Part shown: in pieces, positions 1-64,000 of the stretch
Position numbering within the stretch: the first letter of the stretch is position 1
Layout of the letters: every line of letters starts with the position of its first letter
Assembly: GCA_965261545.1 (NCBI GenBank)
Contig: CBDHDF010000010.1
Location: 352,001 to 416,000, forward strand
DNA from: Bdellovibrionales bacterium
GTDB taxonomy: Bacteria; Bdellovibrionota; Bdellovibrionia; Bdellovibrionales; UBA1609
DNA: 64,000 nt
Reading direction: 5' to 3'
Position numbers and translations under genes: made by a program
Notes under the pieces: model-generated
Seen by the model: the letters and a program-made list of their open reading frames with translations, nothing else
Told to the model about the DNA's origin: nothing
The model's database searches: none

Positions 1-1186
1 TTTGTTCTGCATTTAATTCAGGTTTTTTATTTTTGTCGTCAGCCATCTTTACATATTTCTTATAACCTTTATTGGAAACAAAAGTACTAGACTGAACACC
101 TTTAGAAGATAGTTTTCCTTCGATCTTTTCAAGAAGGGATTCTCTAGATTTTTTATCTCTCTCTGCTCTTTTCCTAGACCAAGTCACAATACATCTATGC
201 CCCCCATGGTCTGTTTCGTAAACAGCAAGCTCATTCTCATATACCCAGCTAAAACGATTTAAATCATAGACCTCTTGTTTCTTTTCTTTTTTTAAAGATC
301 CAAGCTTCATACCAACAATAAACTCGCTTTGATCCTCACTGAGTTTGTCAGTATTAGCCTTTGATAAAAGCCCCCTATCAGCCACAAAAATGAAACGGCG
401 TACATTAAACTTTTTTCTCATTTTATCAACAATATCTGAAAGCGTCTTGCCTTCAAAAGTATTACCAGGGAAAACCTCAAAACCTAAAGGGATGCCATCC
501 CGATTCACCAACAAACCAAAGACAACTTGGGTGCAGTCTGATCGTCTCTCTTTACTATAGCCAAATTGACGAAGTTTCCCTAAGTCTGTTCTTGTACTCT
601 CGAAGCGTAAGGTTGTTAAATCATACAACACAATGTCTACTTGGAAATTAAATAAATCTCGCCCCACCCAATAAAGCGAGTTCTCTATTTCATCCTTATG
701 GGAGGCAAGTAAGTCCATAGACCGATAAATATGCTGGAGACTCAAATCACCCTTAATCATGTCTGGGTAAAAAGATTTTTGCCAATACTCAAAAACCTTT
801 AACTTGGAACTAGGAGCAATAAATCGGCTGGCAACTAAGGTAAAAATCACCTTACATAAATCAAATTGAACTTTCTCATGAGAATCTTTTATGTCTTTGA
901 GGGTCTTATTGATACCCAGTTGATCAAACAACTTTTGTAAAATCAGCAAGGGACCCAAAATGAAAGTCTCTTCGATGTAAAGCTCCTTAGCCAATTGACT
1001 CACAGTGAGAAGCTCTCGGTGGCGGGATACGGCCTGCGCCAAACTATTAATCTTATCCTCTCCTCCTTCTCCAGCCTTACCTAAGGACATGAGCATGCGT
1101 TTTTTGGATTTGCCTTTTTCTCTGTAGGACTCCACAAGGTGGTAGTAGCACTGACCTTTTGAGTTTTTAGTCGTTTGGATGTACAT
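1..1186 (-). CDS. IS1634-family DDE transposase; N-terminus intact (MYIQTTKNSKGQCYYHLVESYR...), cut by the window edge
   Basis: Manual translation from ATG 1186. Same protein as ORF 9429..11039 (YDLTTLRFES, FVADRG motifs). Confidence 0.9.
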   Translation of the reverse strand, partial: MYIQTTKNSKGQCYYHLVESYREKGKSKKRMLMSLGKAGEGGEDKINSLAQAVSRHRELLTVSQLAKELYIEETFILGPLLILQKLFDQLGINKTLKDIKDSHEKVQFDLCKVIFTLVASRFIAPSSKLKVFEYWQKSFYPDMIKGDLSLQHIYRSMDLLASHKDEIENSLYWVGRDLFNFQVDIVLYDLTTLRFESTRTDLGKLRQFGYSKERRSDCTQVVFGLLVNRDGIPLGFEVFPGNTFEGKTLSDIVDKMRKKFNVRRFIFVADRGLLSKANTDKLSEDQSEFIVGMKLGSLKKEKKQEVYDLNRFSWVYENELAVYETDHGGHRCIVTWSRKRAERDKKSRESLLEKIEGKLSSKGVQSSTFVSNKGYKKYVKMADDKNKKPELNAEQ

Positions 1187-1366
1187 GAGGATATTTTCTA
1201 CATATTTCTATGATATATCAATATTTAAAACGATAAAATCCTATTTTGTTTTCTACACTTTTTTTACGTCAATTTTAATTTTTCCAGCAGCTACCATTAT
1301 ATTTCAGTACAACCCCAATTTCTGGAAATTTCGCATTTTAACGCAGATGCTGCTGTCAAACTCGGG
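1..1366 (-). mobile_element. IS1634-family element A, copy 1 (runs off the left edge)
   Basis: Near-identical to 9905-11055 plus 12961-13175. Terminal IR ...acgcagatgctgctgtcaaactcggg ends at 1366. Confidence 0.9.
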
Positions 1367-1854
1367 ATTGAGCTTCCTTGAAAAATACTCTTTTCTCTCA
1401 CAGATTTCGTATTTTTTTCTACTGGCAACAAAAGGTCTTGCCAAATGAGAGAATGTAAGCAACGCGGCACTCCTATCTTGAAAATAAGTTTTTCCAAGAT
1501 TACGGTGTCCACACTAGCGAAATAAGATTTAACATCTGTCTTAAAAACGTAGGAGTAATTTGTCCTTTGGTGGTACAGTTGGCGGATCGCATAGTTCCGC
1601 CCTTTGCCTGCAGTAGACACATAGTTGTGGGCCACCCAATTCTTTGTTGCTACCATATCTCTCAAATAAGATGACAAGCAAAAATCTACAAATCGATCTT
1701 CCCATTCTTTGTAATAAGTTATTAGTTTACCGCCAATGAATTGGGTTTTTCTTTCCGAAAAAAAATAGGATTGATTTTTAATTTGATGGTTGAGTTCGCT
1801 CACAAATTCTTCTTTACGTTGGGCCCAAGACAAAAGGCGAGAACTGTGTTTGGA
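1367..1854 (-). pseudogene. Reverse transcriptase, middle fragment (approx. motifs 1-4)
   Basis: EDRFVD, GKGRNYAI, VFKTDVKSYFASVD (first catalytic Asp) and IFQGSSI motifs. Cut by IS ends at 1366 and 1855. Confidence 0.85.
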
Positions 1855-3362
1855 CAGCAATTCCCGTCGAAAAATAGTTTAGGCCACAGTAGTGGCTTCC
1901 AAAAGATTCGCCTCAAAAAGAGTTCGTAGACTTTTGCCTAAGTATCTGTTTGAATATTTGTTGTTGCACATCAGACCAAGGAGGGTTCGTCATGTCGCAT
2001 CAACATTTTAGAAAAGGTCTATCCGCTTCAGGAATGTATTCCCTGTTACACAGTAAATCTCTTGCAGTTCCAGATATAAGATCGCAGCGTCCCCATAGGA
2101 TTCCTCTGAGCGATGCCATTATGTCATCTGTGGCAATGTTTGCCTTGAAAGATCCATCCATGCTTCAGTTTTGTGATCGTGTCCATGACCCAGTGGCAAA
2201 AAACAACCTACACCATTTGTTTCAAATAGGCCAAATTCCTAGTGATACGGCTATGCGAGAGATTTTAGATCCTGTTCCAACCCGTGAGTTTCAAAATTTT
2301 TTTAAATCTTTGTTTACCGTAGCTCAAAGAGGGAAGGTTTTGGAGGGTTACCCATATTTGGGTGGAAAATATCTTCTCAGCATTGATGGAACAGGTGCCT
2401 TTAGCTCCTCGACTATTCATTGTGAGAATTGTTGTATAAAGAATCATCGTGATGAGACGAAGACCTACTATCATCAAATGTTAGCAGGAGTGATTGTTCA
2501 CCCCGATAAGAAACAGGTTATACCTATTGCTCCAGAGCCCATTTCAAACACAGATGGATCGAGCAAAAATGATTGTGAGCGTAATGCAGCCAAACGACTC
2601 CTTGAAGATTTTCGCAGGGAACACCCTCACCTTCCAGTGATTGTTATTGAGGATGGATTGGCTTCCAATGCTCCTCACATCACTCTTCTTAACGAATTAA
2701 AATTAAGTTATATTTTAGGCTGTAAGATGGGGGACCACAAAGTTTTATTTGAGTTTGTAAATGGAGCAGATAGCTTAGGAACAGTTTCTCACTTCACCGT
2801 GGTAGAGAATGGAGTGACACATGAATTTCGATTCATAAATGATGTTTCACTCAATGATTCAAATCCTGATTGTCGAGTGAATTTTATTGAATACAAAGAA
2901 ACGAAAGCAAACGGTAAGGTTCAGCACTTTAGCTGGGTGACTGACATTGAGATCAACGAAGACAACATAATGCAAATAATGAGGGGGGGAAGAGCACGCT
3001 GGAAGATAGAAAATGAAACATTTAATACGTTAAAGAATTTGGGTTACAACTTTGAGCACAATTTTGGCCACGGCAAGCAAAATTTGTCTAACAATTTAGC
3101 CGTGATTATGATGCTGGTATTTTTAGTGGACCAACTTCAACATTTGGCCTGTAAATTGTTTCAAAAGGCGGTAGAAAAAGAGAGGAGACTATCTTATCTA
3201 TGGGATCATATGAGGGGGTATTTCCATACCCTATACTTTAAAAATTGGCAGGAACTCCTCGCCATAATGGCTTATGGGATTAAGCCTATTGAGGTGGACC
3301 CCAATGTCAGACTGAAAAACTTGATTTTTAAGCTACACCACAGCGCACAAAGAAGCCCCGTG

Positions 3363-4211
3363 TTAATGTGTTAAATCCACCTCTCCCATATGCACCTGAT
3401 AAGGGGTGCAATCCTGAAGAGACTGGTGTGGCCTTTTATTATTATAAAAATTAAAATACGTTTTAAAACCTTTGTTGGCTTGAACCATTGATTTGTCTTG
3501 ATAGCCTTTCAAGTAAACCTCTTCGTACTTAACAGACCGCCAAAGCCGCTCGATCATGATGTTGTCTAAACACCTGCCTTTGCCGTCCATACTGATCGAG
3601 ATTCCATGATTTTTCAATAATTTTGTGAAAACCTCAGAAGTGAATTGGCACCCTTGATCAGTATTGACGATATCAGGGCAACCAAATGTTTCTATGGCTT
3701 CCTCAAAGACTTCTAAACAAAAAGTTGTCTCAAGGCTATTAGAAAGTCTCCAAGACAGAACAAATCGGCTAAACCAATCTATCACAGCTACCAAGTAAGC
3801 AAAGCCACCAGACAACCTTATAAAAGTAATATCAGTAGCCCACACTTGGTTGGGGAAGCAGATATTAAGCCCCTTAAGTAGGTAGGGATAAACCTTATGC
3901 TGATGGTTTCGCTGACTGGTGTTTGGACCTGGGAAGATAGCGAAAAGACACATCTTTTCCATGAGCCGCTGAATCCTCTTGCGGTTGACCCCATGGCCAT
4001 TAAGTCTTAAGTGAGCTGCCATTTTACGGCTCCCATAAAAAGGGGTCTCCAAGTACTGTTTGTCAATTAAACTCATCAGTTTTAAGTTGTAGGCACTCTC
4101 AGGTATGGGCTTGTAGTACAAGGCTCCCTTAGAGAGTCCTAGCAACTCACATTGGCGAGTGACACAAATATTTGGATGTTTCCAATTGATAGCGGCTTTT
4201 TTCTCAGGCAT
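3363..4211 (-). CDS. IS3 OrfB (rve-type DDE domain)
   Basis: [32 protein letters not shown] motifs. Confidence 0.95.
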
Positions 4212-4494
4212 TGAAGCTCTCAGATTTTTTTTTTAACCAATCATTTTCAACCTTTAACTGCCCTATTTGCCGATACAATTCATCAATGGTTTTTCTTTGT
4301 TCTTCTACCTCGTTGTTGTCCTTTTTTTTGCTCGCTAAGGCCTTAGGAATGGCTTCAATAGCTTGCTTCTTCCAATCTTGGATTTGGATGCGGTGAACTC
4401 CATGCTTGGAGGCCAACTCTGCCATTGTGTCAGTCTCACGAATGGCGTCAAGTGCGACTCTGGCCTTAAATTGTGCGCTGTGTTTCTTTCTCAT
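4204..4494 (-). CDS. IS3 OrfA (HTH); A10 slippery run at 4225-4234 for -1 frameshift into OrfB
   Basis: [15 protein letters not shown]...[18 protein letters not shown]. Overlaps orfB in the -1 frame. Confidence 0.92.
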
Positions 4495-4789
4495 TATCCC
4501 CTCCTATGAGGGGCTTTTTACCCGCTGCGGTGTAACTTAGCAACCAGTCTGTTTTTGGGGTCCACTATATATTGCTGCCTCAGATGTTTTCGACACATCA
4601 TGAGCAGCCATTTTTCTCAAAGTGCCCCAAAGAGTTTAACGTATTTGCCCTAAACTAAAGTCTGGACATTCGCCTCTAAATGGCGAAGACGGGGAGGTTT
4701 ACCTTATTCGATGCAGTGCAATTCTCACACTGAGATTTGGAGGAATTTCAATGTTTTTTCAAGCTCGGCGGGAATTTCTGGTGTTTGGA

Positions 4790-4837
4790 CTTGTGATTAG
4801 AAATGAACGCTGCTAACTTATCTAGTGAGGTTATCAT
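4790..4837 (-). pseudogene. Reverse transcriptase true N-terminus (MITSLDKLAAFISNHK)
   Basis: Joins in frame to SKHSSRLLSW... at 1854 once the IS and one TSD copy are removed. Confidence 0.8.
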
Positions 4838-4892
4838 GATCGATCTATGGCCTCTTGGGAAGGGGGATGCCCCCTTGGGTTACACTAGGGCT

Positions 4893-6309
4893 CAATGCCG
4901 TTTCCTTAAGCCACCACACCCCTCTGCCTCTGCGTTAAGCTATTTCTTTTAAAAGAACTCCCAGCCCTTTTGATAGACCTTTCATAGCTTCTTTTGAAGT
5001 GCCTCCTCTTCTCCATTGAAATCTTCATCAGCAACTTTATCTGCTTCCTAAATTTCTGATAGAGCCCCGCAACAAAAAGAGGGATGCTATCCATTATGAA
5101 ATCAAGAATCAGTTTAAAGTTAGGTTTTTTGTAGTCATTTTTTACCAACTGATTCACACTGTCTTCATCCTCATTTATGCTCATTTGAATCTTTGTATAA
5201 TTGAAGAGCCAAAAATAAGAATACAGCTCTTGCAATATTCCATTAAGGCTTGTTGAGTGCCACTGCTCCATTTTCATTGTCGATGTAAAATCACGAAATG
5301 TCGTTTCTATTTCCCAACGACGAGAGTAAAGAGCAACCATATCCTTCTTGTCCAAGGAGCCATGCGGAAGATTAGTGGCCAAAACAGAGAACTCCCCAGT
5401 CTTTGGGTTTTTATACTTATAGAGATGAATGACCACCCCCTCAATAACCATTCGTGAATACCAACCTGGGCCATTAAATAAATTTACAATGGGGATAAAA
5501 GTAGAGCCTCGCTTACAACGCGCAATAAAGAAGTTACTGGCTTGAGCATGGGCCTTAATAATCTCTGTAGATAAATAAAGCCTATCGTAGAGAGTTATGC
5601 TATTACTCTCAAAACTACCTATCATTTGAATAGCATTGGCGATTTCGTTCAGAGCGGGAGAATAGCAAAGATTCTTTGTCACACCCGATAAAACGTCATA
5701 AGCATGAGATAGATACATACGTAAGAAATGAGTTTCCATCTCATTTGGGCAAGGGTACCCACAATAACCCTCCTTTAAAAGATCTTTAGAGCGAGGAAGT
5801 GCTAATTGGTCGCCATCTATGGCATAGATATAAAAACCATGAAACGTTTTTCTCAATGGTTCGTAGTCTGTAATCAAAGATTCAAAGATATCTTTGAAAA
5901 ATAGGTAAGAAATACTTTGACGTATCTTGCTGAGACTGCTTTTGACTGGCATGAGAAGCAGGTCACCAAAATGAGTCCATACCGTCTTAAGAGCGATTTG
6001 GTAGCCTTCGTAATTTGTTCCGGAAATAAGATAGATAATGGTAAAAAAGAAAATTTGAGGATTAAATTTTCGATTCCTTTTTTGTTTTTCTGGATCGACA
6101 AGGTGCTCTGACTTGAAGGAAGAATCAAGTTTTGGTAGAATAAAATGGTCATCTGTGACGCGAACTCGTCATTTGGGGGCTTTCGAGATCAATATTGGAT
6201 TGCATGTGACTTACTCCTTGGTTGAGGGTTGGGTGTAAAATAAAACAAGTCTTATTCTTGTCGATTTATCTAATAATTTCAAGAGATTTTTCTTAAGGAA
6301 ACGGCATTG
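4893..6309 (-). mobile_element. IS4-family element, 1417 bp
   Basis: Perfect 18-bp IR caatgccgtttccttaag. 10-bp TSD cactagggct at 4883-4892 and 6310-6319. Confidence 0.92.
4906..6205 (-). CDS. IS4-family transposase; 5' end out of frame with the SD-preceded ATG at 6205
   Basis: AIDGD, LYDRLY, YSRRWEIETTFR (YREK-like) motifs. Main frame is open upstream of M5952 to about 6170. Confidence 0.85.
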
Positions 6310-6401
6310 CACTAGGGCTATTTAAATTGGAGAAGTGATCTCGTTAACATTAACATTTGAATCCCCTGTGTGTGGCTGAGCCACAAAGGCAGACACGCCC
6401 G

Positions 6402-7346
6402 TTAAGGCGATGTCGCGGACGGTATACAGACCCCGCGGAGTTCATCAAATCGCGACGCTACTGTCGTTACACTTATCGCGACCGTACTATGACGCCCGTC
6501 GATTGAATTGTGGACGTAATGGCGATTGATTACTTCCACTTTAGTTCGCGCCATCGATCGTCAAGTGAACATAATTCGGTAGTGAGACCCGTGTTCGACG
6601 CTCGCAATGTACCCGGTCTTGCAACTTATTACCGGCCATTCAGGGAAATCCCCGATCATCATCCCCTTCTTGATCACGACCGGCCCTGCGGTCGGGCCCT
6701 TTACGGCCGCCATCTCAATCATCGGCACCGCCTTTACGGCAGCCACCAGTTGACCGCAACTCACTATCGGAGCATCCGCACGCCCGGGAGCTGCAGCGTC
6801 GGCAGGACTCGTCGAAAGTAGTATCCGCGCTTGCGGCGGACGGAACGGTCTGACGTAAGACCCATCCACAAATGCGACCGACAAATCACCCTGAAACTCT
6901 CCCGTTGTCCCTGTGGGACGAATATTCTTGACCTGCACAGACTGAACTGTAAGCCTGTTGTACACAGCGGTGCCCGCTGCAGCAATGATGTTATGGGATC
7001 CTGTAAAATCACAACCTGTGCGTATGCTCCCGAGGTTGATGTCACTGGGCGTCTCATCAGGTCTCGTGTCGATGGTAAATGGACCTATGGTCTGCTTGAG
7101 ACCATCTTCTGGACTCGAATTTATGCTATCCTTAAAGTGGCAGTTACAGGTCTCAGTATTTTTTAGGGCTTGGAGGATTAAGTAGTGGTTACTTGCGGCT
7201 GCGAGCTGTTCTTTGATGGATGTGAGTTCCGTATGTTGAAAAGAAAACATTTGAATGAGAGTTGTCAGCAGCATCCCAGTAATGACAGTTGCTACCAGAG
7301 TGGCAGCCAGAGAAAAACCTCTATTATTAATATTAATTAGATTCAC
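6402..7346 (-). pseudogene. Type IV pilin/pseudopilin-like protein with one internal TGA (6561-6563)
   Basis: NNRG|FSL plus hydrophobic helix and CxC motif. Frame stays open 52 codons past the TGA to TAA at 6402. Paralog of 60172..61131. Confidence 0.65.
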
Positions 7347-7390
7347 TTAACACCTCTCAACCAAAAAAATATACCATACTAATAGAATAA

Positions 7391-9033
7391 CAGAAATTCC
7401 CGCCGAGCTTGAAAAAACATTGAAATTCCTCCAAATCTCAGTGTGAGAATTGCACTGCATCGAATAAGGTAAACCTCCCCGTCTTCGCCATTTAGAGGCG
7501 AATGTCCAGACTTTAGTTTAGGGCAAATACGTTAAACTCTTTGGGGCACTTTGAGAAAAATGGCTGCTCATGATGTGTCGAAAACATCTGAGGCAGCAAT
7601 AGGCTTAATCCCATAAGCCATTATGGCGAGGAGTTCCTGCCAATTTTTAAAGTATAGGGTATGGAAATACCCCCTCATATGATCCCATAGATAAGATAGT
7701 CTCCTCTCTTTTTCTACCGCCTTTTGAAACAATTTACAGGCCAAATGTTGAAGTTGGTCCACTAAAAATACCAGCATCATAATCACGGCTAAATTGTTAC
7801 ACAAATTTTGCTTGCCGTGGCCAAAATTGTGCTCAAAGTTGTAACCCAAATTCTTTAACGTATTAAATGTTTCATTTTCTATCTTCCAGCGTGCTCTTCC
7901 CCCCCTCATTATTTGCATTATGTTGTCTTCGTTGATCTCAATGTCAGTCACCCAGCTAAAGTGCTGAACCTTACCGTTTGCTTTCGTTTCTTTGTATTCA
8001 ATAAAATTCACTCGACAATCAGGATTTGAATCATTGAGTGAAACATCATTTATGAATCGAAATTCATGTGTCACTCCATTCTCTACCACGGTGAAGTGAG
8101 AAACTGTTCCTAAGCTATCTGCTCCATTTACAAACTCAAATAAAACTTTGTGGTCCCCCATCTTACAGCCTAAAATATAACTTAGTTTTAATTCGTTAAG
8201 AAGAGTGATGTGAGGAGCATTGGAAGCCAATCCATCCTCAATAACAATCACTGGAAGGTGAGGGTGTTCCCTGCGAAAATCTTCAAGGAGTCGTTTGGCT
8301 GCATTACGCTCACAATCATTTTTGCTCGATCCATCTGTGTTTGAAATGGGCTCTGGAGCAATAGGTATAACCTGTTTCTTATCGGGGTGAACAATCACTC
8401 CTGCTAACATTTGATGATAGTAGGTCTTCGTCTCATCACGATGATTCTTTATACAACAATTCTCACAATGAATAGTCGAGGAGCTAAAGGCACCTGTTCC
8501 ATCAATGCTGAGAAGATATTTTCCACCCAAATATGGGTAACCCTCCAAAACCTTCCCTCTTTGAGCTACGGTAAACAAAGATTTAAAAAAATTTTGAAAC
8601 TCACGGGTTGGAACAGGATCTAAAATCTCTCGCATAGCCGTATCACTAGGAATTTGGCCTATTTGAAACAAATGGTGTAGGTTGTTTTTTGCCACTGGGT
8701 CATGGACACGATCACAAAACTGAAGCATGGATGGATCTTTCAAGGCAAACATTGCCACAGATGACATAATGGCATCGCTCAGAGGAATCCTATGGGGACG
8801 CTGCGATCTTATATCTGGAACTGCAAGAGATTTACTGTGTAACAGGGAATACATTCCTGAAGCGGATAGACCTTTTCTAAAATGTTGATGCGACATGACG
8901 AACCCTCCTTGGTCTGATGTGCAACAACAAATATTCAAACAGATACTTAGGCAAAAGTCTACGAACTCTTTTTGAGGCGAATCTTTTGGAAGCCACTACT
9001 GTGGCCTAAACTATTTTTCGACGGGAATTGCTG
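7391..9033 (-). mobile_element. 1643-bp DDE IS, copy 2 (intact)
   Basis: Inverted near-identical copy of 1855-4780 without IS3. 9-bp TSD atagaataa at 7382-7390 and 9034-9042. Confidence 0.93.
7568..8896 (-). CDS. DDE transposase (intact)
   Basis: ORF 7568..8938; likely start is the SD-preceded ATG at 8896. Confidence 0.92.
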   Translation of the reverse strand: MSHQHFRKGLSASGMYSLLHSKSLAVPDIRSQRPHRIPLSDAIMSSVAMFALKDPSMLQFCDRVHDPVAKNNLHHLFQIGQIPSDTAMREILDPVPTREFQNFFKSLFTVAQRGKVLEGYPYLGGKYLLSIDGTGAFSSSTIHCENCCIKNHRDETKTYYHQMLAGVIVHPDKKQVIPIAPEPISNTDGSSKNDCERNAAKRLLEDFRREHPHLPVIVIEDGLASNAPHITLLNELKLSYILGCKMGDHKVLFEFVNGADSLGTVSHFTVVENGVTHEFRFINDVSLNDSNPDCRVNFIEYKETKANGKVQHFSWVTDIEINEDNIMQIMRGGRARWKIENETFNTLKNLGYNFEHNFGHGKQNLCNNLAVIMMLVFLVDQLQHLACKLFQKAVEKERRLSYLWDHMRGYFHTLYFKNWQELLAIMAYGIKPIAASDVFDTS

Positions 9034-9066
9034 ATAGAATAACACTATCGTCATTGAAAGAACAAG

Positions 9067-9357
9067 ATTTACAAAAAAAAATCCATAGGTGTTTCTGATT
9101 GATACACAATTTTTTTATGAATCTATGATTTATGAGTTGATTTATGATTGCCTCGTGATTGCATTTGGTAAAAACGAGCAGCGTACTCTCCACTAAGGGC
9201 CATAAGCTCTTCGTGTTGCCCTTGTGTTCTCAAAGATGGCGCACATCTTTGAGAACAAGAATAGGAGCGTCCTTATAAGTGGATTTGCCACTGCCGCTGG
9301 ATCCAATAATGGCCAACATTTCCCCACGGCGAATGGAGAAATTGAGACCGCTGAGAA
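9067..9357. repeat. 291-bp direct repeat, left copy (long TSD of IS1634 element A)
   Basis: Matches 13176-13466 and abuts the IS terminus. Confidence 0.92.
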
Positions 9358-9428
9358 CCCGAGTTTGACAGCAGCATCTGCGTCAAACGAATGATATTAA
9401 AGGATTAACGCATATAGTTGTATTTTGT

Positions 9429-11055
9429 TTATCCACACTTGTGGGCATTAAGGATTCTGGGAGGGATGGGGACGCCTGCGGCTTTAAATAAGGAGTTGGC
9501 ATTGCCAGTGATATCTGTGCGGGTCCAAATGACTTGATCACGAATTTTAACAGGGATAGCCCTAACTTCCTTGAGTTCCCTCATGGCCTCTACAACAGTT
9601 AAAGGTCGCTCTTTAACATGACCAATGCCTATGGCTGGGCTTTTTAGGTTCATCTTCTTATCTCTTAAACATTTTGTAAGGTGGGCCTCACAAAGATAAG
9701 TTAAAAAGCATAGAGTTAAATGTCCAATAATCCTCTGGTCTGTCCAATGGAAAACAGGACGTGTTTTCAAAGTCCCTTTTAACTCACCAAAAGCATCTTC
9801 AATTTTCCACAATTCTTTGTAGTTGATAATAATCTCATCTGCCGTCAAGTCTTTGACATTTGTAAGGACGGCAAAAAAACCATCAATTTTTTCATCTAAT
9901 TCTATTTGTTCTGCATTTAATTCAGGTTTTTTATTTTTGTCGTCAGCCATCTTTACATATTTCTTATAACCTTTATTGGAAACAAAAGTACTAGACTGAA
10001 CACCTTTAGAAGATAGTTTTCCTTCGATCTTTTCAAGAAGGGATTCTCTAGATTTTTTATCCCTCTCTGCTCTTTTCCTAGACCAAGTCACAATACATCT
10101 ATGCCCCCCATGGTCTGTTTCGTAAACAGCAAGCTCATTCTCATATACCCAGCTAAAACGATTTAAATCATAGACCTCTTGTTTCTTTTCTTTTTTTAAA
10201 GATCCAAGCTTCATACCAACAATAAACTCGCTTTGATCCTCACTGAGTTTGTCAGTATTAGCCTTTGATAAAAGCCCCCTATCAGCCACAAAAATGAAAC
10301 GGCGTACATTAAACTTTTTTCTCATTTTATCAACAATATCTGAAAGCGTCTTGCCTTCAAAAGTATTACCAGGGAAAACCTCAAAACCTAAAGGGATGCC
10401 ATCCCGATTCACCAACAAACCAAAGACAACTTGGGTGCAGTCTGATCGTCTCTCTTTACTATAGCCAAATTGACGAAGTTTCCCTAAGTCTGTTCTTGTA
10501 CTCTCGAAGCGTAAGGTTGTTAAATCATACAACACAATGTCTACTTGGAAATTAAATAAATCTCGCCCCACCCAATAAAGCGAGTTCTCTATTTCATCCT
10601 TATGGGAGGCAAGTAAGTCCATAGACCGATAAATATGCTGGAGACTCAAATCACCCTTAATCATGTCTGGGTAAAAAGATTTTTGCCAATACTCAAAAAC
10701 CTTTAACTTGGAACTAGGAGCAATAAATCGGATGGCAACTAAGGTAAAAATCACCTTACATAAATCAAATTGAACTTTCTCATGAGAATCTTTTATGTCT
10801 TTGAGGGTCTTATTGATACCCAGTTGATCAAACAACTTTTGTAAAATCAGCAAGGGACCCAAAATGAAAGTCTCTTCGATGTAAAGCTCCTTAGCCAATT
10901 GACTCACAGTGAGAAGCTCTCGGTGGCGGGATACGGCCTGCGCCAAACTATTAATCTTATCCTCTCCTCCTTCTCCAGCCTTACCTAAGGACATGAGCAT
11001 GCGTTTTTTGGATTTGCCTTTTTCTCTGTAGGACTCCACAAGGTGGTAGTAGCAC
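9429..11055 (-). pseudogene. IS1634-family transposase lacking its first ~12 codons (left at 12961-12995)
   Basis: Comparison with copy 1; YKELWKIEDAF motif. Confidence 0.88.
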
Positions 11056-12954
11056 CCTGAAATCCCTAAAAGTTGTAACTAGGTTTAATGTATTGCGTTA
11101 ACTTTCCTCTCTTCCTATGGAATTGGCTGCTGTCAACGGTTTGAGAGGTTTAATAGTATTAATATATTTAATATGATTCATAAGAATTTGCTGCGAAAGG
11201 TCCTCTTCGTCCCCATTGGATAGATGAGGCATAGTGGTAGCCACAGCCACCGTCACATTTGAAACAGATAAAAAACATCATTTTGTCTTGGGAAGCCCAT
11301 CTATTTGGAAGGCTGAAAAAATATCCTTTTGTTTTTTAGACAGCTCTCCAAGCATCAGATCACCTGTAGCTAATTCATAAAATTTTAATCGGTCCATCAT
11401 TTTGTAAATTTCTATTTTAGACATTTTTTTATATAACTTCTTATCTTTCATAACAGTATCAATATGTGAAATTAAAATTAAAGAGAGAAAATTAATAAAG
11501 ATGCTTCCCCTCATATTCATGAGAGAATGAACTCGACTTCTCCTTCCATTAATATCATGCTTGAATGAGAAAAATACTTTCTCAATGATATCTTTGTTTC
11601 GATATAAACTCAATATATTTGTTTTCTTTAAATCATGACTATTTGTAATTAATATCATAATACCCAGCGTAGAAGATTCTTCATTAATATTTTCTTCATT
11701 TAAAGAAATCTTAAATGGAGTGCAATCAGAGATATTGAGAAACCTTTTTTTATTTCCTAAAGTTTCTTTCATATAGGAACTAGCTTGTTCTTCTGATTTC
11801 AAATCTTTCTCAAGAAAGAGTTTCATAAAATCAAGCAACTCTTTCATTAACACAGATTCCTCATAAACCCTTCTTTCTTTGTCTAAGAAAATATGAGCCG
11901 TACAATCAAATCCTCCGATTTTTATTGATTCTTTGCAATGCGAATAAATTTCCTCATTAAAAGTAAAAGAGCATGATGGAGATTTTATTTTCTCATTTAA
12001 AGCCACAGCAAGCTCTCTTGAGAGTTTTGTTCTAAAACTCATGGGTATCAAATACTTCAATTCCTTACGATGCAGTCCCTTAATATTTTCTACACTAGAA
12101 AAACCCTTATCCATAACTAAACAATCTAAATCTAATTTATAACTTGTTATGATCTCAATAATATTCGATAAAGTTTTGACATCCGGTATACTTCCAGGAT
12201 AGATTCTGTACGCTATAGGCGTATGAGTTTTATTGTCTTCAGATTTCCTACTTATCAGACCTAAGTTTATTTGTTCGAGATTCTCTCCATCTCTGTTGTA
12301 ACCTTTCTCTAAAAATTCATTATTCATAGAGTAGGAAGAAAAGGATGTGATGTCAAACATTACCGTACCAGAACCCTTCACTTGATTTATCCATTCGCTA
12401 AAGAAAGATTCTATCTTTTTTTGATCTCTCCCAAGATCACATAAGAGATTGCTTATTTTTTGTGACGACATAAAATTTTTCTTTGAAACATAAGCTTCTT
12501 GACACCACATATCGTAAAGATAAAAGGGCTCTCTTTTGATTATTTTAAAAAAAGCTAAATGCAAATAATGTTCGTAATTATCTGGATAAATTTTAGACAA
12601 TGTTTTTAGAAGATTTAGTTGTTCGCATATTTTCTCTAAGAAAAATAAGGCTCCCACATTATAGGAGCCTATGGGAATCTTTTTTCTTTTGGTCTTAATT
12701 TGACCTGTAAACTCATCCTTTCTTCCAAGGTAGATGCGTTTTTGCCTGGCCTGCTTTTTTTCCTTGTCCCAAAAGCTTTCAACTTTATAGACATAGGTTT
12801 TTCCCTTATTTTTTTGCTCAAAAGTGTATGACATCGTTAATATTGTAACTATGCTTTTGAAGAGATGACAATCTCTTAATCAAAGTGAAGGCCTTCTCAG
12901 ACAATAATCAGGACTTAAGTCCTACACCTAGTTACAACTTTTAGGGATTTCAGG
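11056..12954 (-). mobile_element. IS1634-family element B, 1899 bp
   Basis: IR cctgaaatccctaaaagttgtaactagg. 6-bp TSD tagcac at 11050-11055 and 12955-12960. Confidence 0.92.
11278..12834 (-). CDS. IS1634-family transposase (518 aa)
   Basis: FDITSFSSYS, GYNRDGENLEQINLG, VMDKGF, YRNKDIIEKVF motifs. Confidence 0.9.
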   Translation of the reverse strand: MSYTFEQKNKGKTYVYKVESFWDKEKKQARQKRIYLGRKDEFTGQIKTKRKKIPIGSYNVGALFFLEKICEQLNLLKTLSKIYPDNYEHYLHLAFFKIIKREPFYLYDMWCQEAYVSKKNFMSSQKISNLLCDLGRDQKKIESFFSEWINQVKGSGTVMFDITSFSSYSMNNEFLEKGYNRDGENLEQINLGLISRKSEDNKTHTPIAYRIYPGSIPDVKTLSNIIEIITSYKLDLDCLVMDKGFSSVENIKGLHRKELKYLIPMSFRTKLSRELAVALNEKIKSPSCSFTFNEEIYSHCKESIKIGGFDCTAHIFLDKERRVYEESVLMKELLDFMKLFLEKDLKSEEQASSYMKETLGNKKRFLNISDCTPFKISLNEENINEESSTLGIMILITNSHDLKKTNILSLYRNKDIIEKVFFSFKHDINGRRSRVHSLMNMRGSIFINFLSLILISHIDTVMKDKKLYKKMSKIEIYKMMDRLKFYELATGDLMLGELSKKQKDIFSAFQIDGLPKTK

Positions 12955-13175
12955 TAGCACTGACCTTTTGAGTTTTTAGTCGTTTGGATGTACATGAGGA
13001 TATTTTCTACATATTTCTATGATATATCAATATTTAAAACGATAAAATCCTATTTTGTTTTCTACACTTTTTTTACGTCAATTTTAATTTTTCCAGCAGC
13101 TACCATTATATTTCAGTACAACCCCAATTTCTGGAAATTTCGCATTTTAACGCAGATGCTGCTGTCAAACTCGGG

Positions 13176-13466
13176 ATTTACAAAAAAAAATCCATAGGTG
13201 TTTCTGATTGATACACAATTTTTTTATGAATCTATGATTTATGAGTTGATTTATGATTGCCTCGTGATTGCATTTGGTAAAAACGAGCAGCGTACTCTCC
13301 ACTAAGGGCCATAAGCTCTTCGTGTTGCCCTTGTGTTCTCAAAGATGGCGCACATCTTTGAGAACAAGAATAGGAGCGTCCTTATAAGTGGATTTGCCAC
13401 TGCCGCTGGATCCAATAATGGCCAACATTTCCCCACGGCGAATGGAGAAATTGAGACCGCTGAGAA
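13176..13466. repeat. 291-bp direct repeat, right copy
   Basis: Matches 9067-9357. Confidence 0.92.
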
Positions 13467-13520
13467 CTTCCCTTCCAAATATTTTTCATAGCTCTTACAA
13501 ACAGCGGTTTGTTCCATCAC
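13339..13520 (-). pseudogene. ABC ATPase (LolD-like) N-terminal fragment, frameshifted and truncated after Walker A
   Basis: VCKSY... then, in another frame, EVLSGLNFSIRRGEMLAIIGSSGSGKST. Confidence 0.75.
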
Positions 13521-13576
13521 ACAAGCCGACCTTGAAGACCAAGGAAAGCCAGTTTTGCAGTTGACCTCCCAAGGGT

Positions 13577-13786
13577 TTAATTGACGCCCTGGGACCCCGT
13601 GGACCTTGTGGGAGTGGTCGTTTGCTCATCTTGATCTTGGATGGGAACTGGTGTTGCCTTTGTGTCATCGTGAAGGTTGGCGCTGGATAGCAATGGACAA
13701 TCTTCAGCCTTTTGGCTCTTGCTATTGCCAGCCAAGGAAGGCCATGAAAGTAATAGGGTTGAAAGTACTACGATATAGATTTTCAT
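13577..13786 (-). CDS. Small secreted protein (69 aa)
   Basis: SD aaaggag. Signal peptide MKIYIVVLSTLLLSWPSLA. Confidence 0.75.
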   Translation of the reverse strand: MKIYIVVLSTLLLSWPSLAGNSKSQKAEDCPLLSSANLHDDTKATPVPIQDQDEQTTTPTRSTGSQGVN

Positions 13787-13884
13787 TTTAACTCCTTTGC
13801 TTGGGGCTTGAGGGCCGCGTTTGATTTCGTACTTGTTATTGGCATATGGCACTGAATGGTTGAGTGGTGCTTAATAGAATATAG

Positions 13885-13901
13885 AGCAAAAAATGAGCCA
13901 G
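13885..13901 (-). promoter_or_regulatory. Putative sigma-54 (-24/-12) promoter
   Basis: CTGGCTCATTTTTTGCT has GG-N10-GC spacing, ~100 bp upstream of the secreted-peptide gene. Confidence 0.6.
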
Positions 13902-14253
13902 AAATAAGTCAGAGGGAGTATGGCCTAAGTGGAACATTTCTTCTTATAATTGAGTATTTTCAATAGTTTAAAATTATTCAAATCAGAGAGAGGGGCGACT
14001 CTTTTGTCTACAAATTCATCAGGTGAGTGAAAAATTCACACTGGAAGAGGGGCCAGGGAGAGCCTTCCTTTTGGCGGATCCACTTGCTTTTGGCCGATCA
14101 ACTTGGAGTCGTACAACCGAACTGTTGCACGAACAGACAATGGGTTAATGCGTCAAGACCCGGCCTGAGATTCATAGTATAAGCGATGCAGCCATTTATG
14201 AACCATAGAACCGAATCATAGAACCAAGAGTCAGATTAAGCTACGAAGCAGCC

Positions 14254-15654
14254 ATGGAGCAGCCCATGATAGAATCATTGAATGCATTACTGGCCACTAT
14301 TTTATCATATGTTTGGAGCACTCCCCTTGTCGTTCTCTTGGTAGGAACAGGGCTCCTCCTCACTTTTGCGCTTGGGTGTCCTCAAATTAAAGGCTTTTGG
14401 CACGCCATAAAAGTCATTATGGGGCGATATGACGACCCTAAAGCACTTGGGGAAACCTCCCACTTTCAAGCCCTATGCACCGCCCTGTCTGCCACAGTGG
14501 GGCTGGGAAATATCGCAGGTGTGGCTGTCGCCATCAATCTTGGTGGGCCTGGAGCTGTCTTTTGGATGATGCTCACGGGCCTTGTGGGAATGTCCACCAA
14601 ATTTACTGAGTGCAGCCTTGCTGTGATGTACAGGGACATTGACAAAAATGGAACAGTGTATGGTGGCCCTATGTACTACATCACCAAGGGGTTGGGTGAA
14701 AAATGGAAACCTCTGGCCATTTTCTTTGCCTTTGCCTGTATGTGTGGAGCCTTTGGTGCTGGAAATATGTTTCAGTCCAACCAAGTAGCCTCTATTTTTT
14801 TTGGCCCTCAAAACTTTAATATCCCCAAGGAGATCACAGGAATCACCCTTGCCATTCTCACGGCCATTGTCATCATTGGAGGTATTCAAAGAATTGGATC
14901 TGTGACTTCCAAGTTGGTCCCCTTTATGGGGGCCATTTATGCCATAGGAAGCATAGCTGTTATTGTCTTAAATATTGAAAAGGTTCCAAGCCTGCTCATG
15001 GAAATTCTAAGTGCAGCTTTTACGGGCTCGGCAGCTGTGGGTGGAGCTACAGGTGTTGCTGTCAAAACGGCCTTAATACAGGGAGTGCGCCGAGGCTGCT
15101 TCTCCAATGAGGCGGGGCTTGGCTCAGCCCCCATTGCCCACTCGGCGGTCACCACCTCCGAACCCATTCGTGAGGGAGTGGTGGCTCTTTTGGAGCCTTT
15201 TATTGATACGGTGGTGATTTGCACTATGACAGCCCTTGTGATTCTTATTTCTGGAGTTCATTATTCAGGAGACCTCAGTGGTGTTGAATTGACAGCTGCG
15301 GCCTTTGATGCAGCCATACCTGGCTTTGGGTCTTATTTTGTTCCCATTGCTGTGCTTTTATTTGCCTACTCCACACTTTTAAGTTGGTCCTACTATGGGC
15401 AACAGGCTTTTACTTTTATCTTTGGCAAAAGAGGTGTTCTACTCTATAAGGTCTTATTTTGCCTCCTCATATTCGTAGGTGCTAAATGGAGCTTGGGGCC
15501 TGTTCTTAATTTTTCAGATATCATGCTTGGGTTGATGGCCCTCCCCAATCTCATTGCCGTTCTTCTGCTTTTACCCAAGGTGAGGGCGGCATCTAAGGAC
15601 TACTTTTCTCGAATGTCTCAAATGAATAAAAATGCTGAAAGGAATGAAACATGA
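14254..15654 (+). CDS. agcS: Sodium:alanine/glycine symporter (AGCS family)
   Basis: TVGLGNIAGVA, GGPMYYI, FSNEAGLGSAPIAH motifs. Confidence 0.93.
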   Translation: MEQPMIESLNALLATILSYVWSTPLVVLLVGTGLLLTFALGCPQIKGFWHAIKVIMGRYDDPKALGETSHFQALCTALSATVGLGNIAGVAVAINLGGPGAVFWMMLTGLVGMSTKFTECSLAVMYRDIDKNGTVYGGPMYYITKGLGEKWKPLAIFFAFACMCGAFGAGNMFQSNQVASIFFGPQNFNIPKEITGITLAILTAIVIIGGIQRIGSVTSKLVPFMGAIYAIGSIAVIVLNIEKVPSLLMEILSAAFTGSAAVGGATGVAVKTALIQGVRRGCFSNEAGLGSAPIAHSAVTTSEPIREGVVALLEPFIDTVVICTMTALVILISGVHYSGDLSGVELTAAAFDAAIPGFGSYFVPIAVLLFAYSTLLSWSYYGQQAFTFIFGKRGVLLYKVLFCLLIFVGAKWSLGPVLNFSDIMLGLMALPNLIAVLLLLPKVRAASKDYFSRMSQMNKNAERNET

Positions 15655-16157
15655 ACAGAGCTAAAAATAATAAATGGAATGAACTAGGCAAGCAGGGAAT
15701 ACGAGGCAAATGGAGCGTCCCTATAGTCCTCTCTCATCTCATCCCCAACCATCTGCGTTTTCTTTACATCACTCTTTTTTCTCTATCCCTCCTTTTGGGG
15801 CCACTGGGCTGTGCCACCATTATGAAGTATGAAGAAGAGCACATTTATATTGATAGTGATCCCCCTGGAGTTAAGGTCGACTTAGAGGAATATACATGTC
15901 ATACTCCATGTACACTTGAGCTTCCCCGTGGAAGAGACCTCCAGGCCATATTGACAAGACCAGGATTTCGATCTCAAACCCACCATATTAATGGACACTC
16001 CCTTGATGGATGGCTTTGGGGGAATCTTGCCTATTTATTTTTCTTTCCTGTCGCCATCGGTGTTGATTTTTACACGGGGTATGCCTACGACTATGGCCCC
16101 GACCGACTCCATGTTAAAATGGAACCTGTGAAGCAACAACTAAAACGAAAGAAATAG
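15651..16157 (+). CDS. PEGA-like lipoprotein
   Basis: LGCATI lipobox-like motif, IDSDPPG...TPC, and GVDFYTG. Confidence 0.6.
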   Translation: MNRAKNNKWNELGKQGIRGKWSVPIVLSHLIPNHLRFLYITLFSLSLLLGPLGCATIMKYEEEHIYIDSDPPGVKVDLEEYTCHTPCTLELPRGRDLQAILTRPGFRSQTHHINGHSLDGWLWGNLAYLFFFPVAIGVDFYTGYAYDYGPDRLHVKMEPVKQQLKRKK

Positions 16158-16172
16158 AGATGGGTGGATTTT

Positions 16173-16967
16173 ATGAAAGTTTACCTTGATTTACTTCAAA
16201 AAGTTCTCGACGAGGGCGTTGAAAGAAGTGATCGAACAGGCACGGGAACCCTAAGCACTTTTGGTTACCAAATGCGCTTTGACTTACAGAAGGGCTTTCC
16301 TCTTCTTACCACAAAGAAGCTTCATTTAAAGTCAATCATTCATGAATTGTTATGGTTTATATCTGGGGAAACCAATGTGAAATACCTCAACGACAACGGT
16401 ATTCGTATTTGGAATGAATGGGCCAATGAAGAGGGAGAGCTTGGAAGAGTTTATGGCGCTCAATGGAGGTCTTGGCAAACCCCCAACGGCTCCTCTGTGG
16501 ATCAATTGCAAAAGACGATCGAGCAAATAAAATCAACTCCCTACAGCCGGCGCCACTTGGTGGTTGCTTTTAATCCGGGTGAATTGGACCAAATGGCTCT
16601 ACCTCCTTGCCATGCATTTTTTCAATTCTATGTGGCTCAGGGAAAGCTTTCGTGCCAACTCTACCAAAGAAGTGCTGATGTTTTTCTAGGGTTACCATTT
16701 AATATAGCTAGCTACTCCTTACTTACCATGATGGTCGCTCAAGTTTGTGGTCTAAGCCCTGGAGAATTTATTCATAGCCTTGGCGACACCCACCTCTACC
16801 TCAACCATATTGAGCAAGCGAGACTTCAGCTTCAAAGAAAGCCCCTTGCACTGCCAAAAATGGCCATCCACACTGACGTCAAAGAGATCACATCATTTAG
16901 GTGGGAAGACTTTCAACTTCTTCACTACCAACCTCATTCCCATATTAAAGCTGAAGTTTCAACATGA
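16173..16967 (+). CDS. thyA: Thymidylate synthase
   Basis: [29 protein letters not shown] motifs. Confidence 0.98.
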
Positions 16968-17021
16968 GAGGTCTTAACATAAAAAATTTCAACATGAGAG
17001 ATCTCAACATGAAAGGACTCT

Positions 17022-17540
17022 ATGGCGACTCATAATCCAATGATAGCTCATATCGTTGCAGTTTCAGAAAATAATATTATTGGCTCTCAGGGCCATCTTC
17101 CTTGGGATATCCCCGAAGACATGAAATTTTTTCGAGATAAAACCAAGGGTCATGCCCTCATTATGGGACGCAAAACCTTTGAGTCCTTGGGCTCTCCTCT
17201 TCCCCACAGACTCAATGTGGTTGTTACAAGACAAGAGAATTACCCAAGTTCTCCTGGCGTCGCTGTCACAGCTTCCCTAGAAGAGGCTATAAAGATTTGT
17301 CAAGAACACACACAAGCCCATAAAAACGAGATATTCATCATTGGTGGTGGAGATATTTATAAACAATCACTCTCTCTTGTGAATCGTATTTATCTCACTC
17401 GAATCCATCAATCCTTCGAAGGAGACACCAAGTATCCAAGTATACCTGAAGAATTTCAAGAAATCGAGCGTCGATCTCGCACAGAACCTGTTCCTTTTAG
17501 TTTTCTCATTTATGATCGAGATCGAAGCTCAGAGGGCTAA
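17022..17540 (+). CDS. folA: Dihydrofolate reductase
   Basis: LPWDIPEDMKFF, IMGRKTFES, IIGGG motifs. Confidence 0.97.
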   Translation: MATHNPMIAHIVAVSENNIIGSQGHLPWDIPEDMKFFRDKTKGHALIMGRKTFESLGSPLPHRLNVVVTRQENYPSSPGVAVTASLEEAIKICQEHTQAHKNEIFIIGGGDIYKQSLSLVNRIYLTRIHQSFEGDTKYPSIPEEFQEIERRSRTEPVPFSFLIYDRDRSSEG

Positions 17541-18220
17541 GTATGCACATGAGCCCCCGCCACTTCGCCATAAACCGTCTGTATTTCATCAGAGACCCTT
17601 TCCATTTCATCATATAAAGTATCAATGACCTTATGGTGAAGGTAGCGAGCACTCAGCCTCAGTTGAAATTGAAGGCAGTCGGGGTGCTCCATATAAATTC
17701 TTATTAATCTGATGACATTGCGGTCTTTGGATTGACCAGCTTCAATGCGTTGTAATGTGACAGAATTTAATCCAAAGGCAAGGGAGATATCTCTCAAAGA
17801 CAGACCCGTTCTTTGACGAAAATCCTTAAGTTTCTTGATCACATCAAAGTCGTCATATAAAACAGACTCAAACACAAATGAAGAAGGTCCCCGTCTTCCA
17901 ATGGTTCCTAAAAGAATGATGAAGTTTTGCTCTGTCACTTCAATGCCAACTTGCTGGCAATAATCCTTATAGGCAGGGTTTTTTCGAGATGGTATTCTGT
18001 CTTGAAACGATTCAAAGAGAAACTCAGACTCATGCCTTATTTTTGTCACAGGTAGATCGGGCCCTAAAGCGAGAGGTCGATTTGAATGAGCATATCTTTT
18101 ATCATAGATAAATACATACTGAGGAAAGCTATCTTGCTGTTGAAGGATGCCAACAAATAGTTTTTGCTTTCTTAACTCCACATAAACATCTAACTTATTC
18201 TTATCTCGACTTAATCCCAT
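17537..18220 (-). CDS. HipA N-terminal (HipS-like) domain fused to an XRE HTH; putative antitoxin
   Basis: VGIL..YVFIY..Y...LGPDLP..LF..F.DRIP pattern, followed by LKDFRQRTGLSLRDI...TLQRIEAG. Confidence 0.8.
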   Translation of the reverse strand: MGLSRDKNKLDVYVELRKQKLFVGILQQQDSFPQYVFIYDKRYAHSNRPLALGPDLPVTKIRHESEFLFESFQDRIPSRKNPAYKDYCQQVGIEVTEQNFIILLGTIGRRGPSSFVFESVLYDDFDVIKKLKDFRQRTGLSLRDISLAFGLNSVTLQRIEAGQSKDRNVIRLIRIYMEHPDCLQFQLRLSARYLHHKVIDTLYDEMERVSDEIQTVYGEVAGAHVHT

Positions 18221-18228
18221 GACATTCC

Positions 18229-19161
18229 TTATCTAGCAACCATTTCATTGATTCTTTCATGAATGAGTTTTTTGAGAGCCTCTTTCATCAAGGATGAACA
18301 AAAACCATTTTCAATGATTCTAACAATCTTATCTTTATTTATTCTTTTGATAAATTCTTCCACCGCATCTTCAAAGCCGAGCCGAATGAATTCATCTACA
18401 TAATCCTTTGGCAATGGTTCTTTGGAAGACTTTGTGAATACTTTGCCCTTGGGACTCCAGTGCATCTTTAAGAAATCTTCTGACTCTAAACCCAGCTGTG
18501 ATGGATTGTCATAAATGGGAGAAAGTCTCATTTGGTTTGGAGTTGTAATAAACCCTAAATTTCTTCCATGTCTATCATGATTACCTACGAGAGAGTCAAA
18601 AAGGCACACTTGTACAAAAGTATATGTATCCGCCAAACTATTTGTCTTTGAAAGAATAATGTCAAGGAGTGTTTCAATATCAAATTCATCTCCGTTCTTT
18701 AAGTATCTATAAATGTGATTAAGGGTTTGGTAGTCATTGAGAAAGTTTTTTGTGGCAAAGACATGATGGCCAGAGAACTGAAGAAGATAGTACGGTGGCA
18801 CTGGAATACCCAAGGTGCTAGCAATTTGATTGCATATGAATTCAACATCGGGCAATTCTGGAGATTTTTCTTCCCTGACTTTTAGAATATAAGATTTGCC
18901 AGCAAGGGTTGCTGCATATTTCTTGTAATTGCCATGAAAAAAACTTGAGTTCCAGTGACGAGGCATACCGAGTTGATTCTTAGATTTGACATGATGTGCC
19001 CCTACGGACTCTGTTGAGCCCCCCGACTTACCTGACTGACGATTTAGGTTTTGAAAATCTATGCACTCCTTAAGTTGAAACCACTCCATAAAGCAGATGG
19101 GGTGAAGCCCATACCAACCTTTCTTATGAATCTCTTTTAAACACTTCAAACATTTCAACAT
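18229..19161 (-). CDS. HipA/HipT-like Ser/Thr kinase toxin
   Basis: GNHDRHGRN and LSPIYD motifs; N-terminal CxxC...HxxC. Confidence 0.88.
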   Translation of the reverse strand: MLKCLKCLKEIHKKGWYGLHPICFMEWFQLKECIDFQNLNRQSGKSGGSTESVGAHHVKSKNQLGMPRHWNSSFFHGNYKKYAATLAGKSYILKVREEKSPELPDVEFICNQIASTLGIPVPPYYLLQFSGHHVFATKNFLNDYQTLNHIYRYLKNGDEFDIETLLDIILSKTNSLADTYTFVQVCLFDSLVGNHDRHGRNLGFITTPNQMRLSPIYDNPSQLGLESEDFLKMHWSPKGKVFTKSSKEPLPKDYVDEFIRLGFEDAVEEFIKRINKDKIVRIIENGFCSSLMKEALKKLIHERINEMVAR

Positions 19162-19212
19162 GGAAGCTCCAAATGCAATCATTCATCCACATACAAGTAT
19201 ATTAATTTTATT

Positions 19213-19289
19213 TTGATATTTATAAATGTCAACCTATTTCAATATACAAATATACCAATATTATTTTGATATATAAATATATCAAAATA
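19213..19289. promoter_or_regulatory. Two palindromic operators TTGATAT-N6-ATRTCAA (19213-19232, 19266-19285)
   Basis: Inverted repeats directly upstream of the hip operon. Confidence 0.7.
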
Positions 19290-19492
19290 TTGGAGGCTTG
19301 TGTATTCACCCCATAGCTCAGGCCTCAGCCTCTAGGGGCTCATAACTCATAGTGTTATACAGTGTCCTACCCACACATGGGTGCCCTATCCTGCTCTGCG
19401 ACGTATTTTTGATCTTGACCCTCTTTAAAGACTGCGTTAGCAAAGCATTGTTATAGATAAAGTCATAGGCAGTAGGTAGGTAAATTAGGTCC

Positions 19493-19960
19493 ATGGAAGC
19501 CTTTGTTAAAGAGTTTACAAATATTTTAGTGGGCTTAGGGGTCAACGAAACCCTTTACCACCAACTGGCTATTTTTTTGGTGGGTTATGGTTTCCTCTAC
19601 CTCCTTGTCTTCAAGCCCTACTTTCATATGCTAAAAGAGAGGGAAAATCGCACAGTGGGTAATGAGGATCTCGCGGGGCAAATTCTCAAAAAAACTAAGG
19701 GGCTAGAAACTGAGTATCAACTCAAGGCCCGCCAGTTGAACGCAAGGTACAAGGAGATTTACGACCAATGTCGAACTGAGGCCATGGTTGAGTATGAAAA
19801 GATTGTAAATGAAGCGAAGCACAGTGCCCAAGACAAGGTCAAAAAGATAAGAGAGAGCATGGCCACCAATGTATCTATGGCCAAAGATCAGATGACAGGT
19901 GAGAAAAACCAAATAGCCCAAGTCATTGCTTCTCAAGTTCTGGGCAAGAGGCTTTCGTGA
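19493..19960 (+). CDS. atpF: ATP synthase F0 subunit b'
   Basis: N-terminal TM helix plus coiled coil; operon position. Confidence 0.85.
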   Translation: MEAFVKEFTNILVGLGVNETLYHQLAIFLVGYGFLYLLVFKPYFHMLKERENRTVGNEDLAGQILKKTKGLETEYQLKARQLNARYKEIYDQCRTEAMVEYEKIVNEAKHSAQDKVKKIRESMATNVSMAKDQMTGEKNQIAQVIASQVLGKRLS

Positions 19961-20556
19961 GCCCTTGGAGTTCTGTTGTTTTTGTGTTTCTTGGAGGAAT
20001 TGTCTTTACGACAAGTGCCCATGGGGCCTCCTCCGAGGGAGTTCCTTGGTTTCTTGTGGGACCTCAGATTTTAAACTTTTCTCTTTTTGTCGCAGTTCTC
20101 TTTTTTCTCTTAAAAAAGAGGGCCAGAGATATTTTTGCCCAGCGTGAAAAGGATTACACGGAGCATCTTCAAAGAGCTGAAAGGGAAAAAGATGAAGCAG
20201 AAAAACAAAAAATGGTTGTCATTCAAAAATTAAAGATTTTGGAGGCAGACGCCAAAGTGGCCGCTCAAAAGGCTCAGAAAGAAGCTGAAGGCTTAAAGCA
20301 TAAGATCATCTCCGAGGCCCAAGCCATCTCAGAGCGATCTTTGCTAGAAACCGAACGAACTGTTCAATACGAAAGAAACCGAATCATTAGTGAATTAAGA
20401 GAAAAGCTTCTTTTAGAAGCCTTTAAAGGTGCTGAGGTCCTTCTTAAAGAGAAACTAGATGACTCCCAGCAGTCAGAGTTAAACAAAGAGTTTGTAGAAA
20501 AAGCTCTGATCCAGGGCTCTCTTCTCCAAAAAACCCAAGTGGCGGCCTCGTCATGA
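19957..20556 (+). CDS. atpF: ATP synthase F0 subunit b
   Basis: QILNFSLFVAVL TM helix plus coiled coil. Confidence 0.88.
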   Translation: MSPWSSVVFVFLGGIVFTTSAHGASSEGVPWFLVGPQILNFSLFVAVLFFLLKKRARDIFAQREKDYTEHLQRAEREKDEAEKQKMVVIQKLKILEADAKVAAQKAQKEAEGLKHKIISEAQAISERSLLETERTVQYERNRIISELREKLLLEAFKGAEVLLKEKLDDSQQSELNKEFVEKALIQGSLLQKTQVAASS

Positions 20557-21089
20557 AAGAAATTTCACTAAGATACGCCAATGCCCTCTATGATCTTTCG
20601 GGCCACCAACAAGAGCTTATTTTATCTGAATTAAGGTCTCTGGAAGAAGTGCTGACAAAAAATAAAGAAGTTCAAAGCTTCTTTGCCTCCCCCTTAGTTC
20701 GAGACTCAAAAAAAGAGGCCTTCCTAAAGTCTTCTTTAAAAGACAAGAGTTTTAGCAAAACTACCTATAGTTTTGTGCTCACCTTGGCCCAAAAGGGTCG
20801 AGTGAACCTTTTGCCTGAAGTCATTGATAGGTTTCAAGCAAGAAGTGATAAAGATCATGGCCTTGTTCGTGGAGAAGTGAGGTCCGTCAAGGATCTTACC
20901 TCTGAAGAGAAGCAAAAAATTGAAAAAGCTCTTTCAAAAACCATAGGGAAAAAGATCATTTTAAATTATGTCAAGGATCCCAACATAATGGGGGGGCTTG
21001 TGGCAAAGGTGGGGAGTTATACATTGGATGATACCATTGCTTCTCATTTAAAAAAACTAAATGATGATTTACAAAGGAGAACACACTAG
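20553..21089 (+). CDS. atpH: ATP synthase delta
   Basis: RYANAL...DPNIMGGLVAKVG. Confidence 0.95.
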   Translation: MKEISLRYANALYDLSGHQQELILSELRSLEEVLTKNKEVQSFFASPLVRDSKKEAFLKSSLKDKSFSKTTYSFVLTLAQKGRVNLLPEVIDRFQARSDKDHGLVRGEVRSVKDLTSEEKQKIEKALSKTIGKKIILNYVKDPNIMGGLVAKVGSYTLDDTIASHLKKLNDDLQRRTH

Positions 21090-22604
21090 ATGGAGACCAC
21101 AATTCGAGCCGATGAAATCAGCCGCATTTTAAGAGAGCAGATTAAAAATTACAATAAATCCGTAGAAATTAGTGAAACGGGAACGGTCCTCTCTGTGGGG
21201 GATGGCGTGGCCCGTATTTATGGAATGGAAAATGTCATGGCTGGTGAGATGGTAGAATTTTCCAATGATATTATGGGCATGGTTCTCAATTTGGAAAAAG
21301 ATTCTGTGGGCGTGGTGATATTTGGTGAAGATAGGCACATCAAAGAAGGGGATACGGTCAAGAGAACTCAAAAGATTGTGCGAGTTCCCGTTGGAGAGAC
21401 CCTATTGGGTCGTGTGGTGGATGTTTTGGGTCGACCCGTGGATGGCCGTGGCCCCATTGAAACGGAGCATAGCCGTGTGGTGGAAGTAAAGGCTCCAGGG
21501 ATTCTCAAGCGTCACCCCGTTCATGAGCCTCTTCAAACAGGGATTAAGTCCTTGGATTCTATGATTCCCATTGGGCGTGGACAAAGGGAGCTTATTATTG
21601 GAGATCGTCAAACAGGTAAGACGGCCATTGCTGTGGATGCCATCATTAATCAAAAAGGGCTCCACGTTCAGTGCTTTTATGTGGCCATTGGACAAAAAAA
21701 ATCAACAGTGGCTCAAGTTGTGGAAAAGCTACGAAAAGCTGGAGCCATGGATTACACCACAGTGGTGATAGCGACGGCATCAGACCCTGCTCCTTTGCAG
21801 TTTTTGGCTCCCTTTTCAGGTTGTGCCATGGCAGAATACTTTAGAGATACAGGTCGCCATGGACTCATCATTTACGATGACCTCACCAAACAAGCTCAAG
21901 CCTATCGCCAACTCTCCCTTCTTTTGAGAAGACCTCCAGGGCGGGAAGCCTTTCCCGGGGATGTGTTTTACATTCATTCCAGGCTCCTTGAGCGTGCGGC
22001 AAAGCTTAGTGAAAAAGAGGGAAGTGGTTCACTGACAGCCCTTCCCATTATTGAAACCCAGGCAGGTGATATTTCTGCTTATATTCCCACCAATGTGATC
22101 TCCATTACAGATGGACAAATCTTTTTAGAAACTGATTTATTTTACAAAGGAATCCGCCCGGCTGTGAGTGTGGGTAAGTCTGTTTCTCGTGTGGGAGGTG
22201 CCGCTCAAATCAAGGCCATGAAGCAGGTGGCGGGAACTCTTAAACTGGAGCTAGCTCAGTTTAGAGAGCTTGAAGCCTTCTCAGCCTTTGCTTCAGATTT
22301 AGACGCCGCCACCCAGGCCCAACTTTCTAGGGGGCGTCGATTGGTGGAAATTCTTAAGCAAGACCAGTATTCTCCCTTCAATGTGGTGGAGCAGGTGGTT
22401 GTCATTTACGCCGCCACCCATGGGTATGTAGACGCTTTGCCTGAATCTGACGTAAAACGGTATGAGGCCGAACTCATTGAGTTTCTATCCCAAAAATACA
22501 ATTCTCTCATGGATCAAATTCGCAATAAAAAGGCCCTGAGTGATGAGATTAAATCAGAGCTTACAAGGGCTCTCGATGAGTTTAAGGCTGTTTTTGAAGC
22601 TTAG
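21090..22604 (+). CDS. atpA: ATP synthase alpha
   Basis: [21 protein letters not shown]. Confidence 0.99.
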
Positions 22605-22668
22605 GCTTGCTAGGCTTAAATAGATAGATGCATGATATTATATTACACAACAGTGGAGTTATTTTTTT

Positions 22669-24965
<2,297 letters not shown>

Positions 24966-25021
24966 TCATAATCATAGTCATAGAAACTTAGATATAGAAT
25001 TCTAAATTTTGAGGGTGTTCC

Positions 25022-25426
25022 ATGCTTAAGCTAACATTAGTGACCCCAGAAAAAGAGATTTTTACAGATATGAACGTAGATGAAGTGATTGTCCCTGGAA
25101 ACCGTGGTGAGTTGAATATACTCCTTGGCCACGCCCCATTGGTGACGACACTGAGTACGGGGACTTTAAAATATAAAAAAGGAGGAGATCCAAAATTTAT
25201 GGCTGCCGTGGTGAGTTGGGGATACTGCGAAGTGTGCATGGATAAAGTTCTTGTTCTTGCAGAAACCGTAGAGCTCCAAGGGAAAATTGACCTGCCTCGG
25301 GCTCAACAAGCCTTAAAAGAGGCTCAAGTCCAATTGGAATCAGGAGACCTTTCTCCCGATGAAATTATCAAGTTCCAAAGAAAAGTAAAAAGATCTCTTG
25401 AAAGAATAAATTCCTTGAAAGAATGA
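25022..25426 (+). CDS. atpC: ATP synthase epsilon
   Basis: LTLVTPEK, GELNILLGHAP. Confidence 0.96.
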   Translation: MLKLTLVTPEKEIFTDMNVDEVIVPGNRGELNILLGHAPLVTTLSTGTLKYKKGGDPKFMAAVVSWGYCEVCMDKVLVLAETVELQGKIDLPRAQQALKEAQVQLESGDLSPDEIIKFQRKVKRSLERINSLKE

Positions 25427-25481
25427 ATCTATTTATCGTAACAACTCACTCACTGCTGCTAACCCTTGCGACAGAAGCCTT

Positions 25482-27305
25482 TCATTGCGAACCCATGGGA
25501 TTTTCACTCCTTTTTGCTTGAATCCGAGAGGATGGTCTTTTAGAGTTGCGGTTCATAAGATACTTAACCACCCACTCGCCAGCTCGTGGATGCTGGGTAT
25601 TGATATTTAAGACGGCTTTCAATCGTTGGGGTTGACTGATAAGACCAGGATAAGTTGTATTGACAACAATCAACCGAGACTTTGTTGCATTGGTCAAGTG
25701 ATTGAGTATCCTTGCTGTCCCAACTCCTGAAACATAAAAAAGACCTATATTCTGAGGTTTTTTTTCCATAACTTTATCTATGGACAAAAACTTCTTCTTT
25801 CTAAGAAGGTAAAGAGTAGGTTTTGCTAGGGTTCTTTTTTTTATGTTTTTGTAAAAAGATGAATGTGCTGTAAAAACTTTTATTTTCTGTGACTTATCCA
25901 TGGATCCTTTAAGGTGCGGATATTTTTTAAAAGAAGTTCTCATATTTTCTATCAAAACAGATGATATAAGCTGATCCATATTTCTTTGATAATCTCTTAT
26001 AATGTGAGAAAGTCTCTTTTGAGGTTGCCTCTGAGGTGTTGAATTAAAAAGACCAATTCTATTTTTTTCTTTCAATATACGTTCAAGGCTTTCGTTGAAT
26101 CTCTGAGTTGTAATACGACCATTTTTTATAGCGCGATAAACAGCCTTGTAGGCTTTTTCTTGCCTCCCATAGGTTCCGCTCATGATGAGAATGTCACAAC
26201 CAGCCTGAATGGCCTCAATGGCTCTTTCTCCTATGTCTGGGATAAAGTCAGCTCCTGCCATTTCAAGGTCATCGGTAATAACAAGGCCATTGTAGCCATA
26301 TCTTTTTCTTAATAAGTTCTTTATAAGTATTCGAGAAAATGTAGCTGGCCGTCCAGAACCATCAATATTTGGGAAAGCAATATGAGCCACCATAATGGCA
26401 AAGGGGATACCAGAGGCAATAAACTGCCTAAAAGGTCGAGAACCATGGACATCAAGTTCTTGAGCCGTAGATAGTTTTGTAGGCAATCGAAAATGGCTAT
26501 CTTGAACAAGTCCGCCATGCCCTGGGAAATGCTTCAGTGTGGGAATAATATTTTGGTAGCTCAATGCTTCTACAAAGGGTTGAGCCATGCCCTGAATCAT
26601 TTCATAATTTTCACCATAGGATCGGTTGCCAATAAAGCTTCTTTTGTAAGGGTTTGAAGCATCGATAACAGGAGCTAGATTCATATGAAATCCTAAATTA
26701 TTTAGCAAATGGCCTGTCAAGTTACCAAGGCGCCGGCTATAAGATTGTTTTTGAGTCATACCTATGGACAAAGCACTGGGGGGTGGAGGACCTGTTACAA
26801 TGCGCGTAACAAAACCCCCTTCTTGATCCACCATGATAAATGGGGTGACTCCTGTTTGTTGAGTGATGAGTTGTGTGATCTGTTTATTGAGTTGGGCAAT
26901 CCTATAGGGAGAAGCAATATTTCTTTTAAACGTAATAATGGATCCTGGTCTAAGATTGTAGATAACTCTTCTTGAGTTTTTATTAATTTTGTTTCCCAAA
27001 TAACTAAAAGCAAAGAGCTGGCCAACCTTATCTTTAAAAGATATTTCATTTATGATGCTTTGGACATCAAAATCTTTGGATTGTGTTATTTTGGTGGTTA
27101 AATTTGATTTAATTATTGGATATTCTTTTGTTGTTGAATGTGTTTTATATGAAATTTCTTGTTTTTGTTTATATTGGAATTCTTGTCTCCTGGATGCATG
27201 GCTTACTGTAAAATGGACTGGTATTAAAATAAAGGCTAGTGATAAAGCAAAGAAAAATAGAGTGAAAGAGGAATATTTTTTATATTTATATAAAGTGTAT
27301 ATCAA
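25482..27305 (-). CDS. nagZ: GH3 beta-N-acetylhexosaminidase with N-terminal anchor
   Basis: DQEGG, KHFPGHG..DSH, ITDDLEM motifs. Confidence 0.88.
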   Translation of the reverse strand: MIYTLYKYKKYSSFTLFFFALSLAFILIPVHFTVSHASRRQEFQYKQKQEISYKTHSTTKEYPIIKSNLTTKITQSKDFDVQSIINEISFKDKVGQLFAFSYLGNKINKNSRRVIYNLRPGSIITFKRNIASPYRIAQLNKQITQLITQQTGVTPFIMVDQEGGFVTRIVTGPPPPSALSIGMTQKQSYSRRLGNLTGHLLNNLGFHMNLAPVIDASNPYKRSFIGNRSYGENYEMIQGMAQPFVEALSYQNIIPTLKHFPGHGGLVQDSHFRLPTKLSTAQELDVHGSRPFRQFIASGIPFAIMVAHIAFPNIDGSGRPATFSRILIKNLLRKRYGYNGLVITDDLEMAGADFIPDIGERAIEAIQAGCDILIMSGTYGRQEKAYKAVYRAIKNGRITTQRFNESLERILKEKNRIGLFNSTPQRQPQKRLSHIIRDYQRNMDQLISSVLIENMRTSFKKYPHLKGSMDKSQKIKVFTAHSSFYKNIKKRTLAKPTLYLLRKKKFLSIDKVMEKKPQNIGLFYVSGVGTARILNHLTNATKSRLIVVNTTYPGLISQPQRLKAVLNINTQHPRAGEWVVKYLMNRNSKRPSSRIQAKRSENPMGSQ

Positions 27306-27508
27306 AGTAAGTCCTTTATATTTTATATTCCATTTTCTATACTCCGTAGTATCAATTTTATATATGATTTATTTATCGGTCTTCTTGTTTTATTATCTGA
27401 ATGGACCTTTTATTATCTATTGGCTTGTGGCCCCTCTAGTTCACTGGTTCGTTGTCCGGGCAGATCCACTCTGGCCACCTAGTCTAAGGTCGTGCTTGTG
27501 AGGTCGAC

Positions 27509-28276
27509 TTATTTCTTTTGGCCAAGATACCTTACCATAACGATAGAAAATTCATACAAGAAAATAAGGGGAATCATCATGGCAAGCATACTAATCACAT
27601 CGGGCGGAGTTATGATGGCTGCAAGAGCAGCCAAAAAAACAATAGCAATTCGCCGTTGAGCTATGAGGAGATGATGGTCAATAATTCCCATCATGCTCAA
27701 GATAGTGAGTATTAAGGGCAATTCAAAGGCTCCTCCAAAGACCAGAGTGACGGTTATAAAAAATGAAAGGTATTCTTTAATTGTAATCATAGCTACATCT
27801 GTGGTGCCTCCAAACATCAATAAGAACTCAAATGTTATGGGAAAAACAAATAAGTACACAAAGCTAACTCCACTAAGAAAAAGAATGGAACCCAAGGCAA
27901 TAAAACTGATGCCATATTTTTTTTCATTGGCATAAAGACCTGGAGAAATAAATCTCCAAATCTGATATACCCAATAAGGGCAGGTAATAATAGTACCAGA
28001 AAATAAAGACACCTTAACATGAGCCATAAATTTATCCATAGGATGTGTAAAAACCAATCCTCCTTCATTTAAAAAGGGGATAATGGGGTGCCGTATGAAG
28101 TCAAATATCTCAGAACTAAACGTCCAGCAAATGGTAAATCCAACGAGAATACCAGCGAGGGAGTGTATAAGGCAAGACCTTAGCTCAGTAAGATGTTCTT
28201 TGAGGGACTGGTGTTTGTCTTCAGCTTGATTCATGGGGTGAATCTTTATGGGAGTCTTTGTTAGGTTTTTCCGCAT
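27509..28276 (-). CDS. tatC: Tat translocase TatC
   Basis: EHLTELR, FISPGLY, ITPPD motifs. Confidence 0.96.
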   Translation of the reverse strand: MRKNLTKTPIKIHPMNQAEDKHQSLKEHLTELRSCLIHSLAGILVGFTICWTFSSEIFDFIRHPIIPFLNEGGLVFTHPMDKFMAHVKVSLFSGTIITCPYWVYQIWRFISPGLYANEKKYGISFIALGSILFLSGVSFVYLFVFPITFEFLLMFGGTTDVAMITIKEYLSFFITVTLVFGGAFELPLILTILSMMGIIDHHLLIAQRRIAIVFLAALAAIITPPDVISMLAMMIPLIFLYEFSIVMVRYLGQKK

Positions 28277-28508
28277 TTTTTATTTGTTTGAGAGACTTTT
28301 GTATTTCACTCTGGACCTTGCTTTGATCCTCACTCTTAACACCAGACTGAATGTCAGATAAAGAGCTTGTGATTTCTTCTGAAATTCTTTTAAATTCATT
28401 AAGAAGTCGAGCCACACCATGGGCGACTTTGGGAATTTGTTGAGGACCAATAACAATGAGGGCCAAGGAGGCGAGAACTAAAATTTCCACCATTCCTAAA
28501 TTAAACAT
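28221..28508 (-). CDS. tatB: TatB/TatA-family subunit
   Basis: MFNLGMVEIL...IGPQQIP. Confidence 0.85.
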   Translation of the reverse strand: MFNLGMVEILVLASLALIVIGPQQIPKVAHGVARLLNEFKRISEEITSSLSDIQSGVKSEDQSKVQSEIQKSLKQIKNAEKPNKDSHKDSPHESS

Positions 28509-28570
28509 TCAACTGAGTGCCTCCCTAATATTATGACTTTGATTAACATACACCTCTCACTAAAATAAAA

Positions 28571-28610
28571 CTAATGATTTCAAGAGATTCTTCTTAAGGA
28601 AACGGCATTG
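28571..28610 (-). mobile_element. Solo 40-bp end of the IS4-family element
   Basis: 38/40 match to 6270-6309, including the full 18-bp IR. Confidence 0.85.
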
Positions 28611-28614
28611 GCTC

Positions 28615-30975
28615 TTAGATATTCGATTTAAGAAAAGTCAAAACCTTAATTATATGAAGTCTTTCGGCATTTAAAACACGCTTTTCAGGCAATCTTTTCC
28701 AATGATAAAAGCGAAAACCCAAAAGCTTGTCATCACGACCTCCCCCCGGTACAGTCCCATATTTGAGCAAAAAGCTCAGTAAGGTAGAGAACTCAGCCTC
28801 TTCCAGCTGGGAAAAGCCAGTCCAACGAGAGCTAAAAATTGGAAAGAAAAGAGGGACAGACCTCTCGGCTTCCCCTAAGCTTAGGAGTTGATTGAGGTTT
28901 GTGTCATACCTTAGCACTAAAGTCTCTACATAACTGATTAAAGACAACATTCTTACTATATAACTCTTGGTAATCAAACCGGATTTCTGGGAGCCCCCCC
29001 CTAGAGCTGCATCTAAGGCTATTGACATCTCAGCCCATGAGGAATCTGACAAAGCCCTCACATAGTCACTCAGGTCACTCATGGCCCCAAAGTGATGAAT
29101 AATTTGAAATCGAAGGGCCTCCCAATAACAAGAGGCCTTGAGTTCTTCAGAAGTATGAGGGGCCACTAAGCAGTGACTCATATTTGAAACAAGAAAATTA
29201 GCTCGCCTAAAGCTAGTCAATACATAATCTAAATAGGCCACACCCTCCCCTAGGCTCAACTTTTGGTCTCCATCAGACCATGGGGTAAAAAGGCTCGCTT
29301 CCACAAATAGGCTCCGGTAAAAAGAATCATTTTCCTCAGACATCAATCCAAAAGCCACCAAAAAAGGCTTCAACTCAACATAGGCTACCCCTAGTTGCTT
29401 TTCCGTTAAACCAGCACCCTCACCCTCATCACCCTCAGAAGGTTTATCGGAATAAGACCTTACCAACTGCCTTATAAGTGCCCTCTTCCAGTTAAGAGAA
29501 GATAAGTCCTCAGTTGTCCAACTTAAATTTAATAGCCTCCTAGACAAATTCAAATGGCCTTCACGATCCTTGTGCAAAGGCCAAGGAGCACAAAGAACCA
29601 GTCTTCTCATTTCATTAACTCCACCCACTCCTTCAATTTGACCACACTGAAGCTTTTCAGACTTCTCTCCACTTTCTCCATGGATAAGTCGCCCCTCGTT
29701 AATAAATGTCTGTGTCACAGCCCAATCTTGAAACTCAGCTCTTAAAATCTCTAAGTGAGCAAAACCAAAACTTTGGAATGGTTGACTGACAGCAGTTTCT
29801 ATGGATCGAATGCTCCCAAGAGGTTCCATAAGAAATCGATGAACCAGCAAGTTCCAACCTGATTTTATAAGGCTTCCAGACCACCGACCCTGAGGAAGAA
29901 GCCCCACAGATTCCAAGGTATCTATCAAATAATAAAAATCACGACTGGTAAGGCTATACCCCTTTTCTGGTCCTTTTCCAGGTTCCTTTTTTAGAAGCTT
30001 CTCTACTTTGGCGCCATAGATCCGTTGGTTAGATAAAATCTCAGCAAGAAGTCTCTCTACTTTATTAACCATAGAGTAAACTTGATGAAAGCCTTGTCCA
30101 TGTGTCAATGGCTGGCCATGAAGAAAATACCTATAGCGGGTGTAGGTCTCAAAGGTGCGAATGCCTACTTTAAAAAATAAATCCCACTCCCCCGGCTGAA
30201 CAGTTAAGCTTGAACCAATAAGCAACTCCTTGCTTGCGAGAAAGACATCTAGCCACTGACGAAGGTCGAGATTAAAAAAGGATATTTGAAGATCAAGGGA
30301 CTCCACAAATCGAATCAATACCTCTGTGTTCAATTGAGCCTTATTGACCTCCATCCACAAGCCAAACCTGCTAAGAGTCATCTCAAGGTCTTGGAAAGCC
30401 TGATCCACTTGAAACACTGCCGGCGACTTAGAAGCCCCCCCTTTTTTCCCAAACAAAGTGGGCCAATGGGCATAAAGGCGATGAGTAAGAGTATCCAACT
30501 CTTGAAACAATTCTCTTGCCTTCATAAGATCCTGAGGTGTTACAAACTGCACACTTGCAGGGTTATTTTTAGATAACAAAGCTGATTTAAGACTCATAAG
30601 AGATTGAAATAGATCATCACTCATATGAAAATTAAAATATTCGGCCAAAAAGCCCCTGACCTCTTCGTCTCGATATTTCTCCTCGACCTTACCATCCACA
30701 TATTTTTCAAACAAAGTGAGAGCTGAATCCATACAACTCCAAAACTCCTTCAACTCCTCTTCACTGATTCTATGGTTAAGATATCGATCCAAAGTTTCGG
30801 AAAAATTAGAAATGCACTCAAGCTTAAGACCTTTCATATTTATTTCATTGGCATTTTTGAGCTCTTGCTCCTCATTTCTTTCTGCACAATGAGTGATAAA
30901 AGTGAGCATAAAAAGACCAATAGAAATAAACCCTAAAGACTTGGGCACCAACCTATATAAATTTCTAAAAATCAT
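28615..30975 (-). CDS. Large hypothetical lipoprotein (786 aa)
   Basis: Long ORF, ITHC lipobox-like motif, EF-hand-like DGDQKLS and DTNLNQLLS. Confidence 0.65.
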   Translation of the reverse strand: MIFRNLYRLVPKSLGFISIGLFMLTFITHCAERNEEQELKNANEINMKGLKLECISNFSETLDRYLNHRISEEELKEFWSCMDSALTLFEKYVDGKVEEKYRDEEVRGFLAEYFNFHMSDDLFQSLMSLKSALLSKNNPASVQFVTPQDLMKARELFQELDTLTHRLYAHWPTLFGKKGGASKSPAVFQVDQAFQDLEMTLSRFGLWMEVNKAQLNTEVLIRFVESLDLQISFFNLDLRQWLDVFLASKELLIGSSLTVQPGEWDLFFKVGIRTFETYTRYRYFLHGQPLTHGQGFHQVYSMVNKVERLLAEILSNQRIYGAKVEKLLKKEPGKGPEKGYSLTSRDFYYLIDTLESVGLLPQGRWSGSLIKSGWNLLVHRFLMEPLGSIRSIETAVSQPFQSFGFAHLEILRAEFQDWAVTQTFINEGRLIHGESGEKSEKLQCGQIEGVGGVNEMRRLVLCAPWPLHKDREGHLNLSRRLLNLSWTTEDLSSLNWKRALIRQLVRSYSDKPSEGDEGEGAGLTEKQLGVAYVELKPFLVAFGLMSEENDSFYRSLFVEASLFTPWSDGDQKLSLGEGVAYLDYVLTSFRRANFLVSNMSHCLVAPHTSEELKASCYWEALRFQIIHHFGAMSDLSDYVRALSDSSWAEMSIALDAALGGGSQKSGLITKSYIVRMLSLISYVETLVLRYDTNLNQLLSLGEAERSVPLFFPIFSSRWTGFSQLEEAEFSTLLSFLLKYGTVPGGGRDDKLLGFRFYHWKRLPEKRVLNAERLHIIKVLTFLKSNI

Positions 30976-32710
30976 AACGAACTCCTAAACTCACCACATC
31001 ATGATAGCGATAGCGACGGGTCAAACCCGTCTCAAACTTTGGCTCTATATCACCAAAAACCTCAAAAATATGCCATTTTAAGTAGGTCACAAGTTGAGGG
31101 GTCCAGTGCAGACCTAAAAATGATTTCATAAAAAGCCCATTTTGTTCCCAGTCGTAGAATGCAGAAAATTTACTACTAAACTTAGACCCTAAAAAGGGTT
31201 CCAAAAATCGATTCATCCCTAAAAATGTTGTATGAGTGAGTTCATACCGAGACCCAAAGTAAGATTTTTCTCCCGAAAAATCACCAATATCTTTAGCTAA
31301 ACCCCCATTGACATAGGAGTGCCCCATAAAAAACTCCGGCGCTTTTGTGGACTCACTCCACCCCTTCGATAGGCCCATGGTATATACATAGGCATCTGTC
31401 ATATTTTGAATGAGATAATTACCCCCTTCATACTTATCCCGAGAGACAAGAGGCTGATCGTGGGTGACATCCAACTCGAACTTCCAAAGACCTCGCTTCC
31501 AAGTAAGTTCATGGGTCCAAAGCCTGTGGTACTCAACAGATAAATGCATCGCCAATTCAATATGAGACTCTCCACGATCAATGGCTCCAATATTCAAAGA
31601 CACCGGAGTGTAAAGATGAAATTGATTCATAGGCTTATAAGCCAAAGAAAAGCCCCACCGAAGATCCTCACTTTCCCATTCTAACTTGGTCGCCGCTCCC
31701 GGAGATCTTAACAAAATATCTTTTGTGGAAGCCACAACAAGGCGACTCCTAATATCTACACTTTTACCATTGATAGAGGTACTCTCTAAAGACGACAAAA
31801 ACCAGGGGTTGGCTGATCTAAACACTCCATTTTCTTCCTGAATGTAGGGCAGAGTGTCAGGCATAAAAAAAGGGGTCACCGCAGCCACCCAACGAAACCC
31901 CCCCTTGTTTTGAGGTGATTTTAAAAACAACCCCATCAAGCCTTGGGATTCAGGTTCGCTGCGACTCCAATAAAAGCGAGGCTCCCACAGCCCTCTCCCA
32001 AGAAGTTGGTCTCCCCAACTCCATGGGTGCTTTTTTCGACCAAAAGTTAAGGACCACCCATCATCCATCAGCTTTATCTTTGCGTAAGCCTCAAGAAGAT
32101 TTATGTAAGCTTTATGTTCTTGAAAACTATGAAAAGCATTGAAATGTAACTTATAGCTATAATCGCCTCTTTCCTTAAAGGAATCGAGTTCCAAACCCAT
32201 TTTCACAAATTCACTGGAAACTCCCTTGGATCTCAAAAAATCTTTCGACAAATTTGTATAGTTTTCCATCCCTACATGGAACCTACTATGAATATAAGAC
32301 GAGTGATCCTTGTGCAACAAAGCTTTGGATGAATGAGGGCGACCGCTCGCCTCAATGGAAGGTGCCTCCTCCCGCCAAATGATAGCCCCAGGCTCACCTT
32401 TCCTCAAAGTGGTGGAAGGCTCACCTTCCCACAAAGCAGTGCCCCCTCCTTCTGAATTCATACTTTCCGAAGAACCACCCGAAGAGCCATTTAAAGCCAG
32501 TTGTCCCAAGGATGCTTCCAGCAAATCCAAAGAAGTTTGAGTCAATTCATGGACCCATGGAAGTGAAATATTGTGCGATGAAGCTGTTCCTTGGGGGTGA
32601 TAAATATAAATGGGCCGCTGGTTCTTTGTAAGGCCAAAACCTGTGGCACCATAAAATAAAAATACCAAGAAAGTGGAAAATAAAATGAATAAACAATGTA
32701 AATAAAGCAT
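30965..32710 (-). CDS. Putative outer-membrane beta-barrel protein
   Basis: Signal peptide from SD-preceded ATG 32710; alternating aromatic strands; C-terminal VRYDF. Confidence 0.65.
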   Translation of the reverse strand: MLYLHCLFILFSTFLVFLFYGATGFGLTKNQRPIYIYHPQGTASSHNISLPWVHELTQTSLDLLEASLGQLALNGSSGGSSESMNSEGGGTALWEGEPSTTLRKGEPGAIIWREEAPSIEASGRPHSSKALLHKDHSSYIHSRFHVGMENYTNLSKDFLRSKGVSSEFVKMGLELDSFKERGDYSYKLHFNAFHSFQEHKAYINLLEAYAKIKLMDDGWSLTFGRKKHPWSWGDQLLGRGLWEPRFYWSRSEPESQGLMGLFLKSPQNKGGFRWVAAVTPFFMPDTLPYIQEENGVFRSANPWFLSSLESTSINGKSVDIRSRLVVASTKDILLRSPGAATKLEWESEDLRWGFSLAYKPMNQFHLYTPVSLNIGAIDRGESHIELAMHLSVEYHRLWTHELTWKRGLWKFELDVTHDQPLVSRDKYEGGNYLIQNMTDAYVYTMGLSKGWSESTKAPEFFMGHSYVNGGLAKDIGDFSGEKSYFGSRYELTHTTFLGMNRFLEPFLGSKFSSKFSAFYDWEQNGLFMKSFLGLHWTPQLVTYLKWHIFEVFGDIEPKFETGLTRRYRYHDVVSLGVRYDF

Positions 32711-33374
32711 ATAACTCCCGTTATCCCTAGAAGACTCACCAACGAGCCACACACCACATAGGTGAAGACTTAGATCCCCCTCAGGAGGCGCAGGGTCTCC
32801 ACCCACCCATGAATCCCTGCGAAGAATCATGCGAAGAAAGATATTCGAGTGACTCTCTTCGCCAATTCAATTCAGCAGAAAAACAAAACCACCATATACA
32901 CGAAAACCCTTGATACTACAACATGGAATGGACCGCTCCTTGGTGTCGTTTACTTATGACCCAATACGATGACCCAATACGATGACCCAGCGCGCCATTA
33001 ATTAGTTTACTTAATTCTTATTTACTTATTACTTTTTCTTTTACTTAAATTTTTTCTTTTTTACTCATAGGTGGTTGACATAATGCCCACTGAACACAAA
33101 CTTAATACGAACATAAGCTTGACCGCCGCCATGTCGCATGGCGGCGCAAGAGGAAAGATATCTCAACATTTTTCTGAGTTGACATGGATGTAAAATATGC
33201 CAATAGAAAACAATGCATTAAGTAAAGAGTACAAGAAAGATTTAGAGATAAAGTAAAGATATATAGCTCAATGAATGCGACGGAATATAATGCATCGCAA
33301 AATAATAATAGAACTCTTGAGTACAAATTTCTTTTCATTATAATTATTAATTGATCTATTAATTGATCTGATGA

Positions 33375-34130
33375 ATGCTGAAAGGAGAACAGATGATTAA
33401 AGTTTGCTCTGTCACCAAGTTCTTTGGAGATTTAACAGCCGTAGACAATGTGTCATTTGAGGCGAAACCGGGGGAGGTTCTCGGCTTTCTCGGTCCCAAT
33501 GGAGCGGGCAAGTCCACAACCATGAAAATGATTACAGGTTTTCTTACGCCAAGCCATGGAGGTATTGATATCTGTGGGCACTCCGTGGAAAAAGCCACCC
33601 AAAAAGCTCAAAAAGAAATAGGTTATATGCCTGAAAATGCACCCCTCTACGAAGAAATGTACACCCGAGAATTTTTAGAGTTCATTGCCGAAATGAGGGA
33701 AATGACACCAGAAAGTATCCCCTCTCAAGTGGATAAAGTCTTAAAAACCTGCTCCCTCCAAAGCGTAGAGTACCAAAAAATTGAAACCCTTTCCAAGGGG
33801 TATAAAAGAAGGGTCTCCCTCGCCCAAGCACTTATTCACAACCCAAAGGTTCTCATTCTCGATGAACCCACGGATGGCTTAGACCCCAACCAAAAACACG
33901 ATGTCCGCAAGCTCATCAAAGATCTAGCCAAAGAAAAATGTATTCTCGTTTCCACTCATATTTTAGAGGAAGTCGAAGAGATATGCAATCGCTGCATCAT
34001 CATTGGTCAGGGAAAAAGGCTTTTTGAAGGATATCCAAGCAAACTCAAATCCATGTCTGAAAGTGGGCGCATTCAAGATGTCTTTAGAGCACTCACCACA
34101 GGCCAACCTGTAAAAGGAGTGACATTATGA
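33375..34130 (+). CDS. ABC ATPase (GldA-like)
   Basis: GPNGAGKST, LSKGY, ILDEPT. Confidence 0.93.
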   Translation: MLKGEQMIKVCSVTKFFGDLTAVDNVSFEAKPGEVLGFLGPNGAGKSTTMKMITGFLTPSHGGIDICGHSVEKATQKAQKEIGYMPENAPLYEEMYTREFLEFIAEMREMTPESIPSQVDKVLKTCSLQSVEYQKIETLSKGYKRRVSLAQALIHNPKVLILDEPTDGLDPNQKHDVRKLIKDLAKEKCILVSTHILEEVEEICNRCIIIGQGKRLFEGYPSKLKSMSESGRIQDVFRALTTGQPVKGVTL

Positions 34131-34873
34131 TGACGAAGCCTGCCAAAAAACTATTTTGTAAGGAACTCACCAGTTACTTTAAGACACCCATTGGTTATGT
34201 TTTTCTCGTCATTTTTCTCTTTGGAATCGGATACCTCACTTTCGAGCCCGGTCGAGGCTCCTTTTTTATTATGAGACAAGCCTCACTCACTCCCTTTTTT
34301 CAATACATGCCCTGGATGTTTGTGTTTTTAATCCCAGCTGTCAGCATGAAGCTTTGGGCAGAAGAAAGGCGGTCTGGAACCATTGAGCTCCTTTTGACTA
34401 TGCCCATAAATGTCTCCCAAGCCGTCATCATGAAGTTTTTGGCCTCTTGGGCTTTTATTGGAATTGCTCTCCTTGGAACTCTCCCTATGGTCTTCACTAC
34501 CTTATACTTGGGCCAACCCGATCTTGGAGTGATTTTTCTTGGATATATGGGTTCTTTTTTCATGGCGGGGACGCTGCTTGCCATCAGTGGATTTTTTTCA
34601 GCCCTCACAAAAAATCAAGTGGTCTCCTTTATCCTCAGCCTCGTTGTCTGTTTTGCCTTTATCATGGCAGGCTCTCCCCCCGTTCTCAATTTTGTATCCA
34701 CCGTTTTGCCTTCTTACTTTATTGACCTTCTAGAATCCGTCAGTATCCTCAATCATTTTGAGATGATGGAAAGAGGTGTTTTGTCCCTCAGTCAATTCTG
34801 GTTCTTTGTCGTAATGATCACATGCTGGATCTACGCAAGCATCATTCTCTTGGAGGAAAACAAAGCTGTGTAA
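34127..34873 (+). CDS. ABC permease (GldF-like)
   Basis: AEERRSGTIELLLT motif; multiple TM helices. Confidence 0.92.
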   Translation: MMTKPAKKLFCKELTSYFKTPIGYVFLVIFLFGIGYLTFEPGRGSFFIMRQASLTPFFQYMPWMFVFLIPAVSMKLWAEERRSGTIELLLTMPINVSQAVIMKFLASWAFIGIALLGTLPMVFTTLYLGQPDLGVIFLGYMGSFFMAGTLLAISGFFSALTKNQVVSFILSLVVCFAFIMAGSPPVLNFVSTVLPSYFIDLLESVSILNHFEMMERGVLSLSQFWFFVVMITCWIYASIILLEENKAV

Positions 34874-35002
34874 GATGAGGTTACGACAAAGATATGTGAA
34901 TAAGATGTAAAAATATGTGAGAAAAATAGAATAGAACAAAATATTAAGAAAAGAAGATCGTATAAGATAAAGAATAATAAAAGAAGAATAGGAAGTAAGA
35001 AC

Positions 35003-37054
35003 ATGGCAGACAAATCGACTCAGAGTGCAAAGAAAAATGTCAAAATAAATCTAAAAAAAGAGGGAGCCACCTGTCGAAACGAAAATTTCCTCAAAACTAT
35101 TTTGAGCCTCCTCTCTATGCTTTTTCTTATCTATATTGGCTCTCACACCCTTAAGTGGATAAAGGTAGATATCACAGAAGAAAAACTCTACACCATATCT
35201 TCAGGTACAAAATCTATTCTTCAAAAACTTGACACCCCCATTAAGCTCAAGCTCTATTACTCCAAAATCGCAGCCAACAAAGGCTCCGAGGGACTAAGAA
35301 ATTTCAACAACCATTTTCACTACGTCCACGAACTTCTCAAAGAATACCTAAGACATTCACGAAACAATCTTCAACTTCAAGTCATCGACCCAAGACCCGA
35401 CACCCCTGAAGAAGAAGATGCCATGGCCTATGGACTCAACCAATTTCAGCTTACAGATACGGAGAAATACTTTTTTGGTCTTGTCGCTGAGAATGAATCG
35501 GGAACAGAAAAAATCATCGAATTTTTCAATCCCAACGAAAAAGACCGTGTTGAATACGATCTCACCAAGCTTATTTACACCATTCAAAACCCCAAGAAAA
35601 AAACCATTGGCATTCTGTCTTCCCTCGATGTTATGGCTGACAAAGACCTCAGCCCCTACATGGCTCAAATCATGCGTATGCAAGGCCAAGCCACCCAAGA
35701 ATCTTGGATCATCACTCGCCTTCTTAAAGATCTTTACGAGATTAAAAAAATTCCAAAAGAGACAGAAAGTATTGCCAGTGTTGACTCCTTGGCCATCATA
35801 CACCCCAAAGGGTTTTCAGAAAAAACTCTTTTTGCCATCGATCAGTACCTCATGAGGGGCGGTAATTTGATTGTTCTCGTTGATCCCCACGCCGTTGTCG
35901 ACACAACCTCTCAACAAAGTCTGGACGGTGGTTCTCCCGACAAAGGCTTTCAAAAACTCATGGATAAATGGGGTGTGGAAGCACCCAGCCATATGTTTGC
36001 AGGCGACAAATACCTAAGTGGCGTAGGCCAGGTTAGTCGCCGCCAAAGACCTCAAAGGCTTTTAGCCCTCCTTCGCTGCAATGATAAATGTTCATCTTCT
36101 TTCAAGGACCCTATTTCATCGAGCCTGAACAGTCTCTCTTTCATTTACCCCGGAGTTTTGCGAGCAAAAGAACTGGAAGGTCTCACAGTAACTCCCATTC
36201 TTTCTACCTCTGACAAAGGCAACAGCTACACGGCACATATTCACGAGTTGAACAACCCCTCTCGTCTATGGGAAAATTTTTCTGATGGGAATAAGCCGGT
36301 CATCATTGCTCAAAAAATTCTTGGTAAATTCAAAACGGCCTTCCCAAAAGGTTTAGAAAATGAGGAAAAGGGTAAGAAAAAGAAGAAAGTAAAAAATCAA
36401 GAAGCGCCCCCCAGGGAAGAACTCATCCAAGAAAGTCAGAAAGAATCAGCCATTATTGTCTTTGCCGATGTTGACTTCATTGCCGATCCCTTTGCTTTCA
36501 AACAATCTTTCTTTGGAACAGCCTTGGCCAATAACAACAGCACCCTTCTCCTCAACGCCATTGAGGCCCTCTCTGGAGATGTCAACCTTATGTCAGTTCG
36601 CTCAAAAGTAAGAATCAATCGCTCCTTTGATGTGATTGAAAACATTGAATTTGCCGCTGAAAAAAAGACAGAAGACAAGGTCAAAGAGATCAATGCCAAC
36701 ATTGCAAGGGTTCAGGCTGAACTTAACCAACTGGGCAAACAAGCCAACGAAGGCAACATTGCCATCCTACAAAATGAAGGACTTAAAAAGCAAAAAAAGC
36801 TTGCTAAGCACATAGCCCTAATGAAGAAAGAACTCCGCTCTGTCAAACGCGAGGGACGAGAAAAAATTGAAACTATAGGTACAATCTTTCTTTACATCAA
36901 TACTCTTTTAGGTCCCCTCCTTGTCATCCTTGGGGGACTTTGGTATTCAAGAAAACGAAGAAAAAAAATGGCTAGCCCCCAAGAGGCTCCCCAAAAATTA
37001 GCAACTCCATCATCAGATCTTAGAAATATGGAAACCATAGGAGATAAAGCATGA
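35003..37054 (+). CDS. GldG-family ABC auxiliary component
   Basis: DITEEKLYTISSGT, EYDLTK, IDQYLMRGG. Confidence 0.88.
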   Translation: MADKSTQSAKKNVKINLKKEGATCRNENFLKTILSLLSMLFLIYIGSHTLKWIKVDITEEKLYTISSGTKSILQKLDTPIKLKLYYSKIAANKGSEGLRNFNNHFHYVHELLKEYLRHSRNNLQLQVIDPRPDTPEEEDAMAYGLNQFQLTDTEKYFFGLVAENESGTEKIIEFFNPNEKDRVEYDLTKLIYTIQNPKKKTIGILSSLDVMADKDLSPYMAQIMRMQGQATQESWIITRLLKDLYEIKKIPKETESIASVDSLAIIHPKGFSEKTLFAIDQYLMRGGNLIVLVDPHAVVDTTSQQSLDGGSPDKGFQKLMDKWGVEAPSHMFAGDKYLSGVGQVSRRQRPQRLLALLRCNDKCSSSFKDPISSSLNSLSFIYPGVLRAKELEGLTVTPILSTSDKGNSYTAHIHELNNPSRLWENFSDGNKPVIIAQKILGKFKTAFPKGLENEEKGKKKKKVKNQEAPPREELIQESQKESAIIVFADVDFIADPFAFKQSFFGTALANNNSTLLLNAIEALSGDVNLMSVRSKVRINRSFDVIENIEFAAEKKTEDKVKEINANIARVQAELNQLGKQANEGNIAILQNEGLKKQKKLAKHIALMKKELRSVKREGREKIETIGTIFLYINTLLGPLLVILGGLWYSRKRRKKMASPQEAPQKLATPSSDLRNMETIGDKA

Positions 37055-38091
37055 ACGTAAAAACCCTTGCCGCCATTACAGGAACTCTTTTTATTCTCTC
37101 CCTCGGAGTTTTTTATTTTGAAAATCGCCGAGGCACAGATCTTATTGAAGGCAGTGATTATATTAAGGGCCTTGACCTTGAAAAGATCCAAAAAATTTCT
37201 CTCTCATTTTCTGGGAATGAGAAAATCACATTCAACCGCGACGGTTCTCACTTTGTCATTGAAAACCACAAGTCCTATCCTGCTTCTACAGAAAAAATCA
37301 ACAATCTTATCTTTAAGATTGCAAGCCTTCAAGTCAAAGAAAAAATCACTTCTAAGCCTTCCGAGGAAGACCTTAAAAACTATAGCCTCAACCCAGAAAA
37401 TCGACAATATCTTGTTGAAATCTTTGATAATGACAAAAAAAAAACAGTCGCCTTTTCTGTGGGAAGATCTCGCAAAGGCAAGGGAAACTATCTTTATAAA
37501 GAAGGTGGAAAATATGTTTATCTCAGCAAAGACTCCATCTGGCTTAACTCCTCCTACCGGGATTTTATTAGCACACTCATTCTTGACCTTAAAAAGGATG
37601 ATATTGAGTCCATTCAACTGGCCATGAACGGCCCCACATCTCTACCCATTGAGCTTATGAGAAAAGATAATGATTTTACCCTCGTCAAACCTGAAAAAAA
37701 AGATTTTAAAAAAGAAAAAATTGAAGAATACTTTACCCACTTTGCTAACCTTAAATTTGACGAATTTTACAAGTATAACGACAAAGAAGTCCAAAGTCTC
37801 TCCTTTGATAAAGGAGTTAAGATTCTCCTTAAAAACAAGTTAACTTACAACCTAAGCCTTTCAAAAAAAGAAGATAATCACTTTATAAAAATCACGGCTA
37901 TCACCCAAGACATTCCCAAAACTGTAACTATTGATCAGAAGATGGATCAAGAGAAGATGAAAGAAATTGAGAATATGGCCAAAGCTCAAAGCCTTGCCCA
38001 AAGGTTTAACTTAAAAAAGGGAACATGGGTTTACAAAGTGAGTCCCTCAACTTTTTCAAAACTCGTCAAAAAAACCAAAGACTTTTTGTAG
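37051..38091 (+). CDS. DUF4340-like protein
   Basis: N-terminal TM; typical position after gldG. Confidence 0.7.
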   Translation: MNVKTLAAITGTLFILSLGVFYFENRRGTDLIEGSDYIKGLDLEKIQKISLSFSGNEKITFNRDGSHFVIENHKSYPASTEKINNLIFKIASLQVKEKITSKPSEEDLKNYSLNPENRQYLVEIFDNDKKKTVAFSVGRSRKGKGNYLYKEGGKYVYLSKDSIWLNSSYRDFISTLILDLKKDDIESIQLAMNGPTSLPIELMRKDNDFTLVKPEKKDFKKEKIEEYFTHFANLKFDEFYKYNDKEVQSLSFDKGVKILLKNKLTYNLSLSKKEDNHFIKITAITQDIPKTVTIDQKMDQEKMKEIENMAKAQSLAQRFNLKKGTWVYKVSPSTFSKLVKKTKDFL

Positions 38092-38171
38092 TTAATGGAC
38101 TTTTTGTATTGTATTGTATGGTATGGTAAATGCTCATCGCTGCTTTCTGAGACTTTTCGGAAAGAGACCCT

Positions 38172-39290
38172 TTAAAACAAATATTTCCTATAAGAAACAG
38201 AGCTGATAAGGCCAAGACCAAACATAGTGGTCAATAAGCTAGATCCCCCATAGGATAAAAGAGGAAGCGGTACACCCACAACAGGTAATAGACCAATAAC
38301 CATGCCTATATTGATAAACATGTGCCAAAAAAGAAATGATAGAACTCCAACAACAACAAGAGCACCAAATTTATCGGTCGCCTGCCCAGCAACTCTGATT
38401 CCAAGTAGATACAAAATGACAAAAAGACCAATGGTTGTGAAACTCCCCACAAACCCATGCTCCTCACTCAGAACGCTAAATATAAAATCAGAATGCCGCT
38501 CAGGAATAAACTCCAACTGAGATTGAGTTCCTTTGAGAAAGCCCTTTCCGAAAACACGTCCACTCCCCACAGCAATTTTGGATTGAATACTATTGTAGCC
38601 TGTCCCCCTGGGATCACGCCCCGGATAGACAAAAGTCAAAACACGATTTTTTTGATACTCTTTGAGCCCAAACTTCCAAGCTACAGGCAAAGCAATAAGA
38701 CTGATAATAAAAGTCACAATAAGAATGGGAATTCTAACCTTAACAAAAATAAGCATAGAAAAAGCCACCGCCATAATAAGAAGACCTGTCCCCAAGTCAG
38801 GTTGCTTAACTGTGAGCGCAAAGGGCACAAGTGTAAGTCCTAGGGGTAACAACAAATCTTTGAGATTCAATCCGTCATTTGTATGAACTTTAGAGAGGAT
38901 TCTTGCTAAAACTAAAATAATGGATAACTTGATTGTTTCCGAAGGTTGAAAGCGAAACCAACCAAAATCCAACCAGCGTTGGGCTCCATAAAATGATTTT
39001 CCCCAAAAAATAACTGCCACAAGACAACCTAAGTTGAGCAAATAAAACACATAGGCAAACCGACGAAAAAAACTATAATTAATAAATGTCACTACAATAA
39101 AAATGCTCCAACCTCCAAAGAGCCAAATCAACTGTTTCCAAAATTTAGATGTCAATGCAAAATTCACTCCATGGGTTGCGCTGTACAAATTAATAAGACC
39201 TATACAATTTAAAGAGACAACAGTAAGCACCAAGTTAAAATCGACTTTCTTGAACAAAGTTCGGTCTTGAATAAAAGCTTTAGTTCCCAT
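38172..39290 (-). CDS. rodA: Rod shape-determining protein RodA
   Basis: FQPSE, QPDLGT, PERHSDFIF, LSYGGSS. Confidence 0.97.
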   Translation of the reverse strand: MGTKAFIQDRTLFKKVDFNLVLTVVSLNCIGLINLYSATHGVNFALTSKFWKQLIWLFGGWSIFIVVTFINYSFFRRFAYVFYLLNLGCLVAVIFWGKSFYGAQRWLDFGWFRFQPSETIKLSIILVLARILSKVHTNDGLNLKDLLLPLGLTLVPFALTVKQPDLGTGLLIMAVAFSMLIFVKVRIPILIVTFIISLIALPVAWKFGLKEYQKNRVLTFVYPGRDPRGTGYNSIQSKIAVGSGRVFGKGFLKGTQSQLEFIPERHSDFIFSVLSEEHGFVGSFTTIGLFVILYLLGIRVAGQATDKFGALVVVGVLSFLFWHMFINIGMVIGLLPVVGVPLPLLSYGGSSLLTTMFGLGLISSVSYRKYLF

Positions 39291-41307
39291 AACTCAGCCC
39301 CCCCCCTGACTTCGTGATTTTGAGATTCGACTTCCTCGTTGTTTGTTTACGGACAGGCTTCTGAAAGGAAGAGTTTTTCTTCGCATCCAAAAGAGCAGGA
39401 TTGTAAATATTAAAGTAAGAACGAACAATATCTCTAAATACGGGCGCCCCTCCCCCTGACCCCGAACAACCGTGTTGGGCAAAAACAGCCACCGTCACTT
39501 CAGGAGCTTCTACAGGGGCAAAACCTACAAACCAACCATGATACCTTTGCTGAAGTGGCCTTTCCAAACATTTTTTATAAAGCTCCTTGGAAGAGAAAGA
39601 CATGGTTTGAACAGTTCCCGTTTTGCCCGCCATATTCAAGCCATGAACTTCGTACCACCTCGCCGTACCATGGGATCCTAAAAAAACTTGGCGTAAACCT
39701 TTTTTAATGGTTTGAAAGTGAGCACGTTCAATGAATGCTCTCCCCTCCTTGGCTTGAGTGATGTTATCTACAAATTCAGGCTGGTTTATAATAGTCTCTT
39801 TGCCGTCAAAGCCAATGTTTTTTTTCACTAAGAAGGGTTTGTAAGACACCCCTTCCATGGCAATCGTATTGAAAGCGTGAACCAACTGGAGAGTTGTGGC
39901 CAAAACAAAACCTTGGCCAATGGCATGGCTTAGATTTTCTCCTGGCTGCCATGGCTCTCCCCTGTTTTTCAGTTTCCACTGAGTTGTTGGCATTAGCCCT
40001 GGAGTTTCGTGGAACAGTTGAATACCTACTTTACGTCCAAACCCAAAGAGCTTTGCGTATTTGGCCATCCTATCAATACCAAGCTGCATACCCAGTTTGT
40101 AAAAAAACACATTGCTAGAGTGGGCAAGAGCGGTCACAATATTAATATGACCATGACCCGAGCGTCGAGCATCATGGTACGTTCTTCTCCCATAAACTAT
40201 GGAGCCTGGAGAAAAAACCTTAGTATTCTCCTCGACAATATTTTCTTGAAGAGCAGCCAAGGCGACAAAGGGCTTAAATACCGACCCTGGAGAGTAGTGA
40301 TCTTGTATCACCTTATTGCGCAGTGGATAAAAAGGATTGCTCACCAATTTGGACCATACCTCTTTAGAAATTCCATTGGTAAATTCATTGGGGTTGAAGG
40401 AGGGTGTGACCACCCAAGCAAGAATCTCTCCATTGCTCTTCATAACAACAGCACTGCCAATGCGAGGTCCAACCTTATCATTTCTCAGCATAGCTCGATA
40501 AGCCGCCTCTTGAATCTCTCTATCAATGGTAAGAACAAGGCTTGAGCCAGAGTTTGGATCCTGGCGCTCCAAATGAAAAGGGCCGACCCCCGAAGAGTAG
40601 GTTTTTCTCCCTCGTGCATCCACTTCTACAAGCTCAATACCATCCTTTCCTCGAATCTTCTGCTCCCAAATCTTCTCCAAACCATTCTTTCCAATAATAT
40701 CTCCTTGTTTAAAAGGAATTTCATTTTTATACTTTTTATTATATTGCTCTATTTGTTGTTTCGATATTTCCCCAACATAGCCAAATAGCTGAGCGCCGTT
40801 TTCGTTGAGAGGATAATGGCGTACAATAACTTGGGTGATATCCAGCCCTGGGTGGTTTAAACGCAATTGCCGAATTTTAAAAATTTCATCATGAGTCAAA
40901 CCTTCTTTAATGCGCACATCCCGAAAGGGACCGTTGAGACGGCGCCCCCTCCTCACCATTTCGATAATCTTCTTATCCTCCATATCCAATATTGGTGCTA
41001 TGGCAGTGGAAGTTTCTTTCAATTTCTTGGCATATTGAGGAGAAATAATCACAGCGTAATCGGGCCTATTCTCAACAAGCACGCGCTTTTTACGATCAAA
41101 GATAAACCCTCGAGATGCAGGAATCGTTGTCTTTTTAATCCGATTTTTTTCTGAATACTTCCTAAATTCTTGACCATAAATAATTTGTAAATACCACAGA
41201 CGCATAAAAATAATCGTTACTAAAAGAGCCAATGTACAATAAAGGATTTTATATCTTGGTTGATAGCTCTTTACTTCTTGCTGAGGGTTTGAAATTGTTT
41301 TGTTCAC
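39280..41307 (-). CDS. mrdA: Penicillin-binding protein 2
   Basis: SVFK, SSN and KTG motifs. Confidence 0.96.
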   Translation of the reverse strand: MNKTISNPQQEVKSYQPRYKILYCTLALLVTIIFMRLWYLQIIYGQEFRKYSEKNRIKKTTIPASRGFIFDRKKRVLVENRPDYAVIISPQYAKKLKETSTAIAPILDMEDKKIIEMVRRGRRLNGPFRDVRIKEGLTHDEIFKIRQLRLNHPGLDITQVIVRHYPLNENGAQLFGYVGEISKQQIEQYNKKYKNEIPFKQGDIIGKNGLEKIWEQKIRGKDGIELVEVDARGRKTYSSGVGPFHLERQDPNSGSSLVLTIDREIQEAAYRAMLRNDKVGPRIGSAVVMKSNGEILAWVVTPSFNPNEFTNGISKEVWSKLVSNPFYPLRNKVIQDHYSPGSVFKPFVALAALQENIVEENTKVFSPGSIVYGRRTYHDARRSGHGHINIVTALAHSSNVFFYKLGMQLGIDRMAKYAKLFGFGRKVGIQLFHETPGLMPTTQWKLKNRGEPWQPGENLSHAIGQGFVLATTLQLVHAFNTIAMEGVSYKPFLVKKNIGFDGKETIINQPEFVDNITQAKEGRAFIERAHFQTIKKGLRQVFLGSHGTARWYEVHGLNMAGKTGTVQTMSFSSKELYKKCLERPLQQRYHGWFVGFAPVEAPEVTVAVFAQHGCSGSGGGAPVFRDIVRSYFNIYNPALLDAKKNSSFQKPVRKQTTRKSNLKITKSGGGLSYGN

Positions 41308-41843
41308 AATTTATCCAGCCTCAACTCCGGGGGAGATTCCTTAGAAGTTAATATATCAAAGGCTCGAAAGACAAAGAAGAGAAAACGACTGAATAAAGCT
41401 GTCAAGCCACAGGCAAGAGCCCATTGAAAGACAGCTGGAAAACGCATGGGATTGGATTCAAAAATCCAAGAGACACCAAAGTGAACAAATGGAAAGGAAA
41501 GGGCCTGAAGACCGGCCAAAAACATCAAGTAAGAGGGGCCCGGCCAAAAAACATTTCTTTTTATTAAAAGTCCACCACCAAACAACAACATATTGATCAA
41601 AAGAACCATGCTCAATGACATAACTGTCAGAGAGGCTACAAGAAAAGATAAAAGATAAGTCATAATAATACCTTCCATCAGTCGTCTTGCCATCACCCAA
41701 TAGGCCAAAGTCACTATCCATAACTGAGGGAGGGGAATGCCTTGCAGTAATTGTGACCAAATAGGCTTGAGCAAGGAGAGCAAAAAAAGAGTCAATACCA
41801 AAAAAAGAAAATAATTGAGAACAATGAGATGGCGGCTTCTCAT
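41304..41843 (-). CDS. mreD: MreD-like membrane protein
   Basis: Hydrophobic; lies between mreC and mrdA. Confidence 0.75.
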   Translation of the reverse strand: MRSRHLIVLNYFLFLVLTLFLLSLLKPIWSQLLQGIPLPQLWIVTLAYWVMARRLMEGIIMTYLLSFLVASLTVMSLSMVLLINMLLFGGGLLIKRNVFWPGPSYLMFLAGLQALSFPFVHFGVSWIFESNPMRFPAVFQWALACGLTALFSRFLFFVFRAFDILTSKESPPELRLDKL

Positions 41844-42718
41844 ATCCTCTCTTTCGGAGTTCGATCTGATTTTTCGTTAAAATCTTTTTCGTTAAAATCT
41901 TCATTGCGGCTATTCAAAATAATAAATATTTCTTCTAGATTAAGGGGATTAACAACAGGATTGAGTAAAATCTCAGAATTAACATGCATAAGAGTCTTTT
42001 CGATTTTTTCAACAATGGCAATGGGAAACCCCTTGGGAAAAATATCTTGTAACCCACTTGTAACGACCAAATCTCCTTGGTGCACAAACTGATTCTTGAT
42101 GTAATTGAGCTGACAAGACTCTTTATTGAGACCCTCCACAATCCCACGGGCTCGCGTCCTTTGCACAATAGCATCAATGGATGCATAGCGGTCGGTGAGC
42201 AAAAGCACCTGAGAAGTCAAATACTGGGGACGAATGACATAGCCCACAACTCCCCCTACAGTGATAGCTGCCATGTGGCTTTTAACTCCATGCTTTGTCC
42301 CTCGATTGATGGTCAATGTATTGTGTTCGGGAAGTAGATCATTCCCAATAACCCTCGCGGCCAGAAGCTCCATCTGTGTATCTTGCTTAAACTCAAGTAG
42401 CTTTCTCAATCTTTCATTTTCTAACTTAAGCTCTGTCACAGAACCAAGCTCAGCTCTCAATTTGGCATTTTTATTGAGTAGCCCACGGTTTTCCTTACTT
42501 ACATTCACGAGATAAAGATAATCATTCGTGGTACCACGAATTCCTGAGGCAAAGTTTGAAAACAAACTCTGTATGAGATTAGAGGCAAAGGCAAAGGGGC
42601 GAACAGCCCAAAAAACCTCCTTTTGGGGAATCTTTTCTATACTGATAGAAAGCAGAGGAACTCCTACAATAAAAACCACAGCCATCCATTTGCGAATGTC
42701 TAACTTAGAAGAATTCAA
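41840..42718 (-). CDS. mreC: MreC
   Basis: ENERLRKLL, VVTSGL..IFPKGFPI. Confidence 0.95.
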   Translation of the reverse strand: MNSSKLDIRKWMAVVFIVGVPLLSISIEKIPQKEVFWAVRPFAFASNLIQSLFSNFASGIRGTTNDYLYLVNVSKENRGLLNKNAKLRAELGSVTELKLENERLRKLLEFKQDTQMELLAARVIGNDLLPEHNTLTINRGTKHGVKSHMAAITVGGVVGYVIRPQYLTSQVLLLTDRYASIDAIVQRTRARGIVEGLNKESCQLNYIKNQFVHQGDLVVTSGLQDIFPKGFPIAIVEKIEKTLMHVNSEILLNPVVNPLNLEEIFIILNSRNEDFNEKDFNEKSDRTPKERI

Positions 42719-43042
42719 TCCGACCTCTTTCTTTTTTCTATTTTACTATCAACTTTATTTATTATTCAGTAAATACTTACTCCCCCTTGATCTACAAGGG
42801 ATATATATGCTACAGGGTTATGACAACTCATGTAATTCATTTGTACTCAATGGAGTTCAAATAATCAAGTCACCAAGTTCTCCATGCCCCAACTGCTCAC
42901 CACAACCATGGGCGCCTGCGAGTGGATAAAGCTAGGGAGAGTAAAAAAATTGAGAAAAATGAGAAATCTACTTGAAAATTTCTTTAAAAATGGCCAATCT
43001 AGAGCTGTTTGCAGTTGTTGGAATGAACATTTGGAGTGAGCG

Positions 43043-44575
43043 ATGTTAAAAGATGTGCGTAAACCCTTAAGTTTAAAAACTCTCATGGCCTACGTCATTT
43101 TTGGCATGATTTGCCTCACATTTGTCTTTGTGGGACTTGGGGACGGCAGGCTGGGAAGCAGTGCCGCTGGGGGAGCGGCAGCCATAGTCAATGGTTCTGT
43201 GATCTCCATCGCAGAATTCCTTAAAAGAGTCCAGGCCCAAGAAGAGCAATTCAGCATGTTTTTCCAAAATCTTTCCCCCACCATGCGACGCGAACAATCA
43301 AAGGCCCTACGAGTCCGTGTTCTCGATGGGTTAATACGCAGTGAGTTGATGACCCAATTGGCTATGGAGACAGGTCTCACGGCCTCAAATACTGAGATAT
43401 TGAACTTTATTTTACATGAAGATGAAATGAAGTTTCTCCAAAAAAATGGTCAATTTCAACCCGAAATATACGAAAGGTTTTTACAAGTAAGTCGAATGAC
43501 AGCGGGGGCCTTCGAGAACAAAGTTCGCAAGGTGTTGCTTTCTCAAAAACTCCAAGAAGCCTTTTCTCAAGCCCTCCAGGCTTCTCATCTTGAACTCCAA
43601 AAACAGCAGGAGGTCAAAGACTCAAAAATGAAGCTCAGCTTTGTCACCTTTAGCAGCGAGGACATCAAGAAGAAATACCACCCCCAAGCCCATGAAGTGG
43701 AGGATTTTCTCAAAAACTCCTCTGAGACTGTGCAGAATTATTACGACACCCATGGAAGTGAATTCACCTCGGGGGAGCAAGTCAAGGCCAAGCATATCCT
43801 CATTAAGACAAAGCCCGGTGACAAAGAGTCAGAATCCCAGGCTTTAGAAAAAATCAAATCTTTAGCAGGTAGAGCCAAAACGGAGGATTTTGGGAAACTG
43901 GCCCTGGAATTTAGCGAAGACCCTGGCTCAAAAGCCAAAAAAGGAGATTTGGGATACTTTTCCCGTGGAACCATGATGCCCGCCTTTGACAAAGCCGCCT
44001 TCTCAGGAGTTGTTGGTGAAGTCAGCAAACCCATTAAAACTCCCTATGGGTACCACATTGTCAAGGTGGAAGATAAAAAGGCCACTGAAAAACAACCCTT
44101 TGAATCTGTGAAAGACCAAATTGTCAATAAGTTGATAGCAAAAAATGCTGTTTTCAACATCATAGAAAGCTTGCGTGAGAAACTCAAAAACCAAAACGAG
44201 CCTGAAGTTCAGAAGTTTATTCGCAACTATAAACTGAAGTGGGAAGATACGGGGGAATTCTCCATAGATCGCAATAATATTCCAAAAATAGGCTTGGGAG
44301 ATACTATATACAAGGCCCTTTTGGAAAAACCTCCCTCCCAACAACAAGGAAAACTTCTCAAAACCCTCGTGGAATCCAATGGCAAGCTCTATGTTATTAA
44401 GGTGGCCAAAGTCAAAAAAGTATCTTTTTCAAAAGAATCACCGAAGAGGTCTTTTAAGTCACAACGACAAACCGAAGGTCAACCACTTGCTGGGCAAAGT
44501 GCCCTTGAAGCATGGCTAAGCGAACGAGAAAAAACAGCAAGCGTTCAAAGAAATCATAGCCTTGCCACTCAATAA
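43043..44575 (+). CDS. PpiD/SurA-like parvulin peptidyl-prolyl isomerase
   Basis: AKHILI, SEDPGS..GDLG, TPYGYHIVKV. Confidence 0.9.
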   Translation: MLKDVRKPLSLKTLMAYVIFGMICLTFVFVGLGDGRLGSSAAGGAAAIVNGSVISIAEFLKRVQAQEEQFSMFFQNLSPTMRREQSKALRVRVLDGLIRSELMTQLAMETGLTASNTEILNFILHEDEMKFLQKNGQFQPEIYERFLQVSRMTAGAFENKVRKVLLSQKLQEAFSQALQASHLELQKQQEVKDSKMKLSFVTFSSEDIKKKYHPQAHEVEDFLKNSSETVQNYYDTHGSEFTSGEQVKAKHILIKTKPGDKESESQALEKIKSLAGRAKTEDFGKLALEFSEDPGSKAKKGDLGYFSRGTMMPAFDKAAFSGVVGEVSKPIKTPYGYHIVKVEDKKATEKQPFESVKDQIVNKLIAKNAVFNIIESLREKLKNQNEPEVQKFIRNYKLKWEDTGEFSIDRNNIPKIGLGDTIYKALLEKPPSQQQGKLLKTLVESNGKLYVIKVAKVKKVSFSKESPKRSFKSQRQTEGQPLAGQSALEAWLSEREKTASVQRNHSLATQ

Positions 44576-44710
44576 AATAACCCAAGCATTCAAAATCAAA
44601 GTCAAAGTCACAATATCACTATCTATTCATTCCATTCTTCCGTGGAGCCTTCTGCCCATTGGTGAGTCAAACCCATTGTGTGGTGAGTAAAAAGCAAGTG
44701 TCAGTCAAAA

Positions 44711-46795
44711 TCAGATGGCAGGCTTACTCACCTTCTTTTGCTTTTGAGGTGCCACAATGGCAGTGTTTTGATCTATAGCAATCGTGCTGTCATCAAGAGC
44801 CATCGTATTAAAATCCAATGATTTACGACCCGCCCTCTTTTTGAGAATAATAACCAGTATCACGGCCGCAATGAGCAGAAGCCCCCCGGCAACAAGTGTC
44901 ATCAAATCGTCCTTTTTTCCCTCAGCTTTGATCTTGTCGGTATCTTTAGAAGTAACTTTTCCATTATCCCCCGGCATTTGCTCTGAGGAAGCAGGTGCAG
45001 CAGGTCTCGATTTTTTTCCCTCCCCACCACTCAAAAAGGCAGCACTGCCAGGGCCTGCGGGCGGTGGAACCTGGGCCTGGGACTCAGGAAGAGAGGGCGG
45101 TGGTGGAACCGCTTCACCCAAGTCTGCGGGAGGCGGCGGAGTCGCTTCACCCAAGTCTGAGGGAGGAGGTGGAGTTGCTTCACCCAAATCTGCGGGAGGT
45201 GGAGTCGTCCCTCCAAAACCTGCGGAATCCCCTGGTCCAGGAGTTGGCAGCGCATCGCTACTAAGCCCCTGGGGTTGGCTTGCTTGAAGCGACGGATCTC
45301 CCCCCGATCCTCTTTGAGGCAAATTTGCAGGCTGGCCTGCTGGCGGCTCTGCTGGCTGACCTCCTTGGGGCACGAACTGGCTTGCCGACTCTGGAAGAGA
45401 GGGCGGTGGTAGTGGAGTCGCTTCACCCAAATGTGCGGAATCCCCCGGCGCAGGAGCTGGTAACCCACCATTACCAAGATCCTCTTGGGGCAAGCTTGCC
45501 TGCGGATCAGGAAGAGGGGGAGGTGAAGTTTCTTGAACCAAGTTCGTTTTCGTTGGGGGGGCCAAAGATTCCAATGGTTTTGAAGAGGCCACTGAAGGAG
45601 CGCTTATACCATTGGGCCAATACTTTAACTCGATTCCCGCAGAAATTTGACCTTTAGATTCCACATGAGGATTTGTCGCCCAAATTTCTTTCCAACTATC
45701 TTTGTCACCAAGAAGTTTCATGGAAACAGCCCGAATGTTATCCTTCTCCTGTGAGGTGTAGGCTTTAGAGGGAATATTAAAGTCTTCATAATACACAAGT
45801 ATTTGATTCTGATCATTGGGCCTTTGGGGAGAGTTGTAGTAAACTTTGTCTCCCACTTTAGGGCCCCTCATCAAAGTTGGGTTCACACGAAGTAGTTCTT
45901 GCTCTCGATCACTTGTGCCATAAATTTTTGTGGATACTGAATTTATACTATCGCCAGGTCTTACCAAGTAAACCCCATTGGCCAAAATACCATTCTTACG
46001 AAAAGGAGCTTGATATACTTTTTTTACAGGAACCCAAGTTTTTTGCATGGAAGTACCACTCACTTCAATCGCAGATGCTAGGCTTCGCTTTGCTTCACCT
46101 TCACTTGTTGCTTCGCTGAACCTGCCCTCCTCTTCTGAATCCATCTCCTCTTGCGCCAATTCTTCTTCGGAGTCTACCTCCCTCTCATCAAGTTTATTTT
46201 CGGTGACTTCATATTCATCCAGTTCACCTTCACCAAAACCTTCTTCGTCCCCATCATCAGCATCTCCGGAGGCCAAATCAGCGGCTTCTTCAGCGGCTTC
46301 CAAAACACCCTCATCAACTTGCTCGCTTCCTTCAGCAATACTCGTTTCTTCTTCATCAGGACTCTCATCCCAATCGTCCTCTTCTTCGGCAATGCTAACT
46401 TCTTCTCCATCAAGATCTTCATCCAAATCGTCCTCTTCTTCGGCAATGCTAACTTCCTCTCCATCAAGATCTTCATTCAAATCGTCCTCTTCTTCGGCAA
46501 TGCTAACTTCCTCTCCATCAAGATCTTCATCCCAATCGTCCTCTTCTTCAGCAATACTCGTTTCTTCTCCATCAAGATCTTCATCCAAATCGTCCTCTTC
46601 TTCGGCAAAACTAGCTCCGGCCTCATCAGACCCATCATCCCCTTCACCACTCTCAATATCTGTAGTATCAACCACCTTACTCAATTCAGCCTCAAAGTCC
46701 TTATCTAAGCCTTTATCTCTAAAAGAGCAGCTATTAAGTGCAAATATCGCCAGTGATGCCGCAACAGTAAGAAGCAAGTGAAACCTAAGAAACAT
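44711..46795 (-). CDS. Lipoprotein with acidic repeats, LysM-like domains, Pro-rich linker and C-terminal TM
   Basis: SD-preceded ATG 46795, LNSC lipobox, YLVRPGDSINSVS, C-terminal hydrophobic helix. Confidence 0.75.
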   Translation of the reverse strand: MFLRFHLLLTVAASLAIFALNSCSFRDKGLDKDFEAELSKVVDTTDIESGEGDDGSDEAGASFAEEEDDLDEDLDGEETSIAEEEDDWDEDLDGEEVSIAEEEDDLNEDLDGEEVSIAEEEDDLDEDLDGEEVSIAEEEDDWDESPDEEETSIAEGSEQVDEGVLEAAEEAADLASGDADDGDEEGFGEGELDEYEVTENKLDEREVDSEEELAQEEMDSEEEGRFSEATSEGEAKRSLASAIEVSGTSMQKTWVPVKKVYQAPFRKNGILANGVYLVRPGDSINSVSTKIYGTSDREQELLRVNPTLMRGPKVGDKVYYNSPQRPNDQNQILVYYEDFNIPSKAYTSQEKDNIRAVSMKLLGDKDSWKEIWATNPHVESKGQISAGIELKYWPNGISAPSVASSKPLESLAPPTKTNLVQETSPPPLPDPQASLPQEDLGNGGLPAPAPGDSAHLGEATPLPPPSLPESASQFVPQGGQPAEPPAGQPANLPQRGSGGDPSLQASQPQGLSSDALPTPGPGDSAGFGGTTPPPADLGEATPPPPSDLGEATPPPPADLGEAVPPPPSLPESQAQVPPPAGPGSAAFLSGGEGKKSRPAAPASSEQMPGDNGKVTSKDTDKIKAEGKKDDLMTLVAGGLLLIAAVILVIILKKRAGRKSLDFNTMALDDSTIAIDQNTAIVAPQKQKKVSKPAI
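46331..46606 (-). repeat. About 5 x 54-bp coding tandem repeat (AEEEDD[L/W]DEDLDGEE[T/V]SI)
   Basis: Period read directly from the sequence. Confidence 0.92.
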
Positions 46796-47213
46796 AATTT
46801 TATCCTCTTTTTTAGTTAAAGAAGACTTCGTTAACGAAGTTTTCATCTCACACAAAATATCTAGATTTATTTTAGCGGACATATCACTTTGAGTAAAGTT
46901 TAAGTAAAAAATGAATCCACTCAAAACAGCAATATTAGACATAAGATGGGATCTTAGAAGTTAATCCTAACAACTGGCAGAGATCGAGGACTTCCCAAAG
47001 CACACAACCCCACGACTATAGTTGAGGTTATGGATCAGGTATGGTGAGTTTTTTAATAATGCAATGTAGTCAAATAAAGATTCACAGATGCAACCCTTTC
47101 TTCAATTGACTCTCTTTGTAATACAGTTTTAAATGAAACATTGTCCACACTGAGTGTGAGCAGTTCTTGCTAACCTCACACTCTTACACAAACCTTCACC
47201 TCATTTTTCTTAA

Positions 47214-48269
<1,056 letters not shown>

Positions 48270-48357
48270 GTTAGATCCGTTGAAATTGAATAAGTTGACC
48301 CCGTTGAGTAAACTGAACCCACTGACATTGAAGAATATGATTTAAGGTGAGGTAGTT

Positions 48358-48903
48358 ATGAAATTTTTGTTCTTTTTATACTTAACCCTTCTTTCCCTAT
48401 CCGTGGCTTCAGCCCCTATTCCTGGAACCTCAAGTTCATCCTTTTTAAGATCTGATAGGGGACTGTTTTGGTCTCAGCATGGCTTTTCCGTTCACGCAGG
48501 AAAGACCTCTTGGCAACATAAAATTCCTACTGGTTCGAACAAATCCTTCATAGAAACTCTCTATAGCGCTCGCCACTCAGCCAACGGTGTTCAAGCAAGC
48601 CTTACTGTGAGAGTCGACAAACTTAAAGAAAAAATGAGTCTTACAAGATATGCACATCAGTGGAAAAAAGACTACCCCCGTCTTGGCTTTAATGTTGTAC
48701 TGGCCAAGTCCTTTTCCCTAAAGAAAGAAAAACTCTTCTTACTTGATATGGTCAACCCCAACACCAACCGCCAAGTTCGCCAATACCTTTTTCTAAAAAA
48801 CCAAAAGGCTGTTATTTTAACCTGCCGGGATCATACCGCCACTTTTCGCTCCTCGGTGGAAAGCTGCAATAGAATTGTAAGAAACTTCTCATGGGTAAAG
48901 TAA
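48358..48903 (+). CDS. Secreted hypothetical protein
   Basis: Signal peptide; SD gaggt. Confidence 0.7.
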   Translation: MKFLFFLYLTLLSLSVASAPIPGTSSSSFLRSDRGLFWSQHGFSVHAGKTSWQHKIPTGSNKSFIETLYSARHSANGVQASLTVRVDKLKEKMSLTRYAHQWKKDYPRLGFNVVLAKSFSLKKEKLFLLDMVNPNTNRQVRQYLFLKNQKAVILTCRDHTATFRSSVESCNRIVRNFSWVK

Positions 48904-49033
48904 GGTCGTAGGGTCATAAGAAAAAGAACCCCTTAATAAATTAGGGGCCCGTATAAGTAGAGATTTCTTGGTAAGTCGGGATTCCATGGCAAATAACGGA
49001 TATACCCCAAATAACCACTTCTCAGTAAGTTTC

Positions 49034-50233
49034 TCAGTAAATGCAAAAGGGACTCCTTGCGACTCTCCACTTTTGTTCATCTTCACAGAGCCTCTGTTCG
49101 AGGTCATCCACACTGGCCCCAGGGTCTTCCACCCAATGTCTCAACTCCGATGAACCACTTAAAATATCAAAGGGCAAGTGTTTGGTTTCATACTCATAAG
49201 GAGGAGGTTTCCATAAATCAAACTCTGGAAACTCCCTTCGTGTGGCTTTGAGCAAAAGAGCTACAAGGCGATAGGGGTGAAATTCTTGAGGCTGAAACCC
49301 AGAAATATCCACGTGGATTTGAATCCCTGAACATAGCTTTCCACAATGTTTTTGAAAAGTCGGCTCAAAAAAACAAGGGCGCAAAAGGCAGGACTTCATC
49401 CACTGAGGAGCCCACTCCTCCATGGTTTTAAGAACTCTTTGGGTGGGAAAGTCAGGCGCCCCTACCACTTCCAAGGGAACCGTCGTGCCACGCCCCTCAG
49501 ATAAGTGAGTTCCCTCTAACAAAACCGTTCCTGGATAAATATGGGTGCCAAGAACCCTGGGGAGATTGGGGCTGGGATTCACCCAAGTTCGCCGGGGGTC
49601 CCAACCGTATAAGGGAGAAGTTTCCATACTGTAGCCTGACATTTCGACAACATGGTATTCCAAATTCAAGTTGCGGTGGGCTTTGTACCATAGCCCTGCC
49701 TCGCCCAAGGTCAAACCATGGCGCATAGCTATGGGGGCGGCCCCCACAAAGCTCTCATAATTCATATCCAGAAGAAGCCCTTCCACCCCTCGTCCTGCGG
49801 GATTGGGACGGTCCAAGACATAAACGGCCTTTCCCTGCCGGGCACTATCCTCCATGACATAAAATAAAGTTGTCAGAAAAGTGTAAATTCGGCAGCCTAC
49901 ATCTTGAATATCCACCAATAAAGCGTCAAAATGATCCATCATCTCGGGAGTAAAGTGTCGAACCTTTCCATACAAACTGTACACAGGAATATTATAGAAA
50001 GAATCATACTCGTCACCACTTTCAACCATATTGTCTTGCTTATCGCCTCGAAAACCATGTTGAGGTCCAAAAGCCACCGAGATATGAAGGCCGGCATGAC
50101 AAAGTAAATCCATGGAGTGCTGAAGAGTCTTATTCACAGAGGCGGGATGGGCCAATAAGCCCATCCTCTGTCCAGAAAGTTTCTTAAGAGTTTGTGAGTC
50201 TTTAAGAAGTTGCTCTAAACCAAAGGACAACAT
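49034..50233 (-). CDS. namZ: Exo-beta-N-acetylmuramidase NamZ family (DUF1343)
   Basis: DIQDVGCRIYTF, LDRPNP, SEGRGTT. Confidence 0.88.
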   Translation of the reverse strand: MLSFGLEQLLKDSQTLKKLSGQRMGLLAHPASVNKTLQHSMDLLCHAGLHISVAFGPQHGFRGDKQDNMVESGDEYDSFYNIPVYSLYGKVRHFTPEMMDHFDALLVDIQDVGCRIYTFLTTLFYVMEDSARQGKAVYVLDRPNPAGRGVEGLLLDMNYESFVGAAPIAMRHGLTLGEAGLWYKAHRNLNLEYHVVEMSGYSMETSPLYGWDPRRTWVNPSPNLPRVLGTHIYPGTVLLEGTHLSEGRGTTVPLEVVGAPDFPTQRVLKTMEEWAPQWMKSCLLRPCFFEPTFQKHCGKLCSGIQIHVDISGFQPQEFHPYRLVALLLKATRREFPEFDLWKPPPYEYETKHLPFDILSGSSELRHWVEDPGASVDDLEQRLCEDEQKWRVARSPFCIY

Positions 50234-50372
50234 CTTTTGATTATGTCACTTCAAGTTCCCATCTTCAAGGCTGAAGCTCCCCAAAAAAGGAAGTTCTTTG
50301 AATTGAGAAATATGAGACCAAAGCGTCCCCAGAAGGGTGACCATTGAAAACGAAACACAGATATTATCAAGC

Positions 50373-51269
50373 TTAGGGCTGTATCACTTGATAACCATAG
50401 AGATACTCACTTTGGGGCCCCATCATGATAAACTTGGCTTTGGCCACAGGATTGTTCTCTTTGTCGAGAAGCTCATAGACCTTTTCACGAAGTTCCTCCT
50501 GGCCACTCTCTGTGGAAGACTCCTCAAGAAAAACCAATTGAGTGACTTTCTTTGGAAAAATAAATCTATAGGAACTAAAAAAGTCCATGGGAGTCATCTT
50601 AAGCATGCCCTCTGTGGACTCCATAGGTCCCTTAGATTCTGATTCTCTAGGTTGTTCCATGCTCATGCTGGAAATGTTACCGTGGGGTGGAACCTCCTCC
50701 TGGGATTTATGGGATTCATGGGCCCTTTTTGACTTATAGCGCATACTCCGCAAATAATGATCTATATCATCAAATTGAAACACATAGCTCTTTCGATAAT
50801 CTAAGAAGTCTCCGTATAAAAAATGATCCTCAGATGTGGGCTTCTTTCCAACAACGGCAGAGGGTCGTCCATGGGGCCTGGCCAACTCATCCATCAGATC
50901 CTCTTGTTTGACCACCAACCCATTGGTTTCTTGACTGGCAATATGACGACCACCTGAAGAAGGTGCCTTGTGAATCACATAGACATCGCTCACTTTCTTC
51001 TCCCTATGGAAGGAGACATTGAAGAGAGTTACAAGTAAAATAACAAAAACCAAGGATGTATAAGCTGTCACTCTTTTGTGTTCAAACTCAAAGTGAAACC
51101 CACTTTTCACCCCTTGGGCCACCTCTCCTTCATTTTCATTCCCAACATGGGAACTCCTCCCCTCAGAGAAGTGAGCCTGTGAAATTTCAATCACATTATG
51201 ACCTTTGGACTTATCGTCCGGCTCTGCCTTGTCACAACCATTTTTCTTCATTCCCACTGTTCCCCTCAC
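50373..51269 (-). CDS. Single-TM hypothetical protein
   Basis: ORF with one hydrophobic segment. Confidence 0.6.
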   Translation of the reverse strand: MRGTVGMKKNGCDKAEPDDKSKGHNVIEISQAHFSEGRSSHVGNENEGEVAQGVKSGFHFEFEHKRVTAYTSLVFVILLVTLFNVSFHREKKVSDVYVIHKAPSSGGRHIASQETNGLVVKQEDLMDELARPHGRPSAVVGKKPTSEDHFLYGDFLDYRKSYVFQFDDIDHYLRSMRYKSKRAHESHKSQEEVPPHGNISSMSMEQPRESESKGPMESTEGMLKMTPMDFFSSYRFIFPKKVTQLVFLEESSTESGQEELREKVYELLDKENNPVAKAKFIMMGPQSEYLYGYQVIQP

Positions 51270-51575
51270 CCCTTGAGATCACCACCCAGAATTCGCAAAA
51301 CTTTCCCTCTCCCTTGTCATCACCAAAATCATTCCCCCCCACCATAATGATACGAAATCACAGGTATAGCTTTTCTCAGCCTCAGACTATGACTATCTTG
51401 TTCTTTTTCGGATGGGTGCCCCTAGAACTAGAGGAAAAGTCCTTCAATCTATCTCAAAGGCGAGGCCAGTTAGCCTTGTTTATTCCTAAGATCATAGAAA
51501 ATCCCACGACAGACCCTCTATATAAGAAAGCTTCAAAGAAGGTGATTTGTGGATAAAAATGTCTTAAAATAAAGT

Positions 51576-52796
51576 ATGTGGAAAATAAATAAACTCTCCT
51601 GTCCCTCCCACAAACTGACCACCACAAACACCCCGTGGCCAGCTTTCCAACATAAGAAGGCTATACCCTTTTCAAAATCCTTTTCAAAAAGAAAAAACTT
51701 CAGTCTCAGTCTTGCAACACTCTTAGCCGCCCTCATAGCCCTTTGGCTCCACACAACCTTTTGGCCCCTTATCCCCATGGCCAGAGGTAACGAAAGTGGA
51801 AAGAATAAACAGAAAGCCTCAGATCAAGCCTCCAAGCACATAAAGTCACTACAATTAGCTATAACTAAAGCTCAATCCCTTGCCCAGAAAAAGAAGTGGA
51901 AAAAAGCGATTGCCCTCCTTGAACCCTTGGCAGATGAGCTTCCTGAAAGTGCCCTGCTCCAGTTATCAAGTTACTGCAAAGCCATTAAGGATTTTCCCTC
52001 CGAAATAAGACACCTCAACACTCTCATCAAAAAGCGCCCCCAACGAATGATTTACCACTTTCGGCGCGGCCACTCCTACAGTCAAATGCGTTCCCAACGA
52101 AAATTAGAGCAAAAAAAAATGAACCAAAAAGCTGTGACAAGCCTACGCAAAGCCATAGAAATCCAACCCTCATTCAAGTCCTCCTACACTTCCCTCCTAA
52201 ATATCTTCCAACGCAGTAAAAACCACTTTGAAGCTCGCACCCTTGTTATGGAAATGATTCATCGCTTTGGAGACAATCCCCAGTATTTCACAGAGTTATG
52301 TCACTTATATCTCATAGATGGTTATATTGATGATGGAATACGAATATGCAAAGAGGCAACCCACCGAGATCCCAAGGAGCCTAAAAACCATATTCTCTTG
52401 GCCAAGGGGTATATGAGTCAGGGCGAAGAAAGCAAAGCTGAAGCCGTGCTTATGCAGGCCTCAAAATCAAAAATCTTAGGCCGCTCCACTGAAGTACAGG
52501 AGGCCAACGGAAAGCACTACTTAGATAAAAAGAGCTTTACAGTTGCCTCTAAGTACTTTCAAAAAGCCATCGCCATCGACCCTAAGCACTGGGCCTCCCA
52601 CTTGGGTTTAGCCACAAGTTATTTTGGACGTCAAAAATACACGAAAGCACTGGCCTCTTACGTAAAAGCTTGCCAGTTGAGTCGCTCCACCATCAAACCC
52701 TATCGCTTAGCTATTACAAGGCTACGAAAACTCAATAAAATGAAGATGGCTAACAAATACGAAAGTCAAACATACAAGTGCACCACTCAACTTTAG
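51576..52796 (+). CDS. TPR-repeat exported protein (start uncertain)
   Basis: Repeated KAI..DP / HLGLA TPR-like motifs. Confidence 0.8.
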   Translation: MWKINKLSCPSHKLTTTNTPWPAFQHKKAIPFSKSFSKRKNFSLSLATLLAALIALWLHTTFWPLIPMARGNESGKNKQKASDQASKHIKSLQLAITKAQSLAQKKKWKKAIALLEPLADELPESALLQLSSYCKAIKDFPSEIRHLNTLIKKRPQRMIYHFRRGHSYSQMRSQRKLEQKKMNQKAVTSLRKAIEIQPSFKSSYTSLLNIFQRSKNHFEARTLVMEMIHRFGDNPQYFTELCHLYLIDGYIDDGIRICKEATHRDPKEPKNHILLAKGYMSQGEESKAEAVLMQASKSKILGRSTEVQEANGKHYLDKKSFTVASKYFQKAIAIDPKHWASHLGLATSYFGRQKYTKALASYVKACQLSRSTIKPYRLAITRLRKLNKMKMANKYESQTYKCTTQL

Positions 52797-52861
52797 GTGA
52801 AGTGATAGGCCATGAATACACAAATTTTAATTCTAACCCATGGCTACAAAGTCCAAGTCCA

Positions 52862-53260
52862 CTAAGCAGCACGACGCCGTGCTTCTGTAGGATCGATGTT
52901 GTACTGCTTAACTTTTCTGTAAAGAGTGGCTCGCCCAATTCCCAAAGCCTTGGAAGCCTCTGTAAGGTTCCCATTGAAAGCAAAAATAGCATTTCTAATG
53001 GCCACACTTTCAAGCTCATTGATCGTACAGACCTTGTTACGGCCGGCCCGAAAGGGTAAGACTGTTCCTCCCTCAGATTCTTGAGAGCTACCGCCCTCAC
53101 TGCCCTCATTGAAAGGCACAGATAACTGTGGAGATTTATTAGATTTCCACTGATCCATTGAGTAAGTCTCTATCTCTAAGTTGTGATTACAGGCAAAAGA
53201 CTTCGCACTTTCAATAACTCCATGGTCATCACTCACTAAAATAAGTACTGAATGCCTCAT
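52862..53260 (-). CDS. Fis-family HTH protein with degenerate receiver-like N-terminus
   Basis: GNLTEASKALGIGRATLYRK. Confidence 0.85.
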   Translation of the reverse strand: MRHSVLILVSDDHGVIESAKSFACNHNLEIETYSMDQWKSNKSPQLSVPFNEGSEGGSSQESEGGTVLPFRAGRNKVCTINELESVAIRNAIFAFNGNLTEASKALGIGRATLYRKVKQYNIDPTEARRRAA

Positions 53261-53606
53261 ATATAACTCCCATCTATATCTATAAAGATAAATAGTTGCA
53301 CTTTATTTTATTCTTTACTTTTTATTCTTTCTTTAATTAATCCTGAGGATATCCTATGAAATTCATCGGACTGTCATAGAAAAATAATGAGGCAAAAAAT
53401 CATTTTTTAAGGACTTTTGTCCTATAAGCCCAAGGAGCCACAGCAAAAAGCTCTCCATAGCATAGAAATGTTGTCATTGCAGCCTTATAGCAAAGCCTTA
53501 TTAATTGGAAGGTAAATTTCCCTTTCATAAGGAGCGTCTCAGAATGAGCCTTCAATACCTACAAGCCCCAATGGATAAATAAGCCGGAAACCAAACTTCT
53601 GCCAAT

Positions 53607-54077
53607 CTATCGGCCTCCATTTGCATTTGATTTAATATTAGTCTGCATCTTAGAAATCAACTGGACAGCCATCTTCTCATGAACCTTACACATTTTGAGT
53701 TCATCACTACGATAGGAGCGCTGGGAGGGAGTAAGAGCCCCTGTTTCAAGCTCCATTTCATAGTCCAACTTGTTGGCACGAATTCCTTCAAGCTCTTTGG
53801 TTTGCTGCTTAAAGAGTTTATTCACTCCACTTAAAGGAGCGACTTCCAACCAAGCCTCTTTCGCCTTATACCAACTAAGCATTCTGGAAAAGCGAGCCTT
53901 ATTTTTAGCCAGTGTAAAGATTGGGTACTGTGCTTCTTCCAATTCCAAAATATTTTCAATTCTATCAATCGCTAAAAGATCACTGTCGACCATATCCATC
54001 ATAGGAACCTGCGAATCCTGTGAATTTTCTACAGCCCCCACCTCATCACTTTTTATCACATCCATCGGTTCAATCAC
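53607..54077 (-). CDS. Hypothetical protein
   Basis: 156-aa ORF with SD gaggagg. Confidence 0.65.
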   Translation of the reverse strand: MIEPMDVIKSDEVGAVENSQDSQVPMMDMVDSDLLAIDRIENILELEEAQYPIFTLAKNKARFSRMLSWYKAKEAWLEVAPLSGVNKLFKQQTKELEGIRANKLDYEMELETGALTPSQRSYRSDELKMCKVHEKMAVQLISKMQTNIKSNANGGR

Positions 54078-54312
54078 AATAACCTCCTCAATCTCACTAA
54101 AGGTACTATTTCTAAGGTAACTACCCTACCTTCTAAGGCACTCATTTTCTAAAGCATTATTCCAATCGTAAGTTACCCAACCTTAAATTATCCATTCCAA
54201 ATCTTAAGGTCTATTGCAAATTCACATGCAAATTCAAATAATTCAGACTATGATTCCCAACTCATACAACACTATAGCTATAAACTCAATGTTTGGGCGA
54301 ATACAATTTAAC

Positions 54313-55065
54313 TCATCGCATTGTTTTGCGGTAAATATCAACAAAGCTCTCCACTTCGAGGCTTGCTCCTCCAACAAGAAAGCCATCTATGTTTTCTTTG
54401 GCCCAAAGATCCCTGGAGTTGGCTGGCTTGACACTCCCCCCATAGAGAATATGTATTTGCTCCGCCACATCAGCCCCTGCAAAAATGTGAACCTGTTTGC
54501 GAAGGAACTGATGGGCCTCTTCAGCCTCCAAAGGAGTGGCAACCTTTCCTGTGCCAATAGCCCACACAGGCTCATAGGCAAGAAGAATTGGCTTTGACCA
54601 GTCGGCATGGCAAGCTCCCTCTTTAAGTTGAGTGGCCAAAATTTCATATGTTTTTCCCTCTTGCCGCTCCTCCAAGCTCTCTCCCAAACACAACACAGGA
54701 GTCATTTCAAGACACTGAATCAACTTCAATTTTGAGCCACATCCCCATTGGTCTCAGCGAATAGTGCTCGCCTTTCGCTGTGGCCCAACAAGCATATACT
54801 CCCTCCCATGGACTGAACCACCCCAGCTGAAGTTTCACCTGTAAAGGCTCCACTTATTTCAAAATACACATTTTGTGCCCCCAAGATACAGAGGTATTTT
54901 TCAAAATCTCAGAGAAGACTCCAAAATGGGTGGCGGAGGAAAAATAAAAAAATGTTTTTGCTCTTCCTCTTCCAATTCATTCAGAAATTCACAGAGAAAC
55001 TTCCTGGCCTCCACAGGATTTTTGTGGAGTTTCCAATTGGCAGCGCACAATACTTCTCGAAACAA
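54313..55065 (-). pseudogene. tpiA: Triosephosphate isomerase with three single-base deletions (possible sequencing artefact)
   Basis: AANWK, GAQN, GAFTGE, GHSERR, AYEPVWAIGTG, LVGGASL motifs spread over shifting frames. Confidence 0.9.
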
Positions 55066-55344
55066 TGATATGTCCCTTCTTAGGGCTTGTAAAAAAAATA
55101 ACTTGAGCTTATTCAATTAGATATTAAAGTAAAATAGTACAATTTTAGTTCAATTTATTTTTTTTCCAAGTCCTTAGCCTTGAAATGAACTTAAAGAAAT
55201 GATAACAAATGGCAATGATAACGAAATAGTAAAATCATCATAGTAAAATCATCTAAGTCAAGCGCCAACCTAGCACACAAAATCCACCCCCACCAAAACG
55301 AAAACCAACAAGATTCTAACATTCTAGCACAAATAGAGAAATAT

Positions 55345-56129
55345 ATGAAGCCATTACAGAGTTTAATTCACCCATCATGTACTTATTTACAGATATTGAT
55401 GACACCCTCACTCATCAAAACGGCCTTCTCCCAAAGGAGGCTTTTACAGGACTTTGGGAGCTTGACGAGGCGGGCATTAAGGTGATTCCCGTCACAGGTC
55501 GCCCCGCAGGTTGGTGTGAACTCATTGCCCGCCAATGGCCTGTCCACAGTGTCATTGGAGAAAATGGAGGCTTTTATTTCAGATATGAAAGACAACAGAG
55601 GCAAATGAAAAGACACTTTGCCTTAGATACAAAATCCCGCAAAGGGAACAAGCTCAAACTCCTTGAGATCGAACAAGAAATTCTCCGAGAAGTTCCAAAG
55701 GCCGCCGTCGCCTCCGATCAATTCTCAAGGCTCATGGACCTAGCCATCGACATTTGCGAAGATATCCCCCCATTGCCTGACAAAGAAATTCATAAAATTA
55801 TAGAAATTTTTCACAGACACGGAGCTCAAGCCAAGCTCAGTTCCATCCATGTCAATGGTTGGTTTGGTGACTACAACAAATTGAGTATGTGTCAAATTCT
55901 TTGTGATAAGGAATTTCATCTCCACTTTTCAGAGGCCCTCCATAAAATGGCCTATGTGGGGGATTCGCCTAATGATGAACCTATGTTTAAAGCTTTTACA
56001 CACTCTTTTGGTGTAGCCAATATTCAAAACTTCACCCACAAAATGAAGGCACTACCCGGATATGTCACCCAAAGTGATGGAGGAATGGGATTTATCGAAG
56101 TGGTTCGGCGCCTCTGCAAACTTATCTAA
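55345..56129 (+). CDS. HAD-IIB family hydrolase (first ~4 codons apparently out of frame; in-frame ATG at 55377)
   Basis: TDIDDTLT, VTGR, GDSPND motifs. Confidence 0.88.
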
Positions 56130-56219
56130 AAATGATCTGTGAATTCTTAAGTCACTAAATCATTTTAACTCACAACAAATGACTCTGATTCAAAGGAAAT
56201 ACATCTGATTCACCTAAAA

Positions 56220-56870
56220 CTATAAACTTTCTTTAACCCCATGGTATTGTTTATATAAAATATACCCTCCCCACACAAAGGAGAGAAAAAGAGTAAATGT
56301 TCCCATCCGAACCATAAAATAAGCAATTTCATCGTATTTTTGCAAGTAACCTGTTTCAGACAAGATAAAGTGCCAATCATGAGAGTCAGGGTCATCTTGA
56401 CCTGTGTGTCCCCCTAGAAGAGTCAGCTTCTTATCCCAAGCATCATAAATATAAGGAGCCACATCTAAAAAATTTTGCCCCAACCACCACAAAGCAATAG
56501 AGGACTCAAAATTATCCTTTTGTCTCAAAAATTGAACAACAACCACCAAAGGTACAATACACTGCATAAGACTGCCACCCGCTACCAGTAGCAACTCATA
56601 ACCAAAAATCATAAAGATAAAATGACCCGCCTCATGAAACGCTAAATTCGCACCACCAATGAGAAAAGTTGAAACACCGTAGGGGTTTTCTTCAAAATTA
56701 TTTTGATCCAGAAAGCTCAGGCCCCAGATTACAAATACCACATAAACAACGCACTTCACCTTAAAAGAAGTAGGCTCGATTTTTTTGGCAAAAAACATGT
56801 TATGAAACAAAAGGCAAATCTTATCATATATTTTATGATATATATCGTACACATAGTTTAAATGATTCAC
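56220..56870 (-). CDS. Membrane protein with HExGH motif (M50-like metalloprotease?)
   Basis: FHEAGH...HDW; multiple TM helices. Confidence 0.6.
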   Translation of the reverse strand: MNHLNYVYDIYHKIYDKICLLFHNMFFAKKIEPTSFKVKCVVYVVFVIWGLSFLDQNNFEENPYGVSTFLIGGANLAFHEAGHFIFMIFGYELLLVAGGSLMQCIVPLVVVVQFLRQKDNFESSIALWWLGQNFLDVAPYIYDAWDKKLTLLGGHTGQDDPDSHDWHFILSETGYLQKYDEIAYFMVRMGTFTLFLSFVWGGYILYKQYHGVKESL

Positions 56871-57745
56871 TGAAATGCTTTTATCCTTTTAAGCTCTTTT
56901 ATCTGATCTTCTTTCAAATTCGCAGGTTTTCCAATAGGCTGGTCCACTTGAAAAACAGCCAAGTCATTGAGGACACTTTCATTAGAGGCAATAAAGCCAC
57001 TAACCTTTCCTACCTTCCCGCCAAAGTTAACAACTTCAATGGTTTGATGAATTCGAAATTTTCTAAGAAGAAATTCTTTTTCTCTATGTCCACGAACCAT
57101 AAATCGATGATTTGTTATAAATGTGCCAAAACCAACAACTTTTCCATCAATCGTGATTGTCGCAAGGGAACCATTGGAGGTTAGAGATTTTTGTACAGAT
57201 GCGGGAAGACGCTCTATCAATCCATGCACCTGTTGATATCCAAGCGAAGATACTCCCTTGTAACCAAGAAATAAAAGACAAGCAAAACCACAAGCAAATA
57301 ATTTAAATCCTCGTGATAAATCATAATAATTACATTCTCCGTATTTATTATCATAATGATGAGAACCCTTAAATAAAAGATAAAGATAAAACAATAAATT
57401 AAATATCGGAACAAAATACAAAAGAACATACCACCCACTATGGCCAAGATCATGGAGTCTCTTCATAGTTAATACACAATAAGCATAAACAGTGAAAAGC
57501 ATGATCCCACTAACAATAAGCTTAGTAATGGCTTCAGAAAAACCAGAAGAGCCAGAAGAGCCAGAAGAGCCAGAAACATATGCTATCAGATGGATCAATA
57601 GAAACATCACTGAAAGAGCAAGAAAATTCAATAGTACAAGAAGAAGAATGGAAGAAAAATATGTTGAACGAGAAATCCTACCTTTGTGATCAAATAAAAG
57701 ACCCTTTATATTTTCAAAAAGTGACAAGTGCGAAGCATAATTCAT
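56867..57745 (-). CDS. DUF805 membrane protein with extra C-terminal domain
   Basis: GRISR...KRLHDLGHSGW...NKYG. Confidence 0.85.
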   Translation of the reverse strand: MNYASHLSLFENIKGLLFDHKGRISRSTYFSSILLLVLLNFLALSVMFLLIHLIAYVSGSSGSSGSSGFSEAITKLIVSGIMLFTVYAYCVLTMKRLHDLGHSGWYVLLYFVPIFNLLFYLYLLFKGSHHYDNKYGECNYYDLSRGFKLFACGFACLLFLGYKGVSSLGYQQVHGLIERLPASVQKSLTSNGSLATITIDGKVVGFGTFITNHRFMVRGHREKEFLLRKFRIHQTIEVVNFGGKVGKVSGFIASNESVLNDLAVFQVDQPIGKPANLKEDQIKELKRIKAFQ

Positions 57746-58043
57746 ACAAAATCCTCCATAAACTTCAAGTAAGAAATATTTTTATAATTCATTCTACATA
57801 TTAACACATTAATATGTTAATATATGAAATATACCTAATTATTTTTTATCGGCATAAATATTTATGGGGTAAATACTAATATGAATTGATCTGTGATCTA
57901 AATGATTTGCGCCTCCTTGAGGTCGTTTATTTAAAAGTAATACAGTCAATTAATTTTTTTTATATTTATAATATTATGTATAAAGGATGTTGAAAAACGC
58001 ATTGGTATCAATAATTTATGAACCAAATAACCTCACCCATAAA

Positions 58044-58105
58044 AAGTATCTCAAAATGAGATACTTCTTCATTCCCCCTCAACTTTAGGCTGATATTGCC
58101 GATTC
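58044..58105 (+). promoter_or_regulatory. Palindrome AAGTATCTCA-AAA-TGAGATACTT followed by a putative sigma-28 promoter (TCAA-N15-GCCGAT)
   Basis: Read directly; upstream of the S8 protease gene. Confidence 0.55.
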
Positions 58106-58214
58106 CTTTATTAAGAATATATGCATTTAATAATTTGTATGCACTAAGAATAAATATTACATAAGAATATCTCATATTAATAAAAAGAATATAATTTATG
58201 AGCTTTAACTGAAG

Positions 58215-60122
58215 GTGATAATGAGTGACTCTTTCCGATTATTATTCCTATTTATTCTATTTTTTCTTATACCCACATCTTTATTATTATTTATATCTTT
58301 TTTTCTCCCAGGAGAGGCCATTGCCAATGGGCAACAATCCTACGTTGAAGGTGAAGTGATCGTCAAGTTGAAAGACAGGTCTACAGAACAAGAGACCCAC
58401 ACTTTTTTAGGCAAAGCCCAAGCATCTCGGGGAATGAGCCTAAAAGCTTCTTTTCCACAAATGCAAATGTATCATTATGCCCTCAGAAAGGGGCAAACTG
58501 TTGAGCAAATGGTTCAAGATTTAACAGAAGATCCCAATGTCGAATATGCAGAACCTAATTACCTTTTATATAAGGCTAATTTGCCTGCTGGAATCCAAAC
58601 TATGTCTGTGGAAGATATGGAAATTCTTGCTGAAGAAAGGTCCAACTTAGCCACCGATGCCGCTATTAATCCCATTCAACATTCGTCACTAGAGACATTT
58701 GGTGTAACCTCTAGAGACTCAAGCTCTGTACCCAAGCCTCGTGTGGCTATCATTGATACGGGTTTAGACCCTAATCACCCCGTCTTTGTGGACAGTGAAG
58801 CCCTGTGGGTCAACGAAGGCGAAATACCTGACAACAATATAGATGATGATGGCAATGGTTATAAAGATGATATGTATGGGTGGAATTTTGTCGATAATTC
58901 CGGCACCATTTACGATGATGATGGCCATGGAACCCATGTAGCTGGAATCATTCTGGGCGTCACTCAAGATATATTTATAGAACCATTTGAAGAAGCAAAA
59001 ATTGAGATTATGGCTTTAAAATTTTTAAATGCAGATGGTGTGGGAAGCACTTCCGATGCCATCAAAGCAATCCACTACGCCGTGGAAAATGGAGCTCACA
59101 TTCTCAATAACTCTTGGGGGGGAGGCTCCTATAGCACAGCTCTGCACGAAGCTGTCGCTTACACCTATAAAAAAGGGCTTGTCTTCGTCGCAGCGGCTGG
59201 CAATAGTGGCAAAAACAATGACGATGAGCCCACTTATCCCGCAAGCTACGATGTTCCCCATATTATGTCTATTGCGGCAACAACCTCCCAGGATGGACTG
59301 GCCTCCTTTTCTAATTTTGGAACGGGTTCTGTGGATATGGGAAGTCCGGGGGTTCTCATCTTGAGCACAATTCCTGATGAGCGCTATGGGCTTTCTTCAG
59401 GAACAAGCATGGCGGCGCCCTTTGTTTCGGGTGTCGCGGCCTTAGCTCTTCGTAAGTCTCCAGAAATGCTAGGCTACCAGGTGAAATCCATTATTTTTCA
59501 AGCTTCAGATCCGATCAATGCGCTTGTATCTAAGGTCTCCCAGGAAAGCCGGGTGAATGTAGCCAGCGTTGTGAATCTGGCCCAAGACGCTACTGTAGAG
59601 ACAAGTCAACCTCATTACTCCTTTTCAGCCGCAGAAAGGGAGTTGGCCTCAATCCTTGGAAATGCAAGCTGTGGAAGGGTCACTTATTTTCGTAGTCAGG
59701 GGGGAGGCCCCAGTATGCAAAATCCCCACCATGGAGGAAGAGCTTTGGTATTCTTTGGAATCATGCTCATTCCTATTTTAGTGATCTATGGATTGCGTCG
59801 ACGTCAATTTAAAGGTCAAGGGGAAAGAAAGCATGAGCGTCTTCACTTGGAGTCTGAGGTCAAGGTGGCCATAGGTGACAGTCACTTGGTGGGCTCTATC
59901 AGTTCAGCCTCTTTGGGTGGTGTTCAACTCAACACAGAGGCCATGCTCGAACAAGGAGGCATTGTCACCATGAAAATCACAAGCCCCGATGGCAAAGAAC
60001 AAGTGGAAGTGCAAGGTCAAGTGGTCTGGCGTAAAGAAAAAGAGGCCTACGGTGTTCAGTTTGCCCAGCCGCAGAAAGCCGCCTTTGCTTGGATTTCAAG
60101 CTGTAGCCATCAACCTAAATAA
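58215..60122 (+). CDS. S8 subtilase with TM helix and C-terminal PilZ domain
   Basis: IIDTG, HGTHVAG, SGTSMAAP catalytic triad; RKHER..SLGG..GQVVW..YGVQF. Confidence 0.9.
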   Translation: MIMSDSFRLLFLFILFFLIPTSLLLFISFFLPGEAIANGQQSYVEGEVIVKLKDRSTEQETHTFLGKAQASRGMSLKASFPQMQMYHYALRKGQTVEQMVQDLTEDPNVEYAEPNYLLYKANLPAGIQTMSVEDMEILAEERSNLATDAAINPIQHSSLETFGVTSRDSSSVPKPRVAIIDTGLDPNHPVFVDSEALWVNEGEIPDNNIDDDGNGYKDDMYGWNFVDNSGTIYDDDGHGTHVAGIILGVTQDIFIEPFEEAKIEIMALKFLNADGVGSTSDAIKAIHYAVENGAHILNNSWGGGSYSTALHEAVAYTYKKGLVFVAAAGNSGKNNDDEPTYPASYDVPHIMSIAATTSQDGLASFSNFGTGSVDMGSPGVLILSTIPDERYGLSSGTSMAAPFVSGVAALALRKSPEMLGYQVKSIIFQASDPINALVSKVSQESRVNVASVVNLAQDATVETSQPHYSFSAAERELASILGNASCGRVTYFRSQGGGPSMQNPHHGGRALVFFGIMLIPILVIYGLRRRQFKGQGERKHERLHLESEVKVAIGDSHLVGSISSASLGGVQLNTEAMLEQGGIVTMKITSPDGKEQVEVQGQVVWRKEKEAYGVQFAQPQKAAFAWISSCSHQPK

Positions 60123-60171
60123 TTAAAATAGATTCAAACTAAATAGTAAATAAATTCAAAAAGGAAAAAGT

Positions 60172-61131
60172 ATGAGATCATACAAATTAATGACAGTTGT
60201 GCGCCCTGTGAAGCCCAAATTCTCACATCCAATCTATACAAACAACGGATTCTCTTTAACCTCAGTGCTTATAGCAGTGACTATGTTGTCTCTGGCTTTG
60301 ATAGCCATAGGTATGATTCACCTTCAGCACCTAGAAAAAAAATCAACTCATCAACAAATGGAGCTGAAAAACATCTCCTTGAAATATAATATGTTACAAA
60401 CTTTAATAACGCCTGAAAACTGCACCTGCGAAATTCAAGGGAAGAGCACAAAAGACATCCATGAATTAAATTTAGAAAAAGCAGGATTTAAAAGCCACTT
60501 AAATCACTTAAAAGCAACAAGCAAGTCAAACATAGTAGAAATCAAGCGAAATATCGCAACAGCCAAGCCAGTTATGGCAGCCATACCTACAAAAAGAGGA
60601 CATAAAAAAAGAAGCAACAAAGTAAATAAGAAATACAAAAGCTACTCTGTACCTACGCCCACGATCACCTCAAGTCTCCCTCCGCAAAAGAGGCCACGGC
60701 CACGAACAATTCAAGTCACATCTACGCCTTGCCAAGCTGTTGGAGAGCTATGGCAAAAGCCATCTACTTTACACGAAGGCAAATATAGACGTCACGGAAG
60801 ATCTGAGCGCCTTTATGTAGATGCCTATGGGTTTGGTCGCAGCTATCCAAATCCACAAACAATTTGTAACTGGTCAACAGTAAGCAAATTATATATGGAT
60901 ATAGGGACAGGTCAGATTTCAAAATACAATCTAGAAACAAATGTTTGGTCCACGCTGAAGTGTCCCCCTGGGTACCATATCTTGCAAGGCAGTTCCAGAA
61001 GACAAAATATTGTTTGCAATACTCCTTCAGAAGATGCCACAAAAGTAAGAAGCACCTACGACGAACCTCCACCTGGAAGACTCTCTGTCAAAACTCCTGG
61101 CTGTACAAAGGTGTGCACCCTTAACCCTTGA
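60172..61131 (+). CDS. Type IV pilin/pseudopilin-like protein
   Basis: NNG|FSL plus hydrophobic helix, CTC motif, Cys-rich tail. Confidence 0.7.
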   Translation: MRSYKLMTVVRPVKPKFSHPIYTNNGFSLTSVLIAVTMLSLALIAIGMIHLQHLEKKSTHQQMELKNISLKYNMLQTLITPENCTCEIQGKSTKDIHELNLEKAGFKSHLNHLKATSKSNIVEIKRNIATAKPVMAAIPTKRGHKKRSNKVNKKYKSYSVPTPTITSSLPPQKRPRPRTIQVTSTPCQAVGELWQKPSTLHEGKYRRHGRSERLYVDAYGFGRSYPNPQTICNWSTVSKLYMDIGTGQISKYNLETNVWSTLKCPPGYHILQGSSRRQNIVCNTPSEDATKVRSTYDEPPPGRLSVKTPGCTKVCTLNP

Positions 61132-61229
61132 TTTCACTGCTTGCACAAGGCGGCTCCCCTTTAAAGCAACTTGACCCCACTCCTTCTTTTTGATAGTTAA
61201 GGAGTTACCCTTTAAAAAGGAGCACCATT

Positions 61230-62597
61230 ATGAAAATCCCTAAGCTCTTTGGAACTGATGGCATACGCGGCCCAGCCAACCTCCACCCCATGACAGCAGA
61301 CTTGGCACAAAAAGTGGGCCAGGCCATGGGCTATATTCTACGCAACTCCTCAGAGGGCAGAAGAAACCTTCCCATGGTCCTTATAGGCAAGGACACAAGA
61401 GTCTCTGGCTATATGGTGGAGCAGGCCCTTGCCAGTGGCTTCAACTCCATGGGTATCGAAGTCAATGTCACAGGACCTCTCCCCACCCCTGGCATTGGCT
61501 TCTTAGCCCAAAATATGAGAGCTTCAGGGGGCATTGTCATCTCTGCCTCCCACAATCCTTTCTACGATAACGGCATTAAAATTTTTGGTGCCGATGGCTT
61601 TAAAATTCCCGATACCATGGAAAGAGAAATTGAACGACTTATTCACGTAGGAAAACTCAATGACCTGCTCGTAGAGCCCGATAAAATTGGGAGAACTCGC
61701 CGCATTGATGATGCTGCGGGCAGATACATTGTCTACGCTAAAAATGCCTTTCCCCTAAATATGAGCTTAGACGGAGTTAGAATTGTGCTCGATTGCGCCC
61801 ACGGAGCGGGCTACAAAGTCGCTCCCAGTATTTTTGAAGAACTAGGAGCTGAAGTCATTGTCATGGGCAATCAACCCAATGGATACAACATCAACAAAAA
61901 ATCAGGGGCTCTTTTTCCAGATAAAGCCTGTGAAGCTGTACAAAAGTATCGCGCCGATGTGGGTATTTCCCTAGACGGCGATGCCGACAGAGTGATTATG
62001 GTGGATGAAAAGGGGCGCATTGTGAACGGAGACCATATTCTCGCCATCTGCGCTATTCATATGTCTCGTCAAAAAAAATTACCCAAAAACACGATTGTAA
62101 CCACTCAAATGAGCAACTTGGGTTTGGTGAAGGCTCTCAAAGAACATAAAATTTCAGTGGTTCGCACCAGTGTCGGCGACAAAAATGTGGTTGAAGAAAT
62201 GAGAGAGTCTGGCTATACACTTGGGGGTGAACCCTCGGGGCATATTATTTGCCTCAACCACAGCACCACTGGAGATGGGTGTATTGCCGCCCTCAACGTA
62301 CTGGCCGTGATGAAGGAAAAGGGCAGGAAACTAAGTGAGCTTAAGGACTTAATGATAGATATTCCACAGACACTGACAAATGTGCGAGTGAATCATAAAG
62401 AGGACCTACACCATGTCCCTGGCTACAATGATCTCATTGCAAACATTCATAAGAAATTAAATGGCGAAGGTAGAATTTTTGTGCGCTTCTCTGGAACAGA
62501 GCCCGTCATCAGAATTCTTGTGGAAGGCCCCAACCGAAGGTCTATCGAAGCCTATGGAAATGAGGTTGCCCAGTTTTTACAATCAAAATTGATATAA
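61230..62597 (+). CDS. glmM: Phosphoglucosamine mutase
   Basis: FGTDGIRG, ISASHNP, DGDADR. Confidence 0.97.
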   Translation: MKIPKLFGTDGIRGPANLHPMTADLAQKVGQAMGYILRNSSEGRRNLPMVLIGKDTRVSGYMVEQALASGFNSMGIEVNVTGPLPTPGIGFLAQNMRASGGIVISASHNPFYDNGIKIFGADGFKIPDTMEREIERLIHVGKLNDLLVEPDKIGRTRRIDDAAGRYIVYAKNAFPLNMSLDGVRIVLDCAHGAGYKVAPSIFEELGAEVIVMGNQPNGYNINKKSGALFPDKACEAVQKYRADVGISLDGDADRVIMVDEKGRIVNGDHILAICAIHMSRQKKLPKNTIVTTQMSNLGLVKALKEHKISVVRTSVGDKNVVEEMRESGYTLGGEPSGHIICLNHSTTGDGCIAALNVLAVMKEKGRKLSELKDLMIDIPQTLTNVRVNHKEDLHHVPGYNDLIANIHKKLNGEGRIFVRFSGTEPVIRILVEGPNRRSIEAYGNEVAQFLQSKLI

Positions 62598-62607
62598 AAA
62601 AAGGTAA

Positions 62608-64000
62608 CTAGTTTCTGTCCAGAAAGGCCCATTTTTTGTTCTCTGACACTCCCCATTGAGCCTCCCAATGCCTCAATGGGGGAGTGAGAGTTGGAGATTT
62701 GCCACACAAACTCTACAGATTAAGGGGAAAAAGGTCTTTAAGCGACTTGCGCCCTAGTTTTTTCGATTTGAAGACGCACCCCTACCTTTGGAAGATTTTA
62801 GCACCTTCGACCTGGTCCATTGCTGTTATTCCTAATGGATAAATTTAGGTGACAGTTGATAATTCATGTCTTGCCAAGACAACAAAATTATAGGCACAAA
62901 CGGCATTCTTTACATACCTCTTAAAACCATCATGCCCTTTCCAGTAAGCAACTCTCATACCAAAACATCTCTTAAGGAATGAAATAACAGCCTCTATTCC
63001 GGCTCTCCAATTGAGAAGATTTTTAAAGACCCAAGCACTTTTAACCATCTTTAATATTTTCATTCCTTTTTTTTCTGGGAAGCAAACATCTTTAGCCCCC
63101 ATCTCTTTGGCCTCTTCAAGATTTTCTTTTGAAGCAAACCCACCATCTGCACTTACTTTTACAGGGCAAGCCCCATAGGTTTGTGTCACTGAATTCATAA
63201 CTTTTAAAAACATATCAGAGTCTGCGGGGTTGCCATCAGGGATCTGACAATCTAAAATCATGTTGCTTTGCCCTGAGGTCAGAAAGATTTTATGCCCAAA
63301 CTCGACTTCTCTTTGCCCCTTTACAATAATGTCTGTATGCGGTTCAAAGATGGATAGGACCTTTTTTTCAGAAGATACTTTTTTCCCCTCAATAACTCTT
63401 TTTTGAGTTTGAAAGATGATTTTTTCCAGGTAGAAGGCAACATTTTCTAACTGTTTTAGACTCTTTTTCAAAGCATTCATCTTCACACATTTTTGTTCTT
63501 TTTTTATCTTTCTGATGGTATCAGGTAATCCTTTGTTCAATTTGGTAGCGATTTTTAAAAGCTCCTTATAGCAAGGTAGTCTTTCCGCATCATTTTTGGA
63601 ATTATTAATTTTGTAAAGCAAGGTTTTTGCTCTCTTAAGATCTTCTCTTGAAATAAGTCGCCAAAAATCTTTCATGACATTTTTACGAACTTTTTTAAAT
63701 TCTCTTTCTGTAACTCTTATGCAGTCATATAAAAGCGATGCATCCGTTGGATGATGAATATTTGATTTCGTCACTGTACTGTCCAATCTCATTTTCTTAC
63801 ACGGCTCAATCTTTTGATCTCTTGCATCTGAAACTAAAGAGGCGCTAATAATTCCCCAAGTTTCTTCACTTATTTGAACAATCAAGTCCTGTAAGGTGGA
63901 GTGAGCGTAATTTTCTTCCAATTCAAGGCCCAGAAAAGCTCTGGTGGATACTGAATCGACAAGATTAAAGGCTAACGCACGATAGGAAAGACCTCTTATG
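62608..64000 (-). mobile_element. IS (IS5-like/ISNCY), runs off the right edge
   Basis: Transposase ORF; probable end ...ggacagaaactag just after glmM. Confidence 0.75.
62845..64000 (-). CDS. DDE transposase, 5'-partial
   Basis: RLDSTV..NIHHPTD, SADGGF, WRAGIEAVISFLKR. Frame is open to the window edge. Confidence 0.9.
   Translation of the reverse strand, partial: IRGLSYRALAFNLVDSVSTRAFLGLELEENYAHSTLQDLIVQISEETWGIISASLVSDARDQKIEPCKKMRLDSTVTKSNIHHPTDASLLYDCIRVTEREFKKVRKNVMKDFWRLISREDLKRAKTLLYKINNSKNDAERLPCYKELLKIATKLNKGLPDTIRKIKKEQKCVKMNALKKSLKQLENVAFYLEKIIFQTQKRVIEGKKVSSEKKVLSIFEPHTDIIVKGQREVEFGHKIFLTSGQSNMILDCQIPDGNPADSDMFLKVMNSVTQTYGACPVKVSADGGFASKENLEEAKEMGAKDVCFPEKKGMKILKMVKSAWVFKNLLNWRAGIEAVISFLKRCFGMRVAYWKGHDGFKRYVKNAVCAYNFVVLARHELSTVT

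Follow-up and report, generated by a model that had tools for sequence, protein, structure and literature searches.

The closest described relatives of the reverse transcriptase (RT) considered here are the UG4 RTs, which the available parts of three studies place in UG/Abi class 2 (Simon & Zimmerly 2008, PMC2602772; Sharifi & Ye, PMC8934634; Mestre et al. 2022, PMC9226505). The group has been known since 2008 as one of fimbrial-neighbour RTs of unexplained function: its members lie beside fimbrial genes, and the available text of two of these papers describes the group as not enriched in defence islands (PMC9226505, PMC8934634). The available text of the first also reports a UG4 pair more than 90% identical with no identity in the 3' flanks, which was taken as possible mobility (PMC2602772). 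In the literature covered, which takes in few subscription papers, we found no proposal of a role for UG4 in diversification.

The window analysed here is a 64,000-nucleotide stretch of contig C10 (C10:352001-416000) in an IS-riddled host genome of 4.3 Mb. An RT gene is present there as three minus-strand pieces, the last of which lies to the left of the window. The pieces and the insertions among them are as follows (window coordinates unless a contig is given):

C10:350954 to 351453, minus strand: YVDD motif and C-terminus of the RT; three mismatches to the copy on contig C11
1 to 1366 (C10:351454-353366), minus strand: IS1634-family element crossing the left edge of the window
1367 to 1541, no strand: long target duplication of 175 bp made by the IS1634 element, identical to C10:351279-351453
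1367 to 1845, minus strand: RT codons 20 to 178, ending at the motif QGSS; 479 nt with one mismatch to C11
1846 to 1854, no strand: second copy of the 9-bp target duplication, identical to 4781-4789
1855 to 4780, no strand: composite insertion inside the RT, made up of a multicopy IS of 1.64 kb and an IS3-family element nested in it
4781 to 4837, minus strand: RT codons 1 to 19; 57 nt with no mismatch to C11, one copy of the 9-bp duplication (4781-4789) lying inside
4893 to 6309, minus strand: IS4-family element (NCBIfam IS4, 7.5e-35) that splits the spacer upstream of the RT, with a 10-bp duplication at 4883-4892 and 6310-6319

The 1.64-kb IS, whose transposase ORF starts at 1950 on the plus strand, is flanked by the 9-bp target duplication and encloses the IS3-family element at about 3292-4569 (IS3 match 3e-73). 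A second copy lies at 7386-9033, the two forming the inverted repeats I1/I2, and many further copies occur in the genome. The IS1634 assignment was scored on a sister copy (NCBIfam IS1634, 1.8e-114). Genome-wide, 19 of the 28 copies of this element carry duplications of 8-409 bp and nine carry none; long repeats of variable size are on record for IS1634 in the available part of one study (PMC2266710).

An earlier note on this DNA had fused the two RT pieces of the window in frame into 178 codons ending at IFQGSSI. The fusion was confirmed once one 9-bp duplicate is removed together with the IS at 1855-4780, which leaves 178 codons plus 2 nt; excision of 1855-4780 alone, as originally written, does keep the RT frame but adds three duplicated codons, for a total of 181. 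The IS1634 element indeed cuts the gene at motif 4, but the final I of IFQGSSI belongs to the IS1634 junction, and the native sequence at that point is FQGSSMSTFYAWLYL. The YxDD motif and C-terminus expected beyond the left edge were found there as the YVDD-bearing piece at C10:350954-351453 (minus strand), and the native leader, put at about 137 bp, is 137 bp long in C11 and split by the IS4 element in the window. The description of the RT as hidden did not hold, as the same genome has an intact 286-aa twin (C11:1009794-1010654), which differs from the three pieces at four positions in total. The window copy itself is dead IS debris. Overlooked in the earlier note were both the C11 twin and, upstream of the RT, a prepilin-like gene with a hypervariable 3' end.

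The intact RT has RVT_1 as its sole Pfam domain and YVDD as its catalytic motif, and its AlphaFold model shows a confident RT fold (pLDDT 90.6) with a TM of about 0.8 to G2L4, group II and DGR RTs. Among the PADLOC models, RT_UG4 matches best (3e-32, model positions 27-271 of 307), by a modest margin over the runner-up UG17 (8e-27); its score of 110 bits compares with 300-450 for core UG4 members, and the UG18 model scores lower, at 74 bits. The group II maturase model reaches 68 bits against a cut-off of 300, and the Drt and retron models fall far under their cut-offs, with weak matches to Drt3a and Drt2 and 35 bits against a cut-off of 235 for Retron St85. DGR RTs are characterised by a GxxxSQ-type motif and retron RTs by a VTG motif; the present RT has QG in motif 4 and no VTG in its sequence. 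A leader of 137 bp is, moreover, too short for the RNA domains of a group II intron. Among 50 scanned relatives (46 from 150 listed and four of the nearest clade), the best model was UG4 for 34, UG18 for four and another for four, with none at 1e-42 for the remaining eight.

Two trees were computed, with IQ-TREE in quick mode (69 rows) and FastTree (58 rows), neither including retron rows. One relative, P0051, carries a UG18-like label in the trees, its best HMM being UG4. In both trees the RT and five relatives of about 50% identity fall into a 20-row branch (support 98/95), which is the weakly supported sister of core UG4 plus UG18 (83/81). The 20-row branch, core UG4 and UG18 together form 46 rows that stand apart from the DGR and group II RTs (94/99), and in neither tree does the RT lie within the core UG4 clade. 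Because its best HMM is UG4 and its tree position is sister to core UG4 and UG18, the RT is, judged by its sequence, a deep branch of the known, functionally unexplained UG4-like group and not a core member. Phylogenetic placement had been named beforehand as the test of the earlier reading, and in these trees, which lack retron rows, the RT is not inside the group II clade. Its characterisation as a compact, divergent, non-intron RT thus agrees with its 286 aa, its 68 of the required 300 bits and its position outside the DGR and group II clades of both trees. The further suggestion of a possibly unclassified lineage is right in that the RT has its own branch outside core UG4, but not in that its best HMM is RT_UG4, as for 34 of the 50 relatives.

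Two features of the UG4 loci are missing here. The conserved C-terminal RLYEQ helix and 3' hairpin motif were present in 26 of the 29 relative loci searched; this RT lacks the C-terminal stretch of about 35 UG4 residues in which the hairpin motif is encoded, and both features are absent from the RT and the spacer. A covariance model of the UG4 3' element, which holds only four pairs, found no match in the cassette (best E=1.3). No close copy of the RT was present among 60 relatives and 400 genomes of the same phylum, and for P0001 no close relative was confirmed among 30 pattern matches in genome_contigs and three in viral_contigs. The 31 loci inspected were mostly of DGR type; among them, L076 fell with UG4 in the trees.

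The RT forms a cassette with the prepilin-like gene, whose parts in the window are the following:

4838 to 4892, minus strand: RT-proximal part of the spacer, containing a GC-rich hairpin; 100% identical to C11
6320 to 6401, minus strand: spacer segment next to the pilin gene, near-identical between both cassettes and predicted to form hairpins
6402 to 7346, minus strand: prepilin-like surface gene, upstream of the RT and co-directional with it, with an in-frame TGA at codon 262
6438 to 6725, minus strand: hypervariable tip of that gene; compared with C11 and a third allele it shows an unalignable core, a graded 5' edge and a conserved end of about 14 codons

In C11 the prepilin-like gene is an open ORF of 338 aa, and 137 bp separate its stop from the RT start. 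The pilin label is tentative, since the matches to N_methyl (E=0.012) and ComGE (E=0.0015) are both below cut-off; a single-sequence fold gave a pLDDT of only 40.6. The RT-proximal hairpin is also kept before a paralog on contig C7, with a C11/C7 alignment score of 82.5 against a shuffled maximum of 51. Promoter and terminator scans gave chance-level results.

Over the RT and its flanks, downstream DNA included, the window and C11 cassettes share about 99% identity, and their divergence is confined to the last 350 nt or so of the prepilin-like gene. The alleles are near-identical for the first 200 codons or so, diverge gradually, pass through an unalignable stretch and rejoin at the last 14 or so codons and the spacer; 4-fold sites differ at one of 104 positions in the first 200 codons versus seven of ten in the core blocks. 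A third allele (P0167, on an ENA contig equal in length to that of P0003, an RT with 96% identity) is about 95% identical in its N-part and has an unrelated tip. Both tips occur in public run contigs (depth 3-7, one sample, with no third tip there) and are therefore not an assembly error. A search of the assembly (11 contigs, 96.8% complete) yielded neither a template repeat nor a donor for the two tips, an Atlas search with the tip gave no match, and no Avd-like gene is present among the neighbours of the RT. RT relics lie at four further sites in the genome, one behind a broken pilin paralog and one behind the end of a Cys-rich ORF; a candidate RT-start remnant behind a paralog on contig C5 has a score that 7 of 300 and 245 of 300 shuffles reached.

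One possible account of this arrangement is an anti-phage RT, DRT- or Abi-like, that stands beside surface genes by chance. PADLOC does list UG4 among its DRT models, and the weak Drt3a and Drt2 matches would agree with such a role; against this, no effector or defence gene lies beside the RT, and the available text of PMC9226505 reports that UG4 is not enriched in defence contexts. We consider this account very improbable. The reading that we favour, although at somewhat less than an even chance, is that the cassette RT acts as a self-templated, template-repeat-free diversifier of surface-protein tips. The RT would copy the RNA of its own cassette, with the start or the stop of copying set by a fixed structured element on the RT-proximal border of the surface gene. 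The product would be an error-rich cDNA of variable length, which would recombine into the gene it came from or into a sister cassette. Because, in this proposal, no invariant template resets the tip, changes at all four bases would accumulate, and the tip would be expected to show a sharp edge on the RT side, saturation in its core and a gradient that fades with distance.

The loci of the relatives were examined for the position of the variable DNA. A convergent gene, mostly of secreted or surface type, lies at the RT 3' end in nine of 17 relative loci; one differs, and the contigs of the other seven are too short to judge the neighbour. These convergent neighbours include Lcl_C, PEP-CTERM and collagen-repeat proteins. 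A hairpin motif conserved at the nucleotide level lies near the boundary in all 19 aligned loci, the rows having been selected by that motif.

In Salmonella, ten cassettes on five plasmids, which are kin and not independent, carry the RT convergent with an inverse autotransporter. Most pairs are 91-97% alike in their RT parts. Within families, conservation covers the last 40-190 nt of the autotransporter gene; the adjoining 0.6-0.9 kb is saturated with changes, 4-fold sites included, and identity grades back to about 100% by 1.1-1.4 kb. The alignments are patchy and mosaic-like. Six of the ten cassettes retain the RT 3' part only, and three of these share a boundary. A search of 5,426 E. coli genomes with the Salmonella RT DNA came back empty; the E. 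albertii RT gave eight matches.

The occurrence of several cassettes per replicon, with only the RT 3' part left in six of ten, fits an RT that transfers tips between cassettes without mutating them, either by retro-gene-conversion or by retro-mobility of the RT end into surface genes. So do the RT relics at four further places in the genome, the near-identical RT remnants before different convergent genes at the relative loci L045 and L047, and the possible mobility suggested for the UG4 pair in the available text of PMC2602772. Such transfer is nonetheless improbable, as no tip donor was found in the assembly, and neither the graded edges nor the single changes scattered through near-identical pairs are clean swaps.

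The fimbrial operons of E. coli, E. albertii and E. marmotae differ in orientation, the adhesin gene following the RT on the same strand. Here identity collapses 20-120 nt past the RT anchor, within the adhesin signal peptide, and recovers in the distal, C-terminal part. Two near-identical plasmid comparisons show such a focus: in one pair all 12 substitutions in 7,248 nt fall 113-310 nt after the RT stop, with three of the nine changed codons silent, all transversions, and in a second all three substitutions in 10,855 nt fall 126-199 nt after it. Of the remaining near-identical comparisons (six in all), three have no difference at all and one has one of its five substitutions in the zone. Hypervariable DNA, silent sites included, thus abuts the RT 3' end in canonical UG4 loci in both gene orientations: as the convergent and co-directional loci show, its position follows the RT 3' end and not a given end of the surface gene. 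No base is preferred among the polarised changes (A 0.19, C 0.23, G 0.16, T 0.16).

Two comparisons taken as negative controls proved variable. In E. albertii operons with a decayed RT, adhesin variation is still elevated, though less so, with 61 differences in one 500-nt bin, and the major fimbrial subunit is unalignable with no RT nearby. The second is a paralogous pilin duplication of 6.6 kb in the host genome (C5:19013-25600 and C10:658402-665052), which has no adjacent RT gene. Of its 49 substitutions, 41 are concentrated in about 430 of 6,656 nt, at the tip, and the pair ranks first of the 79 clustered pairs obtained on scanning 10,724 repeat pairs. The changed codons comprise 32 nonsynonymous and one synonymous, with 15, 15 and two changes at the three codon positions. 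Owing to this 32:1 excess and the sparing of third positions, the pattern looks, on sequence grounds, more like arms-race selection than random mutagenesis. The C11 RT may also act in trans on these C5/C10 tips.

The same genome codes for a canonical DGR, with its template repeat (TR) at C4:60446-60573 and several adenine-specific VRs, which served as a control. Changes involving A make up 15 of 32 in the C5/C10 pair versus 82 of 125 in the DGR control, and many C5/C10 adenines are invariant. Adenine specificity was rejected, in view of the lack of base bias and of the difference between the C5/C10 changes and the DGR control. The cassettes could still belong to a DGR of the classical kind, with a template repeat that the assembly lacks, as the presence of a canonical DGR on C4 and the sparing of third codon positions in C5/C10 might suggest. 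The RT, however, lies outside the DGR clade in both trees, has QG rather than a GxxxSQ-type motif and has no Avd-like neighbour; the C4 TR is unrelated to the cassette tips, and the A-involving share in C5/C10 is far from that of the control. A DGR of this kind is highly unlikely here.

In the most serious competitor of the diversifier reading, the RT travels as a passenger in a mobile surface-gene cassette or serves some other purpose there; the tips vary by arms-race selection and by recombination among old alleles, and gene conversion keeps the flanks alike. Selection and recombination are known sources of variation in intimins, fimbrial adhesins and pilins. The C5/C10 pair varies almost purely nonsynonymously without an adjacent RT, RT-decayed operons and major subunits vary too, the Salmonella alignments are mosaic-like, and no mutational bias is seen. 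The variable zones are receptor-binding ends, where diversifying selection is expected. At the present locus, furthermore, the variable DNA lies upstream of the RT, so that the geometry is reversed, and the UG4 3' motif is absent; both points count against the diversifier as well as for the passenger. Selection with recombination leaves unexplained, on the other hand, why UG4-type RTs should adjoin the variable end in surface genes that are unrelated, and do so in either orientation, why silent-site change begins within signal peptides, why silent transversions occur in otherwise identical plasmids and why the 3' motif is conserved at the nucleotide level. We hold the two explanations to be nearly level, the passenger being only just the less probable and itself short of an even chance.

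A broader form of the diversifier reading would make the UG4-type RTs a second, template-repeat-free class of diversity generator, which would reverse-transcribe the RNA of the neighbouring surface gene from a fixed cis element and return error-rich cDNA to the gene, with mutations at all four bases over up to about 1 kb. The present lineage would then be a rearranged variant, with the RT downstream of its target and possibly trans-acting on paralogous pilin tips. This generalisation we regard as rather unlikely.

The comparisons turn a loose association of UG4 with surface genes into a positional rule that holds across species and was set against controls, and the host genome offers both an intact cassette and, as a positive control, a DGR of its own. 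Should the RT be the cause of the variation, this would be a new route to the targeted evolution of adhesins and pili; otherwise the window copy amounts to IS debris from a known orphan family.

Compared with the known systems, the RT is a new branch and a new arrangement of a known orphan group. Like UG4, it has RT_UG4 as its best HMM, no extra domain and a compact size (286 aa, versus the 278-347 given in the available literature), and it shares with that group an adjacent surface or pilus gene and near-identical duplicates whose flank does not match on one side. Unlike UG4, it falls in a sister branch, scores 110 bits and lacks the C-terminal 35 or so residues and the 3' motif; its neighbour is a type IV prepilin-like gene upstream, whereas in UG4 a fimbrial or invasin gene lies at the RT 3' end. 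UG18 RTs share with it the 46-row superclade (94/99) and a similar size, but the UG18 model gives 74 bits and UG18 forms a separate, well-supported clade. As in the group II introns, there is an RT fold with QG in motif 4; in contrast to them, there is no maturase or thumb extension, the leader is 137 bp, the score is 68 versus 300 bits and the clade is separate. The resemblance to the DGRs lies in the pairing of an RT with a surface gene whose C-terminal region is hypervariable and enclosed by conserved DNA and hairpins, and in the Lcl_C domain of some relatives' neighbours. The RT differs from them in having no template repeat, Avd or adenine specificity and in its position outside the DGR clade, and the variable zone is graded and extends over 0.35-1.3 kb.

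The codons of the C-terminal RLYEQ helix of UG4-type loci contain an 11-nt hairpin motif (positions 8639-8700 of the extracted locus L024, and 25 others), whose nucleotides are nearly invariant across phyla; a second hairpin, longer and variable, comes after it. In phage-plasmid fimbrial operons of E. albertii (L124-L126, positions 7090-7420), the adhesin is still preceded by a degenerate relic of the UG4 3' end.

In the Bdellovibrionales genome, a 58-nt island at C10:963867-963924 shares 76% identity with the middle of the UG4-like RT (E=8.5e-6). The island lies behind a pilin paralog broken by IS insertion (C10:958768-959475); the DNA around it is GC-rich, and its flanks have lost the resemblance to the RT. 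Further fragments represent a second RT paralog (60% amino acid identity):

C7:300418-304830, fragment of the second RT paralog
C7:108326-108397, fragment of the same paralog
C2:273420-273500, fragment of the same paralog

The C7 fragment retains the spacer hairpin, and the end of a Cys-rich ORF lies upstream of it, on the far side of the ISs. Duplicated together with the sequence that lies downstream of the UG4-like RT are repeated pieces of Rpn-like nuclease genes and of the 5' end of an ABC transporter (L001:8634-13473 and L002:10626-11500, both extracted loci).

The target duplications of IS1634 are long (8-409 bp in 19 of the 28 genome copies), including those of the two copies in the window:

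Window 1-1366, IS1634 copy with a 175-bp target duplication
Window 9358-13175, IS1634 copy flanked by a target duplication of ~290 bp (window 9066-9357 and 13175-13467)

Among the copies of a 2.15-kb multicopy IS, the one at C2:358292-360451 shows ~35 differences from all the others within a single patch of ~400 nt.

The genome also encodes a canonical DGR, with at least six adenine-specific VRs spread over C4, C7, C11 and C2:

C4:57213-60573, canonical DGR (target, helper ORF, Avd-like gene, RT and 128-bp TR)
C4:1-1500, second, frameshifted DGR RT copy at the contig edge

Prepilin-like genes occur as a paralogous pair within a 6.6-kb duplication, and in three clusters:

C5:21370-22566 and C10:660815-662020, paralogous prepilin-like pair
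C7:320173-326800, prepilin-like gene cluster
C7:426916-433300, prepilin-like gene cluster
C2:618953-638800, prepilin-like gene cluster

Pairwise comparison across the duplication showed that 41 of the 49 substitutions are confined to four patches in the C-terminal ~430 nt of the pair, the codon changes being 32 nonsynonymous versus one synonymous; in-frame indels also separate the copies, and the C10 copy has a 2-bp deletion close to its start. Neither an RT gene nor a donor was found in the vicinity of the pair. The genes of the three clusters combine long glycine-rich repeat regions with a conserved C-terminal domain, and their products resemble adhesin or tail-fibre proteins.
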